From: an uncultured cyanobacterium
GTDB lineage: Bacteria; Cyanobacteriota; Cyanobacteriia; PCC-9006; JAAUQQ01
Reading direction: 5' to 3'
DNA length: 64,000 nt
Assembly: GCA_963718615.1 (NCBI GenBank)
Contig: OY970368.1
Coordinates: 2,240,001 to 2,304,000, forward strand
Shown here: positions 1 through 64,000 of the stretch, piece after piece
Layout of the letters: the number at the start of each line of letters is the position of its first letter
Position numbering within the stretch: the stretch's first letter is position 1
Notes under the pieces: generated by a model
What the model was told of the DNA's origin: nothing
Databases searched by the model: none
The model's input: only the letters and a program-made list of their open reading frames with translations
Program-made: the position numbers and the translations under genes

Positions 1-1
1 C

Positions 2-1192
2 GGGGCTTGTAAAGCGGAAAACAGTTTCCGCATCCTCAATACCAGCCCCCATACCTACCAAATTACCCCCAATTGGTTAACCCTACAAGCGGCCTTGCAA
101 ACCGCTGCTTTTCCTGCCGGGGTGTATATGGCGGAAGCAGAGGCCACGGGGCAGTTGTTCTCGTTGTTTATTCAAGATGAGGGCCAAATTGCAACGACGC
201 TGAGTTTGCCTCCAGCGACGGATCTGACCTTTTATCCCGCCTTCCATTTCTTCGCCTCCCAACGATTCCAGGTGCTCTTTTTCGATGGGCCGTTAAAAAT
301 CCTCAGGAGGGGCGATCGCCGTCTCTATCTCATCAACAAATCAGACCACGAATACAATTTGCATCCCATGTGGTCAGCGCTGCGCGCCGCGTTCAAAGCC
401 ATGCCCACGGGACTCTACGAGGATCCCCACCATCCTGAGATTCCCTTTCGGTCGCTGATGGTGGGCCGTGAGGGTTTGGAGAGTCGGGTCAAGGTTCCGG
501 CCCAATCGGCGATCGCCCTGGAATACCGATGCCCGTTATCCGAGGTCAACCGGGTGGCGATTTTACCCTTGGGCGATCGCTGTGCGGTTCGAATGTTGTT
601 GTATAAGCTAGAGTACGATGGACCGGCGTTTCCCTTTGACCTAACACGAACGACGAATTTAGCCGATGTGGCGGATCTCATCCAAAACGATTTCCGCGAC
701 ATGTGGAATCCTGCTTTTTTGAGTTACAACGCCGAGGAAAAACGCATTTATCACACCCAATGGACGGGATTGTCCTTTGCCCACGAAGTTGAAGACTACG
801 AGGATCCCGTGCAGGATATGTCACCGATCCACGAGCGCATGCAGGTCCGCTACAGTGCCCGTGCAAAACGCTTTAGCTATACCCTGGAACACTGTGACAA
901 GGTGTTGTTTGTGCGCACGGGGGGATGCGATCGCGCCACGGTCATCGACCTGGTCGAAAAACTCAAATCTAAATGCCAAGATAAACCCTTTCGGCTGCTG
1001 CTGATCTCGCCCCAAAACTCCGACGAATTCGCAGGTTTGCCCAACGTGCTCCACCAAAATTTGGCGTTCAACCCCGATCGCATGTACGAAGATCTCGGCT
1101 ATTGGCAGCACTGCACGGAACGCATGGGCGAGATTCTCAAGAATTTAGGCATCTCCAGCAAAAATCTCTTCTGGTGCCCCCCGAATCCCTAG
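2..1192 (+). CDS. DUF1796-family putative papain-like cysteine peptidase, 5'-truncated by the window edge
   Basis: The frame is open from position 2. The LGDRC...GPAFPFD and F.H motifs are typical of DUF1796 proteins. Confidence 0.65.
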   Translation, partial: GACKAENSFRILNTSPHTYQITPNWLTLQAALQTAAFPAGVYMAEAEATGQLFSLFIQDEGQIATTLSLPPATDLTFYPAFHFFASQRFQVLFFDGPLKILRRGDRRLYLINKSDHEYNLHPMWSALRAAFKAMPTGLYEDPHHPEIPFRSLMVGREGLESRVKVPAQSAIALEYRCPLSEVNRVAILPLGDRCAVRMLLYKLEYDGPAFPFDLTRTTNLADVADLIQNDFRDMWNPAFLSYNAEEKRIYHTQWTGLSFAHEVEDYEDPVQDMSPIHERMQVRYSARAKRFSYTLEHCDKVLFVRTGGCDRATVIDLVEKLKSKCQDKPFRLLLISPQNSDEFAGLPNVLHQNLAFNPDRMYEDLGYWQHCTERMGEILKNLGISSKNLFWCPPNP

Positions 1193-1425
1193 GCCGAGGC
1201 ATCCTAAGACAGAGATCGATGCGCTCCATTTGCCGATGCTGATCATTGCGACATTGAAATAATCGCGACCCTGAGATTTTGGGGCGATCGCTGCTTTCCG
1301 TTTGAGCTTTGGAGATTCAACGGAGGCGGACAGAGGCGATCGCTTACGTTTCTTGAATTGTTTCTGTATCGTTCTAAGTAATTCCCGTTTTGTCTCGGTC
1401 ATCAATATTCAGTCATCTATCGCCC

Positions 1426-2679
1426 ATGCATCCTCGCCACACCCTTCAGGATCAGTTCTCGACCTTTGCCTGGTTTGAGAATGATACCTTCCGCTCTTGG
1501 AAAGGGGAGCCTCGACTTCGTAAAAGCATGGCACAGGTGCTGGCAACAGTTCCCCAATATGCCGCTGCTACCCCGGAAAATGAGCGGTTTTGGGCCTTGT
1601 CCTGGCATCGCCAATGGCGCGATCGCGCCCATCCTTGGGCCGAACAACATCTGCTCGCCTATTTGCAAGAACCTTGCTACTGGGCAGCCCAGGAGGTCAG
1701 CCGCAAACGCTCTGGCCAGTTTGGAGCCCCCTCGACAAGCCCGGTTTCGGATTATTTTCAGATGGCGATCGCCGAAGCCAAACCCGCCCTCGATAAATTT
1801 CAAGCGGATCAATCCAGCAATCTCAAGGCCTTTGCCCAGGTTTTTCTCAGCTATCGCCTCAAGGCAGCCCTGCGCCGTAGACGCGAAGCCGACTTTTGCA
1901 CCCCCTGGGGGCTGCTGCGCAAAACCAGCAAAAAGCTTGTCCTCGAAGCCCTGCGACAAGCGGGACTGAAGCCCCCTGAGGTTGAGGAATATCGATTGCT
2001 GTGGATGGGATTTCAAGCCCTCTACATCCAGACCCAACCGAACAACACCGCCAAGCTGCCCGAGCCTGATTTAGCCCTTTGGGAGGCGATCGCCCAATTT
2101 TACAATCAAAAACGCACCGGTCAGCTCAGCCATGGAGCGCCTAGTCTCACTGCCGCTCAAGTCCAAGCCCGGTTGCAGCAGTTGGCCCAGTGGGCTCGGC
2201 AATATATTTATCCGACCGTTCAATCCCTCAATACCCCACAATTTGGTGATGACGATGCAGGGGAAGAACGGCTGAACAATCTCTCTCAGGCCGAACAGCG
2301 GTCCTTGATGGATGATTTGATTGAACAAGATCTTCAGGCCCAGCGCGATCGCCAATCCCACACCCTCCAACAACTATTGCTCGATGCCTTTCGTCAGCTA
2401 GATCGCCAAACCCAAACGGTCCTTTGTTTGCTCTACCATCACGGTCTTTCCCAGCAGGCGGTGCGGGATCAGCTTAAGATTAGCCAGCCCACGGTTTGTC
2501 GACGATTGAAGGCAGGCCGACAGGCGTTGATCCAGGCCATTTTAAACTGGATGGACGATCGCCTGAATAAAACCCCTGATCCTGAGCAATTAAACAGCAT
2601 CACCATCCATTTAGAAGTCTGGTTGAAGGTTTCCCTGCCCGAGCTAAACCTCTGCGAGCAATCGGAACCGCCCTCCTAG
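1426..2679 (+). CDS. Cyanobacterial sigma-70-family/HetZ-like sigma factor-type regulator
   Basis: The ORF track gives 1390..2679; the likely start is ATG 1426 (MHPRHTLQDQFSTF). It has a HLLAYLQEPCYWAA motif and a C-terminal sigma region-4 HTH (LSQQAVRDQLKISQPTVCRRL), and lies next to a DUF1822 gene. Confidence 0.75.
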   Translation: MHPRHTLQDQFSTFAWFENDTFRSWKGEPRLRKSMAQVLATVPQYAAATPENERFWALSWHRQWRDRAHPWAEQHLLAYLQEPCYWAAQEVSRKRSGQFGAPSTSPVSDYFQMAIAEAKPALDKFQADQSSNLKAFAQVFLSYRLKAALRRRREADFCTPWGLLRKTSKKLVLEALRQAGLKPPEVEEYRLLWMGFQALYIQTQPNNTAKLPEPDLALWEAIAQFYNQKRTGQLSHGAPSLTAAQVQARLQQLAQWARQYIYPTVQSLNTPQFGDDDAGEERLNNLSQAEQRSLMDDLIEQDLQAQRDRQSHTLQQLLLDAFRQLDRQTQTVLCLLYHHGLSQQAVRDQLKISQPTVCRRLKAGRQALIQAILNWMDDRLNKTPDPEQLNSITIHLEVWLKVSLPELNLCEQSEPPS

Positions 2680-2700
2680 CCCCTGTTTCCGACCCATTAC

Positions 2701-2744
2701 CTGTTCTTTCTTCCCTGTTCTTTCTTCCCTGTTCCCTGTTCCCT
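2701..2744. repeat. Short tandem repeat (CTGTTCTTTCTTCC x2, then CTGTTCC units), STRR-like
   Basis: Directly visible in the intergenic sequence. Confidence 0.75.
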
Positions 2745-2761
2745 ATTTGAAATTTTAGGCG

Positions 2762-3991
2762 TTGAGCACAATGTCAACTTTATTTCTGGATACCATTACA
2801 GATGCCTGGACCCTGCCACTGACAGAGACCGATCGCCAGCAGGCTTGGCAAGCCAGTCAGTCCCAGGGCAACCCTGAGCGGCGTTGGGTAACCTATCTCA
2901 ACCGCCTAACCCTGAATGCGTTTCAACAGGTTTGTCCTTCAGCCCTAAACCAGCCCTGTGCGCCTTGGCCCAGTCTGGCGGCGTTACCGGCCATTTGGGA
3001 ATTTACAACGGGGATGGCGATCGCCCTAGGTGAACATCGCCTGGTCCTGATTCCGACGGAAACTGTGGATGCTAGCGAGTTCAGCGTTCCGCAGGAATGG
3101 GTCGACATTCCCGATTGGGCTGCGGACTATTATGTTTCGGTGCAGCTCACGCCGAATGAATCAGAGTTGCGGATTTTGGGTTGTACCTCCCATCAGTGGC
3201 TCAAAACCTCAGCCGATTACGATGCCTTTGACCGCACCTATACCTGTGAGACAGAGGATCTCATGGCTTGGGAAAGTTTTGCCTTGACCTATGGCCGCTA
3301 TGCAGCGGCTCAAACCCGAGGGCCAGTGGCCGCCATCGCCCCGCTGGATGCAACCCAGGCTCAAAACCTGATCCAGCGCCTAGGCAATCCCCAAGAATTG
3401 CTGCCCCGTTTGGAAATTCCCTTTGCCCAGTGGGGGGCATTGTTGGCCAATCCGGTGTGGCGAGAACAATTGTTTGCGGTCCATCGGGGTCAATCGGCGG
3501 TAGATGTCCTTGCCCCGATTACGCAGCTCTCTCTCTGGCTGCAATCGCAATTTGACAGTCTCTGGCAACCCCTCGATAGCGTTCCCCGGTTACAGGCGAT
3601 TCCCACGCGCAGTCGTCGCGCCCCGGCCACTCAGATCGATGGCGAGGTGGCGGGAAATGGAGCAGAAAATGGGGCGATCGCCCCCATGGTGCATCGCGTT
3701 AAGCCCGTGACCTTCAACGAATCGGTCCGTCTTTGGTTGGTGCTGGGTGTTGCGCCGTTGCAGGATGGCGATCGCCGCATTTTCTTAAGCCTCGAACCCG
3801 CTGAGGCTGAACAAGCCCTGCCGGGATCTGTACAACTGCGTCTGCTGAGTGATGCGGAAGAGGAAATTGGACAGGCCAGCGCGGCAACGACGGAAGTGAT
3901 TGAAATGCAGTTTCGGGCGAGCCCTGGGGAGCAGTTTTTTGTGGAAATTAGCAGCGAAGCCACTCGGCTACTGGAGCATTTTGAGGTTTGA
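2762..3991 (+). CDS. DUF1822 family protein
   Basis: Contains RLVLIPTE...VPQEWVDIPDWAADYYVSVQ and ends in GEQFFVEI...EHFEV, both typical of DUF1822. Confidence 0.85.
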   Translation: MSTMSTLFLDTITDAWTLPLTETDRQQAWQASQSQGNPERRWVTYLNRLTLNAFQQVCPSALNQPCAPWPSLAALPAIWEFTTGMAIALGEHRLVLIPTETVDASEFSVPQEWVDIPDWAADYYVSVQLTPNESELRILGCTSHQWLKTSADYDAFDRTYTCETEDLMAWESFALTYGRYAAAQTRGPVAAIAPLDATQAQNLIQRLGNPQELLPRLEIPFAQWGALLANPVWREQLFAVHRGQSAVDVLAPITQLSLWLQSQFDSLWQPLDSVPRLQAIPTRSRRAPATQIDGEVAGNGAENGAIAPMVHRVKPVTFNESVRLWLVLGVAPLQDGDRRIFLSLEPAEAEQALPGSVQLRLLSDAEEEIGQASAATTEVIEMQFRASPGEQFFVEISSEATRLLEHFEV

Positions 3992-4315
3992 GAAACAAAT
4001 TATCCAAGGGCGAGATTGAGAAATTTTTCCCTAGCCGGGACTCCAGCTTGGCGAGGTCTTCGTTGCGGTTGAATTCTGATTGCGCCCTGTTCCCAGCTTC
4101 GACCTCCCGAATTCCGAGTCGGGGAGTCGTGGGCAGATCAGGAGTCACATCTGAGTTTAATGGAAGGGACTTTCACCCTCATCATTAGGACAGTTCAGCT
4201 CTTGAGAGTGCTTCATGTTTGGAAGCCAAGCTGGCAGAGTTATTTACGGGCTTGCACCGTTATTCATCTGCAACGAATCGCACTCCCTATCCCGATTAGG
4301 CGACAGTTGAGGCTT

Positions 4316-5029
4316 CTAATCCAGCGCCGTTCGCTTTGAAAACCAAGCGTGAATGAAAAGAGTTTGGAAAAACAACACCGGAGTATCGAATCCACCCGCT
4401 GCGATAATTGCTTCAATTTCCGGTGGGGTTAAAGCTGCGAGGTGAAGACTCCAGGCAGTGCGCATTCTTTCGATATCTTCTTCACCCCAGCCAGAGCCTC
4501 CGAGCATTCGCAGCCAAACTTCAATCAAACTTTGATGAATCGGAGCCGACAGACCGAGAACTAGATCTGAACTGATCAAAATTCCACCGGGGTAAAGGCG
4601 TTGTGCGATTTGATTGAAAAAGTGGCTCCGCTCTGCCGCTTCTTTCAAGAATTGAGAGACCAAAAGGCAAGTCGCCGCATCGAATGGATCAGAAGCGGGC
4701 AGCGAGTCGAGATAGCCTTCGTGGAACGTGCAACGTGAGGTAATTCCATTTTCTTCGGCTTTTTGACGGCAGATATCCAGCATTGCAGACGCAGGCTCAA
4801 CCGCTGTGAAGTGACATTGCGGAAAGACTTGTGCCAGAGCGATCATTTCCGTTCCGGTACCGACACCGACACACAGAATTCGCGCCTCAGCCGGAAGCTC
4901 GGCGAAAATCAGGCGTGTTAACGAAAAGAGTGCTTCGCGTGAAGATGCCCAACCAGCGGTTTTCTCGTCGTAGGAAGCCGCAGCTTTTTGGTTGTCAAAT
5001 GGCATCATGGCTGACTGTTGGTTCTGCAT
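4316..5029 (-). CDS. Class I SAM-dependent methyltransferase (probable gene cassette)
   Basis: SAM motif ILCVGVGTG, plus AVEPASAML and FDAATCLLVSQF. Confidence 0.85.
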   Translation of the reverse strand: MQNQQSAMMPFDNQKAAASYDEKTAGWASSREALFSLTRLIFAELPAEARILCVGVGTGTEMIALAQVFPQCHFTAVEPASAMLDICRQKAEENGITSRCTFHEGYLDSLPASDPFDAATCLLVSQFLKEAAERSHFFNQIAQRLYPGGILISSDLVLGLSAPIHQSLIEVWLRMLGGSGWGEEDIERMRTAWSLHLAALTPPEIEAIIAAGGFDTPVLFFQTLFIHAWFSKRTALD

Positions 5030-5224
5030 GATGGAAATAAAAGATGCTCCAACTAAATTTTACAAATCACTTTCGTTCATTCACACGCATATCTCCTCAA
5101 CAAACTCAAACTCCTGTGAAGCCTAACGTTGCCCATCACCCGCCGTAGATAACCTTTGCAATAACTCATTAACTTTTAGCGGTCGGTGTGCATGGGCGTT
5201 ATGGGGGGACGGGGGAGAAGAAAC

Positions 5225-5490
5225 AGGAAGAGACGACTATGCATTGGACGACACAGAGGATGTCTACTAACATACCGAATCGCTCATCCCTCTCCCATTC
5301 GCGAATTTGACAGAACCGCATAAAGTCAAGAAAGGAGAGAATCTGCCAGCTAGTCGGGACGACTATGCAGCGCCAGTCAGAAGATGACTACTAACATATC
5401 GAATCGCCCGTCCAGCCAATCCAATCGCGTACCGACGAATCCTCAGGGAGTAGGGAAAGACTCTTTCCATAATCTCTTCGCTTTGCGAGC
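5225..5490 (+). ncRNA. Predicted bridge/seek RNA of the IS110 element (two target-binding loops and one donor-binding loop)
   Basis: Three units of stem, guide, hairpin, guide, stem. Target guides TGCATTGG/CTAACATA and TGCAGCGC/CTAACATA resemble the attC target. CCTCAGGG (5441-5448) and CCATAA (5467-5472) match the circle junction. Boundaries are approximate. Confidence 0.75.
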
Positions 5491-5534
5491 GGGGGCAGAC
5501 TCTCCATCCAACAAAACACCCTCAATCTAGCACA

Positions 5535-6800
5535 ATGAAACTCAACCTCAGCACAACCGTTTATGCTGCCTATATCGGCATTGATTGGGCAGACCGCAAA
5601 CACGATATTGCTCTCTATGACTGCCAGAACGAGACCTGGGAGCAATCCACCATTCAGGCCACTCCTCAGGCGATCGCGGATTGGGTCAACCAATTACGAA
5701 AACTCTATGGAGAGCGCAAGCTTTTGGTGGGATTGGAGCAGAAACGTGGACCTTTGCTCTATGCCCTGTGCCAATATGAGAATCTGGTACTAGTGCCCAT
5801 CAATCCCAGAACTGTGGCGAACTATCGAAAAGCGTTTCAGCCCTCTCGGGCCAAATCAGACCCGATTGATGCCAAGCTGATTATCGAATTGATGCAAAAG
5901 CATGGGGAGAAGCTCGATATTTGGACAGCGGGTTGCCCGAAGCATCGTGCGTTGAGACAATGGGTTGAATCCCGTCGGATGTTAGTCGGGGAGAAGGTGC
6001 GGCTCACCAATCGCATTACTGCTGCGCTCAAATCCTACTTTCCCCAAGTGCTCGATTGGTTTGAAGACAAAGACACGACGGCGTTTTGTGAGTTTCTCGA
6101 ACGATTTCCCAATCTACAGGCTGCTCAAGCGGCCACAGCTCATGAATTGAGACAGTTCTTTCGTCATCATCACATCATTCGTAAGGCAACCATTCAACGA
6201 CGCACTCAGCAAATTCAAGACGCGGGTCCAGCCTTGACAAAAGATGATGCGATCATCGTCCCCGCCCAAGCTTTGATGTTGGGTTTAGTGGCTTTATTGA
6301 AAGTTGTTTTGTGTCAGTTGATTATCTTTGAACAGCAAATCGAATCGTTGTTTGAATCTCTACCGGATGCAACTCTCTTTCGGGCATTACCCGGAGCAGG
6401 TCCACATTTGGCACCTCGATTACTGGCAGCGTTTGGGGAAGACCGTACTCGCTTTGACTGTGCTCAGGCTTTTCTGAGTTACATCGGCATTGCACCGGTT
6501 AAGGAAGAAAGTGGCAAGAAACGTTGGGTCCATTGGCGTTGGTCTTGTCCTATCTTTCTGAGGCAAACTTTTGTCGAGTGGGTCACCCATGCTCGGTCTC
6601 GCTCGCTCTGGTCACAGGCATTTTATCAACAGCAACGACTAGCGGGTAAATCTCATCAAAAGGCTATTCGTGCTTTGGCTTATAAATGGGGACGAATTCT
6701 TTGGCGGTGTTGGCAGGATAGGACTCCTTATGATGAGGAAAAGTATCTCGCTGCTCTCCGGTGCAAAAACTCTCCTTTGGTCGCTCTTTTACCGGCTTAG
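5535..6800 (+). CDS. IS110 family transposase/recombinase
   Basis: DEDD RuvC-like N-terminus (YIGIDWA, GLEQ, KSDPIDA) and C-terminal LPGAG...GIAPVKEESG serine motif. Confidence 0.95.
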   Translation: MKLNLSTTVYAAYIGIDWADRKHDIALYDCQNETWEQSTIQATPQAIADWVNQLRKLYGERKLLVGLEQKRGPLLYALCQYENLVLVPINPRTVANYRKAFQPSRAKSDPIDAKLIIELMQKHGEKLDIWTAGCPKHRALRQWVESRRMLVGEKVRLTNRITAALKSYFPQVLDWFEDKDTTAFCEFLERFPNLQAAQAATAHELRQFFRHHHIIRKATIQRRTQQIQDAGPALTKDDAIIVPAQALMLGLVALLKVVLCQLIIFEQQIESLFESLPDATLFRALPGAGPHLAPRLLAAFGEDRTRFDCAQAFLSYIGIAPVKEESGKKRWVHWRWSCPIFLRQTFVEWVTHARSRSLWSQAFYQQQRLAGKSHQKAIRALAYKWGRILWRCWQDRTPYDEEKYLAALRCKNSPLVALLPA

Positions 6801-7066
6801 GTCTCTGTCTTTTTGCTCGATTGAACTGCTTTAGGTTTTGAACCAATCGAATACGAAAAATACGAAGATGGCTCTGATAGCTCAGTTCGGCTGAGACTCA
6901 AAACTGACTATCAGGTGGTTTGTGCTGGCTTCAATTCGCTCGGATATTACATCAGAGTTATTTTGTATCTTCTCTATTGACCCCGTCCGCCTCAGGGCCT
7001 ATGTTATGCTGCGTTGCCATCTTTAGCTTTCGTTCTCAATCACTAATGCCTCAAGTGCTGAAACTG

Positions 7067-7306
7067 TCAACTTTCCTCATAAGCCTGTAAGAATTCATCC
7101 CGTGATATACCTGACTGAGTACAAATTGTTCTCAGTGTAGATCCCTTGATCTGTTTGTGGTTAGGTAGGGTTAAAGGTGTTGTCGTACCATCTTCATTTT
7201 CTCGAACCATTGAAATGTGCTCCCGCTCTCTAACGACTTGAAATCCTAAAATTCCGAGTGCTCGAATGACTTTTGCTTTGGGCAAATCAACCGGAAACTT
7301 TGGCAT
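7067..7306 (-). CDS. hicA: HicA family toxin
   Basis: 79 aa; LGFQVVREREHISM...TLPNHKQIKGSTLRTI pattern. Confidence 0.85.
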   Translation of the reverse strand: MPKFPVDLPKAKVIRALGILGFQVVREREHISMVRENEDGTTTPLTLPNHKQIKGSTLRTICTQSGISRDEFLQAYEES

Positions 7307-7537
7307 TTAAAGACTTGCCTCCGCAACAAATGCTTCTAGCACAGGCGATTCTGGTTCAAGTACTTCTACCCCAAAAGTTTCAACATGAAATCGAATGGCT
7401 GATCTGACATCTGCTAAAGCTTCTTCATAGGTATCACCTTCGCCAACAACAACACCTTGAATTCCTAATGGATAGGCGATATACCCATCTGAGTGTCGTT
7501 CAACAATAATCTTGATGTTCTTCATTTTTATCTCCAA
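7307..7537 (-). CDS. hicB: HicB family antitoxin (short form; start may be 7525)
   Basis: IIVERHSDGYIAYP...GEGDTYEEALADV pattern; abuts hicA. Confidence 0.85.
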   Translation of the reverse strand: MEIKMKNIKIIVERHSDGYIAYPLGIQGVVVGEGDTYEEALADVRSAIRFHVETFGVEVLEPESPVLEAFVAEASL

Positions 7538-7557
7538 ATCAATAAAAGAAGGGTTTC

Positions 7558-9672
7558 TTAAAACCTATCCACTTTCTTTTTGTAAACCTCTTCCATTGGA
7601 AGCAGTAATTTTCCCAAAATTTCACTTTTTATAGTGGAATCAATATTGGAAGTGTTTATCCCACGCAGCAGCAATAAATGAGCATCATAATACAGTCCGA
7701 GAACTTCCTTTTGAGATTCACTAAAATTCCACTCACGACCTAAACTGCGATATTGAAGAATCACATCCCTTAGAGCGTCAGCCCATTTCTTATGATTTGT
7801 GTTACACCACTCACGATGTAATTCTTTGTTCTCCCTCCATTCAGGTATTTGTACTTTCAAGCTCAGAAGCTCTTTCTCTAACTCAAAACTATTAACTGAA
7901 TGTACAGTCAAATGATTAACGAGAATTCTATTTAGGAAATCTAATCCAAGCCAGGGTGATTGTGTGTTGTCATCCGGCTCTACCCACCAAAACCCATAAT
8001 GACTACGCACATAAGCAACTATCAAATTCATATCTAAAGAAAATTCACCACTATTGCGGTAACAGGCTGTTTCTCCTATATCCTCATTACTAACATCATT
8101 GCCCATAAAGAAGGGATTGCGCTCTCTTGTGTTTTCTTCTTTAAGCTGATTGTCAAGAGCCATACATAGAGGTGGAAATACGCTATAGCTTATTTCTGAA
8201 GTAAAAACACCATTTAACGTTATGTTGTAATAAAGAAGGAAAGCACGAATGGCTTCTGGTAAATACTGCAATGTTAATGAGCAAGACTTTTGGTAAATCC
8301 AGGTTAAGAATTGCTGCAAATCTGAATCTTCAGATATAAGTCTATCAATTTCTTCCTTTAAAAGAAGGGTGAATTGATTTATAAATTCAGTTGACTCAAT
8401 GGCTATTTTCAGTACTTCCCACCATTGTCTATTAGAAACCTTCTTGGCTAAATTTTTTAACTCCTGTAAGTCACGCTTTTTAATAAGTCTTCTGGCTATA
8501 AAGTATTCTTGAAAAGTTAGATGAGAAAAGGAATAAATTCCCTGCGCTCTCTGAATTAATAATCCATGTTGTGCTTCAATTGCTCCTAAGACTGCTCTCC
8601 CGTCCTGAACTGAAATCTCTAGAAAATCTGATATATCTGTAACCAGTTCCCTATGTTCAAATAAGATATACTGCGATTGCTCAAATTTTTTTGCTGCCAA
8701 GTAACTTAATAGCTCTGTTTTCTGGTCTGCCGACAAATCTCGATAAATGCTGTCGCGCTCTATCTCTCGCACTTTATCCCATCTTTCTAGCAGTAAATCT
8801 AGCCCCTCTTCGTAAAGCCGAGAACGCTTTGAATAAAATTTTCCTGTTTGGTGAAACACTGCACAGGCTAAACTCAGAAGAATAGGCGTGGTCATTAATC
8901 GACGAATGGATTTATTGTCATAGTGTCCTAATCTACTGAGAAATTCTTGGGATTTTTCTTTTCCTTCAATAAGACTAGATGTGATTGCTGTAAACCAATG
9001 GACTACAAAATTCTCTAACTGTTCATCACTAAAGTCTGCAATCTCTACATAATCAAAATTGTCAAATCGTGACTCCTGATTTTGTATGCGGCAGGTTATC
9101 ACTAACTGATTTTGAGGGTGAGTGCGCGCGAATGACTTGATTTGTGTAGAGATTTTCTTACCGTTTGCTCCAGTTACCTCATCCAATCCATCTAATAGAA
9201 TCAATGCTCTACCGTGGTTCAAGATAAAGTTGGTTTCAGATTCAGCCAATTGCCAATGCTGGGCTAAGTAAGATTCCAATCTATAGTTAACGCTGTATCC
9301 ATCATCCACAAACTCTCGAAGCTTAATAAACACTGGAATGCGATGTGACTGTAAGCGTCCGTCATTACATTCCGTAATAATATGCTGTAGGTAGGTTGTT
9401 TTTCCTGATCCTGGTTTGCCAACCACCATCAAGTTTTTGTCTCTTGACAAACAATCTAAACCTGATATTCGTTGGAGTTGTTTACATAATCCGACTCGGT
9501 CTAGGCTACGACTATAAGAGTGCTGCTGGGCTTCCTGATTAAAATCTTGCCATAAATCATTCAGTTCAGATTTGCGGCTACTGTTAAGCCCTTCAAGAAT
9601 ATTCACATCTACAAACAATTCACTTAATGGCACCCAATGATCTATTCCCCACAGAGGCATTGTGCCATGCAA
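7558..9672 (-). CDS. NACHT-domain (STAND) NTPase; the frame stays open upstream to 9777
   Basis: Walker A GKPGSGKTT, Walker B LILLDGLDE, plus TCR, TPILL and FSHLTFQEYF motifs. AT-rich relative to flanking core genes. Confidence 0.9.
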   Translation of the reverse strand: MHGTMPLWGIDHWVPLSELFVDVNILEGLNSSRKSELNDLWQDFNQEAQQHSYSRSLDRVGLCKQLQRISGLDCLSRDKNLMVVGKPGSGKTTYLQHIITECNDGRLQSHRIPVFIKLREFVDDGYSVNYRLESYLAQHWQLAESETNFILNHGRALILLDGLDEVTGANGKKISTQIKSFARTHPQNQLVITCRIQNQESRFDNFDYVEIADFSDEQLENFVVHWFTAITSSLIEGKEKSQEFLSRLGHYDNKSIRRLMTTPILLSLACAVFHQTGKFYSKRSRLYEEGLDLLLERWDKVREIERDSIYRDLSADQKTELLSYLAAKKFEQSQYILFEHRELVTDISDFLEISVQDGRAVLGAIEAQHGLLIQRAQGIYSFSHLTFQEYFIARRLIKKRDLQELKNLAKKVSNRQWWEVLKIAIESTEFINQFTLLLKEEIDRLISEDSDLQQFLTWIYQKSCSLTLQYLPEAIRAFLLYYNITLNGVFTSEISYSVFPPLCMALDNQLKEENTRERNPFFMGNDVSNEDIGETACYRNSGEFSLDMNLIVAYVRSHYGFWWVEPDDNTQSPWLGLDFLNRILVNHLTVHSVNSFELEKELLSLKVQIPEWRENKELHREWCNTNHKKWADALRDVILQYRSLGREWNFSESQKEVLGLYYDAHLLLLRGINTSNIDSTIKSEILGKLLLPMEEVYKKKVDRF

Positions 9673-9777
9673 GCGTTGGATGTCGTCATGAAAACGAGAT
9701 CGTATTTGTTGTACTAATTCATCTAAGGAAATCTGTGGGGTGCTTAACTTTGTCGGTGCCCCTCCCGACGAGTTCAG

Positions 9778-10242
9778 TCAATCGGGCTTTACTCCATAGT
9801 AATTGTTATTGGTAATTGAACCTTGTTGAACCGAGGCGTTCGGCTGAATTTCTCTATTGTTAAATTGTTGTCCTGTTCCACCAAAAACATTTAATACGTT
9901 CTCAGCATCACAATTCTCAAATTGAATTACTTGATAGATTTCATGCACCAGAGTTTGAATTTCTTTCTCGAAAATTTCATCAACTTTCCATAACCCATTC
10001 AAGTAGTTTTTCAACTTCTGAATATCTTCTGGTGAGTCCTGGGCTGCTCCTGTTAATACCTTCTCTGCTTGGGGCTTGCCTTTGATAGCTTTTTGCCAAA
10101 CAGCTTCGCCTAGCTTCTGAATTAACTTTGTAACACTCTCACTGGTCTTTTTGCCCAATTCACCTGCACCGCCTTCGACAAATTTATCGAAAGCAACTTT
10201 TGCGATCGCCTGTGCTGCTGCCAAAGTAATCAGTTCCATCAT
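9778..10242 (-). CDS. Small hypothetical protein, in frame with the downstream NACHT gene (putative N-terminal adaptor domain)
   Basis: 154 aa; helical N-terminus (AFDKFVEGGAGELGKK) and N/Q/G-rich tail. Separated from the NACHT frame by a single TGA. Confidence 0.7.
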   Translation of the reverse strand: MMELITLAAAQAIAKVAFDKFVEGGAGELGKKTSESVTKLIQKLGEAVWQKAIKGKPQAEKVLTGAAQDSPEDIQKLKNYLNGLWKVDEIFEKEIQTLVHEIYQVIQFENCDAENVLNVFGGTGQQFNNREIQPNASVQQGSITNNNYYGVKPD

Positions 10243-10407
10243 GCTGACTTTACCGCTAACTCACCATCTCATTTTTACTCTACCAACACCGTAATGTCTG
10301 CAATCTTAGGATTTTTCCAGAAATTCATAGGCTAAGCTCATCATTGGTCTTTCTGTAATTATTGCTACTTACAGATAACCTCCCGGTGCGTCCCCACCGA
10401 GGACTAA

Positions 10408-10650
10408 GCAGCATAACAATCTGATTAGACTGAATCGATTCTGCCTAATCCCTTAAAAAGAGAGCGTTATACAGAACCTGTTCGGCCTATTCACTCCACA
10501 ATGAATATTAGACAGAATTGAATTCTGCATAACACCCCAAAACAGAAGATTAGGCGGAACCATCTTCCGTATAATATCCATAATTCCATGGATAAGACGA
10601 CCCAGAAAGTTTTTCCTTCAAGAATCTTTGCACGGATTTCCGTCTAATCC
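10408..10650. repeat. Phased array of degenerate 26-27 bp palindromes (attI-like or recombinase-binding region)
   Basis: Units start at 10424, 10466, 10507 and 10549 with consensus RTTAKRCNGAA-N4/5-TTCNGYMTAWY. Further half-sites at 10592 and 10638; GCAGCATAAC at 10408-10417. Confidence 0.7.
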
Positions 10651-11019
10651 CTTGCCTCCATAATAGTGCAAACGATCTAGTGCCGAAATCTGAAGATAAA
10701 CCAGCAGTGCAGTAAAATAGGGCACTGTCCTGCTTAGGAGTGATGCTCTCTGAAACCCAGTGAATTCGTGGATTTTAGCTACGAGATTTCGTTGATCACG
10801 CTTTCAAACATCAGTACGCAGTTCTAGATTCACACCGGGGCTCGCCTTCACTTGATGCCGCTCCGAGCCTGATAGATCAGTCTTAGATCAGAGAACCTGG
10901 GGAATCGCTCAACACCTCACCCACAGGCAGCTCCGGGTTATAACAGTTTTTCTTTTGGGAAAACTAAATTCAGCCCCCCAACGGCGATTCCGTACGGCAA
11001 TTCCCTGGCATAGAAGCCC

Positions 11020-12639
11020 ATGCTGAATCTTGTGCTTAATCTTGCTCTGTTTCGTCCGCCTCTAGTTGCCCTGACTCGTAGCCTCAAGCGCTCCGGCGTT
11101 GCGGCCTTGGGCTCTGGTTTGGCGATCGCCCTCTTCTTAGCGACACCGGGCAAAGCCGCCGAGCGGCTGTTGCTCCCCCTGGATGCTCCCCCTAAAATCC
11201 AAGGGTTTTTGAGCTGGACGCTCAAGCTTAACGAGGCCCAGGTCGAGCATTTCCTGAGTTCGCCCTTGGGGGCATCGCTCCTAGCCATTCCCAGCGACTG
11301 GATCGAGTTACCCGAGGGAGATGCCCAGGCCAGTTTGCGTCAGGCGATGGTGCGGGCGGCGGCGGAGCCGGAGGGACTGACGCTGTTAGGAATTTTGCGG
11401 CAGCTACCGCCCCAGGCTCAGGTGAATGCGGCGAAGGTGTCGGCCTTTGTCCGCCAGCGGGCAGAGTTGGACCAGCAGACGGAGGCGATCGCCCAATCCC
11501 TCGCCCAAAAAAGTCAGGCGATCGCCCGCACCGAATCGTTTCCCCCTAGAGCCACGGCCCTTGACCCCAGACGCCCCGGACCCTTTACGATTGCGCAACA
11601 AAGTTTGACCTTGAGGGACACAAAGCAAGATCCCCTCAAACCGGGCAAAACCGATCGTCCCCTTCAGGCCGATTTATATTTACCTCAGGAACAGTTGACC
11701 GAGGCTGGCGCTCCAGCTTCAATTCCCGTGGTCATTCTGTCCCATGGTTTGGGGGCAAACCGCGAAGGCCATGCCTTTTTTGCCCGCCATCTGGCCTCCT
11801 ATGGCATTGCCGCGATCATGGTTCAGCATCCCGGCAGCGATACAACCCAGCTCCAGGCCATGTTGCAGGGAGAGCGTCCGGACGCGATGGAAATCAGCGC
11901 CTTTATCGATCGCCCTCGGGATATTTCCTGGCTCCTAGACGAACTCGAACACCGCAACGCCCAGGATTTTCACAATCGCTTAAAGCTCGATCGGGTGGCG
12001 CTCTATGGTCATTCCCTGGGGGCCTACACAGCCCTGGCCTTGGCGGGGGCAGAACCCAATTTTGCCCAGCTTGAGCAAGACTGCACCCCTCAAAAGGTAG
12101 CGCTCAATCCCTCCCTAGTGGTGCAATGCCGTGCCCTGGCCCTCCCCCGTGAGCGTTGGAACCTTCGGGATCGTCGCATTGCCGCATTGCTGTTGTTTGA
12201 CCCCGTAGGCCGCAGCATTTTTGGTCCCCAGGGATTGAAGCAGGTGGCGATACCAGTTTTTTGGGGGGGCGATCGCAGCGATTTACTCACCCCCTTAGCG
12301 ACGGAGCAGCTACCCGCCTTTGAAGCCCTGGGCAGCCGAGAAAAATATTTCAGTCTGACCGAAGGGGTACAACACATCAATTTTCAGTGGAATCACCTGA
12401 CCCAAGCCCGCAGTCTGATGGAAACAGAGCTGATTGCGGCCAAACCCTTGCCGTACCAAACCTATGTCAATGCCCTGGGGCTGGCATTTGTGCAAGTACA
12501 GTTGGGCCAAAAGGCAGCGGCTGCGCCGGACCGCTCCGACTACCGACCCTACCTCAGCGCTTCCTATGCCCAACAGCTCAGCACCGCCTCCTATCCCCTC
12601 AGTTTTATCCCCCCCAATTTTTCGCTTTCCCAGAAATAG
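11020..12639 (+). CDS. Alpha/beta hydrolase with DUF1400-like N-terminus
   Basis: SHGLG, HPGSD, DRPRDIS and nucleophile GHSLG motifs; signal-peptide-like N-terminus. Confidence 0.85.
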   Translation: MLNLVLNLALFRPPLVALTRSLKRSGVAALGSGLAIALFLATPGKAAERLLLPLDAPPKIQGFLSWTLKLNEAQVEHFLSSPLGASLLAIPSDWIELPEGDAQASLRQAMVRAAAEPEGLTLLGILRQLPPQAQVNAAKVSAFVRQRAELDQQTEAIAQSLAQKSQAIARTESFPPRATALDPRRPGPFTIAQQSLTLRDTKQDPLKPGKTDRPLQADLYLPQEQLTEAGAPASIPVVILSHGLGANREGHAFFARHLASYGIAAIMVQHPGSDTTQLQAMLQGERPDAMEISAFIDRPRDISWLLDELEHRNAQDFHNRLKLDRVALYGHSLGAYTALALAGAEPNFAQLEQDCTPQKVALNPSLVVQCRALALPRERWNLRDRRIAALLLFDPVGRSIFGPQGLKQVAIPVFWGGDRSDLLTPLATEQLPAFEALGSREKYFSLTEGVQHINFQWNHLTQARSLMETELIAAKPLPYQTYVNALGLAFVQVQLGQKAAAAPDRSDYRPYLSASYAQQLSTASYPLSFIPPNFSLSQK

Positions 12640-12702
12640 CTCTGTATCAAATCAGATCCGTAGGGCTATGATGGAGCGGATTTATCCCGATCGCATCCAC
12701 TC

Positions 12703-14061
12703 ATGGCGTTGCTTTTGACGGTGTCCCTAGCCGGTTTATCCCTGGCCGGTTTATTAAATGGTTTTCCAACGGTTTATCCCTTAGCGTTGGTGGCTCAGAA
12801 GGATTTGATGATTGATCTAGAGCCAATTATTGATCTAGAAGCAATTTTAAAGTTAGGGGAGGGGCAGGAGCTCAAGCAGGAGCCTCAGGCGGAGCCAAGT
12901 TTACCGGATGAGGCGCTGAATTCAGACGAAAAATTAGCAGAACAAGAAGTTGTTGAACCTCAGCCGGAGCCTTTCGATGCGGCCTCAGCCTATCCCAGTT
13001 TTGGCAGTGCGCCCTTGGATGTGCAGTTACGCCGCTATTTGAATTACCTGTTGGTGATGGGGCCACCGGATATTTTTATCGTGGGTAGCTCTCGGGCAAC
13101 CCAGGGTGTCGACCCACTGATTTTGCAGCAGGCCTTGGGGGAGCGGGGCTATCCAGGGCTCAAAGTGTTTAACTGGGGCATTAATGGAGCGACTGCTCAA
13201 GTGGTGGATGTGCTGGTGCGGGAAATTTTGACCCCAGCACAGCAGCCTCGGCTAATTCTCTGGGCCGATGGTTCACGGTCTTTTAGTAGTGGGCGACGCG
13301 ATCGCACGTTTGAAAATTTGGTGCGATCGCCCGGCTATCGATTGCTCAAGCAAGGACAACGGCCCCAGCTCACGGAACCGGAACAACAGCAGTTTGCCCA
13401 ACTGCGGACGGTCCTCCAGGAAGGACTGCCGACGCTACCCGATAATCTCAAACAGCAATTGACCGTAAACGCTGCCAAACGTCCGACGGTCCCACAGACG
13501 GTTCCACTGCGCACCTTTTTTGTCGACTGGTGTTCGAGGGAGCAGGGGCCTTGTTCTCGGCCAGTGATTTTCCAATCGGGAGCCCTGGCAGAAACCATCG
13601 CCTTTAATGCGGAGCCCTTTTTGGAGGCATCTGGATTTCAGATCAACAACCAGCGGTTTAATCCCCAAACCTATTTCCAGTTTTATCCCTGGATTACGGG
13701 AGAATTTGACGGGGACTACCAAAACTTCAGCCTCTGGGGCCACCAGCATCGGGCGCTCAAGCGGCTCTTAGGGTTTGCCCAGCGACAACGGATGCAGGTG
13801 GCGTTTTTGAGTTTGCCCCTCACCCAAACCTATCTCGATCCAGTCCGTCGTCAGCGGGAAGACGCGTTTATCATCTATATGAAAGAGATGGCGAAGGATC
13901 GGACGCTTAACTTTTACGATTTCAGTCGGCTTTGGCCCAATCGCAATGACTTTTTTATTGACCCTAGCCATGTCAACCGCTACGGTGCCGCAGCAGTATC
14001 TTGGCAGTTTGCCCAGGAGATCGATCAAGCCATTCTAGAAAAACTGAAGCGGCCCCGATGA
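12703..14061 (+). CDS. SGNH-like/DUF1574-type protein
   Basis: IVGSSRA, NWGINGAT and C-terminal F.DPSH.N motifs. Confidence 0.7.
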   Translation: MALLLTVSLAGLSLAGLLNGFPTVYPLALVAQKDLMIDLEPIIDLEAILKLGEGQELKQEPQAEPSLPDEALNSDEKLAEQEVVEPQPEPFDAASAYPSFGSAPLDVQLRRYLNYLLVMGPPDIFIVGSSRATQGVDPLILQQALGERGYPGLKVFNWGINGATAQVVDVLVREILTPAQQPRLILWADGSRSFSSGRRDRTFENLVRSPGYRLLKQGQRPQLTEPEQQQFAQLRTVLQEGLPTLPDNLKQQLTVNAAKRPTVPQTVPLRTFFVDWCSREQGPCSRPVIFQSGALAETIAFNAEPFLEASGFQINNQRFNPQTYFQFYPWITGEFDGDYQNFSLWGHQHRALKRLLGFAQRQRMQVAFLSLPLTQTYLDPVRRQREDAFIIYMKEMAKDRTLNFYDFSRLWPNRNDFFIDPSHVNRYGAAAVSWQFAQEIDQAILEKLKRPR

Positions 14062-14077
14062 CTCACCCATTACTCCA

Positions 14078-14734
14078 ATGGCAATCAAATCAATGGTGCT
14101 CAAAGACTGGGTACGCAAGGGATTGGGCCTCGCGTCAACTCTGCAACCCGCCCTAAAACTAATCCCAAAATTAATCCCAAAGTTAATCCCAAAGTTAATC
14201 CCCAAACTAATCCTTTCGCTGGGGTTAGTCGGGGTAATTCTGTGGAGCAGCTTTCCGGGGCAGGCTAGGGCGGAGATCCATACCTATCCCGAGAATGCTG
14301 ACCAAATCATGTATCGTTCCCGGTTGAGCCTGAGGGATGACCAAGACCAAGCGTGGCAAACGATTGTGTTTAAGCGGGTTCGTGTCGGTCAGGTGACAGA
14401 ATTTAAGCTGCGACTGGTGGGCTTTCCAGGACAGGTGGCGTTGGCCCATCCAGTACCGTTGCACATTCATCAGCTCGCCTATGAGCATTGGTCCGCTGCG
14501 GATGAGACCGAACAGGATCCCCAAATTCTGTCGGTTTTGGCGACCGTGGGGCAATATGACCTCCGAACCGTCATGCAGGATCTCGATCGCGCAGCCCCCC
14601 TAACGCTGGAAATTCCAGTAGAGCAACCTAATGACCAGGGCATTGAATACAGAACCTTGCTGGTGCCTCCCTATGCTGTGCGAGAGTGGTTGAGACTTAA
14701 AGACTCGACACCAACGGCTTCAACGGGATTTTGA
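14078..14734 (+). CDS. DUF3122 domain protein
   Basis: YRSRLSLRD...AWQTIVFKR...LRLVGFPG; KLIP tandem repeats in the signal region (14156-14215). Confidence 0.75.
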   Translation: MAIKSMVLKDWVRKGLGLASTLQPALKLIPKLIPKLIPKLIPKLILSLGLVGVILWSSFPGQARAEIHTYPENADQIMYRSRLSLRDDQDQAWQTIVFKRVRVGQVTEFKLRLVGFPGQVALAHPVPLHIHQLAYEHWSAADETEQDPQILSVLATVGQYDLRTVMQDLDRAAPLTLEIPVEQPNDQGIEYRTLLVPPYAVREWLRLKDSTPTASTGF

Positions 14735-14940
14735 ATGGGTTCAAGCCGATAGCCCAAAACCTGGATGTCATGACAAAAAAAACCTCGCTTGGGATGGAGC
14801 GAGAAGGCTGGCGCTTGGCCATTTTTCCATTCCGCTTCGGTCAAGAGTGCTGCGCCCTGGGAGCAGGGAATCAGTTGAATGGGAACCTGACGGCTCCGAG
14901 ACACCAAAACATGGGTGGGCTGAAACGTTGACTGAGACAT
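14671..14940 (-). CDS. Small cyanobacterial hypothetical protein
   Basis: Likely start ATG 14940 (MSQSTFQPTHVLVSRSRQVP) within ORF 14671..15093; overlaps the 3' end of the convergent gene. Confidence 0.55.
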   Translation of the reverse strand: MSQSTFQPTHVLVSRSRQVPIQLIPCSQGAALLTEAEWKNGQAPAFSLHPKRGFFCHDIQVLGYRLEPIQNPVEAVGVESLSLNHSRTA

Positions 14941-15507
14941 TCTTGAGGTAACCTCCACAGGTGTTAAACGTAAAAACACGTTGTCTTCACTGGGATGCAA
15001 CCAAACCTGACTTAATCCTGAAGGCATCGGATCCATAAACGGCTGAACATCCATTCCCATGAATATCCAGGCAAAATTCATAAACCCATGCAAAGCGCTC
15101 TACGGGGCCGCCAAGAACCAAGCCAAAAGCAGGGCTCCCATAAAGAGACGGCTGTAGAGCGGATTGCTCAATATTCTCTTCACCCCTCTGTCTTCTTCCT
15201 AGGGTGAATCCATCGAAAATTCGTGGGGGACTGCAAAATTAAGCCGTGAATTTACTTATCAAGTGAGAAGAAAAATGGTGCATTCCTAAGAGTAGGCCTG
15301 CACAAAAGCAAGCCGGGTAGCAACCCCCCCACGTCACTACGGCTCTCCCCACCCCCGAATTGAGGAGTTGGTCGTTAAAGTGTTGAAGAGGAACATTAAG
15401 AGACCGTAACACTTTCAGGAGTACAAGGGTGCATTCAGGGTTGATTTAACGGTCCGTTCATCTCCTCCCGTTCATTCCCTCAATCTGGTGAGGCTTTAAA
15501 GCGTCGT

Positions 15508-18003
15508 ATGTTTGAATACTTCACAGACCGTGCCATTGCAGTTGTTATGCTTGCCCAGGAGGAAGCGCGTCGGCTCGCCCATGCCTCTGTGGGAACGGAG
15601 CAGATTCTGCTGGGCATGCTGCGGGAGCAAACCAGTCTTGCAGCCCAAATCCTCACTGAAATGGGGGTTGAGTTGGAAGAGGCTCGTGCAGTGGTGGAGG
15701 CGATCGCAGGACGGGGCAATGGACCTGTGCCTGCGGAAATTCCCTTTACGCCAAAAACACGCCGCTTGATGGAACAGGCGTTAGAAGAAGCCCGACAGCG
15801 GCATCAACGATTTGTGGGTCCCGAGCATTTGTTGTTGGCGATGCTGACCCAGGAGGAAACCGTAGCCATGCAGGTGCTGCGACGGATGCAGATTGCGGTG
15901 GAGGATCTCCAGCTTGAGCTGATTGAGGCGCTGGAAGAAGAACGCTTGGTGGCAGCAACGCCGGAGGCAAGTGCGCCGGGGTTGGTGCGGCCTCAGAAGC
16001 GGACACGGATGCCGATTTTGGATGAGTTTGGCACCAATTTAACCGAGAAGGCGCTGGCGGGGTTGATTGACCCGGTGGTGGGTCGCGATCGCGAGACCGA
16101 GCGAGTGATCCAAATTCTGGGTCGACGGACCAAAAATAATCCCATTTTGGTGGGAGAACCGGGGGTGGGCAAGACGGCGATCGCCGAGGGACTCGCCCAG
16201 CGGATTGTCCATCATGATGTGCCAGAAGTGTTGCAAGATGCCCAAATTATCAGCTTAGACCTGACGGCCTTGGTCTCCGGGACCCGGTTCCGGGGGGAGT
16301 TTGAAGAGCGTCTAACCCAGCTCCTGGCCGAGGTCCGGGAAGCGGGCAATATTGTCTTGATGATTGATGAAATCCATATGCTCATGGGCGCGGGAGCCAT
16401 GGGCGGCACGATGGATGCGGCGAATCTGATGAAGCCTGCGCTGGCTCGGGGCGAGCTACAGTGCATTGGGGCCACGACGATGGCGGAGTTTCGTCAATAT
16501 ATTGAACGGGATCCGGCACTAGAGCGTCGATTCCAGCCGGTGCAGGTGGGTGAACCCTCGACGACGGAAACCTTGGAAATTTTGCAGGGGGTTCGTAGTG
16601 TCTATGAACAGCACCATCGGTTGGTGATTACGGATGAGGCCTTGGCTGCGGCGGCAACGCTGTCGGATCGGTATATTAGCGATCGCTTCCTCCCGGACAA
16701 AGCCATTGATCTCATTGACGAAGCGGCCTCCCGTGTGCGGTTACGCTATAGCCAAGGCCAGTGGAATCGAGATATTAAGCAGGAATTGCGCACGGTCTAC
16801 TTGGCCAAGCAAGAGGCAATTCGCAGTCAAGACTATGCCGTAGCGGCGGAATTGCGGGAGCGCGAAGTCAGCCTAGAGGCCCAGCTTCAGTCCCAGCGAA
16901 CCCCGGCGGAAGTGATGGAGTCGGTGGCGGCTCCAGTCCCGGCATTGCAAACGCCCAAGGTCGACGCGGAAGATATTGCCCAGGTGTTGGCCGCCTGGAC
17001 TGGGGTGCCGGTGATGCGCCTAACGGAATCGGAATCGGTCATGCTGATGCATCTCGAAGACCGGCTCCATGAGCGGGTGATTGGTCAAGCGGAGGCCGTA
17101 ACAGCGGTGTCGCGGGCCATGCGTCGGGCTCGGGTCAATCTCAAGGGGGCTCATCGTCCCATCGCCAGCTTTTTCTTTAGCGGCCCCACGGGCGTTGGTA
17201 AAACCGAGTTAAGCAAAGCCCTAGCGGCGGAGCTGTTTGGCAGCACAGAGTCGATCATTCGGGTCGATATGTCCGAGTTTATGGAATCCCATACGGTGTC
17301 CAAACTGATTGGCGCTCCGCCGGGATTTGTCGGTCATGAAGAGGGCGGCAAGTTGACCGAAGCCATTCGCCGCCGCCCCTACAGCATCGTTTTGCTGGAT
17401 GAAGTCGAAAAGGCCCATCCCGATATTTTCAATCTGATGCTTCAGGTTTTGGACGATGGTCGCCTCACCGATAGCCATGGCCGTGTGGTGGACTTTAGCA
17501 ACACCGTGATTATTATGACCTCCAATCTTGGGGCCAAGAGCATTGAGAAGGGGGGAGCCAGCCTTGGGTTTGGTTGGGATGGCGATGACCAGCGCTATAA
17601 CCGCATTCGTGATCGCGTCCAAGAGGATCTCAAACAATTCTTCCCGCCCGAATTCCTCAACCGGATTGACGATGTGATTGTCTTCCAGCCGTTAACGGAA
17701 GCCGAAGTGGCTGAGATCGCTGAACTGATGGTGCGGGAGATTGGCGATCGCCTCCAAGGCAAGGGGATCGGTCTTCAGGTGTCAGCAGCCTTCAAGGCGC
17801 TAGCGGTCCAATCCGGATATGATGCCCGTTATGGGGCTCGTCCGCTCCGTCGAGCACTCCAGCGATTGCTAGAGGATGCCCTGGCAGAGGCGTTGCTGCG
17901 TGGCGACATCACTGAGGGGGATGTGGCAGTGGTCGATCTGAATGATGAACATCAAGTTGAGATTAAAGCCCAGCGCCAATTGGCTGAAGTCGTATCTCGA
18001 TAA
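15508..18003 (+). CDS. clpC: ATP-dependent Clp protease ATP-binding subunit ClpC
   Basis: Clp-N repeats (MFEYFTDRA), two AAA+ modules ([16 protein letters not shown]), UVR-like middle domain and GARPLRR. Confidence 0.92.
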
Positions 18004-18054
18004 CTGAGCTCGATCATTGAAAATTATCGTTCTAAGCTGAGTTCAAAGACGTTG

Positions 18055-18088
18055 AAAAGGGGGCTGCAGGTTGCAGCCCCCTTTTTTT
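18055..18088. terminator. Rho-independent (bidirectional-type) terminator after clpC
   Basis: AAAAGGGGGCTGCA-GGT-TGCAGCCCCCTTTTTTT: a perfect hairpin with a U tract. Confidence 0.9.
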
Positions 18089-18536
18089 ACCTTTTTTGAT
18101 TCGTTATTGAATAGGTATAGAACCACCACAAATAACCTACAATTGCGACTTAAATTTAACGAAACTTTAACCAGTGAGCCTAAAAGATTAAATCTTTCGA
18201 GCAGTTCTCTTGCGTTCAACCCATTTGTCGATTTTATTGAATTTTACGATTTGGAGAAAAAATTAAGTAAAGAACATCAACTTTTGGGCAGCAGAAAAGG
18301 CGACATAAAAGGCAGTAGAGAAGGCGATCGCAACGGCTAAACCGACTCAGCTAAATCTACTAGATCGACTTCATGCTGTTCCGATGTCATTGGATCCTAA
18401 CTCCTATATCTGTCGGATTGACGTACCGAAAAAGAGCTGGGATATTGACCCTGGTCCCTGCACCTATGGATGTAACCCAATTGAGATCAGGGTCATCGCT
18501 AGAACATCACACAGCAAAGTAACAAAAGTCACTGCT

Positions 18537-20585
18537 ATGACACATAAACAACAAACCGGGTTCTCGATGGTGCTGTTTTGGGCAGTGCTAGCGGCACTTC
18601 CGGTCGCATCTATCACAAACGTACTGAATCAATCGGTCAGTGCTCAGGAGGCCAGTTTCTCGCTACCGACGCAAGTTGATAAAAATACCAAGATTCGGAT
18701 CGACGGTTCGGAAAGCATGTCGGTCATCAACGAATCCCTCAAGCAGCAGTTTGAGCAACAGTTCCCTGGGGCAAAGGTGGAGTTGAGCACCCTAGGAACG
18801 GATCAGGCACTGCAAAATTTGGAGGCCGGAAAAGCCGATGTGGCTTCATTGGGGCGTTTGTTGACCGATGCGGAAAAGTCCAACGGTTTGACGCCAGAAA
18901 TTCTCGATCGTGAAAAGATTGCCCTGGTGGTGGGCGCTGAGAACCCCTTTCAGGGAGATATTGGCTATGCGCAATTTGCCAAGATTTTTCGCGGTGAAAT
19001 CAGCGATTGGTCTGAGCTGGGCGGATCTGCGGGTCCGATTCGTTTGATCGATCGCCCCGAATCCAGCGATACCCGTCAAGCCTTTAGCACCTATCCGGTG
19101 TTTGTGGGTCAGCCCTTCACTTCAGGCGGCACGGCGGAAGTCCTCGGCCAGGATGACACCGCTGCCATGGTCAAACAGTTAGGCCAGGATGGTATTGGCT
19201 ATGCCCTCTACAGCCAGGTGAAGGATTTACCGGGGATCAAGATCCTCTCGATGCATAAGGTGACGCCGGACAATGCGGCCTATCCCTATTCTCAGCCTCG
19301 GGTCTTGGTCTACAAGGGTGAACCCAATGATGCGGTGAAATCCTTCCTCGGGTTTGCAGCGAATGATCCGGGACAAGCAGCGATTAATGCCGCTGAGTCC
19401 GCAGAATCCCAGGCGATCGCCTCTGGTAATTCCCCCACTGGTAAAGGCATTCTTCAGAAGTTTGCCGCCGGAGCCGCCGGGGCCGCTGGAGCCGTGGGTG
19501 GAGCCGCCAATCAAACGGTAGGAGCTGCTGGAGATGCTGCTAAGGGAGCCGTTGACGTTGCAGGGAATACGGCCAAAGGAGCCGTTGATGCGGCTGGCAA
19601 TGTCGTGGGAACCGCTGGTGATGCCGCCAAAGGTGCAGCAACCGGAACCGTCAATGTCGCCAAAGATGCAGCGGGAACCGTAGCGGGCGTTACCGCAGCG
19701 GGCGGTGAGCAGGTTGCCCAAGCGGTGGGTGGTGTCGCGACCGAAACAGGTCGAGGCCTATCTCGACTGTGGGGTTTATTGCCCTTGTTGGCCTTAGCTG
19801 CGGGGGGGGGGTTGCTCTGGTGGCTAGCGGCAGGTAAGGATGAGGATGAACCCCGTCGGGCTGGACGCCTGGAGACTGACCGCCTGAATGGTGATCGTCT
19901 AAATGGTGAGACTGAAGAGGCGCGGCGGGTGCGAATCAATGCTGGCGATCGCAACCTCGGTCAAACCCTCCATCAAACCGGAGACGGCATTCGTCGGACG
20001 GCGGGTGACTTAGGTACGGGAGCCGTTAATACCACCCGAGGCGCGATTGATGGCGTCCGTCAGGGGGTTTCGGGCTCTGTGGACGGAGTTCGTCAAGGGG
20101 TTTCAGGATCCGTCGATGGGCTCAGACAAGGCACTGGCACGGTGGTTGATGCCGGTGGCAAAACCCTCAACCGGGGAGCTGCTGCCGTTGGTGGAGCTGC
20201 TGCCGGAGCGGGAGGTCTATTCTCGGGCCTCTTTGGACGGGCAAAGCAGGCAACTGCCGGAACCGCAGAGGCTGTAACCGGTACAGCTCAGAACCTCGGC
20301 AACGCAGCCGGTAACATGGCCCGAGGCACGGCCAATGCCGCTGGTAATGTTGCCCAAGGAACCGCCAATGCCGCTGGCAATGCTTGGCAATCCACCCAAG
20401 AGGGCGTTTCCAACCTGGGGGATGGCGTGCAGCGGGGTGTTTCCGGTACGACCCAGGGAACCGCCGACACCTTGGAAAATCTGCAAGAAGGGGGTGGCAA
20501 CGCGGTCGATGGTTTGAAAAAGCGGCTTTCCGATGCCGGTGAAGCCCTGGGCGATCGCCTCTCGGATTCCTCGGATTACCAATAG
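18537..20585 (+). CDS. PstS-like periplasmic binding domain protein with TM helix and Ala/Gly-rich repetitive tail
   Basis: Signal peptide; IRIDGSESM...LIDRPESSDT...YPYSQP PBP domain; [23 protein letters not shown]. Likely start is 18537 (ORF track 18384). Confidence 0.8.
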   Translation: MTHKQQTGFSMVLFWAVLAALPVASITNVLNQSVSAQEASFSLPTQVDKNTKIRIDGSESMSVINESLKQQFEQQFPGAKVELSTLGTDQALQNLEAGKADVASLGRLLTDAEKSNGLTPEILDREKIALVVGAENPFQGDIGYAQFAKIFRGEISDWSELGGSAGPIRLIDRPESSDTRQAFSTYPVFVGQPFTSGGTAEVLGQDDTAAMVKQLGQDGIGYALYSQVKDLPGIKILSMHKVTPDNAAYPYSQPRVLVYKGEPNDAVKSFLGFAANDPGQAAINAAESAESQAIASGNSPTGKGILQKFAAGAAGAAGAVGGAANQTVGAAGDAAKGAVDVAGNTAKGAVDAAGNVVGTAGDAAKGAATGTVNVAKDAAGTVAGVTAAGGEQVAQAVGGVATETGRGLSRLWGLLPLLALAAGGGLLWWLAAGKDEDEPRRAGRLETDRLNGDRLNGETEEARRVRINAGDRNLGQTLHQTGDGIRRTAGDLGTGAVNTTRGAIDGVRQGVSGSVDGVRQGVSGSVDGLRQGTGTVVDAGGKTLNRGAAAVGGAAAGAGGLFSGLFGRAKQATAGTAEAVTGTAQNLGNAAGNMARGTANAAGNVAQGTANAAGNAWQSTQEGVSNLGDGVQRGVSGTTQGTADTLENLQEGGGNAVDGLKKRLSDAGEALGDRLSDSSDYQ

Positions 20586-20913
20586 AGTGCTAGAGCGCTG
20601 CCCAATCGACAGCGCTCCCCGGGACATACTTTAGCCATAGAGTCCGATCTGGAGACCCCACTTTTTAGGAAGTTGGGGTCTTCCTGCTTCTTCAAGCAGC
20701 ATTTCCTGAGTTACAAATTATGTTGCTGTTTGGAGCGGATCAAGACTGCTTGGGGGAAGGGCTGGAGGTTGATAAATTGAGAAATGAGGCGACAGATTGA
20801 CTCCTGCGGAAGGAGCTGAGATATTGAGCGTACCTGACTCAAAGAATCAGGGTGAAATCAGGGAGCTTGCTACCCTTTTGTTTTTGTTTCAAAAGTTTAA
20901 GAAAAGACTTGAC

Positions 20914-23900
20914 ATGGCACTCAAAAAAAGCTTCGCATTCCCCACAATGGTGCTCTGGGCGACCTTGGCTGCCCTCCCGCTAGGTGTTGCGATTTCTGCG
21001 GTTGAAGGTGCAAAGCTTGAAACACTAGCACAGGAAGCAGCACCTGCAACAGCACCTACAACAACGCCTCAGTTTGCACTGCCTCAAACCGTGCCTCAAG
21101 ATGCGGCGATCGCCATCGAAGGATCCGAAAGTATGCGGATGGTAAGCCAATCTTTAAAGCAGGGGTATGAGCAACAGTTTCCAGGGGCAAAAGTTACTTT
21201 ATCCACTGAGGCGACCGAGACTGCTATTAATAATGTCCTTGGAGATCAGGCAAAACTGGCCTCGATTGGGCGCTCCCTCAGTGATGCTGAAACAGCGAAG
21301 GGTTTAACGCCAGTGGTGCTCGATCGCGAGAAGATTGCCATTGTGGTGAGTGAGGCCAATCCCTTTGCAGGGGACATTGGCTATGTCCAATTTGCCAAGA
21401 TTTTTCGCGGTGAAATTGCTGATTGGTCTGAGCTGGGTGGACCGGCAGGAAAGATTCGCTTGATTGACCGTCCGGTAAGTAGTGATACTCGCCAGTCCCT
21501 GAGTACCTATCCTGTGTTTCAATCCGCCCCTTTTCAGACCGGGGCCAACGCTGAAGCTTTGTCCGCAGACGATACAGCGGCGATGGTGAAGCAGTTGGGG
21601 AAGGATGGGGTGGGATATGCCATCTACAGCCAAGTGAAGGATTTGCCGGGAATCAAAGTGATTCCTATGCATAAGGTCCTGCCGGATAATGCGGCTTATC
21701 CCTATTCTCAGCCTCGGGTTTTGGTTTATAAGGGAGAGCAGCCCGATGAGACCGTGCGAGCTTTTCTGGGCTATGCAACCAACGCGCCGGGACAAGCCGC
21801 GATCGCCGCTGCCAATGCCGCCGAAGGGGCAGCGGTGGCTGCCGGTGAAAATCCCACGGATGAGGCCGTCGTCAGCCGTTTAATCGGGGAAGCGACACCT
21901 GCGGCAACGGCAACGGCAACGCCCACTGGAACTGCCGGTGCGACTGCTGGTGCAACTTCGAGTCCTAGCGCGACGCCAGAGGCAACCTCGGAAGCCGCAT
22001 CTCCCCTCTCTTCCAATGCCAATCCAGAGGCTGGTGCAACCCCGACAGGCACGCCAGCCATTGGTTCAACCATTTCTGCTCCTGAGGGTGATGTGCAAGC
22101 GCGCTTACCCGGCAATTCGGCAACTGGGGAAGTGGGGGGTGGGTTATCGCCCGCTTGGGGACTGTTGCCGCTTTTGGCGTTGGCGGCGGGGGGCGGTCTG
22201 CTCTGGTGGTTGGCTGCCGGGAAGCGCGATGACGATGATGATGACTTCGATCAAGCCGTGGCTGGTGCAGCTCCAGGGGTGCCGGATCCCGCTCGTGCTG
22301 ATGTTGTGCGAGCAACGGGTGACCTAGCGGATGCGGTGAATCTTAAGGCTGAGGAGGGGGCGATCGCAACTCCTGCAACTCCCACAATGCCGGCAGCCCG
22401 ACCGACCTCTGCAACGCCCTATCCCAGTCTGGATAATGTCGTTTCGCCCGAGACGGTCTTTGATACGTCAGCCACTGCGACGCTCGGGTCCACACCGGAG
22501 ATCGCAGCCGAAGGGGGGTCCCTCTCGTTTTCCGATGGAACGCGCCCGAGTCTCGATGTGAGTCCTGAAGTTGGAGCGGCTGGCGGTGCGACGCTGGGGA
22601 ATGTGGGATTAGGGGCGCTTGCGGCGGGAGGGGCGGCGATCGCCGGAGGTGCAGCCCTAGCCAGTGGTGGCCCAGCGGATGCAGCCACACCAGAATTTAC
22701 TCCTGAGGCTGAGGTGCCCCATTCGGAGACTGGAACAGAACTGCCTGGAGCGGAACTACCAGAGCTGGCCGAAGTCGCTGGAGTCAGTAATACGTCGTCG
22801 ATTGAGTCGATTCTTCAGGAAAACCGGCTGTTTTATCCCTCAGAAGGGTTTTCCCGTCAGGCCCAGGTCAAGAGTCTGGATGATTATCATCGGCTCTATG
22901 TGCAGGCCAAGGCCGATCCCGAGGCCTTTTGGGCTGATCTGGCACGGCAAGAGCTGCACTGGTTTCAGCCTTGGGACAAAACGCTGGAATGGAACCCCCC
23001 GGAAGCCAAGTGGTTTAGCGGCGGCAAACTTAATATTACGTACAACTGTTTAGACCGTCACCTCGAAACCGATCGCCGCAATAAGCCCGCTATTATTTGG
23101 GAAGGTGAACCGGGGGATTCTCGGGTGTTGACCTACGCCCAACTCCATCGCGAGGTTTGTTTGTTCGCCAACTCCCTCAAAAAGCTGGGGATTGGCAAAG
23201 GGGATGTCGTGGGAATTTACATGCCGATGATTCCCGAGGCGGCGATCGCCATGCTGGCCTGTGCGCGGATTGGTGCGCCCCACAGCGTTGTCTTTGGGGG
23301 GTTTAGTGCGGAGGCTTTGCGCGATCGCCTCAATGATGGCCAAGCAAAACTGGTGATCACAGCGGATGGGGGCTGGCGCAAGGATGCGGCGGTGCCGTTG
23401 AAGGATCAGGTGGACTTGGCGATCGCCGACGGACAGGCTCCGACCGTGGAGAACGTGTTGGTGGTTCAGCGCACCCGTCAGGATATCCATATGGAGTCGG
23501 GGCGGGACCATTGGTGGCATGACCTGCGACAGTCGGTGCCCCCGAGCTGTCCAGCGGAACCCATGGACAGCGAAGATGTGCTGTTTATCCTCTATACCAG
23601 TGGTAGTACCGGAAAACCGAAGGGGGTTGTTCATACAACGGGTGGCTACAACCTCTACACCCACATGACAACAAAGTGGATCTTTGACCTGCAAGAGGAC
23701 GATATCTACTGGTGTACGGCGGATGTGGGCTGGATTACGGGCCATAGCTATATTGTCTACGGACCGCTGTCCAACGGGGCTTCAACGCTGATGTATGAAG
23801 GCGCGCCGCGCAAGTCCAATCCTGGCTGCTTTTGGGATGTGATCGAAAAGTATAAGGTTTCGATTTTCTACACCGCACCCACGGCGATTCGAGCCTTTAT

Positions 23901-24747
23901 CAAGATGGGTGAAGATTTGCCGAAGGCTCGGGATTTGTCGTCTCTGCGGCTCTTGGGTACGGTCGGGGAACCCATTAACCCGGAAGCCTGGATGTGGTAT
24001 CACCGGGTGATTGGCGGGGAGCGCTGTCCGATCGTGGATACCTGGTGGCAGACGGAAACTGGCGGAATCATGATTTCGGCGTTGCCGGGAGCGATTCCGA
24101 CCAAGCCGGGATCTGCAACCAAGCCGTTCCCCGGCATCATGGCGGACGTGGTTGATATGGACGGCAATCCTGTACCGAAGGGGGAAGGGGGCTATTTAAT
24201 CATCCGGCATCCCTGGCCGAGCATGATGCGAACCGTCTATGGTGATCCTGAGCGCTTCCGCAGAACCTATTGGGAGCAGATTCCGGGGCAGTCCGTTTAC
24301 TTTGCGGGGGATGGCGCGCGGATTGATGAGGATGGCTATTTCTGGATCATGGGTCGTGTGGATGATGTGATCAGCGTCTCGGGGCATCGATTGGGCACGA
24401 TGGAAATTGAGTCGGCGCTGGTGTCTCACCCAGCGGTGGCTGAGGCCGCCGTCGTTGGTCGTCCCGATGAGATTAAGGGCGAAGAAATCGTGGCGTTTGT
24501 CACCCTAGAAGGGGATCAGAAAGAGTCAGAAACCCTGCTGCAAGGGCTCAAGGACCATGTGGTTCAGGAGATTGGAGCCTTAGCGCGTCCGGCGGAAATT
24601 CGGTTCACGGATGCCTTGCCGAAGACGCGATCGGGCAAGATTATGCGACGCCTGTTGCGCAAGATCGCATCAGGGGACGAGATCTCAGGGGATACGTCAA
24701 CCCTAGAAGATCGTTCGGTGCTGGATAAGCTGCGTAGTGGTGAATAA
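20914..24747 (+). CDS. acs: Fusion protein: PstS-like binding domain, TM helix, low-complexity linker, acetate--CoA ligase
   Basis: The PBP domain is paralogous to the upstream gene. The Acs region runs from SIESILQE (~22798) and includes [20 protein letters not shown] and [11 protein letters not shown]. One continuous ORF. Confidence 0.88.
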
Positions 24748-24793
24748 AGCCTGGTGAATAAAGCCTGGTGAATAAAGCCTGGTGAATAAATCC
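24738..24793. repeat. 14-bp tandem repeat TGGTGAATAAAGCC x4 spanning the acs stop codon
   Basis: Directly visible; the last copy has one mismatch. Confidence 0.9.
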
Positions 24794-24935
24794 TGAGGTT
24801 AGCTTGCGTTTTGGCGCGATGCTTGAAAGGGGCGATTGCGGAGAAGAGCTGCTTGAGACTGTTACCTGCGATCGCCCCTTTATCTCGTTGTTTCAATCTT
24901 TATATGACCTTAGGATTATGACCTTAGGATCGCAC

Positions 24936-25232
24936 ATGACACCAGACTCTCAGTCCAGAGCTGTACAGCTTATCCGCTTTGAAGAGACCTCCGTTGCGGT
25001 GCTGGAACATCGGGGTAATCCCAATCTTATCGGTGACTCTGTTCGCAGGTTTATTGAATGGCGCAAACAGAATCATTTGTCACCCAAAATCAGCGCGACG
25101 TTCAATATTCTCTACGGCCATCCATCTGAAACGCCTCCAGAGAACTATCGTCTAGATATCTGTGCCTCGACGGAACAGGAGGTCGCTGAAAACTCCTACG
25201 GGGTGAGCCAAAAAGTCATTCCCGGTGGCCGA
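24936..25232 (+). pseudogene. Truncated GyrI-like (AraC effector-binding) domain gene
   Basis: VAVLEHRG.P..IGDSVRRFIEWRKQN...YRLDICA...IPGGR, after which the frame runs antisense into the carbonic anhydrase 3' end. Confidence 0.6.
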
Positions 25233-25258
25233 ATTTTTCTGCCCCTTCAGGAGGTAGA

Positions 25259-25954
25259 TTACTCGACCAGGCTGTTGCAACAGCAGTTTTCATCCTGCAA
25301 TGCGGTTGATGCCAGGAGGGGAGTAGGCAGTGGACAACTTGGATAATAATGCCAACACTCCGTTGAAATCTCTAACTCTTTGATCAACCCCGAATGTAAA
25401 TTGAGCACCCAACCATGGACTTCCGGTGCACGGTTGTCGCGCAAGGCATTCCGCATCGTCGATGTTTGAAAAAGATTTCGAATCTGAATTTTGACATTTA
25501 ATTCAGCTAAGAAGTTTAGCTTGGCCTCTCGGCTCGGAAGCTGATCAATTTCCTCGCGACTTTGTAGATACAATTTACGAATCGGGTTAACCCAACTGTC
25601 CACCAATCCCCCTGACGTTCCTTCGATCGCAGCCTGAATTCCGCCACATCCATAATGGCCACATACAATCACATGCTGAACATGCAAATGCTCGATCGCA
25701 TACTCCAGTACCGATAAAAAATTAATATCTGTGAGACAGACCTGATTCGCAATGTTTCGATGGACAAACACCTCTCCTGGCTCCGTTTGCATAAACCGAG
25801 TGAGCGGCAAACGGCTATCGGAACAACCAATATAGAGATAAGGTGGTTTTTGCCCAGCGGCTAACGTTTCAAAGTAGTTGGGAATCGTCTGTTGCTGCTG
25901 AGCCGCCCATAGCTGGTTGTTGTGTAGGAGCTCCTCAATCCGTCGATACGTCAT
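25259..25954 (-). CDS. can: Beta-class carbonic anhydrase
   Basis: Zn-ligand motifs IGCSDSR and CGHYGCGG, plus HRNIAN. Confidence 0.9.
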   Translation of the reverse strand: MTYRRIEELLHNNQLWAAQQQQTIPNYFETLAAGQKPPYLYIGCSDSRLPLTRFMQTEPGEVFVHRNIANQVCLTDINFLSVLEYAIEHLHVQHVIVCGHYGCGGIQAAIEGTSGGLVDSWVNPIRKLYLQSREEIDQLPSREAKLNFLAELNVKIQIRNLFQTSTMRNALRDNRAPEVHGWVLNLHSGLIKELEISTECWHYYPSCPLPTPLLASTALQDENCCCNSLVE

Positions 25955-26203
25955 TGCCTTAGTCTTTCTATAAGAAAATTTATGCTATCTATTGATCAAT
26001 CTCTATAGCTTCGCACAAATGAATCTCTGTGCCAGATCCATGTAATGCTTTGTAATTCATTCTAGAGTTTTCGCTCTCGCTGTCCTAGGTTTTGCCGCAG
26101 CCTGTCTTTGGGGTGTATTGCGATCGCCAAAGCCTGTCAGCCTTGTAACGTCGATCGTCCCGTAAACTATGGAGATGATTTCCTCTCTCTTCCCCTCTAT
26201 CCT

Positions 26204-26845
26204 ATGACTGCTGCACCCCCTGGGCCACCCGATCGTCCTGTTCCCCCCTGGATTTGTGGGTTGTTTCGGGGTTTGGCTTGGGTCGATCGCCTGACGGATT
26301 GGGTGGGTAAAAGTCTCAATGTTTTGGTTTTGCTAACCATTGCAGTGGGCTTTTACAATGTTGCCGCCCGTTACATCGGTCGTTTTATCGGTTTACAGCT
26401 CGCTTCCAATGTTTGGCTAGAGTTGCAGTGGTATCTCTTTTCCATGACCTTTTTTCTCGGATTTTCCTATATCCTCAAGCACAATGCCAACGTTCGTGTT
26501 GACTTTCTTTATAGCAACTGGCGCGATCGCCGCAAAGCTTGGATTGACCTTCTGGGAACCGTTTTCTTTCTCATTCCTTTCTGCATTATGGGCCTTTGGG
26601 TGACCTTGAATCCCGTATTGCAATCTTGGGGACTGCAGCCTGATGGAAGTTGGGGAACCTGGGAGATTTCCGCCGATGCTAATGGCCTGCCCCGTGCGCC
26701 AATTAAATCCTTTGTTTTGATTTCCTTTGGACTCTTGCTCCTGCAAGCGATCGCCCAAGCCACAAAATTTTTTGCGATCGCCAAAGGTTACCGTCCTATT
26801 CCTCCTGAACTACTACCCGAAACTGAACATCCTCCCCTCGAATAA
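26204..26845 (+). CDS. TRAP transporter small permease (DctQ family)
   Basis: ELQWYLFS...NVRVD motif and 4 hydrophobic segments; likely start 26204. Confidence 0.9.
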
Positions 26846-26865
26846 CCCTTAATCTATCCCTCTAT

Positions 26866-26921
26866 TTCCTACTTCCTACTTCCTACTTCCTACTTCCTAC
26901 TTCCTACTTCCTACTTCCTCC
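26866..26921. repeat. Heptamer tandem repeat (TTCCTAC)7 plus one degenerate copy, STRR-like
   Basis: Directly visible between the two TRAP permease genes. Confidence 0.9.
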
Positions 26922-26952
26922 TTCCCCATCTACTCACCCCTAGGAGTCCTTC

Positions 26953-28290
26953 ATGGGATTTGAATGGTTAGCGATCGCCATGTTCGTCGGATTTTTCGTC
27001 ATTTTGATGACCGGTTATCCAGTGGCATTTTCCTTCGCTGGGTCTGCGATTATCTTTGGTGCCCTTGGCTTGGCGGTTGGAGCCTTTGATCTGAATCGAT
27101 TACTCGCCTTACCAAATGTTTGGTTTGGTACGATGTCCAATTCCACCCTATTGGCCATTCCCTTCTTTGTTTTTTTGGGTGCGGTTTTTGAAAAATCAGG
27201 TCTTGCGGAAGAACTCCTAGAAACCATCGGGATTGTGATGGGGCGACTGCGGGGAGGCTTGGCCTTGGCGGTGGTGGTAGTGGGAACGCTGCTGGCGGCA
27301 ACAACGGGAGTCGTTGCGGCAACGATTATCATGATGGGTATGATCTCGCTGCCGGTGATGTTGCGCTATGGCTATAGCAAGCCCCTAGCCTCAGGGGTCA
27401 TCATTGCTTCGGGAACGTTGGCGCAACTCATTCCGCCGAGTTTGGTTTTGGTTTTGTTAAGCGATCAGATTGGGGTGTCGGTGGGGGATTTGTTTCTGGG
27501 GGCGTTGATTCCCGGTTTGATTTTGGCTGGGGTCTATGGGGTGTATGTGTTGGCGATCGCCTTCTTCCAGCCCGAAACTGCACCGCCACTCCCCGCAGAA
27601 GCCCGCAATCTTTCACCCAAAACGCTGCTTTTACAGGTCGTAAAAGCCGTTCTCCCTCCCCTCTTTTTAATTTTGGCGGTCCTGGGCAGCATCTTTTTTG
27701 GCATTGCTACGCCGACGGAAGCGGGAGCCGTGGGCGCTGTAGGAGCCTGTGTCTTAGCTGCGTTTAATCGGCGACTTAATCGAGATCTGTTGCGGGATGC
27801 GGCCCATGATACGGCGGTTCTGACGACGTTGGTGGTGATGATTCTCTTTTGTTCCTCGTTGTTTAGCTTGGTGTTTGATGCTCTGGGTGGAAAAACCTTT
27901 CTGACGGAGTTTTTGGCAAATTTACCTGGGGGAAAATGGGGCTTTTTAGTGGTTAGTAATATAGTCGTATTTTTCCTCGGAATGTTTCTGGAATTTATTG
28001 AGATTTGCTTTATTGCGCTGCCACTTTTTGTACCGGCGGCCCAGCAGCTTGGGATTGATATGGTCTGGTTCGCAGTGGTGATGGCGATTAATTTACAAAT
28101 TGCCTTTATCTCACCTCCGGTTGGGTTTTCGCTGTTTTATTTACAGAGCGTTGCGCCGCCGGACTTAAAGACCAGCGATATTCACCGCAGTGCTTTTCCC
28201 TTTATGGCGCTTCAGCTCATCGTCTTGATTTTGGTCTTGTTATTTCCCCAGACAGTGCGGTGGCTGGTGGATTTGTCGGTGGCAACTTAG
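26953..28290 (+). CDS. TRAP transporter large permease (DctM family)
   Basis: [25 protein letters not shown] and SPPVG motifs. Confidence 0.93.
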
Positions 28291-28296
28291 GTCTAT

Positions 28297-29430
28297 CTAC
28301 TGCAATTGACCATAGACATAGTTGGTGTAACTGGCTTCGTTGAGTTTATTCCAGGCGAAAATGCGATTGCGAAACACCTTCCAATCCTCATAAATTGCCT
28401 TGAAATCCGCATCCTTCGCCGCGAACTCATCGTATAGCTCGAACGAAGCCTTCTCCGCCGCTGCCATAATCTCAGGACTATAGGCCCGTAACTCAGCACC
28501 CGCATCCTTGAGTCGCTGCAAAGCCTCGTTATTACGGGCATCGTATCGGGCCAACATCGTCAGGTTAGATTCATAGGACGCCGCCCGAATAATCTCTTGA
28601 TATTGAGCGGGTAACTTATTCCATTCATTCAAGTTGATCTGCAACTCCAGCGTCGGACCTGGCTCCCACCATCCGGGATAGTAATAATATTGGGCAACCT
28701 TATTGAGGCCCAGCTTTTCATCATCATAGGGACCAACCCATTCTGCCGCATCGATCGCCCCTGTTTGCAACGCCTGGAAAATCTCTCCCCCCGGCAACAC
28801 CTGTACCGTCACCCCCAGCTTGGCCATGACCTGTCCGCCCAGACCCGGAATTCGCATTTTGAGCCCTTGCAGATCGGCAACGGTATTGATCTCTTTACGA
28901 AACCAACCCCCCATTTGTACACCGGTATTGCCGCAGGGAAATTGAATCACATTAAATTTCTTGGCATAGAGGTCTTGTAGGACTTTCAGGCCACCGCCAT
29001 CGTAGAGCCAAGCATTTTGCTGCTGAGCGTTGAGTCCGAAGGGAACAGTCGTGCCAAAGGCGACGGCTGGACTCTTGCCAATGTAGTAATAAGCCGCAGA
29101 ATGGCCGCAGGGGACAGCTCCTTGGGAAACGACATTCAAAACTTCTGTTCCCGGTGCAATTTCACCGGCAGCACGGGGCTCAATTTTGAACTTGCCGCCA
29201 GTCATAGCCGCCACCCGCTCCGCAAAAACGGTTGCGCCACCATAAATCGTGTCGAGGGAGAGGGGCCAACTGGTGGCCATTTGCCAACGTAGTTCGGGCA
29301 GATTGTTTTGGGCGATCGCCCCGCTGCCAGACTCTTTCTGAACAGCACGGGTGCAGCCTGCTATCGCTTCTACCGCCGTCGCACCAATTGCGCCTTGGCC
29401 CAGATTCTTCAGAAGTTTTCGACGGTCCAT
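28297..29430 (-). CDS. TRAP transporter substrate-binding protein (DctP/TakP family, Tat signal)
   Basis: MDRRKLL Tat-type signal; [21 protein letters not shown] and [10 protein letters not shown] motifs. Confidence 0.92.
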
Positions 29431-29525
29431 AAACAGTAGGCAATGAGGTATAGGTTTGCCTATTGTCCTTAGGAGTTGTGATCTTGTTAAGCCTGCTTAA
29501 TGTTTTGGAACATGCCAGGGGCACT

Positions 29526-29882
29526 TTACTTCAGTTCCTGTACAACTGGCATTTCTGGGGTGGAGCGATAGATGACTTGAACAGGAGGATCCTGATAAAA
29601 AATCAAAGAGGCTAGGGCAAAGCCAATGCCCATAGAGAATAGAACAGTGGCGGTTTGGTTGGAATTGCGATTCATGGGACTAGCTGAGGGCTGGATAGCT
29701 TGTTCTATCGGGACTTGACGTCCCGTAATTCGGTTGTAGGCGATGGGCAAAGCTTCTGCTTCGTCGGTCCATGGTTCTGGGTCTGGGCGAACTCGGTTTT
29801 TTTCTACGGACTGGACTGGCGTCGTTACGGATTGTGAACGAACCTGGCCGAGATAGTGTAAAGCACTGTTGAGGGAACTCAT
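29526..29882 (-). CDS. Hypothetical membrane-anchored protein
   Basis: ORF 29526..29903 with likely ATG at 29882 and one hydrophobic segment near the C-terminus. Confidence 0.45.
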   Translation of the reverse strand: MSSLNSALHYLGQVRSQSVTTPVQSVEKNRVRPDPEPWTDEAEALPIAYNRITGRQVPIEQAIQPSASPMNRNSNQTATVLFSMGIGFALASLIFYQDPPVQVIYRSTPEMPVVQELK

Positions 29883-30255
29883 GGGAAAATCGGAGATTAG
29901 CAACTGGTTGGACTATCCCAATGCTAGAAATGCCGGGAAATGGGTGTAGGCGCAATTTATCGTGGTTTGACGGCCCTAGACGTCCTTCTTGGAGCAGAAC
30001 TCATCCTTAGACCGTGGTGCGGGCTCTCTATCGGCTGGTATAGACCGGTGGCCCGGATGATAGATTCGGTCGACTGGTTACCAAAATCGCAACCTCCCCA
30101 GTCGCCCCTTGGAATCATGTCATCGTAAAGGCAATGATCCCTTGCCATTGATCCCTTGCCATTGACCGGAATTTATTGACCGGAATTTTAGGTTTCGCCG
30201 TCGAAGAAAAAAGGAACCCCTGCGTTCTCCCAGCGTCTTTCCCTGTAAAACCTCT

Positions 30256-32835
30256 ATGAAATCCTTTACCCTAAAACCCTTTACCCTTGTGACCGCCATC
30301 CTGCTGTTGGGGAGTGCCTTCGGCCTGACCGCGCTAGCCCAGACCCAAGGACAGCCGATGTCGCGCCCGGTTCAGCGCCCGATTTCCTCTCCTCCGCCGG
30401 TGATCAATCTTTCAACCCTCTATACCGCCATGGAACCTAATCCCAATTTGCCAGTTTCTGCATCGCCGACGGGAGGACTCTTCGTCCAGGGAAAAGAGGG
30501 AGAGGGCCAGGTTTTTCCGCTGAAGCAGACGGAGGTTAAGGCGGATGTGGTGGGGAATGTCTCGCGGGTGGCGGTGACCCAGACCTTTGAGAATCCCTTT
30601 GATCAGCCCCTAGAAGCGGTCTATGTGTTTCCGTTGCCCGATGAGGCGGCGGTGGATGAGATGGAGATTCGCCTTGGCGATCGCATCATCAAGGGCGATA
30701 TCAAACGGCGGGAAGAAGCCCAGGAAATTTACGATCGCGCCGTCTCCGAAGGCCGCACCGCTGGGTTATTGGAACAGGAGCGGGACAATATCTTCACCCA
30801 ATCCCTAGCCAATATCCGTCCCGGTGAACAAATCCAGGTGACGATTCGCTACAGCGAGTCGCTCAAGTTTGAGGGAGGCAACTACGAGTTTGTTTTTCCC
30901 ATGGTCGTGGGGCCGCGCTATATTCCAGGCCAACCGATGAATCGTAGTGGTGAGACAAGCCGTGAGATGAATGCTGGAATCAATGGCGACACGGATCAGG
31001 TGCCCGATGCCTCGCGGATTACGCCGCCGGTTTTGAAGCCGGGGATGCGATCGGGTCATGATATTGGGGTGACGGTGAATATCAATGCGGGGGTGCCCAT
31101 TGAGGGCATCGAATCGACGTCCCATAAAATTAAAATCGATCGCGCCTTGGATAATCCGGATCAAGTGCGGGTGCAACTGACTGAAGGAGATACAATTCCC
31201 AATAAAGATTTGGTCCTGCGGTACAAGGTCACCGGCAGGGAGACCCAGGCCACGGTGTTGAGTCAGGCGGGCGATCGCGGCGGCCATTTTGCCGTCTATC
31301 TAGTCCCGGCGGTCGACTATCGTCCCAAGGAAATTGTGCCCAAGGATGTGGTGTTTTTGATGGACACCTCCGGTTCTCAAATGGGTGCACCGCTGGCCCA
31401 ATCGAAGGTTTTGATGCGGCGGTTTCTCACGGGCTTGAACCCAGACGATACATTTACGATTATTGATTTTGCCAATACGGCGACGAAGCTGTCCGAGCGG
31501 CCCTTGGCCAATACTGCCGCAAATCGGGCTAAGGCCTTAAAGTACGTGGAAGCTCTGGAAGCCAATGGGGGAACGGAGTTGATGAATGGCATGAATGCGG
31601 TCATGCAGTTTCCGGCAGCTCCGGCAGGGCGGCTGCGGAGTGTAGTATTGCTCACCGATGGCTATATCGGCAACGATCGCGAGGTGATCGCAGCGGTACA
31701 AAAGCAACTCAAGCCGGGAAATCGACTCTACAGTTTTGGGGTCGGCAGTTCGACGAATCGCTTTTTGCTCAATCGTCTGGCGGAAGTGGGACGGGGGACG
31801 GCGCAGATGGTGCGTCAGGATGAAAATCCAGATCCCGTTGTTGAACGGTTCTTTAACCAGATCAACCGTCCGGTGTTGACCAACGTGCAAGTGACCTGGG
31901 AAGGCAGCGGTCCGGCACCGAGCATTTATCCCCTGGCTGCACCAGACTTGTTTGCTCAGCAACCGCTGGTGCTATTTGGCCGAAAAACCGATGCCCAGCC
32001 CGGTCGCGTCAAGATTACCGGCACCACGGCGGGAGGAAAACCCTATGAACAGACCCTAGCTGTGGACTTTGCGGAGCGGGAGAACCCGGCGATCGCCCAA
32101 CTCTGGGGCCGAGCTCGGATCAAAGACCTGATGAATGGTCTCTACGGTAATGAAACCACCGAAGGCGTCGAAGCCGTTACCCAAACAGCCCTAGACTACC
32201 GGTTGCTGTCGCAATATACGGCCTTTGTGGCAGTGAGCGAAGAAGTGCGTGTGGATCCCGATGGCACCCGCCGCACGGTCCAGGTGCCGGTGGAACTGCC
32301 CGAAGGCGTCAGCTATGAAGGCATTTTTGGCAAAGACGCAGCCGAAAGCGCTAACTTGGCTGGAGCAATGCCCGCATCAGCCCGATTGATGGCTCCAGCC
32401 CCGTCTTCCATGGCGATGCCGCGTCAGGCCAGTGGAGGACGTCGGAATAGTTCCCCGGTGACGATGGCGAAACCCCAAATCCTCCCTGGGGCCATGGATC
32501 AGGCAATGGATCAGGAAACGGTATCAGCGGAGATGTCAACGAGCCTGTCTGCGCCTAAAATTCAGGTGATTCGGTCGGAGAATCTGGATGCAGCGGCGAT
32601 CGCCTCCTTAGAACAGCACCTCGCCACGTTAACGCTGCCAGCGAATCCAGCCGGGGAACTGACCTTTGAACTCCGCCTTCGCCGAGGTCGAGTTCAGCTG
32701 GTGGCCTTGGATGCCGCCGCTTCGACAATGACGGATCAAGCCCTAATTGATGCCCTGCGCCAAGCCTTGCAGCAATGGCAACCAGAGCCCGGTTTGTCGG
32801 GGACGGTGAAGGTGACGTTGCAAGTGCAATCTTAG
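30256..32835 (+). CDS. Exported VIT + von Willebrand A domain protein
   Basis: VIT domain (QTFENP...EAVYVFPLPDEAAV), vWA MIDAS (DTSGSQ, LLTDG) and signal peptide. Confidence 0.9.
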   Translation: MKSFTLKPFTLVTAILLLGSAFGLTALAQTQGQPMSRPVQRPISSPPPVINLSTLYTAMEPNPNLPVSASPTGGLFVQGKEGEGQVFPLKQTEVKADVVGNVSRVAVTQTFENPFDQPLEAVYVFPLPDEAAVDEMEIRLGDRIIKGDIKRREEAQEIYDRAVSEGRTAGLLEQERDNIFTQSLANIRPGEQIQVTIRYSESLKFEGGNYEFVFPMVVGPRYIPGQPMNRSGETSREMNAGINGDTDQVPDASRITPPVLKPGMRSGHDIGVTVNINAGVPIEGIESTSHKIKIDRALDNPDQVRVQLTEGDTIPNKDLVLRYKVTGRETQATVLSQAGDRGGHFAVYLVPAVDYRPKEIVPKDVVFLMDTSGSQMGAPLAQSKVLMRRFLTGLNPDDTFTIIDFANTATKLSERPLANTAANRAKALKYVEALEANGGTELMNGMNAVMQFPAAPAGRLRSVVLLTDGYIGNDREVIAAVQKQLKPGNRLYSFGVGSSTNRFLLNRLAEVGRGTAQMVRQDENPDPVVERFFNQINRPVLTNVQVTWEGSGPAPSIYPLAAPDLFAQQPLVLFGRKTDAQPGRVKITGTTAGGKPYEQTLAVDFAERENPAIAQLWGRARIKDLMNGLYGNETTEGVEAVTQTALDYRLLSQYTAFVAVSEEVRVDPDGTRRTVQVPVELPEGVSYEGIFGKDAAESANLAGAMPASARLMAPAPSSMAMPRQASGGRRNSSPVTMAKPQILPGAMDQAMDQETVSAEMSTSLSAPKIQVIRSENLDAAAIASLEQHLATLTLPANPAGELTFELRLRRGRVQLVALDAAASTMTDQALIDALRQALQQWQPEPGLSGTVKVTLQVQS

Positions 32836-33227
32836 GAGCAGGCTTAAGGTCAATCTTAAGGGCAGGTCTAAGACAAAATCATGGGCCTGCTTTCACCTCT
32901 ACCCCGGCGTCTGACATTCTCTATCCCGACAGCCATGGCAAATCCATGGCCGATAACACGAAGCAATATCGCTGGATTGTCATGCTGAAGGAAAATCTGG
33001 AGATTTTCTTAGCGATCGTAGGGCGATCGCTCTTGCACCCATGACGACGACCACCTAGCGACGACCACCTAGGGTTCAAATTATTGAGGCGTTGAAAGAG
33101 TGGGGATTGAAGTTGACTTGGGGGACGCTACCTGAGTTAGGTGTTCAGAAAAAACGTGTGATTATGCGGAGGTCGTTCGATGGCTGACTGGGGGGCGGGC
33201 TTTGGGGCGATGCTTGATATTGTTGCT

Positions 33228-34341
33228 TCAAAGGTCACGCTCGCGTTCTTTGGGTTTCAAATAGCCCTCTACCAACAAATCCGTACCGATCGCCCGCCAT
33301 TCCACCCGCTCTAACAGCAGAGCCTCAGCCATCTTCGTTAACCCCAGTTCCCCCACAGGAGAGAGGCCAGAACCACCAATGATTTTAGGGGCAATAAACG
33401 CCAGGACTTTTTGAATGGCACCCGAGGCGATCGCCGCCGCCGCCAACGTTCCCCCACATTCCCACAGCACCGACAAAGCCCCTCGCTCGTAGAGATTTTC
33501 CATGACCGTCTGGGGGGTTAAGCAATCCGTTAAAACCACTTCCACCCCCTTGGATTCGAGATAGCTCCAGAAGGAGGCGATCGCAATCCCGCTCTGTAAA
33601 CACCACCGTCGGAGCCTCAGCCCTGTCCCACAAATGCGCCTCCTTGGGCAAGTTCAAGGTCCGGCTCATTACCACCCGCAGCGGGCCGTGGTCCGCTTCG
33701 CCATGGCTGGTTAAGCGGGGATTGTCGTGGCGAACCGTATTGCCCCCGACGACCACCGCATCGCAGCCGATCCGTAGATGATGGACCCACTGTCGAGCCG
33801 CCGGTTGGGTGATCCAGGCGCTGTTGCCGGTACTGGTTGCGATTTTGCCATCGAGGGTCATGGCGTATTTCAAAATGCCAAAGGGTTGCTGATGCACAAT
33901 GCGATGGACAAAGGCTTCGTTGAGCTTTTGGCAGGCCGCCGCTTCAACGCCCACCACCACTTCAATGCCCGCCTCTTGCAGCCGCCGAATACCGCCCCCC
34001 GCCACTAAGGGATTGGGATCGACCATACCGACCACCACCTTTGCCACCCCCGCCTTGATCAAGGCTTCCGAACAGGGCGGGGTGCGTCCATAGTGATTGC
34101 AAGGTTCCAGACTGACATAGGCCGTTGCGCCCTGGGCTGCCGCTCCCGCCTCGCGCAGGGCGAAGACTTCCGCATGGGGCTGGCCTGCACCAGGGTGAAA
34201 GCCTTCGCCAATAATTTCGCCTCCTTTGACAATGACAGCGCCCACCATGGGATTAGGGGCGGTTTGTCCCAAGGCGCGGCGGGCCAACTCTAGGCAGCGC
34301 TGCATCATTTGGACATCGATGGGGTCAAAGGAGGCTGTCAT
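33228..34341 (-). CDS. ribD: Bifunctional riboflavin biosynthesis deaminase/reductase RibD, frameshifted near 33580
   Basis: HAE and LEPCNHYGRTPPC deaminase motifs in 33385..34341. The reductase tail (WECGGTLA...FIAPKIIGG) is in a different frame (33228..33545). Confidence 0.85.
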
Positions 34342-34427
34342 GAAAAGCTGTCAGGGAAAGTGGATCAGTTTGTTTAATATATATTGACAATAGCGTGATC
34401 CCCGATTAAATCTCCTTGACCTGGTCT

Positions 34428-34910
34428 ATGGCTCTCTATTTTTATGCCGCGAGCGATCGCCCCTACGGCTGTTTCTCTAATTTCTCACTTCACGGCTTTC
34501 AATTAGATGGCCATTGGTGGCCCACCTGCGAACATTATTATCAGGCACACAAGCATTGGGGAACCGCTCAGTTTGACCAGGTGCGTCAGGCGGAGACCCC
34601 AGCGGAGGCAAAACTGCGGGGCCGCGACCCGGATTGTCCCTGTCGAGCGGATTGGGATCAGGTTAAGGATGAAGTCATGGAACGGGCCGTGCTGGAAAAG
34701 TTTAAGATGCATCCGGAGATTCGGCAGCAGTTGCTTGAGACGGGAGATGAGCTGCTGGTGGAAAATTCGCCTGTGGACTACTACTGGGGCTGTGGGGAGG
34801 ATGGCAGTGGCAAAAATCGCTTGGGGGAAATTTTGATGGCGGTGCGATCGCATCTGCGCCAAACCAAAGCGGATCAAGATGATCTAAGTCCAGAAACCTT
34901 CGGTGGGTAA
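34428..34910 (+). CDS. NADAR (YbiA/RibX-like) N-glycosidase family protein
   Basis: FSNF, EHYYQAHK, LVENSPVDYYWGCG and GKNRLGEILM motifs. Confidence 0.9.
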   Translation: MALYFYAASDRPYGCFSNFSLHGFQLDGHWWPTCEHYYQAHKHWGTAQFDQVRQAETPAEAKLRGRDPDCPCRADWDQVKDEVMERAVLEKFKMHPEIRQQLLETGDELLVENSPVDYYWGCGEDGSGKNRLGEILMAVRSHLRQTKADQDDLSPETFGG

Positions 34911-35387
34911 AGCCGTCAAAGCAGCCTCGCAGGCCCGCAGCATCCGCCGCCCCACAGCATAACTCAACCGCGCTTCGGCTTCTGGAGCCGTGCACCAGCA
35001 AAAATCGGAAATTTCAGCTTCCTGAATGGTCACGGGAGGCGCTTCTCCCTGGGCACAGGGTTGCACTTGGCCGACGAAATATAAAACGCGTTTTTCCACC
35101 CAGAGATCGCGCTTTTTCTTCTTAAATCGATAGTTCTCGACAAATTTGAGCTCCGGAAAGACCCGGCTCGCCGATAGTCCCGTTTCTTCGTGAAACTCCC
35201 GTGCTGCTGCCTCTAGCGCCGATTCTCCGCGCTCTCGATGTCCCTTGGGAAAGCCCCAATGTCCTTTTCTATGGCAAATGAGCAGATATTGGCGCGGCTG
35301 GGGGGCAATGGGAAGACGGGGAGGGGCGATCGCTGGCCCAAAGGGTCCTAACACGGGAATTATGCCAAAGGCTTCATCTTGGAGCAT
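34884..35387 (-). CDS. NUDIX hydrolase (Ap4A hydrolase-like)
   Basis: Nudix box GHWGFPKGH...ESALEAAAREFHEETG. Confidence 0.9.
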   Translation of the reverse strand: MLQDEAFGIIPVLGPFGPAIAPPRLPIAPQPRQYLLICHRKGHWGFPKGHRERGESALEAAAREFHEETGLSASRVFPELKFVENYRFKKKKRDLWVEKRVLYFVGQVQPCAQGEAPPVTIQEAEISDFCWCTAPEAEARLSYAVGRRMLRACEAALTALPTEGFWT

Positions 35388-35494
35388 TGGATTAGAGGCA
35401 AAAAAGCGGGTAAGGCCATTTTAGAACTTGGCAAACCCGCTCGTCACAGCTAGTTGCAGTCGGTTTAATTACAGCCGGTTTAATTACAGCTAGT

Positions 35495-38400
35495 TTAATT
35501 ACAGTCCGCTGCGTCTGGATCGACTTTGTTGTTACTCCCTTCGGGGGTTGCGCAGCGAAGATTGAGAATATAAGGATCTTCGACCGGCAGTTCGCGATAA
35601 AACTCACTGCGCAAATCACTACGGGTGATAAACCGCTCGGAAATAGGGCCAGCAGGGGCATATTGTAAGGCCACATCGTAGCCCCAAAACCGATTGGGTG
35701 GGCCATAGTAACTGATCAACTCATTGTTCGCATCTGGAGGAAGACCCGGTTCCCAGGAGTCTTTGTCAAAGGGTCCAGTGGCGTAGGAGCTAAAGTTAAG
35801 CTGCATCAGAGAACCGGAGATAAACAGTTTTTTCCAGCCCTCCACAAAACGAGGGAAGTTGTGCAGCCCACCAAAGGACTGACCACCGCGCGAAGGGACA
35901 ATGCCGCTGACGATGACGGCGTTGATATAGGTTTCGTCTGGTGTACCGCCACTGGAGCTGGTACCGTTAATGCCTTTGTAGGTGCGATTGCTTCCGCCTA
36001 AAAGACTGGCTTCGCGGCCATATTCGATTTCTTTACGAGTTCCGCTACAGGCATTACCGGAGCCTGTCAAGCTTCCGTTGGACTCAACACAATAAACTGG
36101 AAACCCGCGCTGAGAAATTTTGATGGGACTACTGTAGGTTTCACTCGAAGAGGCAACGCCGTTTTCTCGAACCCAAGGGAGGTTAGTGTCGTTGCCATGG
36201 CTGAGACCTGCGAAGGAGCCAGGGCTGTTGTCTCGAATCCCTCGGGCGATGGTGCCTTCGGTAAAGCTAGCGGAGAGCAGCGTGACCGCATCGGCAATAA
36301 TCTCAGCGGGACGCCAGCGATCGTTGCGGCTGGCAAAGTCGGTGTTGAGAGTTTTGCGATCGTAGAAGTTATCCCAGTTTTCGGCGGAGAGGGTTTCGGT
36401 GAATTCCTCTTGGGTATGCCAGTTAAATTCGTTATTGTCGGCCTGTAAATAAACGGGATTATCGGAAACAAAGGAGAATCCTCGCAGTTCGGGGGCGGTG
36501 CTGGTACCACTCACCGTTGTGCTGCCGTTGACGCGACGGAGATCTTGGCCGTTGCGCAGTCGAAACCCGAAGGGACGCCGATCAGGATCGGCATAAAAAT
36601 CAACGGCTTTAGGACTAATGCCGGTACGAGGATTGACAGGGGGATCGGTGGGTTCAGCCCCTACTGCATTCATGATGTAATTGGCAACAGTTGCATCCTT
36701 GGGATTATTGACGAACTTGAGCCATTTGCTCAGCCAAGTACTGTAGCTATCGCTGGTCTGTCTGGGTCTGGCAATGCCGTCTTCGCGGATGGCATCTTCA
36801 CGAAATGCATAAACCATCGCGCCAGCACGGGTAGGATCGTTAGAGGCGGTGAGGTCCGGTAAAGGAAGCCAATAATCTGTGGTGGCTCCGCTCGGATTGG
36901 CAATACGGTTGATGCCGGTAATGCTGGTCCGCCGCATTAGGTCGAGGTCTAGATCCAAAGCGCGGACAGCCATCATTTCACGGCCATTGAAGAAGCCTTT
37001 ATCGAGGAAGGCGGGGTAGAGATTGGTGCCTTGGACGGTAATTTGATTGATTCTTCCGGTGGCGGTGGCGGTGACGGGGGTTTTCCAGCTTGCTGTCGTG
37101 GTCCGAGGAGCCATGCCTAGCGCATTGGCTAAGGCGGTCACACCATCCTCTGTGCCGTTTTCAATGCCATTGTTATCTGTATCGCCTAGTGGTCTAAAGG
37201 TGGTATTTTGGCAAGTCCCAGCGGCATTGGGATAGCAGTTGATTCCCCGTTTATTGGCTCGGTCAAATAGATAGGGATGATTGGTTGCGCTGACATAGGG
37301 TTCACTACTGGGCTGTGGAATGGCGGACGCCCCTGCGGCTTGGGCTGTCGTTGAGATTTGACCGTCGGGGGCATGTTCGGTGAGCGGAAAGAGATAATAG
37401 AGTGAGGGGTACTTGGGTGGTGAAGTTGAAGGGCAGAGTGCCATTGCTAGGCCAACTTCTGCTTTTTCGGAAAGGCCAAAACTACTAGGATCACATCCTA
37501 TACCCTCATAGATAACTAAAGATTCAGCAATTCCTGTAATGACATTTCCGAGTCCAGGACCATCATTCAGATCGTAAAGACCGTTCCCCCAATCATAACC
37601 CGTACCATTGCCAGGAATGCCTTTATCTTTTACGAATCCAAGAGCTCGATCACGACGAATTTGATAGGCCCTAATCATAAGTTCTAACTTATCAGCATGA
37701 TTGTTTTGCCCATCGGATCTTAGAGCCTTTACCCAATCTTCTGGTGTGAACTGAGCATAGTATTTACGGTAGTTTTGTAGATCGTTAATGTTGCTAACGG
37801 TATAAGGATTTTGACTAGGACAACCATTAGATCCATTAAAGCTTGTACATCGGTTGTCAGAATTATTCCCAATTTCTGCATTTCCGTTGTTTGCTTTTCC
37901 ATCCATGAGTTTAAAAAGCTGTTCTCCAACGGCTTGTAAACTTGGGCCACTTCCATTGATGGCAGCCTGATACATTTCTTCTTGATTTTGCAAATTGTAG
38001 GCTAAAGCCCCAAGGGTGCAAGTTGCCGTATGTAAGGTGCTCTTATCCGCAGGGCTCAAAGCATCGTATTCATCGATTTCACCACCATCGAGCGAATCAT
38101 TTTCTAAATAGGTCATAATTCGTCGTAAATTAGAGAAATCGCCCCAAGCCGTCAACTGAGGATAGGGATGAACTACCCCTTTGGCATCTGCCTCTGCGAA
38201 ATGGGCAAACTTGTAAGCGGCATTATCTTTGCTTGCCGCAACGGTATCCTGCTGAGATGGGAAACCACCGGCTGGATCTCCTGCAAACCGAGCAAGGTTC
38301 GTCAACGCTCGTCGCAAAGAACTATCAGTATTGTTTATGGCTGTTGCAAAAGCTGCTTCCGGATCAGCACTGCTGGAAAACGGTGCGGAAAACTCAATTC

Positions 38401-40462
38401 CATTGGTGCCTTTTCCTGTAAGAAAATTCGTATCAATGCGAGAAGCAACACCAGGCAGTTCGTCGAATTGACGACTCTGGGTGCGGCTATTGTCAGTACC
38501 AGTATGAGCCGTGGAGGCCAGACAGGCAACCGGATAATCACCCCCATCATTAAGATAGTGGTAAACGGCAGTGGTTTGCACTGCGGCTAAATTGTCTCGC
38601 AGCGATCGCCATTGGCGTTGTTCATGGAAGCGATCGTTATCGTCGTTAGTCGTATCATCAAATACACTGTTTTGTGCTGCATTCGCAGGCGGTGGATTGA
38701 GCGGGTCATCAGCCCCTTTCCAACCATTGGCATTGCCCAGTTCCAAACGCTGACTGACAATGAGGCGAACGCCTTGAGCTTTAGCCCGCCGTTCCCAATA
38801 GCCATCGTAACCATATTCAGTTTCGCTGTTGGCAGAGGCTTCATTGCGGATCAATTCTGTGGAATTACTATAGGCTGAGGTGATGCGATCGCCCGTCCGA
38901 TAAACATCTAGCGTTCCATCCGCATTTTGATCCTCATCCGCATCGGCTATACCGTCATTATCTGTATCTTCATTCATGACAAACGATGAAGTATATTCAG
39001 CCTTCGGTCCCCAGCGATCATCTGCTCGATAGGTATCATCCACAAAGGGTTTGTTTTGGGGATCGTTATAAACGCGATGGTCCTTGGCGAGGGGGCGATT
39101 TTCCCAGTTGCTATCCCGCGCACTGTGATTATAGGGATCGCTAGAGTCACGAGAACGATTGCGATCTTCGGTAAATAAGAGAATGGGATCAACAGCAATC
39201 TCTCCCGGTTTAATGTTGGTTCCTGTTACCGAATCAATTTCTCGAGTTAAGCTAATCGTCTGGGGGAAGAGCTTGCCTGGAGAAGGAGAGGGTAAACTCT
39301 CCGAAAATCGATGCACCACGGACGAGTTTGTACTAGTGGCATTTCGCTTCATGGAGCCCGTAATAATTTGCCCTTCAAAAGGAGATCGAGGGGTTTCGCC
39401 TGCCACCGAAATCTCAGAGGCATCACGGGTATAAACGCAGGATGCTGGAGATGAAATCAAATACAAATTTAAACTGCCGCCTTCATGGGTGGGCATGAAG
39501 TTAGACTCGGTATGCATCGCACCATTCCAGCGAAAAGCCGGTCCGGGAAAGACTTCTAGATCATAGCGAAACCACGCGCCCCATTTATTGCCCATATTGG
39601 CTTGGCGATCCTGTTGCATTTCGAGGGTCGCAGCAATGCCTGTGGTGTTATTTTTAGCAAATGCGTTGACCTGAAGGGCTTTTCGTAGCGTTGAAGAGTT
39701 GATCGGTTGCCAACCGGCACGGGGAGAGAGGGCCAGGTTATTGCAATTGGGATTAGCAGCGCCTCCGGCTAAGTTAATGGGGCCATTGCGAACGACTTGA
39801 GCTGTGGCTTTTATGGCATCGTCTTCGCCAAAAGAAATGAGATTTCCTTGAGCATCTCTTGTGTTCGCTTGAGTCAGAATAGAATAGGCAACGGTCACTT
39901 CTTTACCGTCGGTGCCTGTATTAGGATCGCCATCCACATTAAATTGAAATTCCCAGGCATTATCAATCGTGTTGGCATTTCCATCTAGGTCCAGACGGGT
40001 TTCGTCGGGGAGCGTGTAGTTGCCGTCATTGCGCAATGCCTGTACGAGGTCACTGTCGGAGGGCAGGGGAGGAAGTGGCTCTTTTTTGAATAAAAATTCG
40101 AGTTTGGCATTGGCCCGATCCATGGCAGGCGTTGCAGCATTGTAGAGCATGCGTTGCTGACGGTTGCCAATGACTTCCTGGGTACGATTTCCGGTGCGGA
40201 AAATTAAGATTCCCAGCACCATCGACAGCATGAGCAAGAGCAATATGGTTGTAGGCAGGATAAAACCTGCGGTTTGCCCAGCCGATCGTGAAGTCGATTG
40301 GCTCAAAAGCGAACTCCGCCAAAGCCAAAATAGGTCTTTAACCGTCAGAGTTTGATGAAACTGATGAAGTCTGGCTTGAAGCGTTTGAAAAGCGCCAAAG
40401 CGGTCTCTATTCACGGATCTACCTACGCATACAAGGGCCAATCTTGGTAGATGACCTTGCAC
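35495..40462 (-). CDS. hpsA: HpsA-like large pilin-associated protein (hormogonium polysaccharide/type IV pilus locus type)
   Basis: Prepilin-like GFILPTTILLLL; NKWGAWFRYDLE, GLHNFPRFVE.W and YGPPNRFWGYDVALQ motifs. Start uncertain. Confidence 0.75.
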   Translation of the reverse strand: MQGHLPRLALVCVGRSVNRDRFGAFQTLQARLHQFHQTLTVKDLFWLWRSSLLSQSTSRSAGQTAGFILPTTILLLLMLSMVLGILIFRTGNRTQEVIGNRQQRMLYNAATPAMDRANAKLEFLFKKEPLPPLPSDSDLVQALRNDGNYTLPDETRLDLDGNANTIDNAWEFQFNVDGDPNTGTDGKEVTVAYSILTQANTRDAQGNLISFGEDDAIKATAQVVRNGPINLAGGAANPNCNNLALSPRAGWQPINSSTLRKALQVNAFAKNNTTGIAATLEMQQDRQANMGNKWGAWFRYDLEVFPGPAFRWNGAMHTESNFMPTHEGGSLNLYLISSPASCVYTRDASEISVAGETPRSPFEGQIITGSMKRNATSTNSSVVHRFSESLPSPSPGKLFPQTISLTREIDSVTGTNIKPGEIAVDPILLFTEDRNRSRDSSDPYNHSARDSNWENRPLAKDHRVYNDPQNKPFVDDTYRADDRWGPKAEYTSSFVMNEDTDNDGIADADEDQNADGTLDVYRTGDRITSAYSNSTELIRNEASANSETEYGYDGYWERRAKAQGVRLIVSQRLELGNANGWKGADDPLNPPPANAAQNSVFDDTTNDDNDRFHEQRQWRSLRDNLAAVQTTAVYHYLNDGGDYPVACLASTAHTGTDNSRTQSRQFDELPGVASRIDTNFLTGKGTNGIEFSAPFSSSADPEAAFATAINNTDSSLRRALTNLARFAGDPAGGFPSQQDTVAASKDNAAYKFAHFAEADAKGVVHPYPQLTAWGDFSNLRRIMTYLENDSLDGGEIDEYDALSPADKSTLHTATCTLGALAYNLQNQEEMYQAAINGSGPSLQAVGEQLFKLMDGKANNGNAEIGNNSDNRCTSFNGSNGCPSQNPYTVSNINDLQNYRKYYAQFTPEDWVKALRSDGQNNHADKLELMIRAYQIRRDRALGFVKDKGIPGNGTGYDWGNGLYDLNDGPGLGNVITGIAESLVIYEGIGCDPSSFGLSEKAEVGLAMALCPSTSPPKYPSLYYLFPLTEHAPDGQISTTAQAAGASAIPQPSSEPYVSATNHPYLFDRANKRGINCYPNAAGTCQNTTFRPLGDTDNNGIENGTEDGVTALANALGMAPRTTTASWKTPVTATATGRINQITVQGTNLYPAFLDKGFFNGREMMAVRALDLDLDLMRRTSITGINRIANPSGATTDYWLPLPDLTASNDPTRAGAMVYAFREDAIREDGIARPRQTSDSYSTWLSKWLKFVNNPKDATVANYIMNAVGAEPTDPPVNPRTGISPKAVDFYADPDRRPFGFRLRNGQDLRRVNGSTTVSGTSTAPELRGFSFVSDNPVYLQADNNEFNWHTQEEFTETLSAENWDNFYDRKTLNTDFASRNDRWRPAEIIADAVTLLSASFTEGTIARGIRDNSPGSFAGLSHGNDTNLPWVRENGVASSSETYSSPIKISQRGFPVYCVESNGSLTGSGNACSGTRKEIEYGREASLLGGSNRTYKGINGTSSSGGTPDETYINAVIVSGIVPSRGGQSFGGLHNFPRFVEGWKKLFISGSLMQLNFSSYATGPFDKDSWEPGLPPDANNELISYYGPPNRFWGYDVALQYAPAGPISERFITRSDLRSEFYRELPVEDPYILNLRCATPEGSNNKVDPDAADCN

Positions 40463-40810
40463 CGACTCAGAGGTAGATGATCCTGCAACCCTCGGGACTC
40501 TCGATCAGACTAAACGTCAAGCTTTTCGTCAGGCTTTCAGAATTGAATCAAGCTTGACTGAAGTTTGACTGCAACTGGAATGGAAAAAGAGTCCATCTGG
40601 ATACAGCTTTCCCTCGACCGTGGGAGAGAAAACAACCGATTTAATTTTTCTCGAAAATTACTCGGAAATGGCTCGGAAATCGCTTGAAAATGATGTGATA
40701 CCTCCGGTCTAGGCATCAGACCCGCCCAACCTTTAAAGAATCTGCTAGAGTGAGAAGAAAGTGTAAACTGTGGTTATCATTCCAGCCGTTTTCAGCATGA
40801 GGAGCGCCTG

Positions 40811-41179
40811 ATGGACTTTGGCACAACCATTCGCGATCGCCGTCGACAGGAGGGCCTGAGCCAGGAATCGCTGGCTCAACAGGTGGGCATTTCGCGCAAT
40901 TATTTGTCTCAAATTGAGCGGGGTCGGGCGACCAATTTGTCCTGGCAGCTTCGACAAAAACTGACGGCATTGCTGGGGATTCAAGAAGAAACACCGACAA
41001 CGACGGCGGTTGACTGGAGTGCCTTGCCGGAGGGGTTAGAAGCCTTTGCCAAGCGGGTCAACCTGCCTGCGGATGATGTTTTAATGTTGGCGCGGCTCAG
41101 ATATCGGGGCAAGCAGCCCACGACCGCTGAAAAATGGGAACTGCTTTATAATGTGATTAAAGTGACGGTGGATGTTTGA
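40811..41179 (+). CDS. XRE-family HTH transcriptional regulator
   Basis: LSQESLAQQVGISRNYLSQIERG HTH. Confidence 0.9.
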   Translation: MDFGTTIRDRRRQEGLSQESLAQQVGISRNYLSQIERGRATNLSWQLRQKLTALLGIQEETPTTTAVDWSALPEGLEAFAKRVNLPADDVLMLARLRYRGKQPTTAEKWELLYNVIKVTVDV

Positions 41180-42042
41180 CCATGGGGTATCAGCATCCGG
41201 GTCAGGCTTTTTTGAGCCAGTTTGGGGCACTCCGAAGCGGTGCCGAAATTGCGGCCTATGGTGAGTTTTTGCGCAGTGCTGCGGGACTATCCAGTGACCC
41301 TCCCATTGATCTAGAAAAAATTTATGCGCGTTTTGAAATGCCTTTGCCTCGGCCAGCGCCTCTGACGGATCAGCAAGGAATTTTGCTGGATGGCGATCGC
41401 GGCCTAGTCTTGATCAAAGCCGATGACCCTCGGGTGCGCCAACGCTTTACCGAAGGGCATGAGCTGATGGAGCTGTTGTTTGAGGCCCAGGTGCAATCGG
41501 GGGCGGCTTGGCAGGTGACGGGCGACCCAAAGGAAAAATGGTGCGATCGCGGTGCCGCATCACTCTTAATGCCTCGGGAGTCCTTCGCGCCCCGACTCAA
41601 AAATTTGGGCTGTTCGATCGCCACGGCTAAAAAATTAGCGGCAGCCTATCAAACCTCCTTGCTGGCAACGTTGATGCGGATGATGCAGGTGGCGGAGGGG
41701 GTCCATTGTCTGCGGGTTTGGCGGTTGGGCTGGGCGGATATGGCTGCAACGACCGGACGAGAGCCGCCGCAGTTGTGGTCTTGGTGGCAGACGGCGACGG
41801 CGGGTTGGACTGCTTCACCCCTGGGATGCGTTTGGCATCAACCCTCGCCCCTCCCGGCACAATCGGTGATTGGCTTGGCCCATGCGCTGGATCAGTTTTT
41901 GACGGGCACGGAAGATTGGGGGAGCATGACTTCCCAGGGGGGCGATCGCCCCCAGCGCTGTGCCATTGAGGCTTTACCCCTCACCCTTGGCCATCGTCGA
42001 GCGGTGGTATCGCTGTTCCATCAATTGGAGACTGGCGAATAA
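41176..42042 (+). CDS. ImmA/IrrE family metallopeptidase-like protein
   Basis: RQRFTEGHELME...EKWCDRGAASLLMP; overlaps the HTH gene stop. Confidence 0.8.
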   Translation: MTMGYQHPGQAFLSQFGALRSGAEIAAYGEFLRSAAGLSSDPPIDLEKIYARFEMPLPRPAPLTDQQGILLDGDRGLVLIKADDPRVRQRFTEGHELMELLFEAQVQSGAAWQVTGDPKEKWCDRGAASLLMPRESFAPRLKNLGCSIATAKKLAAAYQTSLLATLMRMMQVAEGVHCLRVWRLGWADMAATTGREPPQLWSWWQTATAGWTASPLGCVWHQPSPLPAQSVIGLAHALDQFLTGTEDWGSMTSQGGDRPQRCAIEALPLTLGHRRAVVSLFHQLETGE

Positions 42043-42082
42043 CTGAAGGCTGAGAATCACTCACGGCTGGGGAATCCATCGT

Positions 42083-43462
42083 CTAAATCCAAGTCGTCAG
42101 CCACATCCGCAGCTTCAATCCCGTTTCAGTCAGGGGCAGTCCCAGATAAACGGGCATCCAGAAGAGAAAGGCGATCGCCACCATCCCCAAAAGCCCCAGG
42201 CCGACCCTCGGCCAACGGTCGCACCAAAAGGCTAACCCTAAGGCCCCAAAACAAGTCGCCCCCAGATGGTGATACATAAACGTACAGCGACTCACGAAGG
42301 CCCAGGGCAGCCAGTTTGCGCTGTAGTTGAGCAGGATGTAAGTGGCGATCGCCAGTTGTCCTTGACTGAGCAGGAGGGGAGCAGCCTTACATTGCGCTTC
42401 GATCTGCTGGCGGTCTTGCTGCTCTAGTCGCCAAAGCCAGCGTTGCCAGAGGCTCCAGATGAGGGTACCGAGGAGGAGGGCGATCGCCAAGGTCGACAGC
42501 CACCAAAGCAGCGGATTGCCCATGGCATGGACATCAAACCGCCAAACCCCATCCGTCGACTTACGAAAAAAGTAGGCGATGGGACGGAGCATCAATGGCC
42601 AACTCCACCAGGGAGAACAGTAGGGATGGACGGTTTTGCTATTTCCCCCCATTCCCTCATGAAACCCCAGCATTTGCTCATGGACTTTGATCAAACCCAC
42701 ATCGGTGTTGAACCGCAGATGGGGCAACCAGAGAATCCCGTAAACGATTGCTGGCATGAGCCAGAGCGCAATCAGCCCTTGCCAGAGGACCAGAGATGGC
42801 CGTCGGGCTTTGAGCTGAAACCAGAGCCAAGCCCCAATCCAGCCCAATCCAGGGACAAACCAATAGCCCAACCCATTCCATTTGACGGAGATACAGGCCC
42901 CGAAGCTGAGCCCAGCATTCATCAGCCAATGCCATCGTTCTGGAACGGGTGCGCGCAGGGCCTTGAGGACGCACCATTGACCCAGCAAACCCAAGGTCAC
43001 GAGATACACATGCAGTAGGGCAAACCGGGATTCCACCAGCAGAAACCCATCCGCCGCAATCAGAGCCCCCGCGATCAGGCCCAAACTGCGGCGACCGCTG
43101 AGCTGCCGTCCAATCCCAGCTACGAGGAGCGGAATCCAGGCCCCTACAAACCCATTCAGCCAGCGATAGCTAAGGGGCGAGAGCGAAACGCCCGCTGCTT
43201 CATTGCGGGGCTGGGCTCCAACAAAGATCAGGTTTTCACCCAGCCAAGTCCCTGCGGCAATGAGATATTTTCCCAGGGGCGGATGGGCGTCAAAAATCGG
43301 TTTTTGGGTCAGGTAGGCGTAGCCATATTTGACGTAGTAGATTTCGTCAAACACCAGTTCATTGAGGCGATCGAGCCGCCAGAGCCGCAGTACCAGAGAA
43401 ACACAGAACAACGCACCCAAACCCCAGGCGTACCAGTGACGGGAGAAAGCGTGAAGACGCAT
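42083..43462 (-). CDS. PMT-family (GT39) protein O-mannosyltransferase-like glycosyltransferase
   Basis: VFDEIYY, DAHPPLGK, ESRFALL, SVKWNG and HPYCSPWWSWP motifs. The ORF track extends to 43549. Confidence 0.88.
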   Translation of the reverse strand: MRLHAFSRHWYAWGLGALFCVSLVLRLWRLDRLNELVFDEIYYVKYGYAYLTQKPIFDAHPPLGKYLIAAGTWLGENLIFVGAQPRNEAAGVSLSPLSYRWLNGFVGAWIPLLVAGIGRQLSGRRSLGLIAGALIAADGFLLVESRFALLHVYLVTLGLLGQWCVLKALRAPVPERWHWLMNAGLSFGACISVKWNGLGYWFVPGLGWIGAWLWFQLKARRPSLVLWQGLIALWLMPAIVYGILWLPHLRFNTDVGLIKVHEQMLGFHEGMGGNSKTVHPYCSPWWSWPLMLRPIAYFFRKSTDGVWRFDVHAMGNPLLWWLSTLAIALLLGTLIWSLWQRWLWRLEQQDRQQIEAQCKAAPLLLSQGQLAIATYILLNYSANWLPWAFVSRCTFMYHHLGATCFGALGLAFWCDRWPRVGLGLLGMVAIAFLFWMPVYLGLPLTETGLKLRMWLTTWI

Positions 43463-43575
43463 AGCGGGACAGCCCAGAACCAATACGGATATATAGACAC
43501 AGAGAAGAGAATAGATCGGGATTGGGTGATTCAGATATGAGACGATCAAGCCTGTGGTTGTTCTAGGGTGATTGG

Positions 43576-44466
43576 GTGCTGACAGGAAAAGGGTTGAGCG
43601 GTTTGAAGTTAGCTTGCTTGTTGGGGCTAAGCTTCTGGTTAACGAGCTGTGCGCTGCTCCAGGATCTGGGCAGTTTGCGGTTGATGACGAGCCCCCATCT
43701 GATGCTGGGCAATCCTAGTGATGCCAGGACACGTTTGGGCCAACCCAATAACTATTTGATCCTCAAGCCTCAATTTGCGGTGTCCTATAATCGCGATCGC
43801 GGTATTCCCAATTGGGCCAGTTGGCAGCTCAACGCCAGTTGGCTCGGTCCGATCGAGCGTCAAAATAATTTTCGCGCTGACCCCAGTTTGCCGGAGGATT
43901 GGCCGCAGATTACGTCCCAGGATTATCGCGATCGCCGCTACGATCGGGGCCATTTGGTGCCTTCGGGCGATCGCACCGCCTCCGTGGCAGACAATGCCGC
44001 AACCTTTGTCTTTACCAACATCGTGCCCCAGGTACCGGGCAATAATCGGGGACCTTGGAGTGAGCTGGAGCAGTATTGCCGTCAGTTGGTGGGGCAGGGC
44101 CAGGAGTTGTATATTATCGCGGGAAGTTTGGGTCAACAGGGACGGATTGGCAGTGCCAAGGTGACGGTACCCAGCAGCGTTTGGAAGGTGATTGTGGTGA
44201 TGCCAGAACCAGGGCTATCGGCGGCGGATGTGACGGCTGCAACGCGGGTGATTGCCGTCAATATTCCCAATACGCCTTCGGTTGGCAGTCAGTCTTGGCG
44301 TCGGTTTGTGACGACGGTGGATGAAATTGAGGACTTGACGGGGTACGAGTTGCTGTCCAATGTCAATCAGGGGGTGCAGCGTGTGATTGAGGGGCAGAAG
44401 GATTTGCGATCGCTCCAGTCAATGCGGTTGGATGGGGATGGGGGAGGGCGATCGCGATTAAACTAA
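43576..44466 (+). CDS. DNA/RNA non-specific endonuclease (NucA-like)
   Basis: YDRGHLVPS and TNIVPQ...NRGPW motifs; lipoprotein-like signal. Confidence 0.9.
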   Translation: MLTGKGLSGLKLACLLGLSFWLTSCALLQDLGSLRLMTSPHLMLGNPSDARTRLGQPNNYLILKPQFAVSYNRDRGIPNWASWQLNASWLGPIERQNNFRADPSLPEDWPQITSQDYRDRRYDRGHLVPSGDRTASVADNAATFVFTNIVPQVPGNNRGPWSELEQYCRQLVGQGQELYIIAGSLGQQGRIGSAKVTVPSSVWKVIVVMPEPGLSAADVTAATRVIAVNIPNTPSVGSQSWRRFVTTVDEIEDLTGYELLSNVNQGVQRVIEGQKDLRSLQSMRLDGDGGGRSRLN

Positions 44467-44544
44467 AAGAATCTCGAAAAGAATCTCGAAAAGAACCCCG
44501 AAAAGAGCCTCAAACGTCCCAATCAGCCACCCCCATCAGCCCTC

Positions 44545-45105
44545 ATGGTTTCTGTTGTTGCGTCTCCGCTCACCCTCGCAGAATATTTGGCCCGTCCTGA
44601 AAGCTGTGGCCGCTACGAATTGATTGACGGAGCCCTTGTCCCCAAAATGTCCCCTAAGCGATTTCATTCTCGGACTCAGCGCGCCTTTCTCTACCTGCTG
44701 GATGGGTGGGGAGAGGACCTCGGAGAAGTGGGTGTGGAATGGTCTGTGATTTTGGAGAAGGATGGGCAAGCCTGGGTGCCAGTGCCTGATCTGCTGTTTG
44801 TGTTTAACGAACGCTTGCCAGCGGATTTGGGGGATGAAGCTTGTTCGGTGGCCCCCGATTTGGTGATTGAGATTATTTCACCGGGGCAAACCTTTGGTGA
44901 AATGGCTGAAAAAGCAGTGGATTATGTATCAGCAGGGGTCGCGCGAGTTTGGATGGTGGATTCCCAGGCGCAGACCATTACGGTGTTTGCTGCCAACGCG
45001 ATGCCGGTGACCTATCGGGGCGATCGCCTACTCTCAGATGGACAATTTCCAGGGTTGGAATTGACTGCTGCACAAGTGTTTCAGCGAGCCGGGTTAGCGT
45101 CTTGA
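44545..45105 (+). CDS. Uma2 family endonuclease
   Basis: YELIDG, VPDL and APDLVIEIISP motifs. Confidence 0.9.
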   Translation: MVSVVASPLTLAEYLARPESCGRYELIDGALVPKMSPKRFHSRTQRAFLYLLDGWGEDLGEVGVEWSVILEKDGQAWVPVPDLLFVFNERLPADLGDEACSVAPDLVIEIISPGQTFGEMAEKAVDYVSAGVARVWMVDSQAQTITVFAANAMPVTYRGDRLLSDGQFPGLELTAAQVFQRAGLAS

Positions 45106-46073
45106 GTTCGGCAAAACCAAAACTCTTAATCACCGGGGCCAGCGGTTTTCTCGGTACTTGGCTAGCAGACCTCGCCCTAGCGAACTGGCAGGTCTATGGC
45201 ACCCATCGGCATCCCCTTGGGGCCGATTTGGGGGCCGGTCTCCCCGGATTAACTTGGATGCAAGCGGATTTAGCCGATGCTGAGGCCGTGGCTGAGCTGT
45301 TGGATCGCCTGCAGCCCGATGGGATCGCCCACCTCGCCGCCCAAGCCAACACCACGATCTGTCAACAGGACCCCGAGGGCACCTACGGCATTAATGTGCG
45401 GATTCCGGAGGCGATCGCCCGTGAATGTCGCGATCGCCAAATTCCCCTCCTGTTTACCTCCACGGGCATGGTGTTTGGGGGCGATCGCCCTCCCTATGCC
45501 GAAACCGATCCGGTCAACCCCCTCAATGTCTACGCCCAGCAAAAGGTGGAAGCAGAGCAGCGGGTGTTGGCGGTTTATCCCCAGGCGATCGTCGCGCGCC
45601 TGCCGCTAATGTTCAGCTTGACCCCATCTCGCCTCGGCACCGTGGCCCCGCGCAATTTCATGGCCAACCTTGATGAGGCCCTGCGTCAGAGACAACCGGT
45701 GCAGTTGTTTACGGATGAAATTCGTTCTCCGGTGAGTGCGGCGGTGGCGGCGGCGGGATTGCGGCTGGCGCTGGATTGGGCCAGGACGGGACGTCATCGG
45801 GGGTTAGTGCATTTGGGGGGGCGATCGCCTGTGTCTCGCTATGACCTCGGGGTGTTGTTGGCCCAAGTGCGGGGCTATGCCACCGACGTAATCCAGCCCT
45901 GTCGCCAATCTGAGGTGATCCTGCCTGCTCTTCGGCCCCAGAACGTGACGCTCGATAGCACGTTAGCCTTTTCCCTCGGTTATGATCCACCGGAGCTCCT
46001 GGATCAATTGCAGGCTCCATCGGTTAGGTTCTCAAGCGATCAGGCCGATCAGAGAGGGCTGGGTCTTTCCTGA
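45102..46073 (+). CDS. RmlD-like extended SDR (dTDP-4-dehydrorhamnose reductase family)
   Basis: ITGASGFLG, YAQQK and FTDEIRSP motifs; likely TTG start overlapping the upstream stop. Confidence 0.85.
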   Translation: MSSAKPKLLITGASGFLGTWLADLALANWQVYGTHRHPLGADLGAGLPGLTWMQADLADAEAVAELLDRLQPDGIAHLAAQANTTICQQDPEGTYGINVRIPEAIARECRDRQIPLLFTSTGMVFGGDRPPYAETDPVNPLNVYAQQKVEAEQRVLAVYPQAIVARLPLMFSLTPSRLGTVAPRNFMANLDEALRQRQPVQLFTDEIRSPVSAAVAAAGLRLALDWARTGRHRGLVHLGGRSPVSRYDLGVLLAQVRGYATDVIQPCRQSEVILPALRPQNVTLDSTLAFSLGYDPPELLDQLQAPSVRFSSDQADQRGLGLS

Positions 46074-46174
46074 GCCAAAACTGGACGGGCCAGGGCATAC
46101 TAAAGAGCAATTATCGCGACTCTTTACTCTGTTATTGCTGTTCTGTTATTGCTGTATCGCTGAACATAATTTCT

Positions 46175-46819
46175 ATGCTAACCGCCCAACTCCCTGAATC
46201 CTTGCAAACTCTCCTTCAGGAGCAGCCTAAATTTCACGCGATTTATCACGATACCAAGCTGATTGAGGCGGATTGCTGCAACTGGGCGATCGACACCCCG
46301 ATCCTAGAATGGATTAGCAAGCATGTGAAACCAGAGTTCAAAACCTTAGAAACCGGCTGTGGCTATTCTTCCGTTGCCTTTATCGTGGCCGGGGCGGAGC
46401 ATACCGTGCTGTCGCCGATCGCCGCCGAACACGAAGCCATCCAGCGCTGGTGCGCCACCCAGGGGATCGACCTGGGCCGGGTGACGTTCCTGGCTCAAGC
46501 CTCCCAGGATGTAGTTCACAGCATGGCCCCAACGCCCCTGGATGTGGTCTTGATCGATGGCAACCATGCCTTCCCGACGCCCTTTATCGACTGGTATTAC
46601 ACCGCTGAACGGGTGCGAGAGGGGGGATATGTATTGGTGGATGATACGCAGATTATTACCGGTAAAATTCTCAAAGACTTCCTCGCCATGGAAGCTGGAC
46701 GGTGGGCCTTGGCCGCAGAGTTTGGCAAAACTGCGGTGTTTCAACGGGTAACGTCGGAATCCGTGACGCGGGGGTTTTGGTGGGGCAAACAACCCTACTG
46801 TCAAGAAATTCAGGAATAA
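46175..46819 (+). CDS. Class I SAM-dependent methyltransferase (Methyltransf_24-like)
   Basis: TLETGCGYSS, LIDGNH and VLVDD motifs. Confidence 0.82.
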   Translation: MLTAQLPESLQTLLQEQPKFHAIYHDTKLIEADCCNWAIDTPILEWISKHVKPEFKTLETGCGYSSVAFIVAGAEHTVLSPIAAEHEAIQRWCATQGIDLGRVTFLAQASQDVVHSMAPTPLDVVLIDGNHAFPTPFIDWYYTAERVREGGYVLVDDTQIITGKILKDFLAMEAGRWALAAEFGKTAVFQRVTSESVTRGFWWGKQPYCQEIQE

Positions 46820-46822
46820 ACT

Positions 46823-47887
46823 GTGGATAATCCCGTTGCTCGTTCCGCCCAAACCCAGGCTCGGAAAGCTGATCACATTCGCATTTGTTTGCAAGATGAC
46901 ATCGAATGTCAAACCATTACCACGGGATTTGAGCAATATCGGTTTCAGCATTGTTGTTTACCGGATGTGGATTTTCAGGCCATCGATCTGGCGACGACGT
47001 TTTTGGGCAAACCCCTCGGGGCACCGCTGCTGATTTCCTCCATGACCGGGGGAACGGAACAGGCGCGGCAAATCAACTACGCTTTGGCGGAGGTGGCGCA
47101 AACCTATGGCTTGGCTATGGGGGTGGGATCACAGCGGGTGGCGGTGGAAAATCCGGCGTTGATGAAGACGTTTGATGTGCGGGCGATCGCCCCAGATATT
47201 TTCCTCTGCGCCAATCTCGGGGCGGTGCAGCTTAACTATCGCTATGGGGTTGATGAATGTCGGCGGCTGGTGGATGACCTAGAGGCCGATGCGCTGATTT
47301 TGCATCTCAACCCGCTCCAGGAGTGTATTCAGCCTCGGGGAGATACGAATTTTAAGGGGTTGGCGCGGCACATCGAAATGCTGTGTCAACAACTGCCGAT
47401 CCCCGTGGTGGCGAAGGAAGTGGGCAACGGTATTTCTGGGCCGATGGCGCGGCGGTTGCTGGACTTGGGGATCAGCGCCATTGACGTGGCCGGGGCGGGG
47501 GGGACTTCCTGGGCCAAGGTGGAAAGCGAGCGGGCGGATAATGAACTCCAGCGGCAACTCGGGCTGACCTTTGCAGATTGGGGGATTCCCACGGCGGATT
47601 GTTTGGTGCAGGTGCGGCAGCTTGCCCCAGCGGTGCCGCTGATTGCCTCCGGGGGGATTCGAGATGGGGTGGAGGGGGCGAAGGCGATCGCCCTCGGTGC
47701 CGATCTGGTGGGGATGGCCAGACCGTTTTTACAAGCGGCCTGCGATTCTCCCCTGGCCCTCCAAGAAAAAGTCGAGCTGCTGTTCGCAGAGCTTAAAACG
47801 GTGTTGTTTTGCACCAACCATGCCACACCGGCTGAATTGAAGCAGACAAAAGCCCTTGGGCGAATTGGACCCCATTGGAACGCCTAA
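46823..47887 (+). CDS. fni: Type 2 isopentenyl-diphosphate delta-isomerase
   Basis: RKADH, SSMTGG, GSQR, HLNPLQE, KEVGNG and GAGGTSW motifs. Confidence 0.95.
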
Positions 47888-47989
47888 ATGTCAGGAAAAC
47901 TAGATATGAAATTCTTCTTAAAAGGGGATGACATCGACTTTCTTGGCTAAGAATAGTAGAAGAATTGATTGCTCAGGCGGGGGGCTACG

Positions 47990-48583
47990 ATGGCGTATGT
48001 GTGTGAACTGGGTGCGGGTCAAAAGGTGTATTTGGACAATCAAGGTCCTCAAACCTTGCTGACCGTGAGTACCAGTACCCCTGGCCAGCAGCAGCAGGCC
48101 AGCAGCATGTTTCAAACCGGCGCTTGGACGGTTCCTCCTGTGGCGTTTGTGGCGGGACGGGGCGTCCTGCTGAAGGTTACGACGGCCCAGGGTGAAGCGT
48201 TTATTCAAGTCCAGGGCAATAGCACAAGCTTGATGGTGGGGTCGCCCAATACTGCGAGTTTGGAGGGATTAGCACTGCAATCCGTGGCGACGATGCCAGG
48301 GATGCAGCCGATGCAGCCCATGGAACCGATGCAGCCGATGCAACCCATGCAGCCCATGCAGCCCATGGACATGGGCAATATGCAGATGAATCTGAATCCC
48401 ATGGAAATGCGCATGGGCAATATGCAGATGCGCATGGGAGATTCGGCTCGGCCTGCGGCGGCGAATGAAGTTGCCGATGCATCTCCAGCTAGCGGAAAGA
48501 CTCGGAAATTCTGTAGCCAGTGCGGTAGCCAGATTGAAGCGACGGATCGGTTTTGTAGTAGCTGTGGACATCAGCTGCAATAA
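47990..48583 (+). CDS. Zinc-ribbon domain protein with (MQP)n repeat
   Basis: C-terminal FCSQCG...FCSSCG; 9-bp repeats at about 48302-48366. Confidence 0.8.
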
Positions 48584-48585
48584 GT

Positions 48586-51051
48586 TTGGGCAAGAATTTA
48601 GGCTGCAATCAATCAAGGGTGCAAGATCGAGTGACACAATTTGATTTAAAGACTCCAACGGTAACTTCGGTGGCTGGGGTGACCACAGCGGAGGTGGCAA
48701 CAACTGAGGTGACAACAACTGAGTCGACCTTGTCTGCATGGGAATCCGCGCTTTCCAGCTCTTTGCTGGATGCCTTAGGCCATCGCATTGACCAACAGCT
48801 CCAAGCTCAGCAAGTGGGTCTCATGATGGGGGGGGAACCGACGTTTGTGGCGCGGGATCAGCTGCATTTGGCTCAGTGGCAAACGGTTGCCCTGGGGCCA
48901 GAGAAGCGATCGCTTGCAGAACGGTTGCTGTGGGAACTGTGCGATCGCCTCCAGATTCCCCATGCCCTACGCCACAGCGGCATTGGCAAACAATATCCCG
49001 GAGAAGGGGAGCCGCGCTGGTCCTTGGGCTGTTACTGGCGGCAGGATGGTCAGCCCCTCTGGCGAGATACCCGCTGGTTGGCGAAACCCTCTGGTTCAGC
49101 GCCGGAGCCGGAAATAACAGAAAACCAGGTCCAATCCGATTTGTCGCGTCTGTTTATGGAGGCCTTGGTGCAGTCCCTCGGGATCGCTCCCCAGCGGATT
49201 ATTGCGGCCTACGAGGCGGAGGCGGAAACGCCAACGGGCTATGTCTTGCCGCTCTTAGCGGTCGTTCCTCCATCACAGGCCATTGATTCTGCCTGCTGGG
49301 CAAGCTGTTCCTGGACCTTTGCGCCAGCCTATCGACCTCAGCCGGAAACTGCCGACCCGTTCACGGGGGTAGTTCTGTTGGCAACAACGGGGCCTGTGGG
49401 GCTGCGCTTGCCGCTGCACGGACTGCCTGAGGTTGAGACATGGGTGGATGAAGTGGATGCGGCGTTAACGGCGGCACCGATCGCCAGCGCCCCCACCCCG
49501 GTTGCACTCCCCGATAACAGCATTCGCATTGCCCTGGCGGTGGAACTGCGGGCGGATGAGCTCTGTGTCTTTTTGCCGCCCCTGAGTTCCGCCCGAGGGT
49601 TTGTGGATTTGCTGGCCCAGGTGGAGGCGATCGCCACTCGTCTCCAAGTTCCCGTTCGGATTGAGGGCTATGTCCCCCCTCGCAGCAGCGGCATTGAGGG
49701 CTTTCAAATTACGCCGGATCCGGGGGTGATCGAAGTTAATATTCACCCTGCGGCCACTTGGGCTGAGCTGAGCCAGATCAGCAACGCGCTCTACGGGGCG
49801 GCGACGGCCTGCGGTCTCATGGCCTACAAATATGCCAACGATGGTCGTTTAATTCCCACGGGCGGTGGCTCGCATATTACCCTAGGTGGGGTCTCAACCC
49901 AGACAAGTCCGCTGTTGCGTCGCCCGGATTTGCTGCGCAGTTTTATCAGCTACTGGCAAAATCATCCCAGCTTGAGCTATCTGTTTGCAGGGTTGTTTGT
50001 CGGACCCACGAGCCAAGCTCCCCGTGTGGATGAAGCCCGCCATGAAACCCTCTATGAACTAGAGATTGCCTTTCAAGCGATTCAATCTCATCAATCCTTA
50101 GAACCAGCGGTGCTCGATCGCCTCCTGGGTAATTTGTTGATTGATGTAACCGGAAATACCCATCGAGCGGCCTTTTGTATCGACAAGCTGTTCCCGGTGA
50201 ACAATCCGCGCTTGCAATTGGGATTGCTGGAATTTCGCTTTTTTGCTATGCCGCCGCTGGCCTGGATGCAGTTGTTAGAGCTACTACTAATTCGAGCCTT
50301 TGTCGCTTGGTTTTGGCAACATCCCTACACCCAGACCCTCCAGCGCTGGGGCACAACCCTGCACGATCGCTTCTTTTTACCCTACTACATTGCCCAGGAC
50401 TTCCAAGGGGTTTTAGCCGATTTACGCAGCGCCGGATATGACTTTGACTGGACCTGGTTTGAACCGCTGCTGGACTTTCGCTTTCCCCTCTATGGGTGCT
50501 TGGAGATCCCCCTCGACTCCGGCCCCCCCTTATCGCTGGAATTGCGCCATGCCCTAGAAATTTGGCCGGTGCTGGGGGAAGACGCTAGCACTGGCAATAC
50601 ATCTCGTGCGGTTGATTCTTCCATGGAGCGGCTCCAGGTGATGCTGCGGGGCGGTTCGTCCGAGCATCAGGTGCTGTGTAATGGCCAATGTGTCCCCCTG
50701 GTTCCCGTTGAGAATGCGCAAGTTGAGAATGCGCAAGCCTGGGTGGGTGGAGTGAGGTTTCGGGCACGACGTTTGGGCTCTATGCTCAATCCCTTTGTGG
50801 ATCCCCATGCTCCGCTGCGGTTCGAAGTAGTTGATCGTTCAACCCAGACGGTTTTAGGGGTTTGCTTTTACCATGCCGATGGGCCGAGCGGAGAGCCCTA
50901 TTGGACGATTCCCCAGGATGAAGCTGAGGCGCGATCGCGACGTCAAGCTTCTTTTCACACAGGAGAAATCACAGAATTATTTCGCTCTATTCCTCCCCTC
51001 AAACAGCATTCAGAGTATCCTTTATCCTTGGATTTGCGCTGGCAAGATTGA
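48586..51051 (+). CDS. DUF2126 (transglutaminase-associated, putative amidoligase) protein
   Basis: MGGEPTFV, TPDPGVIEVN, TGGGSH, GPTSQAPRVDE and GNTHRA.FCIDKL motifs. Start uncertain. Confidence 0.85.
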   Translation: MGKNLGCNQSRVQDRVTQFDLKTPTVTSVAGVTTAEVATTEVTTTESTLSAWESALSSSLLDALGHRIDQQLQAQQVGLMMGGEPTFVARDQLHLAQWQTVALGPEKRSLAERLLWELCDRLQIPHALRHSGIGKQYPGEGEPRWSLGCYWRQDGQPLWRDTRWLAKPSGSAPEPEITENQVQSDLSRLFMEALVQSLGIAPQRIIAAYEAEAETPTGYVLPLLAVVPPSQAIDSACWASCSWTFAPAYRPQPETADPFTGVVLLATTGPVGLRLPLHGLPEVETWVDEVDAALTAAPIASAPTPVALPDNSIRIALAVELRADELCVFLPPLSSARGFVDLLAQVEAIATRLQVPVRIEGYVPPRSSGIEGFQITPDPGVIEVNIHPAATWAELSQISNALYGAATACGLMAYKYANDGRLIPTGGGSHITLGGVSTQTSPLLRRPDLLRSFISYWQNHPSLSYLFAGLFVGPTSQAPRVDEARHETLYELEIAFQAIQSHQSLEPAVLDRLLGNLLIDVTGNTHRAAFCIDKLFPVNNPRLQLGLLEFRFFAMPPLAWMQLLELLLIRAFVAWFWQHPYTQTLQRWGTTLHDRFFLPYYIAQDFQGVLADLRSAGYDFDWTWFEPLLDFRFPLYGCLEIPLDSGPPLSLELRHALEIWPVLGEDASTGNTSRAVDSSMERLQVMLRGGSSEHQVLCNGQCVPLVPVENAQVENAQAWVGGVRFRARRLGSMLNPFVDPHAPLRFEVVDRSTQTVLGVCFYHADGPSGEPYWTIPQDEAEARSRRQASFHTGEITELFRSIPPLKQHSEYPLSLDLRWQD

Positions 51052-51122
51052 GAAAGCTCATCGCTAATGACCCAAGGGCTAGTGACTTCATATATCCTGC
51101 ATTGCAGATTATAGTCAGGAGA

Positions 51123-52430
51123 TTATAGCCAGGTGCGTCCTTCTTGGATACCATATTCGATATAGTGACGGGTTGCTGCACCGAGATCGTTACCAAAAAC
51201 AGCCCGTAAATCGGCATATCTATTGAGATAGGCTGTTGCATCAAAGGTCTGTGTCGCTCGTCCTTCCGATGCCCCATAGTAAACATAGTGTTGGGTTACC
51301 GCTGTCAAGTTGTACCCGAAAAATTGGATTAAATCTGGATTGGAGGCTAAGTATCGTCCTTCATCAAAGTGATCTAAGCTACGTCCTTCTGCATGGCCAA
51401 ATTGAATGTAGTGCTGTGTTGCAGCTAGGAGATTGCTACCAAATACAGCTCGTAAATCAGCATGGGAGGCGAGGTAACTGAGTTCATCAAAGCTGTCACG
51501 CGATCGCCCTTCAAACAAACCATAGTTGTTGTAGTGTTGCGTGAATGCTGTGGGGTTAAAACCAAATACTTGGATCAGATCTGGATGGGAGGCACCGTAC
51601 TGAAAGGGATCGATAGGACCCACCACTTGAGAGCCTGGATCCAATGCTAAATCCACCTTGACATTTTGGTTGCCAATGGTCACTGATTTTTGAACACTTT
51701 GACTTAAGCTAGGACTGGAAAATGTTATGGTATAAGAGCCTGCTCCTAAGGCAAGTTGATAGCCACCTGATGCGAAAGTTTGGGTCGTAAAATGCTGCCC
51801 ATCGGAACGAACTGCATCCACAACAACTTGATTGAGTCCTTCCCCTACGGAATAGAAATCGTCGTCTAAAACCGAATCATAAAACGCAACCCCTGTGAGA
51901 AAAACAGCACTGCCAGAAACTGCGTAGTTTTGAGTGGTCATCAGGGCATTGTATGTTACCCCATTACTGCTAAAAAGCCCTTGAACTGCTCCAATTCCAA
52001 TTTCCCGAAAGTTGTCAGCTAAAATATTTTTACGATGCTCAGGGCTGAGAAAAAGCCCTTGGTTCGCTGCTGTAATCGTAGCTGTGAGGTTGAGCGCACC
52101 TGTGCTGCCTTCCCAAGCCAAGTTTTCGCCGGACCCCCAAACTCCTGTAAACGAGTATCCCGCTTGTTGCATACGAGTTGTCGCATTGCTTCCCCCAGTA
52201 CCGGTATGAGAAAAGACATCATTGTCGAGCATCCACTGGCTGTGACTCCGTGCAGAAGCCATTAAGTGAACATTAAATGCCAACGGTTGCTTTGCGGTAC
52301 TAGAAAGAGTCCCGGCACTCAACCCTTGATTGAGACTGATGCCGTAACGGCTAGCTTCTGCACTCGGATTGGCTCGCGCTCGATTCACCAGTTCTAGTAG
52401 ATATTGCTCTTGGGAGGTGGGCTGAACCAT
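51123..52430 (-). CDS. CAP/SCP domain protein with C-terminal YLAS.PDL/HY..G..EGR repeats
   Basis: ELVNRAR, ARSHS, GENLA and SPEHRKNIL CAP motifs; four repeats of about 38 aa. Confidence 0.85.
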   Translation of the reverse strand: MVQPTSQEQYLLELVNRARANPSAEASRYGISLNQGLSAGTLSSTAKQPLAFNVHLMASARSHSQWMLDNDVFSHTGTGGSNATTRMQQAGYSFTGVWGSGENLAWEGSTGALNLTATITAANQGLFLSPEHRKNILADNFREIGIGAVQGLFSSNGVTYNALMTTQNYAVSGSAVFLTGVAFYDSVLDDDFYSVGEGLNQVVVDAVRSDGQHFTTQTFASGGYQLALGAGSYTITFSSPSLSQSVQKSVTIGNQNVKVDLALDPGSQVVGPIDPFQYGASHPDLIQVFGFNPTAFTQHYNNYGLFEGRSRDSFDELSYLASHADLRAVFGSNLLAATQHYIQFGHAEGRSLDHFDEGRYLASNPDLIQFFGYNLTAVTQHYVYYGASEGRATQTFDATAYLNRYADLRAVFGNDLGAATRHYIEYGIQEGRTWL

Positions 52431-52592
52431 GGGATTCTTTCCTGCGGTGCTAAGCTAGCAGTCGGCGGTTGTCGTCAATTATTGGCTACACCTGACACCA
52501 TCTCGATTCCGCATAGTCGCTAGACTTGCATTGAACCCATTGGTGTAAAACCATTGGCTGCAAAACAGCTCAATAGGATTCTGTCGATCTTT

Positions 52593-53846
52593 ATGGTTAC
52601 GCCTCTTTCTCTGGTCCAACCCCTACAAGTGAATGGCGATCGCCTCAATCAAAGCCTGGATGAGCTGGCCACCTTTGGCCACCAGGAAGATGGTACCGTG
52701 CGTCGTCTGGCCTTCACCCCCGAGGATGTAGCGGCCCGCGATCGCCTGCGCATCTGGATGGAAGCGGCGGACATGACGGTGCGAGTCGATGCAGCGGGTA
52801 ATCTGATTGGTACCTATGCCGGAACGGATGCTGATGCACCTGCCTTGGCGACAGGGTCCCATTTGGATACGGTTCTTTCCGGGGGGCGTTACGACGGAGC
52901 CCTCGGCGTGATGGCCGGTTTGGAGGTGGTGCGGACGCTGCGAGATCAAGGACTCCGCCTCCATCATCCCTTGGAAGTCATTGTCTTTGCCGATGAAGAA
53001 CGCACCATGGTGGGTTCCAAGGCCATGGCCGGAAGCGCTCCGTCTCGCCCGGAAGACTATCAGACGTTTGAAAATATTCCGATTCAAACAGGGCTGGCTC
53101 AGTTAGGGGGAGATTGGGATGCCCTAGCAACTGCCCGTCGAAACCATCGCTCGATCACCTGTTTTCTAGAGTTACATGTAGAACAGGGTGGCGTTTTAGA
53201 AGCGATCGATCGCCAGATCGGCGTGGTGGAAGGGGTCGTGGGTCAGCAGCGTCATCGGATCTCGATCACCGGACAAGCCAATCATGCCGGGACTACGCCC
53301 ATGCATATGCGGCGCGACGCCCTGACAACGGCGGCTCAGCTGATCTTGGCGATCGAAGATATGGCCAAGCATTTTCCAGGGGAGCCCGTGGCGACAGTCG
53401 GCAATTTGCAGGTTTGGCCTGGGGCGGCCAATATCGTACCGGGGCAGGTGGAGATGACCTTGGATATGCGCGATTTATCCCAGGGAGTCATTGATCACAT
53501 GCTGGCCCATTTGCGGCGAAAAATTGAAACCATTGCCGTAGCAACCCGGACCCGCATCCGCATGGAAACCCAGTTGGTTGTGGATCCGACGCTGGCGGCA
53601 GCGGTGGTTCAAGCTTTGATTGTGGAAAGCTGCGAAGCGCTAGGACTAACCTACACCCATTTACCCAGCCGTGCGAGTCATGATGCTCAAGAGATCGGTC
53701 GGTTTACAGATATGGGTATGATTTTTGTTCCCAGTGCGGAGGGCATCAGCCATTCTGGCGCGGAATACACGTCACCGGAGCAATGTATTCAAGGGGCCAA
53801 TGTGTTGCTACAGACGTTGATCAAGTTAGATAAGTTCTATCAGTGA
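52593..53846 (+). CDS. M20-family Zn amidohydrolase (allantoate/N-carbamoyl-amino acid hydrolase)
   Basis: GSHLDT, DGALG, DEE, ELHVEQG, NHAGTTPM and ASHDAQ motifs. Confidence 0.9.
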   Translation: MVTPLSLVQPLQVNGDRLNQSLDELATFGHQEDGTVRRLAFTPEDVAARDRLRIWMEAADMTVRVDAAGNLIGTYAGTDADAPALATGSHLDTVLSGGRYDGALGVMAGLEVVRTLRDQGLRLHHPLEVIVFADEERTMVGSKAMAGSAPSRPEDYQTFENIPIQTGLAQLGGDWDALATARRNHRSITCFLELHVEQGGVLEAIDRQIGVVEGVVGQQRHRISITGQANHAGTTPMHMRRDALTTAAQLILAIEDMAKHFPGEPVATVGNLQVWPGAANIVPGQVEMTLDMRDLSQGVIDHMLAHLRRKIETIAVATRTRIRMETQLVVDPTLAAAVVQALIVESCEALGLTYTHLPSRASHDAQEIGRFTDMGMIFVPSAEGISHSGAEYTSPEQCIQGANVLLQTLIKLDKFYQ

Positions 53847-53875
53847 GGCTTATCGTTGTTTTTTGAGGTAACCCT

Positions 53876-54277
53876 ATGACTAAAATACGCTTTTTTATCT
53901 GTGGTTCTGCGCTTCGCGGTCAACCGGATCATGAGAATTTACAAGGGGCTGAGTTCGTGACGGCGGCGCAAACCAAGCCCCTATATCGTCTGCATGCCGT
54001 TAAGGCTGGCTGGCATCCGGGGATCTATGCGGTGGAATCCGATGGGATTTCAATTCCGGGTGAAGTCTACGAAATGACGGTGGAACAATACCAGCATCTG
54101 TTGGCCAATGAACCGCCGGACATGTATGAAGGTAAGGTGATTCTGACCACAGATGAAGCGGTTTCTGCGATGCTCTATCCCCGTGAGCTAATCGAACAAG
54201 CCGGATGGCCTGACATCTCTCACCATGGCGGATGGGCTGCCTATAAAGCGGCTCAGTCTGAAGACGAAGATTCATAA
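53876..54277 (+). CDS. Gamma-glutamylcyclotransferase-fold protein (allophanate hydrolase C-domain-like)
   Basis: FICGSALRG...YRL...IPGEVY...DISHHGGWAAY. Confidence 0.8.
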   Translation: MTKIRFFICGSALRGQPDHENLQGAEFVTAAQTKPLYRLHAVKAGWHPGIYAVESDGISIPGEVYEMTVEQYQHLLANEPPDMYEGKVILTTDEAVSAMLYPRELIEQAGWPDISHHGGWAAYKAAQSEDEDS

Positions 54278-54294
54278 CGATTTTCCAGATGGGA

Positions 54295-54326
54295 TGGACT
54301 CTCCAGTCGGCAGGAGAGTCTACACT
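54295..54326 (+). promoter_or_regulatory. MerR-family-type promoter/operator of the Cu-ATPase
   Basis: TGGACT, 20-nt spacer, TACACT, with dyad GACTCTCC (54297-54304) / GGAGAGTC (54313-54320) across the long spacer. Confidence 0.75.
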
Positions 54327-54382
54327 GCCTTAGGTATCGTTGCCTTGACAGGGGCAGCATTGAACCGGGAAGTGATCTGGCG

Positions 54383-56698
54383 ATGTCCTCAGCTACTTTA
54401 AGACTCAAAGGCATGAGTTGTGCCTCCTGTGCGAATAGCATCCAAACTGCGATCCAGCGGGTGCCGGGGGTCACCCTGGCCCAGGTTAACTTTGCGGCGG
54501 AACAGGCGAGTGTGGAGTATCAAGCCCAGGTGACGACCCTGGCGGAGATCCAGCAGGCTGTGGCCGCTGCGGGGTATGAAGCTATGCCCATGGAGAGGCT
54601 AAGCCCTCAAGCCGGAGATGGGGCAGACTCGCGACAGGGCCGAGCGGATCTGCGGGCTCAGCGGGCTTTGCTGCAAAAGGTGATGGTGAGCGGTGCGGTG
54701 GGCGTTGTGCTCGTGCTCGGTACCCTGCCGATGATGCTGGGCAGAACGATTCCCGGTTGGCCCCTGGTGTTGCATCATCCTTGGCTCCAGTGGGGGTTGG
54801 CTACGCCGGTCTTGTTTTGGTGTGGTCAGTCGTTTTATGTCGGGGCCTGGAAAGCCCTCCTGCACCGCTCTGCCAATATGAATACGCTGGTTGCCTTGGG
54901 GACGGGAGCGGCCTATCTCTATTCGGTGTTTGTCACGGTGTTTCCAGGGGTGTTGGTGTCTGCGGGGCTGGCGGCGGAGGTCTATTACGAAGCGGCGGTG
55001 GTGATTATTGCGCTGCTGCTCCTGGGCCGTTATTTCGAAAATCGGGCGCGGAGGCAAACTTCAGATGCAATTCGCCAGCTTATGGGGTTGCAGGCGAAGA
55101 CGGCCCGAGTGGTTCGCCAGGGCCTAGAAGTGGATTTGCCCCTCCAGGCGGTGGTGGTTGGTGATGTGATTGTTGTGCGTCCGGGGGAGAAGATTCCTGT
55201 GGATGGTGAGATAGTTGAAGGGGCTTCTACGGTGGATGAGTCGATGGTGACGGGAGAGCCGATGCCGGTGACGAAGGCCGTGGGTGAGGAAGTGATTGGG
55301 GCAACCCTGAATAAAACCGGTAGCTTCAAATTTAGGGCTTCCCGTGTCGGGAAAGATACGCTACTGGCTCAGATCGTCCAGCTAGTGCAGGATGCCCAGG
55401 GCTCAAAAGCGCCGATTCAGAAGTTGGCGGATCAGGTGACGGGTTGGTTTGTGCCGGTGGTGATGGCGATCGCCCTCCTCACCTTCCTGCTCTGGTTGAC
55501 AATTACGGGTAATATCACCTTAGCCCTGCTGACAACGGTCAGTGTGCTGATCATTGCTTGTCCCTGTGCTCTTGGTCTTGCAACGCCCACATCTATCATG
55601 GTGGGGACTGGCAAAGGGGCGGAAAACGGCATCTTGATTAAAGGGGCCGAAAGCCTAGAGCGGGCTCACCGGGTTCAAGTCGTGGTTGTGGATAAAACCG
55701 GAACCCTGACCCAAGGGAAACCCACGGTGACAAACTACCGAGCCCTGGTGGATGCTCCCGACAATCTGTTGACCTTGGCTGCTGCGGTGGAGCGCTACTC
55801 TGAGCATCCTTTGGCGGAGGCGGTGGTGCAATATGCGGAAGGTCAAGCCATGACTCAGGCTGCGACTCAGGCCGGTCTTCCTGGGGTGGAATCGTTTGAG
55901 GCGGTTACGGGATACGGCGTGGAGGGCTACGTTAACGGTCGGCTCGTTCAAATCGGCACTGAACGCTGGATGCAAAACCTAGGTGTTGATACCCAAGCTC
56001 TCCAGTCCCTGCGTCAGCAGTGGGAGACTGAGGCTAAAACCACTGCCTGGATTGCCGTGGAGGGGCAGGTTGAGGGGTTGCTAGGGATTGCGGATGCCCT
56101 GAAGGATTCTGCGGTTCGGGCTGTGGGTTTGTTGCAGCGTATGGGGTTAGAGGTGGTGATGCTGACGGGGGACAATCGGCAAACCGCAGAGGCCATTGCC
56201 AAGGCCGTTGGCATTGACCGGGTGCTCGCCGAGGTGCGCCCTGAAGAAAAGGCTGCCCAAATCCGGCGACTCCAGGCCCAGGGGAAATCGGTGGCGATGG
56301 TGGGGGATGGCATCAACGATGCTCCGGCGTTGGCCCAGGCGGATGTGGGGATTGCTATTGGCACGGGGACGGATGTGGCGATCGCCGCCAGCGATATCAC
56401 GCTCATGGCTGGTGATCTCCAGGGTATTGCCACTGCTATTCAGCTCAGCCAAGCGACCATTGCCAATATCCGCCAAAACCTGTTCTTTGCTTTCATCTAC
56501 AACATTGTCGGTATTCCCATCGCCGCAGGTCTTCTCTATCCCCTCTGGGGGGTGTTGCTCAATCCGATGATTGCTGGGGCTGCCATGGCCTTTAGCTCGG
56601 TGTCGGTGGTGACTAATGCCCTGCGGTTGAGGAATTTTCGGCCTCAGGATCTTTCTCAGGATCTTTCTCAGGATCTTTCGCGGCTGGGCACCCGCTAG
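54383..56698 (+). CDS. pacS: Copper-translocating P1B-type ATPase (PacS/CopA)
   Basis: [33 protein letters not shown] and MAFSS motifs. Confidence 0.88.
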
Positions 56699-56914
56699 TT
56701 GAGGGTTAAATTCGGGAATAATGCGGAGGGTAGATTCTCGGAGGATTAAAGCCAAAATTGATCAAAAGTTTGAAAAATTTTGGAAATTTATTAGCCCTAT
56801 AGATAGGATTAGCTTGGCTGAAACCCTTGCTAAATGGGGATTTTGTCAATTTTAGAGGGTTACATAATCCCACGGACTGCCCTAGGATTGGAGAGGTCAA
56901 ATCACTGCACTCAT

Positions 56915-57433
56915 ATGACGCCCATCGACGAACAAACCCTGCCGCACGAAATTTGTTATGCCCAAGGCTCGGAGCTTGCTGCTGCGGGGCTGAAGCAAGA
57001 GTCGATCGCCTACTATGATCGGGCGATCGCGATCAAACCGGACTATCACCAGGCTTGGTATAACCGAGGTAATGCTTTGGCTGCGCTGGGGCAGTCGGAG
57101 GCGGCGATCGCGAGTTATGACGAGGCGATCTCGATTAAGCCGGATAAGCATGAGGCTTGGTATAACCGAGGGATTGAGTTGACGGCGTTGGGGCGGTATG
57201 GGGAGGCGATCGCGAGTTATGACCGGGCGATCGCGATTAAGCCGGATAAGCATGAGGCTTGGTATAACCGGGCTTGTTGCTATGGTCTCCAAGGGCAGGT
57301 TGAGCTGGCGTTGGATGATTTGGAGCGGGCTTTGGTTTTGGATAGGGTGCAGTATCGTGGGTTGGCGAAAACGGATGCGGATTTTGATGCGATTCGGGAC
57401 AATTCGCGGTTTCGGCGGTTGATGGCTTTGTAG
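56915..57433 (+). CDS. TPR repeat protein
   Basis: Repeated AIASYDRAIAIKPD...AWYNRG units (102-bp DNA repeats); C-terminal AKTDADFD.IR cap. Confidence 0.88.
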   Translation: MTPIDEQTLPHEICYAQGSELAAAGLKQESIAYYDRAIAIKPDYHQAWYNRGNALAALGQSEAAIASYDEAISIKPDKHEAWYNRGIELTALGRYGEAIASYDRAIAIKPDKHEAWYNRACCYGLQGQVELALDDLERALVLDRVQYRGLAKTDADFDAIRDNSRFRRLMAL

Positions 57434-57586
57434 TTTCAATCAGCTATTTCTTGTTGGGTTGATCTTAACAATCTTCTTAGGTCATCGCTGCTTTTAAGCA
57501 GGATGTCTAACGTGTAAATTCTTAAATTTTCCGGGTTGTACAAAAAATAGATAGAAAAATTGAACTCAGTGGTTTTTTGTTGACTG

Positions 57587-59998
57587 ATGTTTAATGCTCC
57601 TATTCGTCCAGTGGCCCATACGCCTTCGGTTTCCAATTCGGGGCAATGGCATGATCTGAAAGCGCATTTGAGCGAGGTGGCGGCGGCGGCTGAGCGGTTA
57701 GCCGATAAGTTTGGTGCAGGGCGATTGGGCTATTATGCGGGGTTATGGCACGACCTGGGTAAGTACAACCCGAAGTTTCAAAGCTATTTGCAGAAATGTC
57801 ATCGAGCTTTGCAAGCAGGGCAGTCCCAGCCGAGGGAGAAGGTGCCCCATGCGATTCATGGCGCGATTTTAGCCTATGACCTCAACTGTACTTCGAGGGC
57901 GAAACTGAGCCTGTCTTTTCTGATCGCTGGTCACCATGCGGGCCTACCAAATCAGATCCGTTTGAAGTCGAACTTGAATGATCCTTCAAGGAAAGCAGAT
58001 TTTGAAATTGTCAAGCAACGGGCGATCGCCGATTTAGGCGAATTAAAGCCAAATGAAAATCTCAATCAAGTCTTTCATTCCCTGGGTTCAGATCGAATTG
58101 CAGCAGATTTATTTCTGCGACTCATTTTCTCTTGTTTAATTGATGCGGATCGCCTGGATACCGAACGATTTGCCAATCCAGAGCAATCTCAGTTGCGTCA
58201 GGCGCGAGCCAATGCCGTGACGATTGCGCAGCTTTGGCAAGTATTTGAGCAGCAACAGCAAGCATTTGTGCAATCTCCTAACCGCTCCTCTTCCCCTGTT
58301 AATGCTGTTCGGGAAGAGGTGTTTCAGCATTGCATTGGTGCGGCGAAACAGCGTCCCGGCGTTTTCCGACTCTGTGTACCGACCGGTGGTGGCAAGACGC
58401 GTAGCGGTTTAGCTTTTGCTCTCAGACATGCCCAGTTGCACGCTAAAGATCGAGTCATTTTTGCGGTGCCCTATACCAGCATTATTGAACAGACTGTGAA
58501 GGTTTACCGCGACGATATTTTTGGGGAACTGGGGCCAGACGCTGTTTTAGAACACCATAGCGCCACCCAGGTTGAGCAAAGGCTTTCTGAGGCAGAGCAA
58601 GAACAGATTGAAACCCAAGAAAATGTCGAACAGACCTCAGCCCTGGCAAAATTAGCGACACAAAATTGGGATGCAAAGCTAATTGTGACGACGACGGTTC
58701 AATTGTTTGAGAGCTTGCTGTCTCACAAACCTAAAAAATGCCGAAAATTGCACAATATTGTCAATAGCGTCATTGTTTTGGATGAAGTCCAAACGCTGCC
58801 CATTGGCTTGCTCTCACCGATCCTGTCGGTTCTAAAAGACTTAGTTAATCGCTATGGAGTCACGGTTGTACTTTGCACTGCAACTCAGCCAGCCCTGGAA
58901 GGCAGTACGCCGTACTTTCAAGACGGATTTCCCGAAGATTCAGTGCGAGATATTGTGCCCAAGGCATTGGCGATCTCCCATTTTCAAACCCTTCAACGGG
59001 TGCAGTACAACATTCCCCAACCCGATAACCCATGGACTTGGGCCAAGCTTGTCGAAGACCTTAATCCGCAGCCCTCAGCATTGGTGGTATTGAATACGCG
59101 ACGGGATGCGATCGCTCTTCTGAATGCACTGGAGGTGTCATCAGGCTACAATGCCGAGCCGATTGCTCCCAGGGTAGAAGAATCCTTGGAAAGCTCTCCG
59201 GTTCTACATCTCTCGACCTTGTTGTGTGGCAAGCATCGTCAATTGGTGCTCTCGGAGGTGCGGCGGCGGCTTCTGGCTGGGGAAGCTTGCCAGTTGATTT
59301 CGACCCAGGTGGTAGAGGCGGGCGTGGATTTGGATTTCCCGGTGGTTTATCGAGCCCTGGGGCCGCTGGATCGCATTGTTCAGGCAGCAGGGCGCTGTAA
59401 CCGTGAGGGCAAGCTTAGGAATGCCGAGGGTGAGCTGATTCCGGGGCAGGTGGTGATTTTTGAACCAGCGGAAGGCAGCAAGCCCCCGCCGGGGGAGTAT
59501 TACAAGGCGATGCAAAAGGCGCGGGAGTTTTTGCTGGCGGAGGATTTTGCAGCGGATCAACTCCATCGTCCGGAGATCTTCGAGCGGTATTTTCGAGATC
59601 TCTATGGGGTGATTGATACAAATGGCAAGGTAAAGGTGGATGGTGGAGAGACGACGATTCAGGCGCTGCGGAAGTCCTGGAGTTTTCGGGATGTGGGGGA
59701 GACCTTTAAGCTGATTAAGGATGATACACAGCCGATTGTGATTTTGTATGACGATGCGGTGGCGGAGCGGGTAGGAGCGATCGCCCATCGGGGCCTGTTC
59801 TCGGAGGATCGCGAATTTTTGCAACCCTATGTGATCAATCTCCCGAATCGAGTCTTTAATAAGTTAACCGACAGGCGGGAGGTGAAGGCGGGGCTAAATC
59901 TCTGGGTCTGGGAGGGCAACTATGATCCGATTCGTGGCTTTCCCCTGGAGAAGACTGATCAAGAAATCCAGCCTGACCCTATGTTTTTGATACAGTAG
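57587..59998 (+). CDS. cas3: CRISPR-associated helicase/nuclease Cas3 (type I-C)
   Basis: HD domain (HL...WHDLGK, GHH, DAD..D); helicase motifs PTGGGKT, DEVQ, TAT, STQVVEAGVD and QAAGRCNR. Confidence 0.96.
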   Translation: MFNAPIRPVAHTPSVSNSGQWHDLKAHLSEVAAAAERLADKFGAGRLGYYAGLWHDLGKYNPKFQSYLQKCHRALQAGQSQPREKVPHAIHGAILAYDLNCTSRAKLSLSFLIAGHHAGLPNQIRLKSNLNDPSRKADFEIVKQRAIADLGELKPNENLNQVFHSLGSDRIAADLFLRLIFSCLIDADRLDTERFANPEQSQLRQARANAVTIAQLWQVFEQQQQAFVQSPNRSSSPVNAVREEVFQHCIGAAKQRPGVFRLCVPTGGGKTRSGLAFALRHAQLHAKDRVIFAVPYTSIIEQTVKVYRDDIFGELGPDAVLEHHSATQVEQRLSEAEQEQIETQENVEQTSALAKLATQNWDAKLIVTTTVQLFESLLSHKPKKCRKLHNIVNSVIVLDEVQTLPIGLLSPILSVLKDLVNRYGVTVVLCTATQPALEGSTPYFQDGFPEDSVRDIVPKALAISHFQTLQRVQYNIPQPDNPWTWAKLVEDLNPQPSALVVLNTRRDAIALLNALEVSSGYNAEPIAPRVEESLESSPVLHLSTLLCGKHRQLVLSEVRRRLLAGEACQLISTQVVEAGVDLDFPVVYRALGPLDRIVQAAGRCNREGKLRNAEGELIPGQVVIFEPAEGSKPPPGEYYKAMQKAREFLLAEDFAADQLHRPEIFERYFRDLYGVIDTNGKVKVDGGETTIQALRKSWSFRDVGETFKLIKDDTQPIVILYDDAVAERVGAIAHRGLFSEDREFLQPYVINLPNRVFNKLTDRREVKAGLNLWVWEGNYDPIRGFPLEKTDQEIQPDPMFLIQ

Positions 59999-60098
59999 CC
60001 AAACATATTGCCTGAAGTTCAGTATTTTCACGACAAAACACCCTGAAATTGCTGATTTGGGTAGAAAATATTACCGTAAGTATTAAGGATCGCACCCT

Positions 60099-60836
60099 AT
60101 GAGTGCTGAAACTCTAGCCGTGAGAGTGCAGGGGGACTTTGCCCTGTTTACTCGCCCTGAGTTTTCTGCCGAGCGTGTCAGCTACTCCGTCATGACACCC
60201 AGCGCCGCCCGAGGCATTTTGGAATCCATCTTCTGGAAGCCGGAAATGCGTTGGCGGGTGCAGAAAGTTCAGGTGCTCAAGCCCATCAAGCAGTTTTCCA
60301 TTTTGCGCAACGAGGTGAACAGTCATCAGAGCGATCGCGCTGCCAAAGCTTGGAATAGCATCGGTGATGGCTACTTTGCCGAAGACGATCGCGCCCAACG
60401 CCACAGCCTCTGCTTGCGGGATGTGGATTACGTCATTGAAGCGGCGATCGACCTCAAACCCCACGCCACAGACAATATCGCCAAATACCGCGACATGTTT
60501 CGGCGGCGGGTGCAGCGTGGTCAATGCTTCAACCAGCCCTACCTTGGGACCCGAGAATTTAGCGTGAGTCGCTTTGAACCCGCCACGGGTGAGGAAATTC
60601 CTGAGGAGTTGATCGAGCAATTGGACTTGGGCTGGATGTTGTTTGATATGGAGTTTAGTGAACAACCCAAAGGCAGCATTAGCTACTACGCCCACGATAG
60701 CAGCGGCTCCCGCGTTGCCCGAGGTGCAGCCATGCCCAAATTTTTCCACGCCCAGCTTATCAACAACGTCTTGGAAGTCCCCCAGAGCTTATACAGTCCC
60801 ATGGTTTCGCCTACTGGGACTGGAGGTCGCCGATGA
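60099..60836 (+). CDS. cas5c: Type I-C Cas5c (Cas5d)
   Basis: GDFALFTRPE...ERVSY...TPSAARGILESIFWKP and QPYLGTREF. Confidence 0.95.
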   Translation: MSAETLAVRVQGDFALFTRPEFSAERVSYSVMTPSAARGILESIFWKPEMRWRVQKVQVLKPIKQFSILRNEVNSHQSDRAAKAWNSIGDGYFAEDDRAQRHSLCLRDVDYVIEAAIDLKPHATDNIAKYRDMFRRRVQRGQCFNQPYLGTREFSVSRFEPATGEEIPEELIEQLDLGWMLFDMEFSEQPKGSISYYAHDSSGSRVARGAAMPKFFHAQLINNVLEVPQSLYSPMVSPTGTGGRR

Positions 60837-62668
60837 TTTTAACAGAGTTGTATCAGCTATATCAGCGCATGGATGGTGAGCCCATGCCCGCCATGTACAA
60901 CAAGGTCAAAATTCGTTGGATGATCCCGATTAATGCCGATGGCAGTCTGCGCGGTCCGTTTTTGGACTTGAAAGGCGAAACGAACGCGGAGCAGCGCGGC
61001 AAAGAATACATCCTGCCGGATCTGGTGCGAGCGTCTGGCATCAAGCCTAAGCTGCTGGCTGACAATGGCGAGTATGTTCTGGGTCTGCAAAAAGAAGGGG
61101 CCAAGGCTGACAAAGTCTTGCAGCGCCATGAGCAGTTTCGAGCACTGGTACAACTCTGCGCGGAAGCCACTCAGGAACCCTCGGTGGAGGCGGTTTTGCG
61201 GTTCTATGGGCAGTGGAACCCTGAGGAATTTTCCCAAGAGGAGGTAGATCCTGCCGATAATTTTACCTTTGAAGTCCATGGCATTGGAGCGTGCGCTATC
61301 ATCCCTGCGAGTGCTGCTGAATCACTCGCCTCCATTCAGGATTTCTGGGCGGTCCACACCGCTAGCGCTGATAGCCCTCCCATGACCTGCCTGGTCACCG
61401 GCAAGCAAAATGTGCCCGTCGAGGCCCGACTCCCCGGCAAAATCAAAGGTGTCCCCAATGGTCAAACCGCTGGCACGTCGTTGGTCTCGGCCAATGCAGC
61501 CCCATTCAGTTCTTATGGCCTCAAAAACTCGCTGACTTCTCCTATTTCAAGAGATGCAGGTGAAGGCTTTACCAAGGCCCTCAATGGATTGCTGGCCGGT
61601 GCAAAGACTCGAATTTATCTCGGCCCGGTAGTGTATAGCTTTTGGGCGAAGGGTGACTTTGATATCGGTCTATTTAGCGAAGCTCTAGAAGAAGATCAAT
61701 CGGAAGCCTTTCGAGAGTCTTTGGCCTTTGCCCAGGATTCGCTCAATGGAGACGATGACCCGGAAGAAGTTAAAAATCTCTTTAATTCTCCCCGGTCGGG
61801 CAGTCCTCAATATGGCGTTGGTGACCAATTCTATGCACTGGGTTTGTCTGCCAGTGGCGGGCGGGCTGTGGTACGCAGTTGGATTGATGTTCCAATTGAA
61901 CAAGCCAAGCAAAATCTTGATGCTTGGTTCGAGGGACAGCGCCTGGTCAATGAATATGGGCAATACATTGACAAGCCCTATTTTCGAGTGCGGCGCTTGG
62001 TGAATAGCCTGTACCGCGATCCCGCCAAAGAGCTGGATATGCAGGGCGCAAAACTCATTGAAGTTGCGCTCAAGGGGGGTAAATTGTCCCTGGACATGCT
62101 GGCGCGGGCCGTGCGCCGAACGGCAATTGAGCATTCCATTCCCTATGCCAGAGCTGCGTTGATCAAACTCATTCTGACTACACGTCTCAAAACCCCATCC
62201 CACAATCCAATGCAAACGATGAATGAACTGAATCTTGACCCAGAATTCCAAGATCAAAGTGATACTATGGCCTACCACTGCGGGCGACTGCTAGCCCATC
62301 TGGAAAATATTCAGAAAGCAGCCTTAGGCGATATCAATACAACCTTGATCGATCGCTACTACGGCGCAGCCGCCAATACTCCTGGCAAGGTTTTTGGTGA
62401 ACTCGTCAAAGATGCTCAGGCTCACCTGCGCAAGCTGCGTGTCACAAAACCAGCCGTCCATGAGGCGCTTCAGCAAAGGCTTGAAGGTATCATGGTCAAG
62501 TTTTACTCGGCAGAACATTTCCCGACGACGCTGACGATGCAGCAGCAAAGCATTTTTTCCCTGGGCTATTACCACCAGCGGGCGGCAAACCGTAAAGAAG
62601 CGATCGATCGTAAAGCGGCCAATGCCGAAGCCAAGGCGGCAAAAGCTGCGGCAAAAGCTTCAGAGTGA
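60833..62668 (+). CDS. cas8c: Type I-C large subunit Cas8c (Csd1)
   Basis: RASG, CLVTG, LVSAN...FSSYG, AYHCGRLLA.LE.IQ and QSIFSLGYYHQ motifs. Confidence 0.93.
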   Translation: MILTELYQLYQRMDGEPMPAMYNKVKIRWMIPINADGSLRGPFLDLKGETNAEQRGKEYILPDLVRASGIKPKLLADNGEYVLGLQKEGAKADKVLQRHEQFRALVQLCAEATQEPSVEAVLRFYGQWNPEEFSQEEVDPADNFTFEVHGIGACAIIPASAAESLASIQDFWAVHTASADSPPMTCLVTGKQNVPVEARLPGKIKGVPNGQTAGTSLVSANAAPFSSYGLKNSLTSPISRDAGEGFTKALNGLLAGAKTRIYLGPVVYSFWAKGDFDIGLFSEALEEDQSEAFRESLAFAQDSLNGDDDPEEVKNLFNSPRSGSPQYGVGDQFYALGLSASGGRAVVRSWIDVPIEQAKQNLDAWFEGQRLVNEYGQYIDKPYFRVRRLVNSLYRDPAKELDMQGAKLIEVALKGGKLSLDMLARAVRRTAIEHSIPYARAALIKLILTTRLKTPSHNPMQTMNELNLDPEFQDQSDTMAYHCGRLLAHLENIQKAALGDINTTLIDRYYGAAANTPGKVFGELVKDAQAHLRKLRVTKPAVHEALQQRLEGIMVKFYSAEHFPTTLTMQQQSIFSLGYYHQRAANRKEAIDRKAANAEAKAAKAAAKASE

Positions 62669-62730
62669 TCCATCCCTTAAATACGGCCTCTTTTCCCTTC
62701 AATTCACGTCAACAAATTAGGACTTAAACC

Positions 62731-63645
62731 ATGAGCGCTCATCTTAACCCTGAAGCACGCCACGACTTTGTTTTACTGTTTGATATTCAAGATGGGAATC
62801 CTAATGGCGATCCAGATGGTGGCAATCTGCCGAGAACGGATCCAGAAACCATGGAGGGCTTGGTGACTGACGTTTGTCTCAAGCGCAAAATTCGGAATTA
62901 TGTGGATGCGATCGCAGGTGATACCGCCCCCAATTTGATCTACATCCAAAATAAAGGGATTGCCCTCAATGACATGCATACCCGAGCCTACGAAGGCTTA
63001 GGGATTAAGGCAACGGGGACGAAGCAAAAGCGTGAGGACGTTAATCAAGCACGCCAGTGGATGTGTCAAAACTTCTACGATATTCGTATGTTTGGGGCTG
63101 TGATGACTACCGGAGTAAACTGTGGCCAGGTGCGTGGCCCGATTCAATTGACATTTTCTCGCTCCCAAGACCCGATCATGCCTCTCGATGTCGCAATTAC
63201 TAGAATTGCAATTACCAAGCCGGAAGATGCTGCGGTTCAGGTTAGCGAAGAGGGTAAGGGTGAGGGGGGTAAGACGACTGAGATTGGCCGCAAAGCGCTC
63301 ATTCCCTACGGTCTCTATCGGGGTCATGGCTTTTATTCGCCCCATCTAGCAGCACAAACGGGGGTTACCGAGGCGGACTTGCAGCTCTTTTGGGATGCGC
63401 TGATCAACATGTGGGACTTTGATCGCTCCGCCAGTCGGGGACTAATGGCTCCTCGGGGTCTCTATGTGTTTAGCCATGAGTCTAAGCTGGGCAATGCCCC
63501 GGCCCACAAGCTATTTGAGCATTTGCAGATTAAGCTTAAACCAGGTGTCTCAGCCCCCAGACAGTTTAGCGATTATCAGATCACTGACCTTGAGCAAGAA
63601 ACTTGGCCCACCGGAATTAGCCTGACAATCTTGACCCAGGGATAG
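62731..63645 (+). CDS. cas7c: Type I-C Cas7c (Csd2)
   Basis: GNPNGDPD.GNLPR, TDVCLKRKIRN, YDIRMFGAV, GQVRGPIQ and DRSASRG motifs. Confidence 0.96.
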   Translation: MSAHLNPEARHDFVLLFDIQDGNPNGDPDGGNLPRTDPETMEGLVTDVCLKRKIRNYVDAIAGDTAPNLIYIQNKGIALNDMHTRAYEGLGIKATGTKQKREDVNQARQWMCQNFYDIRMFGAVMTTGVNCGQVRGPIQLTFSRSQDPIMPLDVAITRIAITKPEDAAVQVSEEGKGEGGKTTEIGRKALIPYGLYRGHGFYSPHLAAQTGVTEADLQLFWDALINMWDFDRSASRGLMAPRGLYVFSHESKLGNAPAHKLFEHLQIKLKPGVSAPRQFSDYQITDLEQETWPTGISLTILTQG

Positions 63646-63692
63646 CGCTGAATGAAGTCTGTTTAATGTCTTGAATATCAACGTGTGAAAGC

Positions 63693-63923
63693 ATGACAAC
63701 ACTCACCCGCATTACTTGGAATCCTGAAATTATGGGGGGTAAGCCCTGTATCCGAGGGTTGCGCGTTACCGTCAGCACGATTCTCGGGCTGTTGGCGGTC
63801 GGTCGCACGACTGACGAAATTCTGAAGGCTTATCCTTACTTGGAACTGGATGATATCCAGGAGTCCTTAGCCTATGCCGCTTGGCGTGTTGATGAAGCAG
63901 AAGTTCCGCTTCAGATGGTATGA
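63693..63923 (+). CDS. DUF433 domain antitoxin-like protein
   Basis: RITWNPEIMGGKPCIRGLRVTV...YPYL...DI. Confidence 0.9.
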   Translation: MTTLTRITWNPEIMGGKPCIRGLRVTVSTILGLLAVGRTTDEILKAYPYLELDDIQESLAYAAWRVDEAEVPLQMV

Positions 63924-64000
63924 AGATTCTGATTGATATGAATCTTCCTCCGAGTTGGGTGGATGCCTTTGCGCTTGAAGGGATAGAGGCGGTGCATTGG
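63920..64000 (+). CDS. DUF5615 PIN-like toxin, 3'-truncated by the window edge
   Basis: ATGA overlap with the DUF433 stop; begins MKILIDMNLPPSWVDAF...IEAVHW. Confidence 0.8.
   Translation, partial: MKILIDMNLPPSWVDAFALEGIEAVHW

Follow-up and report, generated by a model that had tools for sequence, protein, structure and literature searches.

A candidate bridge RNA with two target loops for different attC variants in a cyanobacterial IS110-family element

The window (the whole 64,000-nucleotide stretch of cyanobacterial DNA analysed here) contains an insertion sequence that interrupts an attC-like site. The element, its recombinase gene and the two parts of the site are arranged as follows.

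5121-5198, + strand: left part of the interrupted attC-like site, with the R'' core GCCTAAC at 5121-5127 and TGCATGGG at 5189-5196, then CG
5199-7001, + strand: IS110-family insertion sequence of 1803 bp; a one-T boundary ambiguity makes 5200-7002 equally possible
5207-5214, + strand: left arm GGACGGGG of a sub-terminal inverted repeat, with its partner CCCCGTCC at 6981-6988
5535-6800, + strand: gene for an IS110-family DEDD recombinase of 421 aa, recognised by its Pfam domains
6977-7001, + strand: right end with a -35 box TTGACC (6977-6982), a 17-nt spacer and then the TA of a -10 box
7002-7009, + strand: right part of the attC-like site, TGTTATGC, with the R' core GTTATGC at 7003-7009

The recombinase carries DEDD_Tnp_IS110 (PF01548, RuvC-like; E 2.2e-27, 96.2 bits against a cut-off of 29) followed by Transposase_20 (PF02371; E 4.6e-16, 59.4 bits, cut-off 21.3), and by these predicted domains the element is an IS110-family member. 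Its inverted repeats fall within the 7-17 bp given for sub-terminal repeats of the IS1111 group in PMC11208160; in G023 the arms read GGGAGAC and GTCTCCC, both being altered together. Target-site duplication is absent, only one ambiguous T being common to the two junctions. Insertion is specific for site and orientation: the L'-side flank lies at the left end in all copies, and among the 34 recovered right ends the next six nucleotides after the element are TGTTAG 24 times and TGTTAT 7 times (together 31/34).

The consensus for attC cores is RYYYAAC for R'' and GTTRRRY for R'. The interrupted target has both cores around a predicted hairpin-forming imperfect inverted repeat, as expected of an attC site, and other copies of the element have flanks of the same kind as the window's left flank. 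A loose scan combined with a context search found uninterrupted sites of this type elsewhere in the genome; the very loose attC regular expression returned mostly noise and served only to pick sites that had the right context as well. These uninterrupted sites fold as imperfect hairpins with paired ends (z -1.6 to -2.1, statistically weak). The genome also has an integron integrase (TIGR02249, 443.8 bits against a cut-off of 265; C1:948656-949594), and fragments of integrase genes occur in the neighbourhood of other copies of the element, near 3.860, 4.646, 4.713 and 1.907 Mb.

Upstream of the recombinase gene, the left non-coding end of 336 nt (5199-5534) contains three loops, which were located where the preliminary description, made from the letters of the window, had placed them. 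Two are paralogous candidate target-binding loops (U1 and U2) and the third is a candidate donor-binding loop (U3).

5230-5285, + strand: target-binding loop U1; outer stem 5230-5236 with 5280-5285
5240-5247, + strand: U1 left guide, TGCATTGG
5250-5264, + strand: U1 inner hairpin
5267-5274, + strand: U1 right guide, CTAACATA
5334-5344, + strand: 5' strand of a long-range basal stem around U2 and the donor loop, with its partner strand at 5497-5505
5356-5409, + strand: target-binding loop U2; outer stem 5356-5362 with 5404-5409
5366-5373, + strand: U2 left guide, TGCAGCGC
5375-5389, + strand: U2 inner hairpin
5391-5398, + strand: U2 right guide, CTAACATA as in U1
5434-5481, + strand: donor-binding loop U3; hairpin 5452-5464
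5441-5448, + strand: left donor guide CCTCAGGG, equal to the right end at 6990-6997
5467-5473, + strand: right donor guide CCATAAT, the reverse complement of A7001 plus TTATGG (5199-5204)
5497-5505, + strand: 3' strand of the basal stem, from an RNAalifold prediction and pair counts

U1 and U2 are direct repeats in which one block of 12 nt is 100% identical and another of 36 nt is 86% identical. The guide matches of the preliminary description were confirmed: the left donor guide equals the right end, the right flank reads as the reverse complement of TAACATA (present in both U1 and U2), and the U1 left guide agrees with the left flank TGCATGGG at 7/8 positions. As had also been claimed, U2 keeps the scaffold and right guide of U1 and differs in its left guide. 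A pattern for this scaffold, GACGACYAT-N20-32-CTAACATA, has two matches in the 64-kb window and none in 100/100 shuffles. Rfam covariance models gave no matches at E<=1 over 4900-7300 of the window. In the region downstream of the recombinase (6801-7001), the only target-flank match of at least 7 nt is AAGATGGC at 6865-6872, whose counterpart in the flank lies ~20 nt rightward of the insertion point.

The crossover geometry had to be redrawn. The preliminary description read the circle junction as CCTCAGGG-CG-TTATGG and the insertion site as TGCATGGG-CC-TATGTTA, with the same 2-nt gap between guides in target and donor. Empty sites read ...GGGCGT-T-TGTTAT and ...GGGTT-TGTTAG, which sets the element boundaries, and the four nucleotides 3' of CAGGG are clade-specific (ACTA 19, CCTA 9, GCTA 4, others 2, among 34 right ends recovered out of 46 loci); both observations assign CCTA to the element and not to the target. 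The base preceding TTATGG differs among copies. The circle junction is therefore probably CCTCAGGGCCTA joined to TTATGG rather than the earlier version and, in a longer reading, ...CCTCAGGGCCTA joined to TTATGGGG... For the target, the likeliest reading is TGCATGGG-CG(T)-TGTTAT, so that the gap between guides measures 2-3 nt in target DNA and 3-4 nt in donor DNA, and the equal gap falls. The preliminary description had named another junction as ground for giving up its reading; the junction probably does differ, yet both donor guides match the new one. The right donor guide alone crosses it, by one base.

The joined ends also create a candidate promoter. Bringing the right end next to the TTAT of the left end completes a -10 box TATTAT, so TTGACC-N17-TATTAT exists only at the joined ends, and TTGAC[CT] is retained in most of the right ends listed. 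No promoter was found within the left end (5050-5535 searched). Transcription would thus probably start from a promoter formed only at the circle junction.

The two-loop layout appears in 30 rows of a quick tree of 94 recombinase rows, where loop number was partly labelled by regular expression and by eye, and all 30 fall within one cyanobacterial clade of 32 rows (SH-aLRT 96). The remaining 2/32 rows are one secondary single-loop element and one unscored row. A sister clade of nine rows and other cyanobacterial clades have a single target loop; of 41 more distant homologues (46-54% identity, mostly Pseudomonadota and Acidobacteriota) this scoring covered L080. The three-module layout is kept down to ~66% recombinase identity. 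Across homologues a highly variable 8-nt left guide is combined with an unchanging right guide, CTAACATA. In the two-loop clade both the donor guide and the right end have CAGGG, and in the sister clade both have CAGAG, so the predicted donor guide covaries with donor DNA through one changed position between two clades. Single-loop cyanobacterial relatives (for example L142, L062, L064 and L148) share with the two-loop element the scaffold motifs GACGAC... and CTAACA..., the donor loop, the attC-like type of target and a basal stem around target and donor loops; at the place of U1 their 5' leader holds a plain hairpin. Searches of five relatives' genomes for further copies added none.

In the sister clade, an analogous stem read by eye surrounds the single target loop and the donor loop. 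U2 and the donor loop lie inside the basal stem in the same way, which suggests that U2 is the ancestral loop and U1 an addition. The position of U1 outside the basal-stem domain is also what one might expect if the loops served different reactions (insertion as opposed to excision or regulation), or if U1 were a decoy that titrates the recombinase, and IS110 excision and insertion are reported to differ mechanistically (PMC13626964, 10.1101/2025.10.25.684509 and 10.64898/2026.08.31.748434). We nevertheless hold a division of labour of this kind to be very unlikely. Right guide and scaffold are identical in both loops, the guide is the only sequence feature that sets them apart functionally, and both left guides track left flanks (see below). 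Excision, moreover, needs the same left-target recognition as insertion and does not require a dedicated loop.

Helix pairing across homologues points to a conserved RNA structure. Some 93.6% of 949 cells pair, as against 36-52% with slid partners, and 11 pairs are changed on both sides, a number reached by 0/500 shuffles. U1 and U2 helices are 96-99% paired. The compensated inner hairpin that had been noticed in U2 recurs among relatives, one pair being A-U in 33, U-A in 28 and G-C in 1 of 62 units, and the RNAalifold-predicted basal stem (5334-5344 with 5497-5505) shows compensatory changes in pair counts. The folding proposed as a check gave a divided answer: the minimum-free-energy fold of the single sequence is unexceptional (z -1.07), and the compensatory pairing across homologues favours the structure.

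That z value and the empty Rfam search are what could be expected of a neutral tandem duplication that has no RNA function and resembles guides by coincidence. Such an origin strikes us as extremely improbable. The layout persists over the recombinase divergence given above, compensatory changes preserve its helices, donor guide and right end change together, guides match flanks at p<=2e-4, and the scaffold pattern that occurs twice in the window never arises in the shuffled sequences.

The target guides were compared with left flanks at 43 curated insertions of two-loop elements. Guide units were located by exact-anchor matching, and the elements of G131, G132 and G367, in which U2 was not recovered, had their 5, 2 and 2 insertions left out of U2 scoring. 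U2 matches are weaker than U1 matches in this first data set. A reading in which U2 would pair with the R''-L'' arm of the same attC was set aside: by eye it gives only 5/8 for the window copy, and no pattern supports it.

Sorting the flanks of other copies by guide, a check proposed with the preliminary description, divides them between the two loops: 22 left flanks are closer to U1, 19 to U2, and 2 are ties. The better of the two guides matches at a mean of 6.53 positions, compared with 5.77 for shuffled pairings (p<=2e-4), and U1 is associated with flanks at p<=2e-4 against shuffled pairings; these permutation values are optimistic, since insertions are non-independent (related elements, recurring attC types). 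At the 23 sites where U1 scores <=5, U2 has a mean of 5.70 against 5.23 shuffled (p~0.005), and the control, U1 on the same sites, gives 4.22 against 4.30 (p=0.82). In single-loop relatives the guide agrees with the flank at a mean of 6.71/8, against 4.99 shuffled (n=14, p<=2e-4). The candidate guides thus appear to covary with target DNA across orthologues, as described for bridge RNAs.

Individual genomes sharpen this picture, with near-identical copies occupying both U1-type and U2-type sites, some at 8/8. L129 matches U1 at 8/8 and L130 matches U2 at 8/8, and their recombinases are nearly identical. G000 holds two remnants of a second element type, and their flanks agree at 8/8 positions with the U1 guide and at 8/8 with the U2 guide of that type. 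Among sites scored by hand, G018 has one U1 site (7/8) and three U2 sites (7/8), G085 has two U1 sites (7 and 6) and two U2 sites (7 and 7), and G290 has one U1 site (7/8), three U2 sites (6/8) and one unexplained; all 4/4 G392 sites, also scored by hand, favour U2 at the sole position that separates its two guides. Several recent insertions fit neither guide well, among them sites in G023 (5/8 with both; 4/8 and 3/8), L253 in G290 and L278 in G017.

These data also bear on whether a single loop does the work, with U1 as the guide and U2 as a conserved structural part (a scaffold for folding or for loading the recombinase) whose likeness to flanks reflects the attC consensus. U1 scores at least 7/8 in 19/43 insertions and U2 in 3/43, and over all 43 insertions the association of U2 is weak (5.28 against 5.04 shuffled, p~0.03). 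Many U2 guides are similar to the L' consensus of attC sites in general (TGCA[AG]CG, TCCAACG), so part of the U2 fit could be background similarity. Against this, U2 matches at 8/8 or 7/8 where U1 scores <=5 (L130, remnant B of G000, three G018 sites, two G085 sites and L236), and elements whose U2 starts with TCC insert at xCCA flanks despite a U1 that starts with TGC. Nor would a purely structural loop be expected to retain an 8-nt stretch that is hypervariable next to a right guide that does not vary, and U2 shares the basal stem with the donor loop, in the position of the sister clade's sole target loop. On balance, one active loop seems unlikely to us.

We regard it as probable that this IS110-family element encodes a recombinase guided by a left-end bridge RNA with two target loops for two attC classes and one donor loop. 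The comparative, purely computational data support a two-loop bridge RNA that may give access to different attC variants, and we infer that the guide RNA is made, is bound by the recombinase and has both target loops active. The central proposal of the preliminary description, a naturally multiplexed bridge RNA, therefore stands on conservation within the clade, covariation of helices, covariation of the donor guide and tracking of flanks; its junction, target, gap and likeness to ISPa25 do not.

In the mechanism that we propose, the left (5') guide of each loop would pair with the bottom strand and the 3' side with the top strand rightward of the crossover. The donor loop would read the junction of the two ends in the excised circle (CCTCAGGG...ATTATGG). 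The right guide common to U1 and U2 would read the conserved TGTTAG of the attC R' box, and the variable L' side would be read by the left guides, which are TGCATTGG for U1 and TGCAGCGC for U2. By analogy with IS621, whose target and donor loops behave as separable modules, U1 and U2 could each serve to load a recombinase dimer and partner the donor loop, so that one element could insert into two attC sequence classes.

Two attC-specific loops, presented by one RNA or by two RNAs within one synaptic complex, might also bring recombinase onto two attC sites at once and lead to target-to-target recombination, an extension that we consider distinctly improbable. An odd deletion end-point is common to the G000 remnants, in which the left end and U1 are fused exactly to TGTTAG, and non-autonomous derivatives of the element have also been mobilised. 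Both are unusual site-specific rearrangements near the loops, and neither demonstrates a target-to-target mechanism. Were such recombination to occur, it would allow deletion, inversion and shuffling of cassettes without the integron integrase, making the element an RNA-programmed editor of cassette arrays and not a mere passenger.

For the two-loop bridge RNA itself, a natural lineage in which two target loops with different programming have survived long divergence would show that bridge RNA tolerates multiplexing in cis, and the two retained loops would show evolutionary hedging between variants of a variable target. The lineage offers a ready scaffold and natural guide variants for tests of loop competition and for the design of multi-target bridge RNAs. 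As an attC-targeting lineage with its RNA upstream, it also bears on the disruption and reshaping of chromosomal integron arrays.

Among the closest known systems is the IS621-type bridge RNA, described as a bispecific molecule that has a single loop for the target and a single loop for the donor (PMC11208160, PMC11208158). In IS621, each loop's 5' side repeats the top strand left of the crossover and its 3' side is the complement of the top strand on the right (PMC11208160); the guides of the window element follow the same strand rule. IS621 target and donor loops supplied as separate RNAs support recombination in vitro (PMC11208158). Like the IS621-type RNA, the predicted non-coding RNA gene of the window is encoded at the left end, upstream of a DEDD recombinase (PMC11208160, PMC11208158). 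In both systems an inner hairpin is present in every internal loop, target comes before donor in the order of loops, and the guides covary with target and donor DNA. The handshake guides of IS621 are resembled by the TA after the right target guide, which equals the donor's last bases at the right junction. The differences are equally plain. The window element has two target loops and IS621 has one. IS621 guides overlap on a core dinucleotide, whereas 2-4 nt separate left- and right-guide matches here, with no core dinucleotide shared under all four guides and a single T as the only base unambiguously common to donor and target. With 7-8 bp, the sub-terminal inverted repeats are like those of the IS1111 group, compared with 2-3 bp in the IS621 type. 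The target here is a structured attC site. Because the guides leave the crossover uncovered, the IS621 model may not transfer exactly.

Earlier work on the IS1111 elements of attC sites is reportedly that of Tetu & Holmes (2008) and Post & Hall (2009). In PMC11187229, this group (ISKpn4, ISPst6, ISPa25) is described with one pair of target matches. It has in common with the window element a DEDD recombinase, sub-terminal inverted repeats, an RNA-guided choice of target, and a fixed position and orientation near one attC end (PMC11187229). Literature searches returned no description of a bridge RNA with two target loops, and the available portions of PMC11208160, PMC11208158, PMC11187229, PMC13604230 and 10.64898/2026.10.21.760802 do not mention one; supplements beyond those portions (PMC11187229 Supplementary Fig. 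7; PMC11208160 Extended Data and Supplementary Table 5) could show loop variants. The element is not ISPa25/ISKpn4-like. The seekRNA of the IS1111-attC group lies downstream of tnp with its top-strand match 5' of its bottom-strand match (PMC11187229), whereas the window RNA lies upstream of the recombinase, has the reverse order of matches and carries two target loops. The element would therefore represent a separate, second attC-targeting lineage of DEDD recombinases, with its RNA upstream, that is widespread in filamentous cyanobacteria.

The 336-nt non-coding leader upstream of the recombinase gene contains all three units proposed in the preliminary description:

5230-5285, + strand: U1, target-binding loop
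5356-5409, + strand: U2, target-binding loop
5434-5481, + strand: U3, donor loop
5535-6800, + strand: IS110-family recombinase gene (421 aa; Pfam DEDD_Tnp_IS110, E 2.2e-27; Transposase_20, E 4.6e-16)

A Pfam search of the 421-aa product found both domains of IS110-family recombinases. U1 and U2 form direct repeats that are 100% identical over a 12-nt block and 86% identical over a 36-nt block; the window contains their common scaffold pattern twice, whereas none of 100 shuffles does. Their 8-nt left guides diverge in the second half (TGCATTGG vs TGCAGCGC), and the change in the inner hairpin is compensated; in a set of 62 units drawn from many elements, this pair is A-U in 33, U-A in 28 and G-C in one. 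This bears out the earlier view of U2 as the same scaffold with another left guide and a compensated hairpin. An Rfam search of the leader region returned no match. Folded as a single sequence, it does not stand out (z -1.07), and the argument is therefore a comparative one. When 25 two-loop leaders were aligned, 93.6% of cells in the proposed helices were paired; sliding the partners lowered this to 36-52%. Two-sided changes occur in 11 pairs, a result reached in 0/500 shuffles. A three-module bridge RNA gene in the leader is close to certain.

To place the element's boundaries, empty sites were compared with junctions; 46 loci yielded 34 right ends for this purpose. The 4 nt after CAGGG are specific to element lineages (ACTA in 19, CCTA in nine, GCTA in four, others in two), the following 6 nt match empty sites (TGTTAG in 24, TGTTAT in seven), and the base preceding TTATGG at the left junction differs from site to site. 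These patterns argue for an element running from TTATGG to GGGCCTA, window 5199-7001, with an uncertainty of one shared T. An excised circle would then be joined as ...CCTCAGGGCCTA followed by TTATGG..., a predicted junction that yields TTGACC-N17-TATTAT, a near-consensus promoter found only in the circle. Junction promoters are established in these families, according to the available text of PMC11187229. On the same evidence, the middle bases of the junction and target proposed earlier (CCTCAGGG-CG-TTATGG and TGCATGGG-CC-TATGTTA) are probably wrong; the guide matches on both sides of each hold. Once the element is integrated, the right-end -35 TTGACC together with TATGTT of the target gives a promoter-like site (6977-7005; 9/12, a consensus match only), which is directed outward into whatever lies beyond the attC site.

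The 5′ side of U3, CCTCAGGG, is identical to the right end at 6990-6997, and its 3′ side, CCATAAT, is the complement of A/TTATGG across the junction. The assignment of U3 as the donor loop is supported by covariation of its guide and the right end between clades (CAGAG/CAGAG in the sister clade vs CAGGG/CAGGG here). The 5′ sides of U1 and U2 are similar to the left flank; their shared 3′ side, CTAACA-TA, complements TGTTAG plus the element's last two bases, a reach that recalls the handshake guides of IS621 in the available text of PMC11208158.

Left guides were scored by their best match out of 8 to the last bases of the left flank, at offsets 0-4. Fourteen single-loop insertions averaged 6.71, whereas shuffled pairings averaged 4.99 (p<=2e-4; all permutation p-values here overstate independence, because insertions share ancestry and attC types), which validates the guide assignment. 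The two-loop set comprised 43 insertions, with 14 rows dropped (seven with flanks absent or unclear, six duplicates, one truncated end) and the hybrid locus L041 also left out.

Left-guide scores at two-loop insertions (p-values overstate independence)
Guide and sites: observed mean; shuffled mean; p
Best of two guides, n=43: 6.53; 5.77; p<=2e-4
U1, all 43: 5.67; 5.02; p<=2e-4
U2, all 43: 5.28; 5.04; p~0.03
U2, 23 sites with U1 score 5 or less: 5.70; 5.23; p~0.005
U1 on those 23 sites (control): 4.22; 4.30; p 0.82

The claim that one RNA reaches two attC families is supported by these flanks: U1 fits better at 22 insertions and U2 at 19, with two ties, and U2 retains its signal where U1 scores low. 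Matches to U2 are weaker, with scores of at least 7/8 at 3/43 insertions and at 19/43 for U1. Near-identical copies that occupy different sites are the most informative. Metagenomic loci L129 and L130 have near-identical recombinases; the former fits U1 at 8/8, the latter U2 at 8/8. A second element type in G000, the genome holding the window, has U1 guide TGCATCGC and U2 guide TCCAACGA, and two short remnants of this type are flanked by TGCATCGC (8/8 to U1) and TCCAACGA (8/8 to the full copy's U2). Hand-scoring of a further 25 insertions favoured U2 in 15 and U1 in nine, with one tie. Among the relatives' genomes scored in this way, G018 matches U1 at 7/8 at one site and U2 at 7/8 at three, G085 has two sites of each type, G392 follows U2 in 4/4 sites at the sole position separating its two guides, and G290 has one U1 site, three U2 sites and one fitting neither. 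Because some recent insertions fit neither guide (e.g. G023 sites that score 5/8 with both, or 4/8 and 3/8, and L278 in G017), the left guide is not a strict filter. Left flanks show recognisable contexts, e.g. GGTCGGTGTGCAT.., GTTCCGGTGCAGCG.. and CCGTCCGC.CCAACG... We consider it likely that both target loops direct insertion. The left end of one G290 locus (L253, C1:627440-627850) abuts ...CCTCAGAGGCGA, like the right end of the sister-clade element and unlike an attC flank, as might result from insertion beside another element's end or from a tandem arrangement.

G000, a single 6.1-Mb contig (C1), holds the window copy, the sole full-length representative of its type; one other full copy, of a type that has diverged (72% DNA and 82% protein identity); three internally deleted copies; and several fragments. 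All copies share one orientation and occupy attC-like sites, opened by an RYYYAAC-like box and closed by GTTRRRY. Empty sites of the same type elsewhere in G000 (...GTGCATGGGCGT-T-TGTTATC and ...GTGCATTGGGTT-TGTTAGCC) fold as imperfect hairpins closed by both boxes, with z of just -1.6 to -2.1. G000 also has an integron integrase gene (443.8 bits vs an NCBIfam cut-off of 265), and integrase fragments lie near other IS copies. The gene adjoining the interrupted site in the window (4316-5029) runs on the - strand, against the attC orientation; its 237-aa product is a SAM-dependent methyltransferase-like protein (Methyltransf_25, E 1.5e-15).

Shortened copies in G000
C1:3852975-3853986, +: internally deleted derivative, about 1 kb
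C1:3845755-3846752, +: internally deleted derivative, about 1 kb
C1:4716675-4717592, -: internally deleted derivative, about 1 kb
C1:1920899-1920974, - (in locus L016/L238): short remnant, second element type
C1:4836446-about 4836525, +: short remnant, second element type

The three derivatives lack most of the recombinase gene (query about 524-1353), retain the two ends along with all three loops, and each occupy a different attC-like site; they look like non-autonomous copies mobilised in trans. Both short remnants retain the left end and, as their only loop, U1 through its right guide, joined directly to the attC TGTTAG in a fusion that generates the palindrome CTAACATATGTTAG. That two independent sites share this odd deletion end-point suggests that a specific rearrangement produced it, not random decay. 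Separately, a near-identical motif, GCGTCGGTTGCAGCGAT.TGTTAATTCGT, occurs three times in G000 (C1:948371, +; 4665902, -; 5045066, -) and matches the U2 left guide at 7/8 and the right guide over most of its length. The copy at 948371 lies about 285 bp upstream of the intact gene for the integron integrase (948656-949594) and may therefore be an attI-like site.

Protein-seeded scanning confirmed 248 relatives in reference genomes and 278 in metagenomes, with 80 loci retrieved from each source. A quick maximum-likelihood tree of 94 rows places all 30 rows scored as two-loop in one 32-row clade (SH-aLRT 96), which also includes L057, cut by a contig end, and L041 (REEB459 contig), with a single hybrid target unit combining the U1 outer stem and U2 inner stem, apparently through deletion between repeats. 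The L041 flank (TGCATGGG) fits a U1-type guide absent from its present leader, consistent with loop loss by recombination between repeats after insertion. Elements of the nine-row sister clade and of the other cyanobacterial clades carry a single target loop; among 41 distant rows, loop number was scored for L080 only. A long-range stem (5334-5344 with 5497-5505) surrounds U2 and the donor loop, and an equivalent stem surrounds the sole target loop of single-loop relatives; U2 is therefore the ancestral loop and U1 the addition. The leaders of L134 (columns 253-277, alignment A3; ACATGCTGCGCACACGCTACGCGAC), L132 and L066 carry related ~25-30-nt insertions, all with ...CACGCT.CGCGA.C..., which break the donor loop or the U2 3′ stem in three different elements and may represent a small mobile repeat landing in leaders.

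Following excision, the junction promoter would transcribe the leader and recombinase gene, and recombinase dimers would load on a target loop and on the donor loop. The common right guide would read the conserved R′ side of attC, and the two left guides different L′ variants. The second target loop could act as an independent alternative, because IS621 target and donor loops come from separate RNA molecules and separated loops are active in vitro (PMC11208158, available text).

A full-text literature search of main texts found no two or tandem target-binding loops, and a search for bridge RNAs with attC or cyanobacteria found nothing relevant. Bridge RNA descriptions in the available portions of PMC11208160, PMC11208158, PMC11187229, PMC13604230 and 10.64898/2026.10.21.760802 contain only two-loop RNAs or longer guides. 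The two-target-loop RNA is a variant for which we found no published description, within the known bridge RNA kind. With the IS1111-attC group the element has its target and long sub-terminal repeats in common, but in the available text of PMC11187229 that group's RNA is encoded at the opposite flank of the gene, with its strand matches in the reverse order. In its workings the element resembles an IS621-type bridge system, with the target loops likewise before the donor loop (PMC11208160, available text). However, its guides leave the core uncovered, with 2-4 bases around the crossover outside them, contrary to the IS621 description, and it has two target loops instead of a single one.
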